Source of the DNA: Macrostomum lignano
Lineage: Eukaryota
DNA: 64,000 nucleotides
NCBI GenBank assembly: GCA_002269645.1
Contig: NIVC01002128.1
Location: forward strand, 138,202 to 202,201
Direction of reading: 5' to 3'
The position numbers were made by a program, and so were the translations under genes. The notes under the pieces were generated by a model. It saw nothing but the letters and a program-made list of their open reading frames with translations, did not search any database and was not told the DNA's origin. This document shows, piece after piece, positions 1 to 64,000 of the stretch; the first letter of the stretch is position 1, and every line of letters starts with the position of its first letter.

Positions 1-165
1 CAGCCCCAGCTGAACGAGGTGAAACTGGTTGCAGTCCTGAGGTGCTGTAGAAGCACAGGGTTGGAGTTGAAATCGCTAGCAGTGATTAAAATGTACCTAC
101 AGTTGCACTGGCTGTGCTATCAGGCGTATTTGATCTATTTTATTTTCCCCAACAACCTTTTAAAG

Positions 166-7453
<7,288 letters not shown>

Positions 7454-7629
7454 CCGCGTCGTCGGTTAAAAAGTTTTTTATTTACGCGATGCGACAGCTT
7501 TTTTGGGCGATGTTGTGAGTTATGCGGTTCGCTGTCAGCTAACAGGTGATGGTCTGATTGAAGAGTGCACTGGGGAGCTTACTGTCACAATAGTCGAATT
7601 ACAGTGCTATCAGATAGATTGTAGTCCCT

Positions 7630-7995
7630 GTGTCATCAGATGGGTCATAGTGCTGGTAGTTGAGGTCATAGTGTCATCAGATGGGTCATAGTGTCATCAG
7701 ATGGGTCACAGTCTCAGAAGATGGATCAGAGTGCCGATAGATTGTGGTCATAGTGTCAGCAGCTGGTCATAATGCCAGCAGACGGGTCATGATGTCAGCA
7801 GATGGGTCATGATGTCAGTAGATAGGTCACAATGTCAGCAAATGGGTCACAATGTCAGCAGATGGGTCACAGTGTCAGCAGATGGGTCACAGTGTCAGCA
7901 GATGGGTCACAGTGTCAGCAGATGGGTCACAGTGTCAGCAGATGAGTCACAGTGTCAGCAGATGAGTCACAGTGTCAGCAGATGGGTCACAGTGT
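7630..7995. repeat. 20-bp minisatellite (GTGTCAGCAGATGGGTCACA) downstream of the myosin stop codon
   Basis: Near-perfect copies at 7840-7995, degenerate copies upstream. Confidence 0.9.
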
Positions 7996-9144
7996 CTCTA
8001 GCTGAATTTCCATGTCCTTTTTTCAGAGAAAATTTCGTCTCTTAGCGGTCGACAAGCAAGGAGGTGAAAGGCTTCATAACTTTTTAAGACAATTTTTTCT
8101 GACTAACTTAGTCATTGTTTTCTACTATTAGCCTGACTGCAACCCTCGCTTTTGCACCTTTATATTAGCAATACGAAACGTAGCGGTCTAGAATTTAAAA
8201 CGCTAAATAAAACAATCAGCAGTAGAAATATTATAAAGATAGCAAATACATCGCTAAGGTCATTCTATACTTTGTTAAAATTCATCCTCGTTCAGAAAGA
8301 CCCCAGTTTTGTCTCTTTGCTGTCAGTCAGACTGAGATTTGCCGTCTCGTCTCGCTTTCGAGTGTGCAAGTGGTTGGTAATCTTTCTCTTATGATGCTTC
8401 CATTGCGGCCTTGTCTAAGTCTCTTTTTTGTGTTTCGGATGTCCCTCTGCGGGGGACCTGCCTCTCTGTATGTCTGGCGCGCCAACCGCAGGATGACTCA
8501 TCAAAGCTGCTCATCAAAGCTGTCAAATCGCGAGAATGTGAGAACTGTCTCAAACAGTTTTCTAATGGCTCTCAATTATCTTTATTAAGTCGCGCGCTGC
8601 TGTAGCAAATATTTAGGCAATTTAAAACAGTGCATGGTTCCGCAGTTTACTGGCTAATCTTAGTCGCTTTTTACTGCAATTTACTGTGTTTACTACTTGT
8701 CAGCGTATCGCTAAAAAATCGTTTTTTCTCTCGCATAATCTACGCTTTCTAGCGCTTTTTTAGCGTTGGATGAACAACATTTTTTTCAATCGCGGTCCAC
8801 GCTTTTATTTACAAGTCAAGTCGCTTTTTAACTTGCTTACTGTACTACTCAATCTGCATGCCAGTAGTAGCAATGTTGGCATTCGAGCAGGCAATTTTTT
8901 AATCTGTGCCTTTACTTTTTTTGAAGCTTTATCTCACTGGAAAATCAATCTACCTAGAAAGCTTGAGCCGATAATTAAACTGTAGAACTCCTCTGTGAGG
9001 AAACCATGAACTCGTAGAGCCACAGCGCAGGCATCTCCGAACGCTTTTTCAATTAGCTCATTAAATATATTTCTCTGTTTACCTGACTTCATTTCTTTAT
9101 CCGCCCGAACCAATTTCACCTTTGTACTGACACAGTACACAACT

Positions 9145-9830
9145 GCTACTGACACTCTAAGTGAACTAGTGACACACTAAGTGAACTAGTGACATACTAA
9201 GTGAGCTACTGACACACTAAGTGAGCTACTGACACACTAAGTGAGCTACTGACACACTAAGTGAGCTACTGACACACTAAGTGAGCTACTGACACACCCT
9301 AAGTGAGCTACTGACACACTAAGTGAGCTACTGACACACTAAGTGAGCTCCTGACACTCTAAGTGAGCTACTGACACACTAAGTGAGCTGCTGACACACT
9401 AAGTGAGCTACTGACACACTAAGTGAGCTACTGACACACTACGTGAGCTGCTGACACACTAAGTGAGCTGCTGACACACTAAGTGAGCTCCTGACACACT
9501 AAGTGAGCTACTGACACACTAAGTGAGCTACTGACACACAAGTGAGCTACTGACACACTAAGTAAGCTGCTGACACACTAAGTGAGCTGCTGACACACTA
9601 AGTGAGCTACTGACACACTAAGTGAGCTACTGACACACTAAGTGAGCTACTGTCACACTAAGTGAGCTACTGACACACTAAGTGAGCTACTGACACACTA
9701 AGTGAGCTACTGACACACTAAGTGAGCTACTGACACACTAAGTTAGCTACTGACACACTAAGTGAGCTACTGACACACTAAGTGAGCTACTGACACACTA
9801 AGTGAGCTACTGACACACTAAGTTAGCTAC
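9145..9830. repeat. 20-bp minisatellite (TGACACACTAAGTGAGCTAC)
   Basis: More than 30 near-identical tandem copies. Confidence 0.97.
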
Positions 9831-10574
9831 TAACTAACTTATCGATTGCGGATTTTCTGCCGTGAGATCTGAATGCATCGTATCTGGGTGAGCTGCCCCT
9901 ATCCTCTTGTCTGCTTCAGACTGAGCAGTGGCAAAGAAAATAATGAAGTTTTTTAATGCTTGCAATGAGCGCAGCACAGCATCAGTCCAAATAAAGGCTC
10001 TCCACTACTAATTTCTATTAGTGAGTTTTCAATAGCATGCTAGCTCGTACTTCATAGTTTTCTATGAAATTTACTTTCAATATTGAAGCTGAAAGGCCTG
10101 CTGAGCTCATCTTAAGTTCCGTAGCAATATGGGATTTGAGGAAAAAAATATTATAACGTCGGAGACGGCAAGTTGACTTCGTTTAAAAGCAGATGGATCT
10201 CCCGACGACTCCCTGTTGAGGATGCAGTTTTTCAAATCTCCCTCGAGACTTTGCGACAAGCTAGCGGCAGATTTTCAGTTTGCAGGAAAAATATGAGGCG
10301 AGTAAACACTGTGTCGATGGGTCCTCTGCCACCCTACTGAGCTGCCACTCCCCTGGGGTTTTATTACCAAATTCAGCGAAGATTTAAGGCCCACTTAGAC
10401 TGGCAGGCGATAGGTCTTTCGTCAAGTAAACAACAAACTCCTGCTTATGATTTTGAGAGAAAAATTGTTTACAAGAAACACACTTTACAGAGCCCGTTCG
10501 CTGAACTTCTTGTTTACGGAAACTTACTGAGATTCAGTTGAATATATACAATAGAGAATAATATATACAGTAGA

Positions 10575-11070
10575 AACTGACCGAGTGACAAACAGGTAAT
10601 GACCGAGTGACGGACATTTAGTGACCGAGTGACGGATACTTGATAATCAAGTGACGAACAGTTAATGACCGAGTGACAGACAGTGACCGAGTGACAAACA
10701 GGTAATGACCGAGTGACAGACAGTTAATGACCGAATGACAGACAGGTAATGACCGAGTGACGGAAGTTAATGACCGAGTGACAGACAGTTAATGACCGAG
10801 TGACAGACAGTTAATGACCAAGTGACGGACACTTGATGACCGAGTGACGAACAGTTAATGACAGAGTGACGGACAGTTAATGACCGATTGACAGACAGTT
10901 GATGACCGAGTGACGAATAGTTAATGACAGAGTGACGGACAGTTAATGACCGAGTGACAGACAGTTAATGACCAAGTGACGGACACTTGATGACCGAGTG
11001 ACGAACAGTTAATGAACGAGTGACAGACAGTTAATGACCGAGTGACAGACAGTTAATGACCGAGGAGTGA
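10575..11070. repeat. 22-bp minisatellite (GACCGAGTGACAGACAGTTAAT)
   Basis: About 20 variant tandem copies. Confidence 0.93.
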
Positions 11071-11544
11071 CAAGCAGTTATGACTGAGTAGCAGGCTAAA
11101 AAATCTCAATTTCGTTCTCTGAAAACGCGGGCGCATGTCAGTAAATCCAATAATGTTCTGTAGTTTATACATATTGACCTCTACTTGTATGCAAAATTGC
11201 TATCTATAGTTATAAGAGATGAAGGCCTTACTGCATGTGAAGCTAAGGCGGAACCCTGAGGGTACAGAGAAAGGGATTAATATAGGGCATAGATAGGATA
11301 GGCGAGGTTAGTTACCAGTACCGCAGCTAACTCACAACTAATTGTTAGGAAGAGAATGAAACATGCAATTTGAGCATGCATATTCATGTCCTTATAGCTG
11401 CCAACCAGATCGCTTGCAGGTTATGCGGAGTCTGAGTTGCCAGTCTTGCTAGATGAACTGATATGAGCTGGGAGGCATCTGATGCAGCTAGCTGTGCAGA
11501 GATAAATACTCACGTTTTCAACCTATAGCCTACCGCACTCTCTT

Positions 11545-13097
11545 ACTGAGCTGTCACTCTCCCTACTGAGCTGTCACTCCTCCTACTGAGCTGTCATTCC
11601 CACTATTGAGCTGTCACTCCCCCTACTGAGCTGTCACTCTCCCTACTGAGCTGTCACTCCCACTACTGAGCTGTCACTCCCACTACTGAGCTGTCACTCC
11701 CACTACTGAGCTGTCACTCCCCCTACTGAGCTGTCACTCCCACTACTGAGCTGTCACTCCCACTACTGAGCTGTCACTCCCCCTACTGAGCTGTCACTCC
11801 CACTACTGAGCTGTCACTCCCACTACTGAGCTGTCACTCCCACTACTGAGCTGTCATTCCCCCTACTGAGCTGTCACTCTCCCTACTGAGCTGTCACTCC
11901 CCTTACTGAGCTGTCATTCCCACTATTGAGCTGTCACTCTCCCTACTGAGCTGTCACTCCCACTACTGAGCTGTCACTCCCACTACTGAGCTGTCATTCC
12001 CCCTACTGAGCTGTCACTCCCACTACTGAGCTGTCACTCCCACTACTGAGCTGTCACTCCCACTACTGAGCTGTCATTCCCCCTACTGAGCTGTCACTCT
12101 CCCTACTGAGCTGTCACTCCCCTTACTGAGCTGTCATTCCCACTATTGAGCTGTCACTCTCCCTACTGAGCTGTCACTCCCCTTACTGAGCTGTCATTCC
12201 CCCTACTGAGCTGTCACTCTCCCTACTGAGCTGTCACTCCCCTTACTGAGCTGTCACTCCCCCTACTGAGCTGTCACTTCCCCTACTGAGCTGTCACTCC
12301 CCTTACTGAGCTGTCACTCCCCCTACTGAGCTGTCACTCCCCCTACTGAGCTGTCACTCTCACTACTGAGCTGTCACTCCCCCTACTGAGCTGTCACTCC
12401 CTTACTGAGCTGTCACTCCCCTTACTGAGCTGTCACTCCCCTACTGAGCTTTCACTCCCCCTACTGAGCTGTCACTCCCCTACTGAGCTGTCACTCCCCT
12501 TACTGAGCTGTCACTCCCCCTACTGAGCTGTCACTCCCCTTACTGAGCTGTCACTCCCCTACTGAGCTGTCACTCCCCCTACTGAGCTGTCACTCTCACT
12601 ACTGAGCTGTCACTCCCCCTACTGAGCTGTCACTCCCCTTACTGAGCTGTCACTCCCCTTACTGAGCTGTCACTCCCCCTACTGAGCTTTCACTCCCCCT
12701 ACTGAGCTGTCACTCCCCCTACTGAGCTGTCACTCCCCCTACTGAGCTGTCACTCCCCCTACTGAGCTGTCACTCCCCTTACTGAGCTGTCACTCCCCTT
12801 ACTGAGCTGTCACTCCCCTTACTGAGCTGTCACTCCCCCTACTGAGCTGTCACTCCCCTTACTGAGCTGTCACTCCCCCTACTGAGCTGTCACTCCCCCT
12901 ACTGAGCTGTCACTCCCCTTACTGAGCTGTCACTCCCCTTACTGAGCTGTCACTCCCCTTACTGAGCTGTCACTCCCCTTACTGAGCTGTCACTCCCCTT
13001 ACTGAGCTGTCACTCCCCCTACTGAGCTGTCACTCCCACTACTGAGCTGTCACTCCCCCTACTGAGCTGTCACTCTCCCTACTGAGCTGTCACTCCT
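11545..13097. repeat. 20-bp minisatellite (CTACTGAGCTGTCACTCCCC), about 1.55 kb
   Basis: More than 70 tandem copies with few variable positions. Confidence 0.98.
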
Positions 13098-13714
13098 TGT
13101 ATCTCTAACCTCCAAGTCACTACCATCTGGGTCACTACCCTCGCGTCACTACCTCCTCACTAAACCCTTACTCAGCTCAAGCAGCAGCAATAATATTTAT
13201 TGCCATTTTAAATCCGTTACTTATCACTCAACAAAAGTACAGTCGGGAGCGCTCAGCAGCAGTCGAATCCGGGAGCCAGTAGCAAAAGCCCTCTCACCCA
13301 GCGGCTCAGTATCTCTGCCACCCCGTATTTTTCTCGCTCCCTTTCCTTCTCTCAGTGCTTTCAATTAAACAGTCAGTTCAGTCAGCCGAGTGTTCGAGCT
13401 CGTACACTGACAGGGTGGACTACAGCGCGTATTGACACTCATCGGATTAGGTAAGATTAGCTCACCTGTGCGATCGCTTCCTGGGTAAGAGCACTGATAG
13501 AAGCTTAACAACTCGATTAGGGGTTTCAGTTAGCCAACATATTAGCGAGAACTTATCTAAGTACAACCAACTCTCTTTGCAAAACAATTTTTATAATACA
13601 GATGTGCTGTGAAGTAGAAGTTCTTGATTCACTGAAGCTAAAATTCAGGGGTTCAGGTAAACATATTTATTTACTGTGTTGTCACTGAGCTGTCGATGAG
13701 TTGTCACTCCCCCT

Positions 13715-13980
13715 ACAACTACCACAACCCCTAATGACCTATTACAACCCCCAACTGACCTATCACAACCCCCAACTGACCTATCACAACCCCTACGTAC
13801 CTATCACAACCCCTACTGACCTATCACAAACCCTACTGACCTATCACAACCCCTACTGACCTATCACAACCCCTACTGACCTATCACAAACCCTACTGAC
13901 CTATCACAACCCCTACTGACCTCACACCCCCTAGTGACCTACAACAATCCCCTACTGACCTATCACAACCACCTACTGAA
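13715..13980. repeat. 20-bp minisatellite (CTACTGACCTATCACAACCC)
   Basis: About 12 tandem copies. Confidence 0.9.
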
Positions 13981-14189
13981 CCATCTTATCAAAATTTAGC
14001 CTCTAAACTTTTGTCTGACTTTGATAACGCAGAGCCTGTGTCTAACTACTATAGAATATTTGTACTTTTAGGTTTAATTTTCAATATTTCAACTGCTAGC
14101 ACCTGTTTGGCAGGCAGAATTTTAACTATTAATGACCTACATCGATCTAATTGTCAGCCTTGCGGGATTGAACTCAAGCGAGCATTTAT

Positions 14190-14760
14190 TCTCCTCTCCT
14201 CTCCTCTCCTCTCCTCTCCTCTCCTCTCCTCTCCTCTCCTCACCTCTCCTCTCTCCTCTCCTCTCCTCTCCTCTCCTCTCCTCTCCTCTCCTCTCCTCTC
14301 CTCTCTCCTCTCCTCTCCTCACCTCTCCTCTCTCCTCTCCTCTCCTCTCATCACCTCTCCTCTCTCCTCTCCTCTCCTCTCCTCACCTCTCCTCTCCTCT
14401 CCTCTCCTCTCCTCTCCTCTCCTCTCCTCTCCTCTCCTCTCCTCTCCTCTCCTCTCCTCTCCTCTCCTCTCCTCTCCTCTCCTCTCCTCTCCTCTCCTCT
14501 CCTCTGCTCTCCTCTCTTTTCCACTCCTCTCCTCTCTTCTCTTCTCTTCTCTTCTCCTTCCTTTCCTTCTTTCCTCCCATTCTCCTATCCCTTCTCACCT
14601 CTCTTCTCTCCTCTCTTTTCGCCTCTCCTCGCCTCTGGCCCCTCGCCTCTCCTTTCTCCTTTCTTCTATCCCATCTCCCCTCTCTATTCTCTATTCTCGC
14701 AGCCCTGCGCTGGGTTCCCTACCAGGCCTTTGAAGTAAAAAAGTTACTAAAGTGGGCCAA
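14190..14760 (+). mobile_element. Partial copy of the hAT-Charlie/MER58-like MITE family with a (CTCCT)n core
   Basis: 3' signature GGCCTTTGAAGTAAAAAAGTT matches the copy ending at 39759; core is an expanded CTCCT pentamer; 5' TIR not recognisable. Confidence 0.55.
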
Positions 14761-14899
14761 CTGCCGCCTTGATCCATTAGCTCGGACCCCAACTTAGCGT
14801 CTGTTGCATCCAACTGCAACTTTTTGTACTCTACAGTGTGCGACTACTTGAGTCGATTGCCAAATCGCAGAACAACCTGCTCGACCAGTCTGAGCCGCA

Positions 14900-17556
14900 A
14901 TGGCATCCGGTAGGGCCACATTCCTTTGCCCATCGGAGATCAACTACATCTCCAAACTGGACGCCGAGGCCAACGAGGACTGTCGACGACGCCTAAACGA
15001 CGTTGACTTGGCCGAGTACTCGCGCAGGCTGCTCAGCCACAACTCCGGCTACCCGAAACTGCAGGTGGCGCGTCGCAACGGTCAGTGGTACGCGCTGAAC
15101 AGCCTGCACCTGACCATCTGCCAGCACATGCAGCGGAGCGGACGATGCCGCCGCGTGCGAGTTGTCATCTGTCCGGACCGGCTGCTGCCGCAGAGTCTGG
15201 GCAGTCGGCTGATGCCTGGTGAAGGTAGGGACCGGCTCTGACCGCACCTGCGTCAATAATAATTGCAGGAATTGTGGGCCCCTGGCGCCGTGTCTTCGGT
15301 TGACATGGTTCCACAGCCAGAGCTGAGGCAATTCTGCCCATTCCGCAGACTTGACCTGCTGACACAGTGTCGGATAGATGATCTGTAAATCTACTTGACC
15401 TGCTGACACAGTGTCGGATAGATGATCTGTAAATCTACTTGACCTGCTGACACAGTGTCGGATAGAGGATCTGTAAATCTACTTGACGTGCTGACACAGT
15501 GTCGGATAGATGATCTGTAAATCTACTTGACCTGCTGACACAGTGTCGGATAGATGATCTGTAAATCTACTTGACCTGCTGACACAGTGTCGGATAGAGG
15601 ATCTGTAAATCTACTTGACCTGCTGACACAGTGTCGGATAGATGATATGTAAATCTACTTGACCTGCTGACACAGTGTCGGATAGATGATCTGTAAATCT
15701 ACTTGACCTGCTGACACAGTGTCGGATAGATGATCTGCAAATCTACTTGACCTGCTGACACAGTGTCGGATAGATGATCTGTAAATCTACTTGACCTGCT
15801 GACACAGTGTCGGATAGATGATCTGCAAATCTACTTGACCTGCTGACACAGTGTCGGATAGAGGATCTGTAAATCTACTTGACGTGCTGACACAGTGTCG
15901 GATAGATGATCTGTAAATTCTGGAGTTCATCATAACTCAGAGATACTCCAATCCAGTTGAGTTTCACAGTTGAAGAGTTTGGATTTTTTTGGGGGTGGGG
16001 GAAGATGGATCAGACAGTGCTGCCATGTGTAAATAATAACTCAGATATATTACGACTATATACTTCGCAGGCTGTGTGATAAATTTTCTCACAGCTCAAG
16101 GAAATATTTACCGTTACTTTGGTATCTTATCTTTCCTCTCTTTCTTTCCTGCTTGACTCGGGGATCTGTTTTTATTTACATTTTTCTGCTCTAAAATGAC
16201 GAGGCGCAGGATCAGGGTCCCGGACAGCTAGGCGAAAGGGACTTGGCCCAGTTACAGGCTCGGCGGGCACAACAGTACGGATTCACTTAGAGATTGACTC
16301 CGAAAAGTTTGGCCGAGGGAAAGGATTTATTTCTGGTCTCATAGGGGGGCAGTTTTTTATGTCATTTTCTCTAATATTCGCCTCAGGGACCGGCCGGGGC
16401 TCGGGACACGCTGGCCGAATTTCCTTCGCCCGTCTGCCTGCCTGCCTGCCCGCCTTAGTTCTCTCAGTTCTTGTGTCTTTCTGTTGCCCCTCATTTCCCT
16501 GACTACAAATGCAAAGAAACGGATCTAAATATCAGCATCTGGCAGGACTGAGTGTCCCTCCTTATGCTGTGGCACTCATTGGAGCACGATACGCTCCGAG
16601 TTGCCGTCTCTGTCCAATGCGTTCGAAAAGAGTTGTTGCGGAAAGAGGAAGTTTCTGGGTGCCAATAAGTACGAGCTATTGAGTACTTTCTGGAGGGAAA
16701 ACTAGTCGTAGTAAGGAAGTGACTTTGATAAGTCAGTTTGATTTTGCAAGTGACTTTGAGAGAAAATATTATAATGACCAGTCAAAGTATATGCCATGAA
16801 AGGACCTCACAGATGAGTCAATTTAACGTTCGATGGAACGTTTATACTGAGCCCTCGGTTGAGGACCTCTTGTATGAGTACTTAGAACTCTCGGTTCAAG
16901 ACATCTTAACATTGAACTATCGGTTCACGACATCATGTACATTGGACTCTAAGTTCAGGACATCTTGTACATTGGACTCTCGGTTCAGGACATCTTGTAC
17001 ATTGGACTCTCGGTTCAGGACATCTTGTACATTGGACTCTCAGTTCAGGACATCTTGTACATTGGACTCTCGGTTCAGGACATCTTGTACATTGGACTCT
17101 CGGTTCAGGACATCTTGTACATTGGACTCTCGGTTCAGGACATCTTGTACATTGGACTCTCGGTTCAGGACATCTTGTACATTGGACTCTCGGTTCAGGA
17201 CATCTTGTACATTGGACTCTCGGTTCAGGACATCTTGTACATTGGACTCTTGGTCCAGGACATCTTGAAAAGTAAAACATCAGTCAAGGGCATTGTGTAC
17301 GAGCTCGTACATTAGGTGTACCTTTTGCTAAAACGAAAACCTCCAAGAAAACAAAAACAGAAGACAGTTTTTCTTCAAGGTGAAGCTGCCTTCGATCCTT
17401 CGTATGTTGAAGCAGCAGTTGCATCAAACTGAGACACTTAAACCACCTTGCCACGCATTGTTTTAGACACGAGGCCATCGACAAGCAGAAACCGTCGACC
17501 AAGGAGCAACAACGAACAACAATTCGCCAGCAGTGCAAGCAGCATCAGCGAGAGCA

Positions 17557-17587
<31 letters not shown>

Positions 17588-18696
17588 TGGAAGCGGCAAC
17601 ACTGCTGGAAGCAGTAGCAGCAGCAGCGGCAGCAGTAGCAGCCGCAGAGGCAGCTACCGGCCAGCCAAACGCGGCCCAAAAGACTTCAGCGACGAAGAAG
17701 ACACGGAGGACGACTGCTCAGCGTCTGGAAGCTTCTGCAGCGAGTGCGAGTCGCTGGAGGCCGCCGGCAGGGGTCACCTCCGCAGACGCTGGCAGAGACG
17801 CCGTCGAAGGCGTCCGACTGTAGCTGCGACGGCCGGGGCGGCAGAGACGACGAAGGGTAGCGTTGGAATTGCCGGGATATCCTTAGGTGAGCACTTCGAT
17901 AGTTTTCTTGTTTTAGTCGCCGTTTCTTTTGCAGCTTCAGGTATTGCAATTGCGTACTGCTTAAAATAAACATACGAGCTAATATCTAAACAACACCTGA
18001 GTAGTCCATGGTTGCAAAAGATTTGTCTGCATGTTGTGTGTCCTTAACAGTATAATAAGATCTGCTGGTACACCTGTGGTGGAGGCAAACCAGATGACGC
18101 GTTTCAGAAAACAAGTTGGCACATAAAACCAGAAAATGACACTCCGTACGCGTACGGTCCTGCAGCGGCGGCTGAGGGTTTCGCAAATTAACCGCAAGGA
18201 CAACTAGAGTTTTACGTCACATCAGTCTAGATATCCTTTATTGACCAAACCTCACGGTGCATCATATGACGTGTCAGATGATGACAAAGACATACGAGCG
18301 TACATGCAGTTTTACTAGGACCAAGCTTAACTAGATCGAAATTTCACCAGCTGTTAATCGTGCGCAGTGAAGATTGTACGTGTTTTTTTATCTCTAGTGA
18401 CGATTTCTAATTTCGAGCTGTTGAAGTATTCAGTTTGCGTAACTTTGAGAATACGTCTCGTTGCCGGGCAAGATGACGTGTCTCAGAGCACCAGCATCAG
18501 ATAAGTACGTGAACTGTTCGGAGTAAATTAATTTCAAATGGCTTTCTTTGCTTCCGCAGTTGCCTCTTCCACCGAAAATGCTGCTGAAGAAGGGGCTTGT
18601 CAGAACAGCCAGCAACAGCAGAAGCTGCAGCAACATCCGGGTCCGAAAGACACCGATGCAGAGCCGCAGCATCCCGAGTTTCAAGCGCTACTGTAA
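14900..18696 (+). CDS. Uncharacterised 293-aa protein: N-terminal ParB/Srx-like domain (tentative) followed by Ser-rich, acidic and Arg-rich disordered tail. Exons 14900-15224, 17467-17886, 18560-18696
   Basis: GC-rich coding-like exons; GT-AG junctions are all phase 1 and sum to 882 nt (294 codons, stop TAA). A candidate 5'UTR exon ends at 13450 (AG|GTAAGA) with acceptor at 14836. The domain call is by remembered resemblance only. Confidence 0.7.
15347..15916. repeat. 44-bp minisatellite (ACTTGACCTGCTGACACAGTGTCGGATAGATGATCTGTAAATCT), about 13 copies, intronic
   Basis: Period 44 read directly (GACACA at 15361 and 15405); no spacers. Confidence 0.97.
16925..17266. repeat. 30-bp minisatellite (CGGTTCAGGACATCTTGTACATTGGACTCT), intronic
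   Basis: About 11 near-identical copies; degenerate copies extend upstream to about 16830. Confidence 0.97.
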
Positions 18697-19024
18697 ATTT
18701 TCACTGCGAAAACTTTGTGTAATGATTAAGGTTAAAATGTATCGACATTGCTATCTTTTAGTAACTGCATCGTAGTTGACTTGGAAATTCTGATGCGATC
18801 TTAAAGCCAAATAAAGAAATGTTGAAGCCTAAAGTAAACTCTGACAATGAGTCTGGCACAGCTAAACAGCATCTGTCTCTCCGGTGCGTTGCAATCATTT
18901 TAGTGGTTAATGGGTGCGAATTTCCGAGACAAACTTTACCGACAGCTTCAGAATCAGCTTTTATTGTAGATTTTAAATTAGGTGTTTCGAAGTATGCGTT
19001 AAGATTTTTAAGTCATTGCATGTA

Positions 19025-19700
19025 GGGTGCTTCTCAGTCTGTCAGAGTGCCTCTCGGTCTGTGTCTGTCAGAGTGCTTCTCAGTCATGTTTCAGAGTGCT
19101 TCTTAATTTGTGTATCTGTCAGAGTGCTTCTCAGTCTGTGTGACTGTCAGAGTGCTTCTCAGTCTGTTTGTTTGTCAGAGTGCCTCTAAATCTGTGTCAG
19201 AGTGCCTCTCAGTCTGTGTGTCTGTCAGAGTACTTCTCAGGTTATGTGTCTGTCAGAGTGCTTCTCAGTCTGTGTGTTTGTCAGAGTGCTTCTCAGTCTG
19301 TGTGTTTGTCAGAGTGCTTCTCAGTCTGTGTGTTTGTCAGAGTGCTTCTCAGTCTGTGTGTTTGTCAGAGTGCTTCTCAGTCTGTGTGTTTGTCAGAGTT
19401 CTTCTCAGTCTGTGTGTTTTTCAGAGTGCTTCTCAGCCTCTTTCCGAGTGCTTCTCAACCTCTTACAGAGTGCTTCTCAGTCTGTGTGACTGTCAGAGTG
19501 CTTCTCAGTCTGTGTAACTGTCAGAGTGCTTCTCAGTCTGTGTGACTGTCGGAATGCTTCTCAGTCTGTGTCAGTGCTTCTCAGTCTGTTTCAGAGTGCC
19601 TCTCAGCATGTGTGTTTGTCAGAGTGCCTCTCAATCTGTGACTATCAGAGGGCTTCCCAGTCTGTGTTTCAGAGTGCTTCTCGGTCTGTATCAGTGTGTT
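19025..19700. repeat. 28-bp minisatellite (TCAGAGTGCTTCTCAGTCTGTGTGTTTG)
   Basis: More than 20 variant tandem copies. Confidence 0.93.
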
Positions 19701-20404
19701 TTTAAGCCTATTTTTTCCATACCCTTAATCTATATCCATTTTTACGGCAAATTAGAAATTTTGTTAATTTAAAAGTTTCTTACATAACTTTTCAGCAGAT
19801 ATTTATGCACACAGTTCTACATTCATACGACTTGATGAAGGCAAGTTGAACCACTTATTCCCTGCTTGCACGAGATGTTTGCACGAGAAAGTGTGCCATC
19901 GCTGCGACAAATTTTAAGAACAGGTTAAAGCGCATGTTTATTTTTGCATGCATTAGGCATCTACACATTCATAGCAGTTAGTCACTTTCCGTTTCCTCTG
20001 GGAAAGTCTGCTTGTCCCTCAACTGGTCGTGGCCTAAAATTCTTAATTGCTAACCCAAGTGTAGCCATCTTAGATAGCATTTATCACCTGGGGTACACTT
20101 CGAGAGTTAGATAGGCCAAACAGACTCTTGGAACAGGCTTATATTGCACAAACTGCGCGGTCTGTGTTGCGGGCTCTGACCAGAACTGCCTATAGCGCCG
20201 CCCACCGCCAGCAGCTCTTTAGGCAAAGATTTGTTCTCAATCCTTATCTATTGTGTTCAGCTGCTCGTCGGCAGATACAGTAATCGAGTGTACAGAGATT
20301 GCTGGCCCGCGCTCACAGCGTACTCTCGGTCGTGCAGCAGCAGTCTTGGGGCTAGAGAGACCGCAGAAAAAAAGAGGGGTGGCTTCGCGGCAAAAAAGCA
20401 GAGC

Positions 20405-21914
20405 ATGCCAAAAGACATCAAGCACAGACTTGAGCGGGCCAGACAAGCCGTAGCCAGTTGGTTGCCACACCAGGACGACAGCAGCGGCAGGTACGGCCGA
20501 AAACGCATCTCAACGCCGCAGCTGGTCAAGCGAACGCTGCACGTTAGCTACGACTCTCTGTCGGGCACTTATCAGGGCGTGCCGCAGAGGTGGCTACCGG
20601 AGTTCAACAGCCGCCTACTGGCGCACCCGTCAGGAGCTAAACAGTCCATCATGTCCTTTGCGTCGTTGCCAGCTTCGTCGGTGCTTTCCGTTGGCGCAGC
20701 GGCTGCAGAGTCGACGACAGACCGAAGAGAGGCCTGGACGGACTCGCCTCCGCCCACGCCGCCATCGCGAATGAGCCTGGGCAGGACGTACGACGGTGCT
20801 GCCAGTGCGGCTCAACAGCAGCACCAGTCGCGATGGAGCTCGGTAAGAAGCTTCAGTTTTCCTCATAGTCAGACAATGTACAACACATCATGTGCGCTGT
20901 GGACCCCAGATCGATTTTAATGCATAAACTTTTTACTCTATTCGAGGCAGGGGCTGTTCACCCTGGCGCAATTTAGGCGACATTGTCACACAAGCGGCGA
21001 GAGGCATTACTGCCCATTTCGCCGACTCCCATGAGCAGGCACGCAATCGCACGGATACGTACGCAGTCATACGCACAGGCACACACTCACACAGGAGTGT
21101 ACAGCGGCCCTGACTTTATTTATCGTTAGGCATGTACACTTCACTGCGCCTTGGGGGTTGGGCCTCAAGGGCGTTAATTGCATTCTACATGTAAGACCCA
21201 CGCTGAGAGGCTTATAAAACATATCAAAGCGTCGCACTGAACCACTAGGCTATACGGTCCCCTTCGTTCGAATGATGCACGAATGATCTGGAGTCAGTTC
21301 TAGAGACTTCGGGGCGAGAGTCGGACGTGCTTCGGCTCCGCTGCTCAAGCCTCTATACATTGCTCGTAGTGTTTAACTCTATTAAACCAATGTCTGAGAT
21401 TTTACATTTGTGTGAAATGACTGCTATATTTCAGCGATCGCGAGAATTTTCGCCTCAGACCAACCATCAGCAGCAGCCGCAACAGCAGCAGCCGCCGCAG
21501 GTTTGGTTCGACCGCTGCACTCGCCGATTCGTCAACCTGCCGCCGCACTGGCGCGAGCGACTCCAGAGGAACAACCTGACTGAGTGGTCGGAGTTCCAGC
21601 GAAATCCCGCGCTGCTGACCACCGTGTTCACCATGATGGACGAGGAGCTTCGGAAGATGGACCTCTCCGAGCTGGGTTTGGACTCCAGCGTGCACTCTTC
21701 AGTAGAGACGACCGCGCCCGAGGAGCCGGGACCGAGAAGCAGCAACTCCACCGCGATCAATGCCGACAGTCGCGCTGTATCGACTGAGGAATCCAACGGA
21801 CCGCAGCCGCCAGCGCCAGCAGCGCCGTCAGCAAGAAGCTCCTTGGTGTGGCGTCAACAGCGAAGCTTCGTCAGAGACGACGATAGCGACAGTGAAGAGT
21901 TCGTCGAGATTTAG
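20405..21914 (+). CDS. Kinase-less protein (about 305 aa) with two degenerate PAK-type PBD/CRIB-inhibitory-switch modules. Exons 20405 (possibly from 20261)-20842 and 21435-21914
   Basis: Module 1 ISTPQLVKRTLHVSYDSLSGTYQGVPQRW; module 2 VWFDRCTRRFVNLPPHWRERLQRNNLTEWSEFQRNPALLTTVF. Both match the remembered PAK motif ISxPxxFxHxxHVGFD..tG.ftG.P..W..LL..snIt..e..knPqav. Phase-0 intron 20843-21434; stop TAG. The frame stays open back to an acceptor at 20260. Confidence 0.75.
20944..21182 (-). mobile_element. tRNA-derived SINE family A, 5'-truncated copy in the intron of the PBD gene
   Basis: Strong identity to 51157-51390 and 53597-53710 (CCCATT(T/C)CGCCGACTCCC..GAGCAGGCA..CGGATACGTACGCAGTCA); head missing. 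Confidence 0.85.
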
Positions 21915-22096
21915 AATTGCAGGCCTCAGCTGACAGAAAAACCAACAAAACTGACAAGTTGACAAGACGCTAGCAAGAGTCGTAGGTTCTCCCGATCCAA
22001 ATTTGCATGGACTTTGCTACTATAGTGCCTGTAGCTACGAGTACATAGGCAGCCATTTCTATTCCATCTAGCCTTCATTTAAGATACAATTTGAAT

Positions 22097-22395
22097 CAGG
22101 GTTCGGAAAACTTTTTTACCTCAAGGGGCAGTTAAAAAATTCAGCTCATGGCTGCGGGCGACATGAGAAAGAAAATAGAAGATGAGAGATAAGAGAGAGG
22201 AGAGGCGAGAGTAGAGGAAATGGGTGAGAGGAGAGGGGATAGCGAATGAGCAGACAGAGAGAAGAGAGCTGAGAAGAGACACAAACATTGAGCAGGTCGG
22301 ATTGCCATGGTGAAGTTTCACAGGACCCGAGGGCCGGATTGAGATCGGCTTTGCGGGCCGCATGTGGCCGGAGGCCCGGAGCTTGCCGACCCAAA
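22097..22395 (-). mobile_element. hAT-Charlie/MER58-like MITE, short copy with GA-rich core
   Basis: Reverse complement of 22290-22395 matches the 5' end of the 46510 copy (GGGTCGGCAA.CTCCGG.CC..GGCCACATGCG.CCCG); the other end CAGGGTTCGGAAAACTTTTTTAC matches the family 3' end. Confidence 0.8.
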
Positions 22396-22488
22396 ATTTG
22401 GATGATTTATAATTAGCGTAAAAGCTCTTGACTGTCTTTAGTCGCCTGTCCCAGAGTGTTGGATATACGCTTGTAACAGCGCATTACT

Positions 22489-23585
22489 ACACCTTTTCAC
22501 GTTCAATTCAAGGACAACTTAAGTAGAAGGACGCAACACTCGAAATCTGTGGTAAATGTTTTGAAGGCAACTTTTCGCCGAAAAATACACCACTGAGATA
22601 GGAGGTTTTCATTTTTTCAGCACAAAAATTGTTATTGCTTTTGATAGGAGGCAGATCCAGTGTTCATCTTTTGATATGCTGTGCCTTTCTCATTGCTTTA
22701 TCGATATTTATAAAGCTTTTCGTTTATAAATAGTTTTAAAGGCAGGTTTCATCGGAGGGGTACACTATGGAGATAGGAAATTCCACGATTTTCAACACTG
22801 GAACAGTGATTGGGTCTCTTAACAGTGTCAGAGAAAGTCCTAATCACACTATTTGTGCCTCACATGCTGCTCTAATGACGCATTAATCGATTTTTCATGT
22901 TAAATTGGTCTGTCACTTGAAAAAACTTTTAAAACAATGACAAGAACAATTTAACATGAAAAATCGATTGATGCGTCGTTAGAGCAGCATGTGAGGCACA
23001 AAAAGACTTTCTCTGAAACTGTTAAGAGACCCAATCACTGTTTTAGTGTTGAAAATCGTGAAATTTCCCATCTCCGTAGTGTGTTTTTCCGGTGAAACCT
23101 GCCTTTAAAACTATTTCCGAACGAAAAGCTTTATGAATATCGATAGAGCAATAAGAAAGGCACAACATATCAAAAGATGAACACTGGATCTGCCTCTTAT
23201 CAAAAGCAATAACAATGTTTGTGCTAAAAAAATTAAAACCTCCTATCTCAGTAGTGTATTTTTCGGCGAAAAGTTGCCTTCAAAACATTTACCATAGATT
23301 TTGAGTGTTGCGTCCTATATATATGTTACTTGAGTAGTCCTTGGTTCAATTTTGATCAAAGTCCAGTTCTAATTTTGATCAAAGTCCAGTTCTAAAAAAA
23401 CTAGCGGAAATTCAATTCAGACTGGTGAAAATTTTGTCTATGGCTAAACCTTGCTTCGGTGGCAGAATATTTTGAACTGGGGTTTGTTTTTATTGATTTC
23501 CCGTAAGCGTTGCCCCAGTCTGAATTGAATTTTCGCTAGTTTTTTTGGAACTGGACTTTGATCAAAATTGAACGTGAAGAGGTGT
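22489..23585. mobile_element. Fold-back / long-TIR non-autonomous DNA element with a nested 230-bp hairpin (23344-23573)
   Basis: Arms about 22508-22908 and 22947-23343 are reverse complements with scattered mismatches; outer ends ACACCTTTTCACGTTCAATT / AATTGAACGTGAAGAGGTGT. Confidence 0.85.
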
Positions 23586-25755
23586 TGCTACAGATTACCA
23601 CTAAGGTCAGAAACATTAAAGTCGAATTCAACCCCACCCCCCTAATTTGACCCAGAGTCCAATGTCTATGGGAATAATGTACTGAGTACTTTCTCGCTCC
23701 TGAAGCCGTGATGTCGTCGAAGCACTATGTCTGTGGCCAAAAGTCTCATTCTCTGCGTAAATGTATAAACGGACATGTAGGAAGGCCGTCCTACATACTT
23801 ATTCTTTATAAGGTATCTCGATAATTTTCCTATTATGTCACCTGTTAATTTATCAGATTGTCATCTAATAAACTTAGTGCCAAACCCCCTACAAATTCCG
23901 TTAGTACACAGCTTAACCAAGTATTGTACTGCTTAAAATCTTAAATTAGCTGACTTACTTGTACAAGAATGCACGTTCACGAAACCTTTAAAGATTGGGT
24001 GGCCTTGAGATTGTATATTTTTACATAGCTTTTGACAATACTCAAATGCACTAATATTGATAAATATACAGTATACAGGTAAACTCAATAACAAACAACT
24101 CCTAATGACGCAAAAATGATTTATGACAATTTCTGTTTTTTGTATTTCTGAAAAAGTTTCTTAAAATTTATTTCATATAGTCAAAAACTCGTGTAAGAAA
24201 GCAAGGAGAGAGCAGAGAGAATCGCCAAAAATGTATGCAAATAATATTTTCAGTGTTATCATAACAGCTATAAGTGATGATTTTTTTAAGAGGCATGGAC
24301 TAATCGGTAGGGCAATTGTGGCAAGCAAGTCGATAATCTCTTTAACAGCGCAAGTAGAGATGGAACAGAGAAAAATAGCATCATATATAATATTATAATT
24401 AGTATATAGCGATGTAGTTAAAGCCAACAAACTATTCCAACAGATGCAAAAAATACTGCCTTTTTAGTCGTTTATTATTATTTATTATTAATATTTACAT
24501 CATAAAGATGTGGCTCTGTACGGCTGAGTATTATGTAGTCCGGATGTAAGCACAGCTTGATTTCATAATTAGTAAAGTAATTTATGTAAGCACATGTGCG
24601 CTAAAAGTGACTTGCCATCATTAAATGAGTTATCAAAGGTATTAAAAAAACTGCAAAAGATACATCTACACACCAAAGCACTAATATCTGAGAAACTTTG
24701 TTAAGCAATTAATATGGTTACGTAATCAGTATTACTCCTAATTATACAATACAGTGCGAAAGATCACGCTTAACTTGAGTAATGAATTAACTTGAGTCAT
24801 CAACTTGCTTAAAGTCTGTTAAACTTCAAACAAACAAACAAGTACACAACACGCTACTTTAAGTAGGCAAATGTCTAAATAAATCATAATTAAAGAAACA
24901 ATAAAAAATTCGAGGCACTATGAAATAATATTTCATAATAACTACTTATAACAATAATTTTAGCATGACAAAAGCAATTATAACTTAGGCGCTAAAAACT
25001 CAGGCATATCTATAGCAAGGATAAAGAATATACTAAACTATGTACAAAATTTTCTCCTAATACAATTGGCTGCCCAGTGAGACCAGGCCCAGATGACAGT
25101 CAAATAAAGTCAGTTATTAAGCAGCACCGATGCAGAGCTGCTATCGAATTTGTCAGTCAAGTTGAATCCTATTGTTTCGCTGAGCTATGCACTGTGTATT
25201 TATTGGGGAATAAATGGTATATATTCGCCATTTATACCAGTGCTAGGGCAATAAATGCTTGAGTGACTTGTTTATTGACCGAGGCTGCACAGAGAAATAA
25301 ACCGATTATTTGCACCGATGCAAATAAATGAAATTTACACTGAAGACCATAGACGTTCGACCGGGGCAAGTGGTGGATACATTAGTTTCTGTAGTCTATG
25401 GCCAGGCCCAATTAGCCCGCTGAAAACGGTACCCAGGCCGAGAAACATGGATGAAGGAATACACTGGATTGCTCATCTGAAATAGTCTATGGTCGAATTC
25501 TTTCCTCCAAACTTGGAATTTACCCCCCTAGGAATCTATTGGCTGATGAAAGTTAAAAATAATCCCCCGTAGGACTTGATTGGCTGCTGAATCAGTCTAT
25601 CAAATACATCTTTGGATTTCCCTCAAATTTTCAAATTTCCATGACTGATACAGTCTGCGTTAAAGTGCATGACCGGCTTTATAGTCTATGGCATCTAGTG
25701 GCTGTTGTCTAATTATCAACTTCACCTGACAAAAGCAACGCTTAGACCGAACTGC

Positions 25756-28700
25756 CTACAGATTGTAGGCTACATAAATTGGATCCAACTTGTCGTCAAG
25801 GAACCCGTCTCTGAGGTGCATCCGCTGTTTCTCGCCGCGGCTGTTCAGCGGGATGGTGCGCGGATCGCAGATCACGATGACGCCAGCTATGAGATGGTGC
25901 TCCTCCAGGATGCTCGAAGTGATTAGCGGGATTAGGTCGAGCGATTCGAACTCTTTGCCATTGAGTTCGGCCACGACAACAAGCAGGGAGCGCCAGGTGA
26001 ACACGGCGCTGCCAAATGCGGTTTGGGTTGGTTTTAAATTGGCGCCACACGTTCTTGTTATAACTACAGTGATAGCTCTGTACTACAAGTCCACCTTCAA
26101 GCCTTCAGTGGAAATCACAAAATCCATTTAGGCCTTTAGGAACCGTCACTAAATGCACTCAGCCACTCACATTCCTGCAGGTCGTTAATGAACACTGCTA
26201 CCGCCCTACCCTCAGGCTCTTAGAGAAAACAGAACAGCTCCTACAGTATAAACTGTGACCTTCAGGTGGATACTGCTACCCCCCCTTATACTCAGGCCTT
26301 CAGGTGCCCCCCCCTATACTCAGGCCTTCAGGTGCCCCCCCCCTATACTCAGGCCTTCAGGTGCCCCCTCCCCTATACTCAGGCCTTCACGTGCCCCCCC
26401 CCTTATACTCAGGTCTTAAGGTGAACACTGCTACTCCCCTATACTCAGGCCTTCAGGTAAACACTGCTACTCCCCCCCCAATATTCAGGCCTTCAGGTGA
26501 ATACTGCTACTCCCCCCCCCCCTATACTCAGGCCTTCACGTTCCCCCCCTTATACTCAGGCCTTCAGGTAAACACTGCTACTCCCCCCCAATATTCAGGC
26601 CTTCAGGTGAAAACTGCTACTCCCCCTATACTCAGGCCTTCAGGTGGCCACTGCTACTCCCACTATTCCCAGGCCTTCAGGTGGACACTGCTACCCCTCT
26701 ATACTCAGGCCTTCAGGTGGACACTGCTACCCCTCTATACTCAGGCCTTCAGGTGGACACTGCTACCCCTCTATACTCAGGCCTTCAGGTGGACACTGCT
26801 TCTCCCCCTATACTCAGGCCTTCAGGTGGACACTGCTATCCCTCTATACTCAGGCCTTCAGATAATCACTACCCCCCCCCCCAATACTCGGGCCTTCAGG
26901 TGGCCACTGTTATCCCCTCATACTCAGGAATTATCAGAGTGCAATTAAAGCAACAATTCCCCAACAAGCTACTGTCAGTAGCAGAATCGCTCACCACTCG
27001 CAGACGGTGTGATGACAGCGCACCACCGTGGCCTCAATATCGCCAGGATGATATCGCAGGCCGCGCAGCTGGATGGCTTCGTCCAGAGCGCCAACCAGAA
27101 ACACGGCATCGTGACGAGAGCCGTCAACAGCCGTGAGGTCGGTTCGCTTCACGAAGCCCAGGTAGCCGGTTCGGCAATAGCGGACTGAGGTATCGCCTCC
27201 GGCAGTCAGGCAGGCATTGAAGTGGTCCCTGGCGCTGGCGGGGTCCACGGCTCCGGAGGTGTCGGTGTCGCCGCCGCCGAAGCCGCTGCCTAGCAAGGCG
27301 CAGTACCCGGATGCGCTGTGACCCGCCGCGACCCAAATCTCGCCCAGATGAGAATCGGCGCACTGAGTTCGAGTCTCCGGGTTGGCGATCACCACTCGGG
27401 TGCCGCAGAGCAGCTGGCCGCATTCCGACAGGGGCAGCGAGCCCGGGCTGCCCCGGTCCACCAGCTGCACTCGGTCCTGCGGCATCAGGGACGGGTTGGG
27501 TGCCGGCTGTCCAGCTGCCTCAACCTTTATCTCCCTCCGTCTCACCCTTTATCTCCCTCTGCCTCACCCTTTATCTCCCTCTGTCTCACCCTTTATCTCC
27601 CTCTGTCTCACCCTTTATCTCCCTCTGTCTCACCCTTTATCTCCCTCTGTCTCACCCTTTATCTCCCTCTGCCTCACCCCTCATCTCCCTCCGTCTCACC
27701 CTTTATCTCCCTCTGCCTCACCCTTTATCTCCCTCCGTCTCACCCTTTATCTCCCTCAGTCTCACCCTTTATCTCCCTCTGCCTCACCCTTTATCTCCCT
27801 CTGCCTCACCCCTTATCTCCCTCCGTCTCACCCTTTATCTCCCTCTGCCTCACCCTTTATCTCCCTCCGTCTCACCCTTTATCTCCCTCAGTCTCACCCT
27901 TTATCTCCCTCTGCCTCACTCTTTATCTCCCTCTGTTTCACCGTTTATCTCCCCCTGCCTCACCCTCAGTATCGTCTGTATCTCACCCTGTCTCCCCTAG
28001 GTCTGCCCTCAATCTCACTCTCGCTCTCTCTCTACCCTATCTCACCCTCTCTCTCCACTCTGTTTCACCGTCCTTCTCCACTCTACCTGACCTTCTCTCT
28101 ACACTCTTAACCATGTACCCATCTCTCTATCTGCCATTTGTTTTCAGACTCTCCTTCCTTCTCACCCAGCTTCTCATCGTTCTCATCCTCACCTGGCGCA
28201 GCGCGGCCGCGTCCACATAGACGGTGCTGCACTCCGGCGACGAGGCGCCCTGCAGGCAGATGCACGCATTGACCCGGCACCCGAAGCTGGCGCTGAGAGC
28301 GGAGGCTTTGAGGCCCAACGGGCTGAACAGCTTGCTGAAGCTCTGCAGCAGACCGAGGCGGGGCCGCTCCTCGGCTACGGCGATTAGCGACCGGAGACTC
28401 GACAGGCTGACTTGAAGCTTTTGCTGCACAGGGTATAGGGAGAGATAGGGAAATAGAGATAGATTTGGGGATAATTAGGGATTACAGAAAATGGGGATAA
28501 TCGGGGAAGACAGAAAATGGGGATAATCAGGGATAACAGAGAATTGGGATAATTTGGGAATACAGACAATGGGGATAATCGGGGATAACAGAGAATTGGG
28601 ATAATTGGGAAATACAGACAATGGGGATAATCGGGGATAACAGAGAATTGGGATAATTGGGGAATACACACAATGAGGATAATTGGGGAAGACCGACAAT

Positions 28701-31700
28701 CGGGATAATTGGGGAATACACAATGAGGATAATTGGGGAAGACCGACAATCGGGATAATTGGGGATAACAGAGAATTGGGATAATTGGGGAATACAGACA
28801 ATGGGGTTAATCGGGGATAACAGAGAATTGGGATAATTGAGGAATACAGACAATGAGGATAAATGGGGAAGACAGACAATGAGGATAATTGGGGAAGAAA
28901 GACAATAGGGATAATTGGAGGATTCAGACAATGGGGACAATTGGGGAGACAGATAATGGGAATGATTGGGGAAGATTATTTGGCATCAGTTTGACAGTAA
29001 AAAGAAGCAGGGAAGATTAGGAAAACCGATGAAGACAATAAAAAAAACCTCACCTTGAGCAGGTCCAGCTGCTGGGCCAGCTGCGAGGCGCACAGGTCCA
29101 ACACTGGGTAGCTGCAGAATGCGTCCCGGATTCCCCGCTGACTGACGGCGAACAGAAATGCCGCAGGGGAGGCCTCAAGCTCGGCGGGAGGCAGCAGCAC
29201 AGTGTGATGCCCGGTGTACACTGAGCACAGGCACCAGAGCGCGAATGACAGGCCCGAGTAAGGGTCCAGACACAGAGCAATCTCCCTGGTTGGGTACAGC
29301 TCGCACTGCAGTTTGACAGCTTTGCACAGGTGCACAGCGGCTCTATGGGTGACTCGAACTCCGGATAGCAGGCCCGTAGTGCTGATGGAGAAGTCTAAAT
29401 AAGCGTCGGAGTCTGGATGCGCCGGGGCCGGCTGCTGCTGCTGATGCTGAACCTTCCGCTTGTCGTCAATGTCAACAACCGGAGGCCAGGAGTTCGCGGC
29501 CTGCTGGTGATGACTGAGCAGGGCTTTGAGCAGCTTAGCGGTAGGCTGATTGGTCAGCAACAGAGAGGCTTTGCTAGCCTGCAGGACGGCTTGGCAAGCT
29601 GGCAGGCCCTGATGCCCGATCGTCTGGTTGCCGCTGCCCACTGTTGAACTGCCCGACAGGCTGGACGATGAGGAGGCTGCGGCTGATGAAGAAGACGGCG
29701 GCGGTCGCATAGCAACTGGGAGGCAGCCGGCGTAGAAGCAGCCGAAGACGCCGACAATAAGATCAAGTCCTGGCGGCAGCATCAAAGCCACAGCGTGCTG
29801 CTGCTGCTGGTCGGTGCTGAGCGACTGCGGCAGGCGGGACCGCAGCAGGGCGGCGAGTCTCTCGGCCCGTTTGTGCAGCCCCAGCGCGGTGAGGCACTGC
29901 TCAGGCTGAGCAGCCTGCGGCCCCACCAGCTTGCCGGCTGACAGCACAGTGAACAGGCGCTGGTCCGGGTCCCGGCTCCGAGCTCGCAGGGTGTCGGCGA
30001 GGCTCATCCAGCCGCCGCCGCCGCCGCCGCCCTGCTGCTGCTGAAGCGCATCGTCTGGCATCGGGCGGCCTTCGGCTTCGGCAAGGCGAGCACCCTGGAC
30101 CAGGGAGCCGACCATCATTGACAGCGGCTCGGCGCTGGTGGCCTGCCGCGGCTTGGGCAGGTTGGTGACGGTGGAGTGCGGGCACATCAGGATGTTGGCC
30201 GGGTGCAGCTGGCCGGCCGCGAACCTGCGGCGGGTCTCGTGCGAGTTGATGCCGCCCAGGGGACTGCGAGGCAGCGAGTTGGGCGGCACCAGGGCGATGC
30301 AGTAGACTCCGACCTGGGCGAAGAATTGTAAGACTTGCGCATGTTAGCTTGCCGCTCTACTACAAGTAGGTTAACTGCGCGTAAATATAAATTACGATAC
30401 AGGACCAATCCTGAAGGATTCTTCAGAATATTTCAGAATAGTATAAAGAAAATCACAGAGGAAGCTTTGAGAATATCGCAAGTGAACTTTTGAGGGTGTC
30501 TATCTGGAATTCTTGAAGAATCTTGAAGAATATCTAAAAAGAATTCTTGTATTCATCAATATCTTAGGAAACTTCTGATGGGTTTCTCAAGGAGAATTCT
30601 GGGGAATATCTCTTGGAGAATTCTGATGGGTAATATCTGAATAAGAATACTGAGTAATTTCTCTTGAGGAATTCTGTAGGAATATCTCTAGGAGAATTTT
30701 GAGGGATATCTCAAGGAGAATTCTAGGGAAATATTTAAACGACTTGAGAAGTCTAGGGGAACATCTTAAGAATAATTCTAGGGGAATATCTCAAGAATAA
30801 TTCTAGGGGAATATCTCAACGAGAATTCTAGGGGAATATCTCAAGAAGAATTCTAGGGAGTATCTCAAGGAGAATTGTAGGGGAATATTTAAAGAATACT
30901 AGGGCTCAAGGAGAATACTAGGAAAATATCTCAAGAAGTCTAGGGGAATATCTCAAGGAGAATTCTAGGGGAATATCTCAAGAAGAATTCTAGGGGAATA
31001 TCTCAAGGAGAAGTCTAGGGGAATATTCCAAGGAGAATTCTGGGGAATATCTCAAGGAAAATTCTAGGGAAATATCTCAAGAGAATTGTAGGGGAATATC
31101 TAAAGAATACTAGGGGAATCTCAAGGAGAATACTAGGAAAATATCTCAAGGAAAATTATAGGGGAATATCTCAAGGAGAAGTATAGGGGAATATCTCAAG
31201 GAGAAGTCTAGGGGAATGTTCCAAGGAGAATTCTGGGGAATATCTCAAGGAAAATTCTAGGGAAATATCTCAAGAGAATTGTAGGGGAATATCTAAAGAA
31301 TACTAGGGGAATCTCAAGGAGAATACTAGGAAAATATCTCAAGGAAAATTATAGGGGAATATCTCAAGGAGAAGTATAGGGGAATATCTCAAGGAGAAGT
31401 CTAGGGGAATATTCCAAGGAGAATTCTGGGGAATATCTCAAGGAGAATTCTAGGGAAATATCTCAAGAGAATTGTAGGGGAATATCTAAAGAATACTAGG
31501 GGAATCTCAAGGAGAATTCTGGGGGAATATCTCAAGGAGAATTCTAGGGGAATATCTCAAAGAGAAGTCTAGGGAAATATTCCAAGGAGAATTCTGGGGG
31601 AATATCTCAAGGAGAATTCTGGGGGAATATCACACGCAGAATTCCGTGGAATATTTCAGGGAGAATTTTGTAGGAATATCTCAGAGCAGTCTGTCTAATT

Positions 31701-34700
31701 TATCCTTAAAACGTCAACTACTAAGCAGCAAGCGCACCTGATGAATGCTATCAACAGCCTGCAGAACGTGCGACATCCACTGGAAGCACTGGTCCTCATT
31801 GGCGTCCGGTCTCTGCTCGGCCGCTATGATAATTCGTTCGTCGTTTAAAATTCTCTGACTAAAAACGGCGATCCGGCCGCGGAATACAAATTTGAGAGGC
31901 TCAACTGCCAGCACCGTGGCGATCAGATCGTCTGAGTTGTGCCGCCTGCCAGCCACCGTCATCAGGCCTTCCAGGCTGCCGCACACGAACACGAGACCGC
32001 CCTGTGGGGGGGGGATGGAGGGTTTGGTGAGTGCAGCCGCTCGAGATCGGGACTTCTCATGCTGCAGGATTCCTCTATTTTGATTAGGAACATTGGAGTG
32101 TGCGATGCAAAGCGATAGAATTAAAGGTGACGGTTAGGGAGGCGGAGTGGGACAGAAACTGAGAGGAAGACAGGGAGACAGAGAGGGGGAGACAGAGAGG
32201 TAGCCGGAGAGTGATATGGAGGTGCCGGAGAAGAAGAGGGAGACAGAGAGGGCCAGATAGAGAGACGGAGAGGGAGATGAAGGGAGACGGAGGTAGAGAG
32301 GGAGACAGAGAGGAGGTGGAGAGGAAGGCGGAGGTGGAGACAGAGAGGGAGATAGAGAGGGAGACAGAGATAGAGGGAGATGGAGATATAGATAAAGACA
32401 GGGAAGGCGGAGAGGGAGACAGAGGGGAAGGCGGTGAGGGAGACAGAGGGGAAGGCGGAGAGGGAGACAGAGGGGAAGCACAGACCATATAGAATATAGA
32501 CTGCGAATCTCGGGGGCCTGCCCAGGCGCGTTGTGGGACAAAAAAGCAACACAAAAAATGGTCCTTCCACAAAGCCCCAACTTCGATCGATATGTGGGAC
32601 AAAAAATGGGCAAGTGCAAGTTTTCAAGCTTAAAATTTACTTATTATAAAGAGTTTAAAACCCCAGGGAGGCAAAATAAATGTAAATTAGATTTGAATTG
32701 AATTGAAATTGAATTGAATTAAATTGAATTTGATTTGAATTAGAATTTCCTTGCAAAAAACCAATTAAAGCATTCTTATCCATGCAGCCTCAGCCAGCTT
32801 CTATAGTGTATCAAAAAAGAGAAAAGCGCCAGAAAATGTGGCAACTATTGCTGTGCTCAGGGAGCTGAACAAGAAGCACCAGCGACTAAGGGCGCGGTCA
32901 AAGTCACTGACAGAAATTGTGAAAGTGCTGTAGGCAAAGAATATTGTGGATGAAGCTGCAGCATCCCGTCTGCAGGTTCTGTCATCAAATTCATTGTTGA
33001 GCTGTCTAGTGCCAACTAAAAACAAGAGGATAAAAAATTTCCTCCTGAAGTTCGGCGATTTGCTTCCACGTTGCACTATTACAGTCCTAAAGCAGACAAA
33101 CACGTGAGAAACTTTTTCCAGCTTCCGTGCATCCATCTTCTCTACGGAAATGGATCTCAAGTGTGTACGATGCCTTCCAGGATTCTGCGTCCAAGCATTC
33201 CAAGAACTAACTATACGTACGGCTCGTATTCTGCTGAACACCGAAACGATTATTCGCCGCTCCGGCTTTGATAGCTGCTTTTCAAGCTCCATCGCTGTTC
33301 AAGAGACTGATAATGTCCAGCGCGCTGTTCTCTGAATTAGATTCGCATTCAGCAGCTGTTAGCACAGGTATTGAGTCACACAAGCTGCATTTGATGAAAG
33401 TTATGAGCATGTTTTACATCAGAATTCGCATGAAGAAAATTGCGAAAGACATGTCGCACTTATTAAGAAAGGCAGGAAAGAGACAGAAGCTGCTGCGCAC
33501 AGCAATTTTTCTTAATCTGTGAGCGCTTGGACTCTGAAGGATATTTCGGGGTACGCAGCTTAATTTAACTACTTTTTTATGTATTTGATTTTCGCGGCGT
33601 TTTATGTAAAAAAGAAGAAAAAATGTATCTCAATTGCATGTGTCCAATAGGAGCACAATGGAAAAGAGACCCGCCCTGTACCACATATTGATCGAGCTGG
33701 GGTGGGTGAGAGGGACCAGTTTCTTATGGGGGAAAATGGCCCACTTTTTTCTTCACTTTACTGGTCTATATTCTATATGGTCTGTGAGGGGAAGGCGGTG
33801 AGGGAGACAGAGGGGAAGGCGGTGAGGGAGACAGAGGGGAAGGCGGTGAAGGAGACAGAGGGGAAGGCGGTGAGGTAGACAGAGGGGATCGAGACGGGGA
33901 GTGAGACAGCCAGAGACGGAGGTGGAGGGAGACGGGGAGGAAAGCAAAGAAGGGAGACGGTGATGAGTTGAACACAACAGATGGATAGATTATATAAGTC
34001 CCCTCACAGTCACAAACAGTTCAACTACTAAAAACGTGAAACAGAAAAAAGGCAGACTTCCGCAAAGAATGCAAAAATCCACTCTGCCAAAGGAACTTAA
34101 GCCCTGGAAAAATACAGCCAGTTATCAGCGATCTCGGAAGCTTATCAAATTAATAAATTAATAAATACTAAGCACTGAACAGTTGCTATCAAGCACAATC
34201 CAGACAGCCAGTCAGCAGATAGCGGAACAGTGTAAAGTTTTATTTCACCCAGGCCAAATCAGGACACACACTGCGGGGACAGACACCAGCTGATAGCAGA
34301 GCTGCCGTAGTGTCAAATTTGTGTACAGTGCTGGCTAAGCTAAACACTATGCCTAATACGCTAGGGTCATTGGGGTTGACTTGTACAATGCGCATACTGT
34401 ACTGAAATCTATAGAAGATTAAAATGTAGATATGCATGCCGCTATGGATTTAGGACACAAGAATGTATTTAAAAATAAATGCGCATTTACAATATAAGCA
34501 TACATGCATAAATTTGGTCTCATAAATCTAAGTCATACACTTGTCTTATAAAGGATCATCTATCATAAGGAAGTACACCCAGACTAATAAAGGCAGTTTA
34601 AAAACACACACAGACACACACTAGAATGCTAGAGCAACTTTGTGAGGTTTCTAATTATGGTTGCACATTCAAACCTGATACATTCAACATTCACTGGTGG

Positions 34701-34802
34701 TGGTGTTCTAATAATACAAGAAGCTAAGAAAGCACATGTTGATTAAATGAACGAAAGATAAACAGATACGAGCGTAGATGACAGACACACCGACAGACAG
34801 AC

Positions 34803-34899
<97 letters not shown>

Positions 34900-37800
34900 C
34901 ACAGACAGACAGACACACAGACAGACGCACAGAGACACACAAGCACAGACTCACCGAAGAAGGCGGCCCCAAGAAGCCGAGCAGTCCGGTGCGCACGAAG
35001 ACCTCCCTATCGGAGATGGGCGCCCCGGTGGCGGCGGTGAGAGGCTGGCAGCGGAACACCTGGTTGCTCAGGCCGGCCAGGCCCCAGTACTTGTGGGCGG
35101 CGTACCTGGCTGACACGCAGATCTCGCCGACCTCGTCCTGTCGGCACAGAAACGGCTGGGCGGGAGCCAGACGGACCACAGCGACGGCGCCGGCGGGCAT
35201 GACGAGGCCGCAGTCCTGCAGCGTCAGCGAAGTGTAGGAGTTCTCAGAGTCCACCCGGACAACGCCGTGGCTGAGGCCCTGCATGCTCAGCACTCCGCGG
35301 CCGCTGGTGGCGGCTCCGGAGCCGGCGGGACGGCGCAGCGCCACAGTCAGGGACTCGCAGGAGTAGGCGCACGGGCACAGAGCTTCGGGCCGAAGTCCTC
35401 GCGGCTGGAATACGCTCAGAAATGAGTCGCAGGACGTCAGCGACCAGGGATTGGCGCCATCGGCCACCAGGAGGCACCGCAGAGAGTTCAGGTTCACTTC
35501 GCGATGATCTCGCTGGGTGAGCAGCGACCAGTACAAATCCCGTGATTTCGCCAGAGCCACTCCGATGCGTTGCTTAGCAACCAGTCTAAGCCAGCAGGAC
35601 GGGTCCTGCTTCATCACGGCGTAGGGCACGAACACGACGCTCATGCCGTAATACGCCGCGGCCAACACCGCGTGCCACAGGCCCAGCTCGCGTTTCGGGT
35701 CCACCAGGCACACCAGCGACTCCCCGCTAGCGTAGCCGCAGGCGGCGCCGATTGAGCGCGTGTGCGCCAGGGCGGCGCCGCGACTAACGCAGACGCCGCG
35801 CACGGAGCCGTCGCGACCCCAGGCGTATTCAACATAGGCCAGCGAGGCCGAGTCCAGACCGCCTGACTGCAGCGACGGCGGCTGCCAGTCCTTGGGCGGA
35901 TTGGACTGATTGGCGTCCACCAGGGCCCAGAATAGACTGCGAGGCCAGCCCTGGTACGTGAGCTGCCATTGATTTGGATGGGTTTTTTGATTGGATGGGA
36001 TTTCAAACTTTGATCGGATGGGATTTCAAATCATGATTGGGTGGTATTTTTAATCTTGATTGGGTGGTATTTTTAATCATTATTGGATGGGATTTCAAAT
36101 CTTGATTGGATGGGATTTTAAATCTTGATTGCATGGGATTTAAAATCTTGATTGGATGGGATTTTTAATCTTGATTGGATGGGATTTCAAATCTTGATTG
36201 CATGGGATTTGAAATCATGATTGGATGGGATTTTTAATCTTGATTGGATGGGATTTCAAATCTTGATTGCATGGGATTTGAAATCATGATTGGATGGGAT
36301 TTTTAATCTTGATTGGATGGGATTTGAAATCATGATTGGATGGGATTTTTAATCTTGATTGGATGGGATTTTTAATCTTGATTGGATGGGATTTTTAATC
36401 TTGATTGGATGGTATTTTTAATCATGATTGGATGGGATTTCAAATCTTGATTGCATAGGATTTGAAATCATGATTGGATGGGATTTTTTTATCTTGATTG
36501 GATGGGATTTTAAATCTTGATTGGATGGGATTTCAAATCTTGATTCGGTGGGATTTTTAATCATGATCGGATGGGATTTTAAACTCTGATTGGATGGGAT
36601 TTCAAACTCTTGATTGGATGGGATTTGTAATCTTGATCGGATGGGATTTCAAATCTTGATTGGATGGGATTTGTAATCTTGATCGGATGGGATTTCAAAT
36701 CTTGATTGGATGGGATTCAGCGTTTCAAACTCAATCGCGAGCTCACCTGATCGGACCCGCCGCCAGATGCCGACGTCCCAGTCGAGCCGGAAGCGGAAGC
36801 GGCGGCCGCAGCCGCAACAGCCTTTGGCGCAGTGCGAATAAACGCTTCTGTGGTGAGCAGCACTCGAATATCCAGGGAGCTGAGCAGAAAGCCGGTGGCG
36901 GACGCGCACAGCGGCGGCGCCTCAACCGGAACCGGAACCAATCCAGCGAACTGCGAGGCCAGGAAGGCAATGACGAAGCTCACGGGGTCCGAGTTCGGCA
37001 CGGCGATGGCTACTCGGTCTCCCGGTTTCAAGCTCGAATCGCCGCGATGCCCCAGCCGATTGAGCAGAGTGTAGGCCAGCTTCTTCGATCTGTTCAGCAG
37101 CTTGGCGAAGCTCAGGCAGCTGCTCAGCTTGCCTGACAATTCCAGGCAGGCCACGGCCTGGGTTCGAGCCTGCGGCCCGGCGGCAGTCCGCATCAGCGAC
37201 TCCTCAAGCGAGGCGGCCGCGCCAGGCCCCGTGATGAGCGACTCCCCCACGGCCGGCCGCGACTCCTCGCCCTGCGGCCGCGGCGCGTTGGCATCGACGC
37301 CGCCACCGTCTGGCGAGTCAGACGTTGTCAGCGTCACGTCGGCAGCGTCGGGCGCGGAGGCAGTGGCGGATGATCCGCCGGCGGCTGCCGAGGTTGATCC
37401 GCCTGCAGCTGTCGGCTGTCGCTGCTTCGGCCTCGCCAGCGTTGCCACCAGCTGCTGGATCTTCGCCGAGGTGCGCGACTGGCCGTAGGGCCCCGACCGA
37501 TGATCCGAAGCTGCCGACGGCTGCGGCTCGGCAGAAGCGGCGGCGGCTGCGGCGGCCGAGGCTGCCAGGGTGACATCTGGAGGCTGCTGTCGGGAGCTCT
37601 GCTGCTGCTGCTGAGGATTTGGCGGTCGCTGCCGCTGCCGTTGCATCGGTGGAGTCTGGCTTTGCACTGCCGGTGGCTGCTGAATATGCCGACGCTGGAG
37701 CTGCTGGCTGGAGTCGCCGCTGCCGCCAGCCGGTCGGCTCTGATTGGTCGGCATGCCTAGATAATTATTGCCCTTGATAATGTACGTGTCGGATGAGCTG

Positions 37801-40800
37801 TAGCGAGATCGACTTGACTGATTAGTTGATGAGGCTGCAGCTGCGGCTGATGAAGCAGGAGGCTGGGGCTGGACTGGCTCCGATTGCTGGTGCTGCCTGA
37901 GCTGGCGCTGCTGCCTGCCGCTGCTACTAGAAGAGCCGCCAACAGAAGACGCCGAAGCCGCAGATTTGGCCAGGGAATGTCCAGCGCCGCCACCGCCGCC
38001 TGCCCCGCCGACAGACGAGGAAGCCAATGAGGATTCAACTGACGCGTCGTCAAGCGTCGAATGCTCCCCATCGGCGGGATGTCGATCGTCCACCACTACT
38101 TCTTCGTCATCATCGTCATCGGCGAGGTCGCTGCCGGATCCGGCGGAGGCGTCCTCTTCGCTGTCTGCAGTGCGGAGCAGTCAGTTCGATAATAAACGCG
38201 ATTAGTTTAGCTAGCAATAACTCAGTACACAGTGTACTCGAATAGTTCTTTCTTGGGAAACTTCTGGTGGCCGAAAACCAGAGCTCACGGACAGTCATTG
38301 CTCATTCCGCAGTTACTGTTTATAGTCTTATTAATCATTATATTAGTAACAGGTAGGTTTATGTTAATTACGTATCTTTTTAATATTAATTACTTATGTG
38401 TATAATTTAAATTTTAAATTTTTGACGGCAAACCTCTCTCTATCCGGCCCTCAGGTCCTTTCAAACTTTACAATAGAGATCTACCCGCTCAAGTTTTGTC
38501 TCTTCTCAGCTCCTCTCTCCCTCTCTCTTCCAATCCTTTCTCCCCATTCCCCTCTCCCTATTCCATTCTCCCTATTCCCCTTTCCCCTCTCCCTATTCCC
38601 CTCTCCCTATTCCCCTCTCCCCATTCCCCTCTCCCTATTCCTCTCTCCCTCTCTCTTCCATTCCTCTCTCCAAATTCCCCTCTCCCTATTCCATTCTCCC
38701 TATTCCCCTTTCCCCTCTCCCTATTCCCCTCTCCCTATTCCCCTCTCCCATTCCCCTCTCCCCATTCCCCTCTCCCTATTCCTCTCTCCCTCTCTCTTCC
38801 ATTCCTCTCTCCCCATTCCCCTCTCCCTATTCCTCTCTCCCTATTCCTCTCTCCCTATTCCTCTCTCCCTCTCTCTTCCATTCCTCTCTCCCCATTCCCC
38901 TCTCCCTACTCCTCTCTCCCCATTCCCCTCTCCCCATTCCCCTCTCCCCATTCCCCTCACTATTCCCCTCTCCCTATTCCTCTCTCCCTATTCCCCTCTC
39001 CCTATTCCATTCTCCCTATTCCATTCTCCCCATTCCCCTCTCCCTTTTCCATTCTCCCCATTCCCCTCTCCCTATTCCATTCTCCCTATTCCATTCTCCC
39101 CATTCCCCTCTCCCTATTCCCCTCTCCCTATTCCATTCTCCCTATTCCCCTCTCCCTATTCCCCTCTCCCCATTCCCCTCTCCCTATTCCCCTCTCCCCA
39201 TTCCCCTCTCCCTATTCCCCTCTTCCTATTCCCCTCTCCCTATTCCATTCTCCCTATTCCATTCTCCCCATTCCCCTCTCCCTATTCCCCTCTCCCTATT
39301 CCATTCTCCCTATTCCCCTCTCCCTATTCCCCTCTCCCCATTCCCCTCTCCCTATTCCCCTCTCCCCATTCCCCTCTCCCTATTCCCCTCTCCCTATTCC
39401 CCTCTCCCCATTCCCCTCTCCCTATTCCATTCTCCATATTCCCCTCTCCCTATTCCATTCTCCCTATTCCCCTCTCCCCATTCCTCTCCCCCCATTACTC
39501 TCTCCCTATTCCTCTCTCCCTATTCCTCTGTCCCCATTCCCCTCTCCCCATTCCCCTCTCCCCATTCCCCTTTTCTATCTCCCTCTTCTCTCTCACCTCT
39601 TCTCGTCCTCTTCTCTCTCCTCTCCCATTTCTATTTTCTTATTTTCTCTACTCTCATGTCATCTCTCACCTCTCCTCTCTTCTGCAATCTCTCATCTTCT
39701 CTCAGCTCTCCTTTCCTCTCTCACCTGGCCCTTGAAGTAAAAAAGTTTGCCCACCACTGCTTTAGGCCATTCGATTTTGAATCATTCTCGGTAACATAAA
39801 GCTGTTTCCTAGGACAGTGATTTTTCAACAAAAATTGAAAGGTGTGGCTGATTGAGTTGATGTGCATCTTGACCAAATAAACCATCCATGGGATGGCTAC
39901 GAATAACAGAAATCATGATCAATTGACAAATTATCCACATTTAGTACAGACTCGATCTTACAAAGCTTTATTAGTATATACAGTAAATAAATTTCTAGCT
40001 TCCGTATACGCCAGCACTACCTGGAAAGATTTTGAAACAAAGATTTGAACGCGAAACGCATATCAAGTAGGAATTCAGCAGATAGGTTTCTTAGAAAACT
40101 ATTGAAGGCTGAATTTATGCAAAACATTGCAATAAATGATGTTTTACTTTCTAGCTAAACTTTTTGCAGATTGATCACGTGGATATTAGATACTTTCGAT
40201 ACATATCGGCTAGGTGATAAAAAGTCAGTACTTATTTCGCGTAAAAAAACAAGCCTTCAAAAAATTTTTCTAAGAAACGATCACTAATTCGAACAAGTGC
40301 CGCTTGGACCCGTGAACTTGAACTCACAGTGCTCCCGATCGGCCGACGCAAACGCGGCCGCTCCCGTAGCCGATTGCGTCATCGCCGACGAAGGCTGCCT
40401 TCGCACCGCTGCCAGCGGCATCGCCGTGCTGCTGCCGCCGCCGTGACTTCCCGCCCCGCCGCCAGTCGAAGGCCCAGCACTCTCGCGGTGCTTGGCCAGC
40501 GCGGCCTGAACTGCTTCGGTGCGGATGTCCGACTGATAGCGCAGATCGTCGCGTCGGTGATGCCGAGGACGTCGGATTCGAGGACTACCGCCGCTACTGT
40601 CGTCTGGACTGGCGTCTTTGGGCCGGGACTGGGACTGGGACTGGGACTGGGCCTGTGACTGGGACTGGGCCTGGGTATTAGGAGGCTGCTGCCGGCCCAC
40701 GTAGGGGTCTAGAAGCTTGGCTCGCTTCTTCTCGTAGCCTTTCTGCGTGATGTCGCCTGGTGTTGCAGGAATATTGCAGCTTTAATTATTCCCAATGAAA

Positions 40801-43451
40801 CTGAAGTCTGGCATGACCCACAGCTAGACTGACATGACCCACAGCTAGACTGACATGAACCACAGCTAGATTGACATGACCCACAGCTAGACTGACTGAC
40901 TGACATGACCCATAGCTGACCCAAACTTAAACCAACATGACCTAAACCTTTTGACATGGCCCATATCTAGACTGATACAACCTAACACCCAGACTGATAT
41001 GACCCAATACCTAGACTAATATGACCTAATGCCTAGACTGATATGACCTACATGTACTTCTATAGTGACAACAGAAACCTAGATTGATTGAACCCTTAGA
41101 CTAATTTAATAGTGTCAAATAATGTGACCTAAAATTATCTATATCATAATAACCTAATTTTTACTCCTAATTCTATTTGCTAATAATACAAGTATATTAT
41201 GTGATATTACTATTAGCCAATGCTATCATTTTGGCATCTACTTGGACATTAATACCAAATTGACCCAGATTTTTAAAAGATAGATTGCATTTTATTTTCA
41301 AATAAAAAATAATTTATATAATTGCCTTAATATAATTGCATTATGCCTTAGTATGTAATCACACTAGTTTTTAGCAAGCAAGTGCAAAAATTAAAATTTT
41401 TTCCTATCAAAACAGAGGTGCAATAGGCAATTTTTTACCTAGCACAGTTTTTTTTTTACAATTTTCCCAAATGCAAAAATGCATTGCAATATTGCACCTA
41501 TTGCAATTTGTTGTTTCAAAAATGCTTTGCAATTTTTGCATATAAAATTCTATATTAGCTAAGCTTTAGCCATCTATTCTATGATTCAACTATAAAAATC
41601 TAATCTATACATATAAAAATCAAAACTCTGTCTGTGGACAAATTACTTTGCTATGGACTCCCAAACCACTCAACCAAATTATACCAAACTTTACACCCAC
41701 CCTAAACTTACTACGGAGAGTGTCGTAGGCTACTTTAAAATTTCCTAGACTCAAGTCTTCCTACCTAAAAGTACAAAAAACTGCTCAAAATGCGCGATTT
41801 TTTCACTAAATCCATCATAGCACTGCTCCACTTCTACCAATTCTCTTCAAATTTGACACAGATAATCTTCAACTATTTTGGCACAATCATGTAAAATTTC
41901 GAGTCTCAAAGTTAATCCTGAGCAGTGCTGTGCACTTTTAAAGTTAGGCTGTTTATTTTAGCGTAGCAACCACCCCAACCTCTGCCCGCCTGCCTCTCTT
42001 TCCCGATACCGATCTGGGCCTAGATGTGTAAAAGGGTTTCAAAATTGACTAACTTTCAGCTGCCATAAGTTTGCTCCACGTAAAGCGATTGACTTCAAAC
42101 TTGACACAATTCTTTATTGACTTATTCTCTATCTAAATGTAAAGTTTCAACTCTGTAACTCAACCGAAAAAGAAACTGTAAGCATGTGAAGTTTGTCTGC
42201 TTTTTCTGTTGTTTGCCACTCATCCAACTCATTCCCCCAGACGAAGGATCAGGCGATAAGGGCTCAATGTACATAGCAAATGTACAGTGTTTTGGAATAA
42301 CTTTTTAATAGCCTTCTCTGTATCCCCGGGAGTGGAGAGGCATAGAGAAGAGAGAGTTTAGCAAGAGATTCAAACTACTGTCCTCTGTATAGACAAGTCG
42401 CAGCAGTTAAACAAGGATGGCAAATCAAGGCTATGTGGGATGGTTTATAAAAATCGCAAAAAAATAATGAATAACTGATTACAATGCAATCCTACTAAAT
42501 TAGTTACACCATGAAAATTTTAACATTAAGATTCGCATAAGGTAACTTTAAAATTTAAATGGCCTCCTAAGAAATGCGTATTTCCTTGGTTGTTAGATTG
42601 CTGCAGACTGTGGTGGTGGAGCTGGAGAATGGAGATACACAAATTCCTCTCAGGGCTGCTAATTGGCCAGAAAGATGACGTGATTAAAGCATGAGAAATG
42701 ATAACAACCATGATAGTACTACATCCCATGATAGTACTTTCAAAGCAGGGATTGGCAGATTTTTATCTCCAAGGCCAGATAAAGAATCCAGCTCATGGCT
42801 GTGGGCCAGATGAGAGTGAAAAGGAAAAGTGGTGACAAGAGAACAGAGAAGAAGGGAGGAAGAAGCAAGAGAAGGGGAGAAAAGAAGGAGAGGAAAGAGT
42901 AAAGGTGAGAAGAGGGGAGAGATGAGACAGAGGATCGATGAGAAAAGAGAATAGAGAAGATTGAGAAGAGAGTAGAGATGAGAGAGCAGAAAGAAGATGA
43001 CAGAGGGTCAATAGGAGAGGAGAGATTAGAGAGGAGAGAGTAGAAAGGATAGAGAAGAGAGGAGATAAGAGGGGGAGAGAGGAGTGAGAAGAGAAGAGAT
43101 GGAGATAAGAGAGTGGTGAAAGAAGAGGGGAGAAAGGAGAAATGTGAGAGAACATCTGAGAGTAAAGATGACATATGAGAGAAGGGAGATGAGAGAGTAG
43201 AAATGAGAGTGAACAGACGAGAGATGGGAGAGTAGAGCGAAAAGAGGAGAGATAAGAAATAAGAGATAGGAGATGAGAGGTGAGACAAAGGGAGAGAGAA
43301 GTGAGTGAGGAGAGAGGAGGGAAGAGAATCAAAAGGATGGGGGAAATAGGGGAAAAGGAGGAGAGAGGAAAGGAAAGAGGGGAGAGATTAGAGATTAGAA
43401 GAGAGATGGGACAGGAGAGAGCAGAGACAAAAGGAGAGAGAGAGACGAAAG

Positions 43452-43485
<34 letters not shown>

Positions 43486-43486
43486 C

Positions 43487-43517
<31 letters not shown>

Positions 43518-45684
43518 AGAGAAATTAGAAGAGATAGAAAGAAAAGACAAAAGAAGAGAAAGGAGAGATAAGAGACCAAAGACAAGAGAGAAGGGAGGAG
43601 AAAGTTGAGAGAAGAGAGAAGAGAGGAAAAAAAGAGAGAGGAGAGATAAAGGAAGTGTGGAGTGTGGAGAGGGAAAAACGAGAGAAGAGGGAAGAGAGGA
43701 GAGAAGAAAAAGATAGGAAACAAAAAAGAAGATAAAAGCTTCAAAGGATCCAAAGGACATAGAGAGAGGTAGAGGTAGAGGGCAGAGGCCAGAGTTTGCC
43801 TGACATTCTGCGCAACACCCCAGCCAACAATATCAATCCTTGCTTCAAATCCTAATTTTACACAAGTGTACTCTATTTTACGTTTAACTCTATCCTAACT
43901 ATTAACAAGTTTTTGTTTGAGTTTGACCTCAGATTTTAGAATACATGCAAAAATAATTCTGGGGAATAGAGTTCTCCAGGTTCAAAATCCACAGGTTTCA
44001 ACAGCTTGTAATATTTATATGATTATGCATATGACATATGAAGGATATTAAAAAAATAATAAGAATTTCCAACCTAGGCTTGGCCTAGGTTTTTTTCGTC
44101 CAAAATCCAGTTGCCAAATGGCAACTGGAGCTCAAAATATAGTTGCCAATTGCCATCCTTAGTTGCCAATTGGCAACTGACCTATTTTAGTGTCCCATTT
44201 TATAAAGTTGTTTTTCCAACAATTTTCACACATTGACAAAAAAATAATATGCTCAAATCAGCTTAGGCTTCAGGTTTTCAGCCAAGCTAATCTTAGCAGT
44301 AATAAAATGTTACAGACTGTTTTATCATTGGCAACTGCCTTGGTTCAAGTTGGTTGCCAGATTGGCCTCTAATGCCACAAATCCAGTTGCCAGTGGCTTT
44401 TTTGGGTAGCCAGTGGCTACCATATGGCCTAAAAAACCCAGGGCTTGGCCTAGCTTATACTATAGCTATACTCAAATCTATTACATGGTGCAACCAAAAA
44501 AGTGACCCTTTAATTTTATACTATAAGGCATTGAATTCAAGTTTATACTAGAAAAATAGATTTACTTGTGATATATATGTTGATCATTATCAAAAAGGTA
44601 TTGCAACAATAAAGGAAATTTTGGTATTATAATATTTCTGTCTTTTGTATTCTAACAGTTATGCCATAGGCTATAAGGCACAATTTTCTTGTAGATTATT
44701 CTATATGCTAGATATTTACACCAACTATTTTTTATGTCCATTGTAGGTCTATAGTAGACTTTTTTGATATATATATAAGACTGATAATAGTCCATTTTAG
44801 TGACAAGTCATTTTGTTTTGGCAACAACCTTTTTGGCAACAAGTCATTATGGCCACAAACAGATGAAATTGTTGATATATTCCATTATAAACAAATTGTA
44901 ATGATCTCTGCCTCTTACTCTATGTCTTATTGAAAGTCCTATTATATAATAAATGTAAAAGTTATTGTGAAGTAGAAAAAATGAAAAAAAGTTAATTTTT
45001 AAGTGTAAATTTCAAGCTTTTTAGTTTTTTCAAGCTTGTAAAAACATTTAAACAAATCTTTAAATATATATTGATTTTCTTCTATAAAAAGTATTGCCAA
45101 AAAAGCATAAAAATCAACCAAATATCTGCTAATAAGGGTCTATTACACAATTTAAAAAAGGTCAGTTATTGTCACAATGTAAAAAGTCATTTATTATCGC
45201 AACACGGTCTATGTATTTTTGAGAATGGGATGCACTAATTTTTTTTGGTGTGCATTTGTTATTATTCAATTTTTGTTTGGGCATGCACCCAGCATGATTC
45301 AGACTATGGAATGACTTGTCACTAAAATGGTTGTCACCTAAATGGTTTGTTGCCAAAATCAACCAGATTAAAAAAACTTGGGAATGAGGGCTTATAGTTG
45401 GATTATAGAATAATATAGATGGTGCTAATGTGAAATTTAAGTGGCTTTATCTATCTATATCTATCTATCTATCTATCTATCTATAATACTTTTTTTTAAT
45501 TCAAAAGTTGAAGTCATATTTAATCATATTCACAATGTCAATGAAGAATGTTTAAATTTTTAAAATAATTTTTACAATTTTTATTTGCAAAATATATCTT
45601 ACCATCAGATAACTCAAGCTCTAATTCGGCAAGCTTAGCTCGAACATCCAAAGGCAGCCGTGATGTATCTATTTCTGCAGACAT
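25756..45684 (-). CDS. DIP2: Disco-interacting protein 2 homolog (DMAP1-binding domain plus two adenylate-forming domains), complete, 1808 aa. Exons 45684-45603, 40756-40328, 38164-36747, 35962-34955, 32001-31738, 30313-29054, 28423-28193, 27476-26995, 26008-25756
   Basis: N-terminus [34 protein letters not shown]; motifs [80 protein letters not shown]; C-terminus [26 protein letters not shown]. Eight GT-AG introns; exon lengths total 5427 nt, divisible by 3. Confidence 0.96.
26275..26930. repeat. Variable-unit minisatellite (CCCCTATACTCAGGCCTTCAGGTG +/- GACACTGCTAC) in DIP2 intron 8
   Basis: Core TATACTCAGGCCTTCAGGT recurs about 20 times. Confidence 0.92.
27522..27965. repeat. 22-bp minisatellite (TCACCCTTTATCTCCCTCTGCC) in DIP2 intron 7
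   Basis: About 20 tandem copies. Confidence 0.95.
28455..28975. repeat. Composite minisatellite (GGGGATAATTGGGGA / ACAGAGAATT / ACAGACAAT units) in DIP2 intron 6
   Basis: Recurrent GGGATAAT motif with a higher-order pattern. Confidence 0.9.
30560..31680. repeat. About 25-bp minisatellite (CTAGGGGAATATCTCAAGGAGAATT) with higher-order duplications in DIP2 intron 5
   Basis: About 40 variant copies; longer blocks recur, e.g. from about 31010 and about 31205. Confidence 0.93.
32140..32478. repeat. GA-rich minisatellite (GGGAGACAGAGGGGAAGGCGGTGA), left part; resumes at 33787-33960 after the P-like insertion
   Basis: The same 24-bp unit lies on both sides of the insertion. Confidence 0.85.
32479..33786 (+). 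mobile_element. P-element/THAP9-superfamily DNA transposon, internally deleted and decayed, in DIP2 intron 4
   Basis: Perfect 23-bp TIRs CACAGACCATATAGAATATAGAC; 8-bp TSD AGGGGAAG (32471-32478 and 33787-33794); frameshifted transposase remnant at about 32870-33230 ([30 protein letters not shown] / [11 protein letters not shown] / [13 protein letters not shown]). Confidence 0.85.
34783..34950. repeat. (GACA)n microsatellite abutting the donor of DIP2 exon 4
   Basis: Seen directly. Confidence 0.95.
35985..36716. repeat. About 23-bp minisatellite (TCTTGATTGGATGGGATTTTTAA) filling DIP2 intron 3
   Basis: About 30 copies occupying nearly the whole intron 35963-36746. Confidence 0.96.
38425..39759 (+). 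mobile_element. hAT-Charlie/MER58-like MITE with about 1 kb (CCCTATTCCCCTCTC)n core in DIP2 intron 2
   Basis: 5' part CGGCAAACC..CTCTATCCGGCCCTCAGGTCCTTTCAAACTT matches the 46510 copy; 3' end CTGGCCCTTGAAGTAAAAAAGTTTGCCCACCACTG. Confidence 0.8.
40810..41050. repeat. About 21-bp minisatellite (GACTGACATGACCCACAGCTA) near the acceptor of DIP2 intron 1
   Basis: About 5 clean copies that decay downstream. Confidence 0.8.
41603..42300 (+). mobile_element. Possible Helitron/DINE-like non-autonomous element; boundaries uncertain
   Basis: Starts ATCTATACATATAAAAATCAAAACTCTGTCTGT followed by CAAACCACTCAACCAAATTATACCAAACTTT, resembling the remembered DINE-1/Helitron-N layout; a similar fragment lies at about 53515-53590. 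No 3' hairpin confirmed. Confidence 0.35.
42746..43810 (-). mobile_element. hAT-Charlie/MER58-like MITE with about 900-bp GA-rich core in DIP2 intron 1
   Basis: CAGGGATTGGCAGATTTTTATCTCCAAGGCCAG...CAGCTCATGGCTGTGGGCC matches the family 3' end as in the 22097 copy; the right end reverse-complements to a degenerate 5' TIR (CAGAATGTCAGGCAAACTCTGGCC). Confidence 0.75.
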
Positions 45685-46509
45685 ATTTAGGCTTTTTTGT
45701 TTCATAAAAAAGCAACTAAATCAGGTTTCACTTTAGTTTAAATATTTTTGCGAGTAGACTGATAATTGTATAAAACTGACAGATAAAATAAAATTTTACC
45801 AGCTTTTGCTTCTTACTTCTTGGTAAAATAGGCCTAGTAATTTAAAGCTAGTACAGCAACTGTTTTCTGGGCATTTTTGGCTTGCTACAGGCTACAGCTT
45901 GCACTGCACTGGCTCGAACACAAAAAATGAATAAATAATATTAGTTACCTAAAGGGCCTAACTTTAAACAATAATTACCAACAAAGCGGACTAGCTCTAA
46001 GCAATTTAACGCAATCTATACTACCAACGAACAATAATGCGACGATTTTCTAAACAGTTCTATTCGAATCTATTGGATTTGTTAGAATTCATAGAAAATT
46101 ATACTTTCTTATACAGTTTGAAAATGACTCATAATTATCCTATTTTGAAAATTAAATTGTAGCAAATATTAGCTAAAAAGTTAAAAATAATAGGCAAAGA
46201 TTGCCATTATAGAAAATTAAATTCGACTCAATTTCAGTTTGACGTAATGGCTTGTTTAAACGCACAAAGCCATCTGGACCACGAATATGCTAGTTTCATA
46301 GGCAACCGTTGCAGTGATAATTAGCAACTGACGCCATGAGGCAGATGACACTTGCTCTTATACCTTTATTTGCCAAATGAAATCAAGTTTTAGATGGGTT
46401 GTCCTCTCGCAAAAAATTAGGGGCATGCCAATGCTTTATTAATATTGCCTCAATCGCGAGAATTATTTGAGAAAAATAAAAACCGCTATTTCACATGCAC
46501 TGTATAAGC

Positions 46510-47307
46510 CAGGGGTCGGCAAACTCCGGCCCGCGGGCCACATGCGACCCGAAAAGCCTCTCTATCCGGCGCTCGGATCCTTCGAAACTTCACAAGCAAT
46601 TCGGCCCGCTCAGGGTTCGTGTTTTTTTTCTCAGCTCCCTTCATCCCCTCTTCTCACCTCTCTCTCCTCTCCTCTCTCCTTTCCTCTCCTCTCCTCTCCT
46701 CTCTCTCTCCTCTCCCCTCCTCTCTTCAGCGCTTCTCTTTTTTCGCCTCGCCTCTCGCCCTGATCGTTTCCCTAGAAGACATTGACTTGTTGATTCTTAA
46801 CAGATCTTATCCAACTTCTTGGGTTGCTGCGCAAGTACTTGCAAGATCGTGCAAGATCTTCGCTATGATAATACTTAGGTAAACATACCAGATCTTGGCG
46901 ACTTGCTACATCGTACAAGATCTTAGGTTTTATGTCTTTTTATAACTTCGAATCGCATATTTTCTTAAATTTATTCCCCATAATTAATATAAAATATAAA
47001 ATATTGACAATTAAAATAAACATATAAAATAAATATGGTTCAGGTCGAACACTTTAGCCAAATAATTAACAAAACAAATGTACCTCCCATCTTAGAAGAT
47101 CCTGCAAGAACCGGTCAGATTGAGAAGATCTGCTAAGAATGGCACAGAGACAAGATCTGCTAAAGTTTGAGAAGCAGAATGTCCTCTAGGGGTGTCACTC
47201 CTCTTATCTCTCTCCTCTATTCTCTCTATTTTCTCCCATCCTCTCGCCCGCAGTCATGCGCTAAGTTCTTTGTCTGGCCCTTAATATAAAAAGTTTGCCA
47301 ACCCCTG
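46510..47307 (+). mobile_element. hAT-Charlie/MER58-like MITE, best-preserved copy, with nested insertion 46770-47191
   Basis: TIRs CAGGGGTCGGCAAAC / GTTTGCCAACCCCTG (14 of 15 match); flanking 8-mers GTATAAGC / TTATAAAC (6 of 8, degraded TSD); start resembles the MER58A consensus CAGGGGTCGGCAAACTACGGCCCGCGGGCCA. Confidence 0.88.
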
Positions 47308-48001
47308 TTATAAACTAGCATCCTCACATGCACTTGTACATGAAAATTACTAATTAAATAAAAGATTGAGCAACATCCGGTGGGCAAGTTTCGGGGAAGT
47401 CAGAAAAAAGTTCCTCATCGATTCTTGTACATCTTTTCAGAGAGAAAATCTTTCAGAAATGGACTTTAGGCGTTGCGAAATTTGAACGTGCATGAATTTC
47501 AGCATCAGCCTTGGCAGCCCACCAGACTCCCCCTGTTTTATGACGCTGCTATAATTGCCATGTCTCAGTGACCCAATTAACCGAGCTTCATGATTGATGT
47601 TTCGACCTTTTCGTTTATCAACGATTCGATCTATTCGGTTTATAAAAATATGCAAGCAATGGATTATTTTTGAGACCATATTAACACTAGCTGCTTAAGA
47701 CTTTGGCTGCTGTCCTTTGCCGTAGCATTCAGCGCTGGTGCTGGTCGCGCTCGATCCCCTCTCTTGCTAAGTTCAAATCCCTCCCAGCTTGAATTTGCAT
47801 GCAACGTTTGAATTCAATATCAATCCCAGATTAAGGTCATAATTGTTGGCAAGGTCAGTGTGTATTGTGTGAATGTATACTACTGTTCATTTTAACAGAT
47901 CGTTCTATAAGTGAATAAGCGAAAAATACAGGTAGGTAGCTTGTAACTGAACTCAAATCTGCATAGTTTTGTTTTAATGAATGACCGTACTTGCAGATTT
48001 C

Positions 48002-48680
48002 CAGGGGCGTAGCCAGAGGGGGGGCAAGGGGGCCGTGGCCCCCCCCCCAATCACCAACTCTGGCCTTGGTGCCCCCCCCCCTAAAAGAAACTGGCGCCCC
48101 TATAAGAAACTGGTGCCTCCCACTAAAAGAAACTGGCGCCCACCTCCTAAAAGAAACTGGCGCCCCCCACTAAAAGAAACTGGCGCCCCCCCCCACTAAA
48201 AGAAACTGGCGCCCCCACTAAAAGAAACTGGCGCCCTCCTCCTATAAGAAACTGGCGCCCCCCCCCACTAAAAGAAACTGGCGCCCCCACTAAAAGAAAC
48301 TGGCGCCCTCCTCCTATAAGAAAATGGCGCCCCCCCCTAAAAGAAACTGCCCCCCCCCTAAAACTGGCGCCCCCCCTCCTAAAACTGGCGCCCCCTAAAA
48401 AAAACTGGCGCCCCCTAAAAAAACTGGCGCCATTCCCTCCTAAAAATTGCGCCCCTTAAAATAAACTGCCGCCCCCTAAAAGAAACTGGTGCCCCCCCCC
48501 CCCCTAAAAGAAACTGGCGCCCTCCCTAAAAGAAACTGGCGCTCCCCCTATAAGAAGCTGGCGCCCCCCTATAAGAAGCTGGCGCCCCCCCTATAAGAAG
48601 CTGGCGCCCCCTCCCTATAAGAAGCTGGCGCCCCCTAACTCACGGCCCCCCCCCAATCAAAATTCCTGGCTACGCCCCTG
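48002..48680. mobile_element. Young hAT-type MITE with an internal 22-23-bp minisatellite (AAAGAAACTGGCGCCCCCCACT)
   Basis: Perfect 15-bp TIRs CAGGGGCGTAGCCAG; perfect 8-bp TSD CAGATTTC (47994-48001 and 48681-48688). Confidence 0.93.
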
Positions 48681-50641
48681 CAGATTTCCACCTATATTTT
48701 TCTTTAACTATTAATAATTACACCTTAGAAATTTTGCGCTTCCGCGCGTTCAAGCATTCGGTGGTTTGCTAAATCTATTACCAGTTTTCAACAAGGGCAG
48801 TGCAGGCGGGCGGGCCTATTCAGCCATGCAGTCACAGTGTAAATTGTGTTTAAACACTGTTGCGCGCGCAGTTTGTGGGTCGCGGACATTCTGGGACTGT
48901 CATACACTGTGTCACGGACAAATTACCGTCATCTTTTTACTTGTTGCTAGCTGTATAGGGATAGCTTTTACCGGTTAGGGTAGTTAAGGGAAGATCCAGA
49001 TGCGGACAAAGGCTCGCGAGATTTCAAATGGAAGCGATCCGTATACAGCTACAGCAAACCCTATACTGGCCGGCTTGGTTGCATGTTCATACGGTGGTCG
49101 AAACTGCTTCAAAATAGTGGCTGCTGATAATTTCTATCGGTGATTTATTGTCGCTGTCCAACGAGCAAGCGCAGATTAGTATAGCTAAGCCCTGTATTTA
49201 CTCACTTTAACTATCGAAACTTGACGAAAAGTGTTCCATCAGGGTTTCGGAACTATTTTCCCTAAGTTAGTCAATCATTTGTTTACTCAAAATAAGGCAA
49301 CTGCTATAGGTTATACCTGCCCAGCTAGACAATTGGTCAAATTTTGGATACAACCTATAAGGCCTTTGACGACGAGGATTGTCTCCAACAAGCTGAATAC
49401 AAGCAACAATAGTTTACTTACACAAACCTGTAATAAATTTACTCCCTTGACCAGTTGTATTTTTCTCGTTACAGTCGTCACCGATGGAAAGAATATTTAC
49501 GAGCTAAATTGCAGATAACTCTAGTCTAATCTTCTGGGCTTGATGAATGGCATCGTAAAACTACAGTTTAGAATGCTTTTATGGGGACTAAAATATCTCT
49601 GTGATCGAATAAGGTCAGGAATGACAAAGAGTAATACGCCTGTAGCTTTTCGAGGCCTTTGTTGACAATATTTTCCTGTAGTACGTGCTCTACAACATCG
49701 AGACTTACTGTAGATGATTCATGACTAACTATACTAGTAGTTCGGAGATTAGTTAGTGAGTCTCCATATCGGTACCCTCATGTAGTCAGCAGAGGGTGCA
49801 AATAACATTCAGGAGTAGCTTTTAATAATGCATGACCCGTGCAATGTTCCGATGTACGCCGACGTCCGCGAGCCGTTACACTACATGAGGGTCCGTGGAG
49901 ACGAGGCCAAGGGTGAACAACGCGATACACCAAGCTGCTTCTGACGGATGCAGGATCGCTCCCGTTCTGACTCTTTACTGGAGGGGCTAAAATTATGTTT
50001 CTTATCAATTATAAATCAAGTCTAAGTACAGTTGCGGTGTGCGAGTGTAGTTTTACTGTTAATTATGGAAAGAAATACTGCTATTAGTACGAGTACTTTG
50101 TTACCTGCATTTAAATTTTCATATAGAATACGACTGACCATATCTTGCTTAATTTTAGCCTGAAACTAAAAAAATGCGGAATCAACGAGTTTGGTTTGTT
50201 GCTTTGCACTTCCTGAAAGCAGAACCACAAACATTTTTGGTGTGTAGCTAAGTTATTCCTGACAGAAAATTAGCTGTCCTTTCTTGGAAAAATAGTTTCT
50301 CACCGAATCGGCACTGAAGCTGCCATGCGCGCATTCTGCTGTTTTGAATTTTAATTAAGAGGAATTAAGCCACGCAGCGTCATGCCCAGTACAAGTGATG
50401 TCACCCAGCTGGAAAGCTATCCACTATTCTTGAAACTTTGACCCAATCCGTCAACTTCCGCCCGCCCGAACCAGAATTGTTTGCGAACGGTTCACACGAA
50501 ACCGCATGGACAAATAATTCCGTGGGCCGAGGGCTCGGCGGCAGAGATGGCCAGCTGACACCGCTGCTGTTGGCTGTAGCCTAAGGGGAATCAAATGGTC
50601 TTTAACCTGGGAGGTTGGCTTACCAATTTTCAACTGCAGCC

Positions 50642-50648
50642 TATAAAA
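50642..50648 (+). promoter_or_regulatory. Candidate TATA box upstream of the Lbx-like gene
   Basis: TATAAAA 59 nt before the ATG at 50707, with a CCAAT about 20 nt further upstream. Position only, no transcript evidence. Confidence 0.3.
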
Positions 50649-50706
50649 GATCGAAAAGATCAGAAGATCCAAAACAATTACTGCAAGCATTCGCAAACAG
50701 AAAATC

Positions 50707-52627
<1,921 letters not shown>

Positions 52628-52894
52628 CCTTGGAGGCAATTTTTCAGATTGCGGTACACCATCATAGGAATAATATTTTAAAGTCTAAAAGCTGAGTTTT
52701 CCGTGCTATGAGCACACACTGATGTACTTGTAAAACCGATGCCTTCACTTGCGCATCGCATTTTATTCATTTGGCTTCCTGCACTGACACAAAAGCTATG
52801 AAGAGAACTTGTACTTGTACGATAAATAAATCGTTGAATTGTATTGGCGCAGTAGATCTGCTTCTCTGACAAAAGGACTATACCGTGATTCAAA

Positions 52895-53202
52895 TACTAC
52901 TAATAATAATAATTTATTACACCTGCCCAAATTGAGCCAGATGTGCAACCGACAGCTCAGCCGCAGCTATTGCACGGCGCATCTGAAGGCTGCGTACGGC
53001 TGGCTGTTCAGTCCAAGGACTGGGGGGTCGCCACACACACCCTCAATTACCCCAACTAATGCTGGCACCCATTTTCAGCTGCAGGGTGAACTGAAACAAT
53101 GCAGAGTTAAGTGTCTTGCGTAAGGACACAATTTTTTTCGAGTAGGCCGAGAATCGAACTCCCAACCTTTCAGTCGTGAGTTCGACGCTCGGTCCACAAG
53201 GC
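52895..53202 (-). mobile_element. tRNA-derived SINE family B with a MIR-like CORE domain
   Basis: Minus strand: B-box GAGTTCGATTCTCG, then TGTGTCCTTACGCAAGACACTTAACTCTGCATTGTTTCAGTTCACCCTGCAGCTGAAAATGGG, similar to the remembered MIR CORE (CCTTGGGCAAGTCACTTAACCTCTCTG..CTCAGTTTCCTCATCTGTAAAATGGG); ends in an (ATT)n tail. Confidence 0.75.
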
Positions 53203-53596
53203 TTCAAACACAAATTTGTAAGTAAAAATGTTGTAGTAAATACTACTATAAGTAAGTTATACTAGAAATCTAGGATAAAACCGACCAGCCAACTAAGACA
53301 GAAGTTGTTACTTGCGATTTACTAAAACTCCTAGTGCGCAGTAAAACCGCTGGCAACACTTTTATGCCAGACGCAAGCTTAGCTTGTTTGCTGTTTTTGT
53401 ACCCGCTGCGCTGTTTCTCAGTGTGCTAAAAATCGAAAACGCTCTGACGAGAAAGTTTTCGTCGGGCGACTTCTTGTATTGTGGTGGGAAAAAACTTCCA
53501 ATATACTAAAAATGGTCTGTCTGTGTCTATCTATCTATCTATGTGATCGATTAGAGAAAAAATGGCTCAACCGATTTTGTTCAAACTTTGCTTTGT

Positions 53597-53840
53597 ATTG
53601 CTGCCCATTCCGCCGACTCCCCTGAGCAGGCACACAATCGCGCGGATACGTACGCAGTCAGACGCACAGGCGGCCCCAACTTTATTTATCACTCCTCAAA
53701 GGCGTTAACTGCTCGAGCAGAGCCAAGCCTAGATTCCAATTGTGCTCCAAATCAATGTGACTGCACTTGGAATCGAGCCCGGGCCGCTGGCAGGCTCAGA
53801 GTGTCAGAGCGCCCCGCTAGACCACTAGGCTGAGGCCCCC
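53597..53840 (-). mobile_element. tRNA-derived SINE family A, copy with head but shortened body
   Basis: Shares GAGCAGAGCCAAGCC.AGATTCCAATT..GCTCCAAAT.AATGTGACTGCACTTGGAATCGAGCC with the 51157 copy. Confidence 0.85.
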
Positions 53841-54596
53841 GCATCGCAGATGCATGTTACTAAAAATCATAACGTTACTGAACGAATTGCTTGCACAACA
53901 ATTGAAAGAGATTAAAAAACAATTTTTTAATTTACCTTTTGTCCACAAGCAACTTACTGACGTTATACGAGCGTATTGACTGCATGAATCAGATTATTTC
54001 TATTTATATGGCACAACAATGTTGATAGAAGCAGAAAAAATATTTTTTTAAATACAATTATTAACAATAAAAAACCATGCAAGTAAACAGGCGATTCTTC
54101 CAACCACGAATGAAATTGATTGCATCGCAAATTTTATAAACTGATTTTATAAAACTGAAAAGTACGAATTTACTCACATTAGTTTAAATAGTACAGAGAA
54201 GATACAGAAAATGGTTTTGTTAATATAAATCAAATTAACCATGCGAAACGAGATTCACAGATGACAGCTGACAGATAAAACTGTAAACAAATACAGAGCT
54301 TTCCGCAGTAGCTGGGTTTTAACTCAGAGAATCCCACGGGAGGGTGTGGAAATGTGTCCCATCACATGATGGGATCAGGGAGTCTGGGACCGTAACAAGG
54401 AAAACATGGAAAGCGTACTGACCACCATCATGGAACTGCAGGGTGCTAGGAGAGAAATTATGGGTGACAGGAATGTCAGCTCCCGTGGCCTTATTTCTGC
54501 AGTTTTATACAAGTACTTTTAACAGCTCTCACCTTCAGGCACAAAATTTATAATCGCCTATCTGTAGCCGTCAGATGCTCTTCTGAGAGCGATTCA

Positions 54597-56071
54597 TTAA
54601 ATCCCACCCAATGTGTCCATCAGCAGTTTGAACTCCTGAAAGTCCACAAATCCGTCCTGATTTTTGTCCGCTTGTCGGATCATCTCATTAACGTCGCTCT
54701 CCGTCAGATTCTCGCCCAGGCTGTTCATAACGTAGCGCAGCTCCTCCGAACTGATTTTGCCGTCATTGTTCTTGTCAAAGATTTTGAACACCTTTCTCAG
54801 CTCCTGTTCCGTGTCGGTTTCGCGCTTCTTCTTCTCCATCATTTCTACGAACTCTTCAAACTCAACGTAGCCCTTTTTCTTGTGATCGACGTCGCTAATC
54901 ATTTTCTGAAATTGAGGTTTGTTTGAAAAAGTTTTTTAACAATATATAGAGGTAACTTTCTGGGTTTCTAACCGCTGCTTAGAAGGGCTGTGTGGTCACT
55001 CGTGTGACCCAGAACTGCCCAGGCCAGTAATGGTATCTGGCCCCTCCACATTTAATGTAAAATTTAGGCTTTTTGCTTATTTTTGATTTTTGCTGCTTTG
55101 CACGAATGCATTTTGCTGCAGAGCGACAAAAAATAGCGCCTGCAGCGCGCCAAAATGAGTGCCTGGGGCGCTAAAATGAGTGCCTGCGGCGCTAAAATGA
55201 GTGCCTGTGGCGCTAAAATGAGTGCCTGTTGGCGCTAAAATGAGTGCCTGTGGCACATTTTGACGCTGTGCACGTTGCCGAACTAGCAAAAGCAACTTCA
55301 TAATCCTCGTACAAGTACAGTGTGCATTTGTTAGGCTATAAACTACACAGGCTCCCAACTATTAACCTGCAATATTTGTTTGACGTGAACACAAGACCTT
55401 TAAATTGGCAACGGGTGCGTCGACAAAACTGTTGAATTGTCGCAATCTCCTGCTGGCTGTTAGGCTGTAAGTCAATACGTCATTTAAGAAGCGAAGCAAA
55501 ATCTGATGAAGCGATAGAAAGGATGCTGGCGCAGCAGGCGCCCAACCAGGGAAGAAGATTCTGTCGGGTCGCGGCCTTTAGCCGTCTATTCGCGTGCTTA
55601 CCTCGTAATTACGAGCGTATCTTCGCCTCTTCGTTAAATTTCTATCGGCGGCGATGTCTCACAAAGGCGCAAGACAGAAATGTCCAGAATGTCTTCAAGT
55701 ACGCTGTATGACTCATAAATATTCTCATACGGCAGTGTCACTTGATATGAATTGAGCAATAATGTGCCACGAGCAGAGTATTCGGTGGGCTTAGTTATAA
55801 CTATACTAAAATATTACACTAAAACTACACTGAAAATTTAAACACACGCAGGTAAAACGGGTACAGAGTGGTTATTGTAAGATTTTTAGAGCAGATAAGG
55901 TTCAACCAAAAGCACATCCCTCACCTGTATGTCGGCCTCAGTGGGATTCTGTCCCAGATTGCGCATGGCAACCCCAAGCTCGGCCGGGGTGATCTTGCCG
56001 TCGTTGTTCTTGTCGAACAGCTTGAACGCTTCCTGATACTCGGACACTTGGGCCGGGGTTAAAGACTGCAT
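54597..56071 (-). CDS. Calmodulin-like EF-hand protein, 151 aa. Exons 56071-55925 and 54905-54597
   Basis: [49 protein letters not shown]|KMISDVD...[37 protein letters not shown]; calmodulin layout but too divergent to be canonical CaM; phase-0 intron. Confidence 0.92.
55140..55256. repeat. 21-bp minisatellite (GGCGCTAAAATGAGTGCCTGT) in the CaM-like intron
   Basis: About 5 tandem copies. Confidence 0.9.
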
Positions 56072-57380
56072 GATTGGCCTCTCTGATTGATGGCAAAGCA
56101 AAGTCTGATTACCTAACCGCGCGAGCTGGAAAATTAATATGACTTGTTGGATTTCTGCAAGAGTAAAACTGCTTTCATTCTGGACCCCACTAGCTAATGT
56201 TATTAGCGCGAATTTATTCTCTTCTCTGCCTGTCTGTATGCCTGCAGTGCACAGCCAGCAACTCATTTTCGTTACCAAGAGAAACGGGGTAGAGATTGGG
56301 CTGAATGACTGGAGTTGTGCGCATGGTGGCTGAGCTGCATGAGCTTGAGGAGGGGGTGGTGGCAGCCCGCTCTTCACCCCAGCATTCTTACTGTCTGCCT
56401 ATATGCCATGCAATGAATAAATTGGCTGCTGCAGGCATGAATGTGCGGCCTTCATCTGACTGTACGGTAAATGAAGTTTAGACTTGTTCTGTCCTATTTT
56501 ACTTTATTGCAGTACCGGTATAGGCGATTACTTAAAAAATCTTTTAAAAACGCAAATCACAATCGAAGAAGGTCTATGCAAGATAGTCGTAGATCCGCTT
56601 TGACAAGCTTACCAAACGTCTGGATGATGTCGAATTCCACCGTTGCGGTTGTTCAACCTGTTTTTCAGTACAATTTTTTTACTTTATGCGATATAGGAAG
56701 CTTCAATGGAAAGAGAAACGGCGCCCAAACCAGCAATTTTAAGCTTGGAAATTTCCCAACTTTTTGTACAGGCGCCCCTAGAATTGGCTGGCGCAATGCA
56801 GTACAAAACGGCTGACCAAATTCTGACTGACAATTGTCAAAATCCTCATTCCGACAAAGCCCCAGGCTGCATCCCAGCAGGACTCCCACTTTTCTCTTAC
56901 AGCTTTCCATATTTCTACATTTGCTTCTGTAAGTTGGACAAGAATGCAAAAAACATTTGCGCCAATGCCCGGGTGACGGGCCCGACAGCCCCCACGCAGC
57001 TTCCTTCATCACTAGCCTCTCTCTCGTCTTCCTTCCAACGGTGCAGTGTCTCTCTGCCCCAACGGTTTCGCTTCTGTCTCTCAGTCAGTTTTGGCCACTC
57101 CGGCCATACATGCTACAAAGATTTGCATGCAGCAGCGCTGAAAAAAGGACATTTGGTTAAGAACAGCGGCCGGAGCTTAGCGAAAAAAACAGATCCTGTC
57201 CGGCGAGGGGTTGGGAGGCAAAATGGCTAGAAATTAAAGCGACTGGCGCACTTCGCTTTCCGCAAGTCAAGTCGCCACGGCTTCGGCTCCCACCCCCGCT
57301 GCGCATCAATGCAGACACCGCAGTCTGTCCTGCAGGATCGAAGCACAGGGGAAAATTTAGCAGCTGGACTCGCCTGAACG

Positions 57381-57734
57381 ATGGAGCCCCAGAAGCGACG
57401 CGAGTTTCGAGCTATTATTGTCCAAGACAGCGAGGATGACGAAGACACCGGATCGACTTTCTCCGACGCGTCCGACATCAGCTGGGAGGAGACCGCGGCG
57501 GATGCCAATCTGGTGGAAGTCAATTTGGACTCGCTGCTTCCGCTGAACACCGCGACGATGCTTGAGGAGGCCACTGTGTTGGAGGAGGGCGCGGCCGAGT
57601 TTCTGCATTCGGCTCCTGCGCTGGAGGTGGCGGACGTGGAGTTCGAAGAGCTGGAGGACAGCGGATTGCTCGTTGCCGACAGCAATGAGATGCGAGTGAC
57701 GGCGGTGGAGTGCAGGACTTGCTGGCCGCTGCTG
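57381..57734 (+). CDS. Acidic coding exon; either the first exon of the downstream two-TM gene or a separate 131-aa ORF ending at 57776
   Basis: GC3-rich codons and a strongly acidic peptide; phase-0 donor CTG|GTCAGT at 57735 is compatible with acceptor TTTAAAG| at 58246. Confidence 0.55.
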
Positions 57735-58246
57735 GTCAGTACTGTTTTATTGTTTATCCGGTTTACGAGCTGGTAGGAAATCACAGATAGCTAAGGTGGA
57801 AGGACGCTTAAAATACATCTTAAAATGCACTATAGAGACAGGTACCTAGCATTTCTAAAAAAACTTTCATAGGAGCATTATGAGCTATGAATCAGCCTCA
57901 AATAACGCGTTAAGACTTAGTAGGCTCATTTGTAATTCAAAAGTGATTCTTCTTTAATTTTCCGCTTGTTTCTAGTGTATGCGATGTCAAGTTCCAATTA
58001 TTCGGACTTTACATAATTACTAGCTCTCGCCTCTCCTTTCCACAGTAATAGTATCATGCGATATTACATCCTTATTTACGGCCATAAACTTCCTTTTATC
58101 ACCGCTTCCCCTACGCACTAACAAGATCATACGGGTGATGGGAATAAAACGGTCTAAAATTTTATTTAAGGAGGAAGTTCAAGTCGTTAGACGCATTGAA
58201 TCGACTGTACGGGATATGAAATTCCTGCTGAAAACCCAATTTAAAG

Positions 58247-59976
58247 ATGGTCCAGAGTAGCTCCGCCAATGTGCTGCTTCGGCCTCTGCCGGCCACGGTA
58301 GCTCGCAGGAGCCTCGCTGACCTGCCGTCTCTGCCGCCGCCACAAAAGCCGCCGAACCCGCCGCAACTGCAGCGGCAGCATCACCAGCCTCACAATCAGC
58401 AGCCTCAGCAGCGCAGCCTCCTAGAAATGCTGACTCAACCAAAGGTTGTACCGCACAATCCTGAGATGCACACGGTGCATCTGCCCGAAAGGCCACGTCA
58501 GGAGCCTCCGAGAGTAACGCTGGCAGATCGTCTGGCTTCCGCAGCGGTTGCAGCCACCGGCCTGCAGTTTCAACCGCTCGCGCCACCGCCAATGTCCCGC
58601 TGCGAAAAGGTGCCCTACCTGCATGGCTTTCGTCTGGGTGACACCTATCAGCTGCACTCGAAACTGTGGCTCCTGCCGCAGCTCCTGTGCGGCGCTCTGG
58701 CTCTCACTGGCATCTTACTGACTCTCGTTGGGATTATCATGCTGCAGATTAACAAGTATCTGGTGTCCTTGTAAGTGCAATCCATAAACTATAGTCGTAT
58801 TTTCTTCCATATACTACTCACAGTGCTGGAGATGTTGAGACTCGCTCACAGGGCCATGAAATGAGGCTATAGTTTTTGGTGCACACACGGCTTGGACACC
58901 ATTCACGTTGTACATCAGTCGTATGATTTGATGCTTTTGGTGTTCGATTTGACAATTGTCTGAAACGAATTGAAATAATTTTAGATGTAGCACCCCAGGG
59001 GAGAGTTTTAATTGCAGAACTGATGAGGAAAGTATTACCAGGTGAGTCCGATAGTCTCACATTTAGTGCCGCTTTCTAACATATAAAAGTGACAAACATA
59101 CTCGTAGTTTGAGCTGTTGATTTCAGCGTCACCATGTCGATTGGCGTCGGCACTGCAGGTGGCGGATTGTCCCTAATCCTGATCTGTGCAATTGTCTTCC
59201 TGCACGCCTACTGCGTCATCTATAACGAGGGAGAGCATCACAAGGTTGGGACGTCTGATTTTATTATGAATCCTTTGACAAATTTTATTCATATTGACTA
59301 GCAGTTTATTAAAACAAACGCTGACATTGCTTCTGGCCCATCAATAGTCCTAGTCTGATTGAACTTGACTTGAATAGAGCTGCGCGTCAACTTTCAGTCA
59401 TGTTATATTGTTTAACAGAAAACACCCTGAAAGCTCTTAAACTAGAAGTGCATCTGACCCTCTTAGGAATTGACTGGATTGCTAAATGGTTACAGGGTCA
59501 ATGCAAGTATTCGTCTGCACATACTGGACGCTCGCAAAGAGGCCACTTGGGGATGAAAGACATCAAATTTTCAAATCCCAAGTTGCTTTAACACCGAATA
59601 ATGGTTATTATTTATCGAAAGCATACGCTCATATTTCGTTAAACAACAATTTATTGTCTACGGGACGAAAATAGAGCGAAAAGCGGCACCCAGACAGTCT
59701 TTTGAGAGAGAGAAGGCAGTCAAAGTCCCACGCAGATCTCCTGTAAGAGGGAGCACATTAATTTTTATTTGATTAATTAAACTGGAATATTTTTAGATAC
59801 AAGAAAACGTCAGTCTGCACGTCCCGGCAGCCACCACATATCACGCGAACATGCTGGAACTATCCAATGCTATTCAACCGTCGCAGCATCAACATCAACA
59901 TGACCAGGATCCAGCGCGTGAGCAGCTTCAGGTAAACACACGGGAGAATGGGACAGCCAGCCCAATGTCGCTGTAA
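58247..59976 (+). CDS. Uncharacterised two-transmembrane protein (268 aa from 58247). Exons 58247-58755, 59127-59244, 59797-59976
   Basis: Pro/Gln-rich N-terminus, TM1 LLCGALALTGILLTLVGIIML, short loop, TM2 IGVGTAGGGLSLILICAIVFLHAYCVIY, polar tail. Phases 2 and 0 join in frame (807 nt, stop TAA). Confidence 0.75.
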
Positions 59977-60591
59977 ACGGAAGCAACCTGGTCCGCTGTC
60001 AAAGTCAATACGACAACTTGCAAGAAATAACGGACGACTTGGTCTGAAGAAGAAAATCAAAGAATAAATGACTCTTGCATGCGTCGTACTGAGCACAGCA
60101 TGTCGTTAATCAATGTTTACAATGTGTTGTAAGGTCTGCTAAAAAGCAATCCTTTGATTTAGCAGCTCTTTTTAAAGCTTCGATGTGTCTTTTTCAAGAC
60201 CTGCTAATGGGAGCTGTCTAGCGTCAGGTGTCAGAAAATCATGTGGGAGCTTAAACTAATTTAAGCTTTAACAATTTTGGTTAAACATCACGTGCTGATG
60301 TTGACCAGCCCGTGTGCTTTCATTCGATGCGTAAGAAATCAAAATGTTTTTTAAAGGCAGAATTGTCAGAAATACTGAGAATCGTATATTATTGGTATGA
60401 TTACAAATCCTAACCTATTTTATTTTTGCTGACTATGAGACTTTTCATACAGTCATTTCTGATTCAAGCATCAGAACTATTTTGCGAAGTATAACATTTC
60501 AGCTAGCTGCTCAACTCAAAGATAGAGAGAGTTCAATATGAAACTGACTTTAGGGGAGCTGAAACAGCAACAGAATCAGCAGGATACGCTG

Positions 60592-60795
60592 TCAGTAGGG
60601 CTCATGAGCAGCGTCAAAGAATGCGCTTTTGAACGAGTCCGGATAGCGGGTGTCAGCCAGCAGGCAGTCGTTAAAGCACCGAGTGCGTGCCTGTCCTCGC
60701 CGGTAGGATGTTAGCGGCAGCACCTCCTGCACTGCCTGCACTGCCTGCGGGTTATCAAAAACACTTGTAGAATTCATGTAGCAGTGGTCATATTG
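60592..60795 (-). CDS. Possible terminal coding exon of an unidentified minus-strand gene
   Basis: Coding-like codon usage (QYDHCYMNSTSVFDNPQAVQ...FFDAAHEPY*) and a TACTAAC about 45 nt upstream of a weak AG; no partner exon established. Confidence 0.3.
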   Translation of the reverse strand, partial: QYDHCYMNSTSVFDNPQAVQAVQEVLPLTSYRRGQARTRCFNDCLLADTRYPDSFKSAFFDAAHEPY

Positions 60796-63051
60796 CTTTT
60801 TGGTTAAGGAACCGCATCGTGAAAACATCATAGGATACGTTAGTATTTGATTATGCTCTTTACTCGTAAGTGGACAATATGATTGATGTATGCTGGAAAT
60901 TTGAAATCTGTTTTTTTTTTCTTTTTTCATATTTTGGTAAAGATAATATTACCGTGACAACTTTCTCTTGCATCAGGTTCCGATCTCCAGCTAAGTTGCT
61001 TTCTTGCCCAGTGCCCATTGGTAAAATTGTCAAATGCAATCTGTGGTATATACATAATTACAATATTTATTATATTTCACAGAGATTGGTGCAGAAATGT
61101 TAATATTCATACTGTTATCACCACGCATCATGTTTTCTCAGCACCCCCACATGCCACTCCCCCCCACACTGCGCTTAAAAATACAACTATACGTTCAACT
61201 ATTATACTACTCGAGTGCTATGCAAAGCAACATTTTGTTAAAAAGAGCAACAGTTGACAACGAACCAGTTTTGCTATTCTATCAAAGCATATTTTTCTAA
61301 ACTGTCGCAGTTTATCCAGTTTTTTCTGGTTACAAAACGGGAATTCTCAATTTATCCGCAACCTACAGAGGGCAGCGGAGGCGATGCTGGGGAAGAGAAG
61401 GCGAAGTCTGCCTGGCTGGCTGGATAAATTTCAGTCTCTGGACATCGCCGTATCGCCTGGCTTGCACAGCAGAGTACAGCTGGTATATCGGGCCTTTTGA
61501 GACTGCAGCCCGGGTGGCTGGGGGATGCAGATTGAACGGAGCCTGTGCTCCGGACCCTTTCTATCCCTTCATTCTCTTCCCTGTTCTGCTGTGCCTCTAT
61601 CTTCACGCCCAAAATTTGCGGGGTTGACTGCTGCCCTCATCCCTCCTCGTCCGCCTCTTCCTGAAGAACCAATAAAATTGAGCAGAAGACGGCGCAATGA
61701 GGGGCTCAGGAAGTCTAAAAAGAGACTTTCTGTTTGGGGAAAACTAGCGCAAGGGCCGGAGCTATTCGACAGATTCGAAATTCAGCTCCCGGAAAGGTCT
61801 CTGCCTGCCTCGGATCGACTTTATACCATTACGAAAATTGAATTTCAGAGTCAGAATTAACAGAAAGGTGAGTTAAACTTTCTTTCATACTTCTCATTGT
61901 CAGAAAAGCTCTGACTCTAATACAGAAGAACTCTGTATTAGGAGCCAATTATTCCCGTTCAACATCTTTGAGTCATCAGTTGAATTTGCAATCTGCAGCC
62001 ACCGTCTCTGACCGGCCACCGCCACTCTGCTACACAAACGCGTGGCACCCTTCTGGTTTAATTCAAGCTAAGGGAAATATAGGCCGGCTTCCACATGCTG
62101 CGGACTATAGGGGCGATTGAAAAATAGGGAGAGGACAGTCCAGACCAAAGGGAGAACCAATAGTGGCCGACGCTGAGTAACGCGCAACTCCCATCCCTAC
62201 CACTCAAGCGCGATCTTCTGGGAAGCGGCATGGGAGGCTGCGGACGGACCGATGATGTAGCTCGTAGCTGGGGCTAAATGGGATCCCGCAGCCTCCGCCG
62301 CAGCAGGCATTATAGCAGTTTTTTGCAACAGTTCACATTGATAGAGAACTCATACTCAGCTCTGTACAAGAAGTCTGCTACAGCAAGTTTTATCGTTTTG
62401 TATCCAAGATAGATCGGAACTGCAATGGCTCAGATTCCAAATCCATCCACTTGTAAGTTTATTCGTGAAATTCGGGGCTACATAAAAGTAGCCATTGGTT
62501 TTCTTATAGTTCATCTCGGGCAAAATTGCAGGCACTATGTTTTATCTTGCTACGAGTACATCAAGGACCAACAAGCTCCCAACCAACAACATGTCTCAGC
62601 GTGAAATCCTACATATGCTTACAAATTTAGTTTTATACTCGTGGAGTGATTGGAGTGTCATTTTTTATTTCAAAGAAAGCCAAAACAACCAGAGGTACTA
62701 GTTGCAATGCTTCCTATAGTGCAAACTTATTTTGTACAATACACTGCACAAAAAAGACCTACTTTAGCGACTCAGTTTTTTGAAGAGAATAATAATTAAA
62801 AAAACAATACTAGTTATAGTTTCTACTTAACCGAAGTCAAGTGAAACTATCTTTGTAAACATTTACCCAACTCCCAAATCAAAGACTTGTAACACTATTT
62901 ACCCCAAGCCAAATACGAACTACATGCTAAGCTGAGAAAGAACTGCCGAAGTCCAGAAAGGATTAGAATTTTCTAATTTATTAATAAAAACTATGAAATT
63001 AAATATTGGTACAATGAGGCACCCTAATTAGTGCCAGTTCCCTTTACTACC

Positions 63052-63262
63052 AGTGATTCTACATACATGACACGATTCTACATACATGACACGATTCTAC
63101 ATACATGACATGATTCTACATACATGACATGATTCTACATATATGACATGATTCTACATTCATGACGTGATTCTACATACATGACACAAATCTACATGCA
63201 TGACATGATTCTACATACATGACACGATTCTACATACATCACACGATTCTACATACCTGACA
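63052..63262. repeat. 19-bp minisatellite (GATTCTACATACATGACAC) just upstream of synapsin
   Basis: About 11 tandem copies. Confidence 0.93.
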
Positions 63263-63391
63263 TGTTTCTACAAGTTTCTTCACTGTTAATAACTATATCC
63301 ATTGCATTACAATAAGCTATATTACTGTTAGACTGCCGTATTTTGACCTGACCTGACCTGAAAGCTGAACAAATGCTCTCACTTAGTGAAA

Positions 63392-63807
63392 ATGCTGGGC
63401 TACATTCGTCGCCGGTTTTCTTCTGGCGACGTTCAAGGCGAGGGAGAAGAAGGCGAGCAACAGCAGCAGCAGCAGCCGTCGCAGACGCCGCAGCCAACTC
63501 CGCCACCGCCGCCACAGCCGCAGCAGCAGCAGCAGCAGCAGCAAAAGACGTCAGCGACTTCATTCTTCAGCAGGCGAGGTCCGTCGCCCAGCGCGCCAAC
63601 GTCGCCATCAAAGTCGGCGTCATCCAGTGCGCTGACCAATCCGTTTGCTTCCGGTAGCGGAGGCGGCGGCGGCGCAGGGAGCAGCGGCGGCAGCGCTGGA
63701 TTCGCCAGTCAAATCGGCTTGAGTCGGAGCATATTTGGCAAGGCGCACGCCTACAACAAGGACCGATGCAAGACTCTGCTAGTGATTGACGAGCCTCACA
63801 CTGACTG
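63392..63807 (+). CDS. syn: Synapsin, first coding exon (domains A, B and start of C); 3'-partial
   Basis: MLGYIRRRFSSGDVQGE matches invertebrate synapsin domain A with the PKA/CaMKI site RRRFS; Q/P/S/G-rich domain B; KTLLVIDEPHTDW is the start of domain C; donor TG|GTGAGA at 63808. Confidence 0.93.
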
Positions 63808-64000
63808 GTGAGAATGGCCCCTAACCAGGAGTTGAACCTGGGCCACTTGAGAGTGCCAGGAATCCCAATCCACTATTGCTGAGATGTCAAGGCTCACGGG
63901 GGGAAGCTGAGATACCAAGGCTTACAAGGGGAATTGCTGGGGTTATTGCAAGGAGAAGCTAAATGTAATTTATTTTTAAAAATGTATTCCATTCTTTGTT

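Follow-up and report, generated by a model that had tools for sequence, protein, structure and literature searches.

The locus at positions 20405 to 21914 of the window, that is, of the 64,000 nucleotides of Macrostomum lignano DNA analysed here, raises the question of whether the regulatory region of a PAK can be encoded as a protein of its own, separate from any kinase domain, and what such a protein would do. A preliminary description of the locus had proposed a trans-acting PAK inhibitor or a Cdc42/Rac decoy. From the sequence, we infer that a role of this kind is plausible, and the following sections deal with the gene, its two modules, its relatives, and the functional readings that can be weighed against each other.

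Gene structure and genomic neighbourhood

The gene Mlig011799.g1 (BOX15_Mlig011799g1) is located on the + strand and comprises two exons encoding a product of 305 amino acids (Table 1). The exon junction (RWSS|RSREF) and the stop codon of the window model are shared with the UniRef entry A0A1I8JHG2 (P0001), named 'CRIB domain-containing protein', and the GenBank entry PAA60647.1 (P0014), named 'hypothetical protein, partial'. Over 21.7 kb, the window is 100% identical to contig NIVC01002128.1 of the M. lignano Mlig_3_7 assembly. The GenBank annotation of this assembly was built on a genome-guided RNA-seq transcriptome (PMC5730564), and the model of Mlig011799.g1 thus mirrors transcripts. Mlig011799.g1 is a real, transcribed gene. 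Position 20405 was taken as the translation start, because no in-frame ATG is present upstream and because the ATG of an orthologue, with which this first in-frame ATG of the window is aligned, is preceded by an in-frame stop codon 9 nt upstream. The intron is missing from the uninterrupted ORF of the same orthologous contig (L001, see below). An internal acceptor site at 21645 was found in two gene models; its use would drop module 2 in frame. The AF2 model of the protein is confident (pLDDT 70-80) only at aa 41-70 and aa 171-226, and the remainder is predicted to be disordered.

Table 1. Features of Mlig011799.g1, with positions counted from the first nucleotide of the window
Feature	Positions	Strand	Residues (aa)	Description
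Exon 1	20405-20842	+	1-146	ATG, N-terminal helix, basic patch, module 1, proline-rich motif
N-terminal helix	20414-20464	+	4-20	...RARQAVASWL; AF2 helix 4-17; A17 and S18 invariant in the family
Module 1	20495-20626	+		GRKR basic patch; CRIB ISTPQLVKRTLHVSYD (aa 35-50); beta-hairpin to GVPQRW (aa 63); helix (to aa 74)
PTPPSR	20753-20770	+		Class II SH3-ligand-like motif PxxPx[R/K], present in four of four family members (alignment)
Intron	20843-21434	+		592 nt, GT..AG, phase 0; GT donor 20843, AG acceptor 21433-21434
Exon 2	21435-21914	+	147-305	Q-rich linker, module 2, C-terminal tail; TAG at 21912-21914
Module 2	21501-21701	+	169-235	Beta-hairpin VWFD..FVNLPPHW and three helices matching the PAK inhibitory-switch region
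C-terminal tail LVWRQQRSFVRDDDSDSEEFVEI	21843-21911	+		Conserved; S290 and V292 family-invariant, then acidic end

The absence of a kinase domain could have a trivial cause: the locus might be a decaying fragment of a PAK gene, or the gene model might be incomplete, with the kinase exons located elsewhere. In accordance with the latter, one chimeric UniRef model (P0011) has a splice site near 21899 that takes it out of exon 2 and further downstream; however, P0011 contains no kinase domain and enters + strand ORFs that are antisense to DIP2 exons. Termination at 21914, as given in the preliminary description, was borne out by the RNA-seq-derived model and the orthologous contig, which share the stop codon (both end ...EEFVEI-stop) and the tail as one of their best-conserved parts. 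The poly(A) signal AATAAA is absent from the + strand between the stop codon and position 23867, which is uninformative on the 3' end. Downstream follows a convergent gene that encodes two AMP-binding domains; its CDS ends at approximately 25756, about 3.8 kb past the stop codon, and it is annotated as DIP2-like at the locus of a second genomic copy. That no kinase exons intervene between the ORF and this convergent gene had been noted before and was found to hold for the entire window: a tblastn search of the 64 kb with a PAK1 kinase domain query detected no kinase domain (best E 0.53, a low-complexity match). In a Pfam scan of the protein at E <= 10, PBD was the sole family and Pkinase was not among the matches.

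Relationship of the two modules to PAK

As judged from profile comparisons, both modules are homologous to the p21-binding domain (PBD) of group I PAKs. A comparison with the Pfam PBD profile (PF00786), which the preliminary description had named as a check, gave 34.4 bits (E 2.8e-8) for the whole protein and thus exceeded the gathering cutoff (21.3). Of the two exons taken singly, exon 1 reached 23.2 bits (profile positions 1-36) and exon 2 a sub-threshold 13.8 bits over profile positions 16-48 (E 0.073). The hairpin can also be aligned between the two modules (hhalign probability 85%). The ISTPQLVKRTLHVSYD..GVPQRW stretch (ISTPQ...QRW) of module 1 covers aa 35-63 (20507-20593), and module 2 starts with VWFDRCTRRFVNLPPHW... 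(VWFD...) at 21501, exactly as described before.

The CRIB consensus reads I-S-x-P-x(2-4)-F-x-H-x-x-H-V-G. In module 1 (I35 S36 T P38 Q L V41 K R43 T L H46 V47 S48), the I, S, P, second H, and V are retained, whereas F, the first H, and G are replaced by V, R, and S, respectively. The earlier characterization of this module as CRIB-like with an arginine at the first conserved histidine is therefore correct, and R43 is invariant among all family members. The family-wide fixation of the three exchanges points to a functional variant, not to decay. In the PDB, 12 of 12 matches of the module 1 profile were PAKs (1EES_B, E 2.2e-7). The AF2 model of this part contains two strands (48-50 and 55-57) and a helix (61-73) at a pLDDT of 70-80. 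By alignment, module 1 is the counterpart of the minimal GTPase-binding part of PAK, consisting of the basic patch, the CRIB strand, the hairpin, and the first helix. In PAK1, the H83L/H86L exchange of both CRIB histidines abolishes the binding of Rac and Cdc42 (PMC2156168); because the first residue of this pair is an arginine here, GTPase binding by module 1 stays putative.

In module 2, the CRIB motif is missing altogether. A profile of this module derived from four family members was searched against 177,635 PDB sequences and matched best to 1F3M_A (E 7.8e-4, PAK1 86-128), followed by PAK2, PAK6, an annotated putative PAK, and PAK1; the top seven matches were all PAKs. This result agrees with the earlier view of the module as a PAK inhibitory-switch segment without the CRIB half. 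The profile alignment revealed counterparts of PAK1 W103, L107 (L189 of the window protein), Q108, N111, and N120-P121. PAK1 D126 and E129 are exchanged for T, A, or S, and the kinase-inhibitory segment around PAK1 K141 has no clear alignable counterpart in the window protein. The AF2 model comprises strands 170-172 and 177-179 and helices 183-191, 197-202, and 204-226. In Foldseek searches with the full model and with module 2 alone, PAK structures (PAK4, PAK1, PAK2) ranked first at non-significant E-values; PAK1 1F3M_A and full-length PAK2 9M41_B were on top for module 2 (E 0.57-0.9, TM ~0.4), and the identity to the PAK1 switch region in these alignments was ~26-33%. With E-values of 0.2-0.9, the fold matches are consistent with the profile result, but they are no independent proof.

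Autoregulatory fragments of PAK1 form dimers, and inhibition operates in trans inside such a dimer, with one molecule's switch domain acting on the partner's kinase domain. Expression of the isolated autoinhibitory fragment (AID, aa 83-149) by itself is sufficient to inhibit PAK (PMC3485744), which is in line with the statement on this fragment in the preliminary description. Dimerisation of this kind would also permit the opposite effect: as an activator or scaffold, the protein could heterodimerise via module 2 with the regulatory region of PAK, displace the trans-inhibitory contact, and thereby release the kinase. The hairpin that adjoins the dimerisation segment is kept in module 2, but the pre-hairpin strand, the equivalent of that segment itself (~aa 81-87 of PAK1), is not conserved, and we regard an activating role as very unlikely.

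Regions without a PAK counterpart

In the alignment, the N-terminal helix, an MSFASLPA block, and the C-terminal tail are all conserved, and none of them has a counterpart in PAK. The proline-rich motif PTPPSR might, by its pattern, bind SH3 domains. The C-terminal motif R-x-S-[LF]-V was considered as a PAK substrate or pseudosubstrate and rejected, because the preference for basic residues at -2/-3 is not uniformly met across the members.

An ordinary kinase-less Cdc42/Rac effector or adaptor with no direct effect on PAK, similar to SPEC/CDC42SE, BORG/CDC42EP, or the plant RIC proteins, would account for these PAK-unrelated regions as well as for the strong divergence of the module 2 surface positions from PAK and for a C-terminal Ser motif that is inconsistent with the PAK preference; moreover, kinase-less CRIB proteins are common. 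Module 1 would then bind the GTPase, and module 2 would represent an interaction fold for a non-PAK partner or for the C-terminal tail of the same protein, for which the GBD of WASP, binding WASP's own C helix, could serve as a model. However, BORG, WH1, PB1, and PDZ domains were not found by Pfam, both modules are closest to the PBDs of PAKs and not to those of WASP, ACK, or PAR6, and the inhibitory-switch helices of known proteins bind the kinase domain. In view of both sides, we consider an adaptor of this type possible, but less likely than not.

Conservation and selection

An orthologous, intronless contig of 990 nt (L001) was retrieved from another sample (Logan SRR28338165). It encodes 264 amino acids with 48% (BLASTP) or 61% (MAFFT alignment) identity to the window protein and has the same start, both modules, and the same ...SDSEEFVEI-stop, followed by a 3' UTR. 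Between the two sequences, dN/dS (Nei-Gojobori) was 0.26 overall at a dS of ~1.24, which is near saturation, so that the dN/dS values are approximate. Calculated by region, the ratio was lowest in module 2 (0.11), followed by module 1 (0.30) and the linkers (0.35-0.46). Module 2 is thus the most constrained region of the protein, and 27 of its 70 alignment columns are invariant across the paralogues. The C-terminal tail differed from that of the orthologue at 3 non-synonymous and 9 synonymous positions. Mlig011799.g1 is under purifying selection; the orthologue search and the dN/dS calculation, both outlined in the preliminary description, gave no indication of neutral evolution.

A second genomic copy, Mlig018897.g1 on NIVC01000070.1, is 99.3% identical and has the same convergent DIP2 neighbour. 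In this copy, a C to G exchange at the equivalent of window position 20494 converts Tyr30 into a premature stop codon, and the annotated product begins at Met83 and hence is devoid of module 1. The stop at codon 30 suggests that the full-length product is dispensable at one of the two loci, and it is what a PAK gene fragment in decay might display. Nevertheless, a neutrally decaying fragment is excluded by the conservation of the orthologue and the dN/dS ratio (0.26 at a dS of ~1.2). Three paralogue groups with the same architecture are intact, and kinase similarity is lacking across the 64 kb. The idea of a pseudogene fragment or a truncated model is largely refuted, and we attach next to no probability to it.

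A family of kinase-less double-PBD proteins in Macrostomum

The locus is neither unique nor unannotated. Mlig011799 belongs to one of at least three paralogue groups of kinase-less double-PBD proteins in M. lignano, whose members are listed in UniProt and GenBank as 'CRIB domain-containing' or hypothetical proteins. The paralogues Mlig032438 (P0004, 351 aa) and Mlig019290 (P0005, 286 aa) have intact ORFs, and no kinase gene was found within 10 kb of either locus. Mlig032438 also adjoins a DIP2 paralogue, but in a head-to-head orientation. The window protein, P0003, P0004, and P0005 have a common layout: an N-terminal helix, a variant CRIB (ISTPQxV[K/R]RxxH[V/I]), the PxxPx[R/K] motif, a module 2 with the pattern FVxLPPHW..RLxRNNL..NPxLLxxVFxxMDxEL, and no kinase domain. 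In the window itself, tblastn searches with P0004, P0005, and the stramenopile PAK P0006 (see below) matched the Mlig011799.g1 locus alone.

Word-indexed searches and an exhaustive HMMER comparison of a profile with 1.84 billion representative proteins yielded only the Macrostomum family, P0006, and a bacterial repeat protein (P0007), which was rejected as spurious; nothing closer was found. Within these 1.84 billion proteins, the kinase-less double-PBD family is, as far as profile matches reveal, restricted to Macrostomum, with the limit that canonical PAKs failed the E-value threshold in this search; ordinary PAKs being non-significant at this database size, distant relatives that share only the short PBD could escape detection. 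In the literature, neither Macrostomum CRIB genes nor the gene identifiers given here were found to be described, and the tandem-CRIB proteins found there were exclusively synthetic biosensors, with no natural example.

Proposed function

Taken together, the protein is most readily seen as a non-catalytic competitor or adaptor that mimics the regulatory region of PAK. In this view, module 1 and the adjacent basic patch would bind GTP-loaded Cdc42 or Rac at membranes, and the PxxPxR motif would recruit an SH3 adaptor. Since module 2 lies clear of the GTPase-binding site, it would form a switch-like domain that is constitutively folded, and a bound GTPase should recruit it instead of unfolding it. 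The module would then dock onto a binding partner, for which a group I PAK, with either its catalytic domain or its regulatory region, is the most plausible candidate. Overall, PAK signalling would be dampened or competed with at sites where Cdc42/Rac is active, with competition extending to Cdc42/Rac-GTP and to SH3 partners. We put the probability that the kinase-less protein modulates Cdc42/Rac-PAK signalling by binding of this kind at slightly below an even chance; direct inhibition of the PAK kinase in trans, as a more specific claim, we regard as rather unlikely.

The N-terminal region of PAK (1-205) is dominant negative via its SH3-binding proline motif, even when it is unable to bind GTPases (PMC2156168). 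In flatworms, group I PAK is highly conserved, as exemplified by a Fasciola PAK3 homologue with 80.6% identity in the kinase domain (PMC12837073).

Auto-inhibitory fragments of PAK are in wide use as artificial inhibitors. A natural, separately encoded counterpart for the group I PAKs was not found to be described in the literature searched. The family might constitute the first natural stand-alone PAK auto-inhibitory protein, that is, a trans-inhibitor targeted by GTPases, in which the GTPase-binding and the switch halves were uncoupled by partial duplication; this we regard as unlikely. If it were true, active Cdc42/Rac would bring a constitutively competent inhibitory module to the place where PAK opens, which would amount to a built-in negative feedback, and the module would also be a naturally evolved inhibitory scaffold. 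To our knowledge, such a built-in negative feedback on PAK has no counterpart in other animals. A still more extreme version would be a 'split PAK', in which the Macrostomum PAK had lost its own switch domain and was regulated by these proteins.

If Cdc42/Rac is bound and PAK is restrained, the family would represent a new wiring of Cdc42/Rac-PAK signalling, with recruitment and inhibition residing on separate modules. If the protein is merely another CRIB adaptor, it would be a lineage-specific gene family of modest interest. RNAi and transgenesis are established in M. lignano, and the hypothesis is therefore directly testable in this organism.

Comparison with known systems

The protein passes the Pfam PBD threshold and so falls into the PBD/CRIB domain class. 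A kinase domain was sought and is absent, so that the protein cannot be counted among the PAKs; nor is it an INKA, BORG, SPEC, WASP, or PAR6 protein, because no further Pfam family was detected.

The group I PAKs (PAK1-3; 1F3M, 1E0A, 1EES, 9M41) provided the best matches for both modules. Shared with PAK are the basic patch in front of the CRIB, the hairpin ending with PxxW, the equivalents of L107, N111, and NP, a PxxP-type motif, and an acidic stretch. In contrast to PAK, the window protein has neither a kinase domain nor a recognisable kinase-inhibitory segment, and the CRIB of module 1 carries V, R, and S instead of F, H, and G. Furthermore, GTPase binding and the switch overlap in one domain of PAK, whereas they are assigned here to two partly duplicated modules approximately 100 residues apart.

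Tandem PBDs are also found in P0006 (GCA_024449705.1), a PAK of 515 aa with two PBDs and a kinase domain, which is assigned to the stramenopiles by its nearest named relative, from the brown alga Sphacelaria rigidula. Outside Macrostomum, P0006 was the sole protein in which a single stretch matched both modules. In the CRIB of its first PBD (VQRRLHV), His is likewise replaced by Arg, from which it follows that this CRIB variant exists in a bona fide PAK. Unlike the window protein, P0006 has an entire PAK kinase domain and a second PBD with a complete canonical CRIB and switch, and it belongs to an unrelated lineage. Given the brown algal affinity of P0006, an independent duplication is most likely.

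With CDC42SE/SPEC, CDC42EP/BORG, WASP/N-WASP, PAR6, and the plant RICs, the protein has in common that it is non-catalytic and a putative CRIB reader of GTP-bound Cdc42, Rac, or ROP. It differs from these effectors in that it contains none of their accessory domains and that its profile matches in the PDB were PAKs only; the effectors, in turn, have no second, CRIB-less PAK-type PBD.

The closest functional parallels are to be sought among PAK inhibitors. Like the PAK1 AID/PID (aa 83-149), module 2, which lacks a functional CRIB, covers a region equivalent to residues 86 to ~133 of PAK1, and it resembles the H83L/H86L PID constructs, which are inhibitory without GTPase binding. The AID is a laboratory fragment, whereas the window protein is encoded by a natural gene, is ~26-33% identical, and has an inhibitory activity that is only putative. 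INKA1 and INKA2 are endogenous PAK4 inhibitors, as the preliminary description had pointed out, and act on group II PAKs by means of their iBox (PMC9612522). The window protein is likewise a kinase-less endogenous protein proposed to restrain a PAK, but it has no sequence relationship to INKA (Pfam PBD only), and INKA uses the iBox and not a switch-like fold. By analogy, its mode of action may be that of the experimental PAK1 AID or that of INKA on PAK4.

Alternative gene models and a second copy of the gene

Two UniRef gene models of the window locus, P0002 and P0011, join exon 1 of the CRIB gene (Mlig011799.g1) to 21645 through an internal AG acceptor (21643–21645), so that RWSS, the end of the exon 1 product, is followed directly by ELRKMD. 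In the isoform predicted by these models, amino acids 147–216, including most of module 2, are lost in frame. In addition, P0011 splices out of exon 2 at about position 21899 and then runs through plus-strand ORFs antisense to DIP2; this 1450-amino acid model is therefore chimeric. It also swallows the Ser-rich ORF upstream of the CRIB gene, an ORF without a Pfam match, and contains no kinase.

A second copy, Mlig018897.g1 on contig NIVC01000070.1, is 99.3% identical to the window gene and shares its convergent DIP2 neighbour. A C-to-G exchange at the equivalent of window position 20494 converts codon 30 from TAC (Tyr) to TAG. The annotated product (P0015, 223 amino acids) starts at Met83 and is devoid of the CRIB module. 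R149Q is also present in this copy. Three readings of Mlig018897.g1 are considered: a recently formed pseudogene copy, a gene for a product consisting of module 2 only, or an assembly error.

Genomic context and paralogues

The window gene and DIP2 are arranged tail to tail, at the DIP2 3' end. The paralogue Mlig032438 (P0004; locus L003) adjoins a DIP2-family gene as well, here on its 5' side, head to head and approximately 5 kb apart. L003 4201–4517 matches window 44942–45254 at 80%, probably representing a DIP2 5' exon. Together with the DIP2-family genes beside both loci, this match suggests an old segmental duplication that took in DIP2. The paralogue Mlig019290 (P0005) is present in two copies (L004 and L005), located approximately 110 kb apart in opposite orientation on a single 975-kb contig (NIVC01000102.1). 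Unlike Mlig019290, in which an intron follows both modules (amino acid ~232), the window gene and Mlig032438 carry an intron between the two modules.

The large inverted repeat starts approximately 600 nt 3' of the window gene stop codon. Because related sequence was found at L003 18833–19123, it is probably a mobile element of the foldback or MITE-like type. Minisatellite arrays (periods of 5–147 nt, with copy numbers reaching 20 or above) are dense on the flanks of the gene and throughout the DIP2 introns, and give rise to long, spurious reading frames on either strand. The 19040–19689 array stops approximately 700 nt 5' of the start codon.

Features of the window and of the compared loci
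Feature	Location	Strand	Remarks
Muscle-type myosin heavy chain tail	window 1–7330	+	
Minisatellite arrays	window 14190–14636, 15349–15918, 16887–17267, 19040–19689, 26279–26928, 27515–27966, 28466–28973		
Ser-rich ORF	window 17448–17969		173 aa, upstream of CRIB gene
Large inverted repeat	window 22528–22839 and 23005–23316		arms 312 nt, 92% complementary; spacer 165 nt
Smaller inverted repeats	window 22849–23005 and 23371–23569		
Homeodomain gene	window 52187–52627	+	
EF-hand/calmodulin-like gene	window 54597–56377	−	
Mlig032438/DIP2 regions compared	L003 1–4857 and 10001–11508		compared with window 25756 to ~45254
P0006	L002 3001–4548		GCA_024449705.1, contig JAANSU012492615.1; intronless, 515-aa PAK

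Comparison with a tandem-PBD PAK

Outside Macrostomum, the PAK P0006 combines two PBDs with a kinase domain. Sphacelaria rigidula, a brown alga, is the source of its nearest named relative. Tandem-PBD PAKs appear to exist in stramenopiles. The His-to-Arg CRIB variant of the window family also occurs in the first PBD of P0006.
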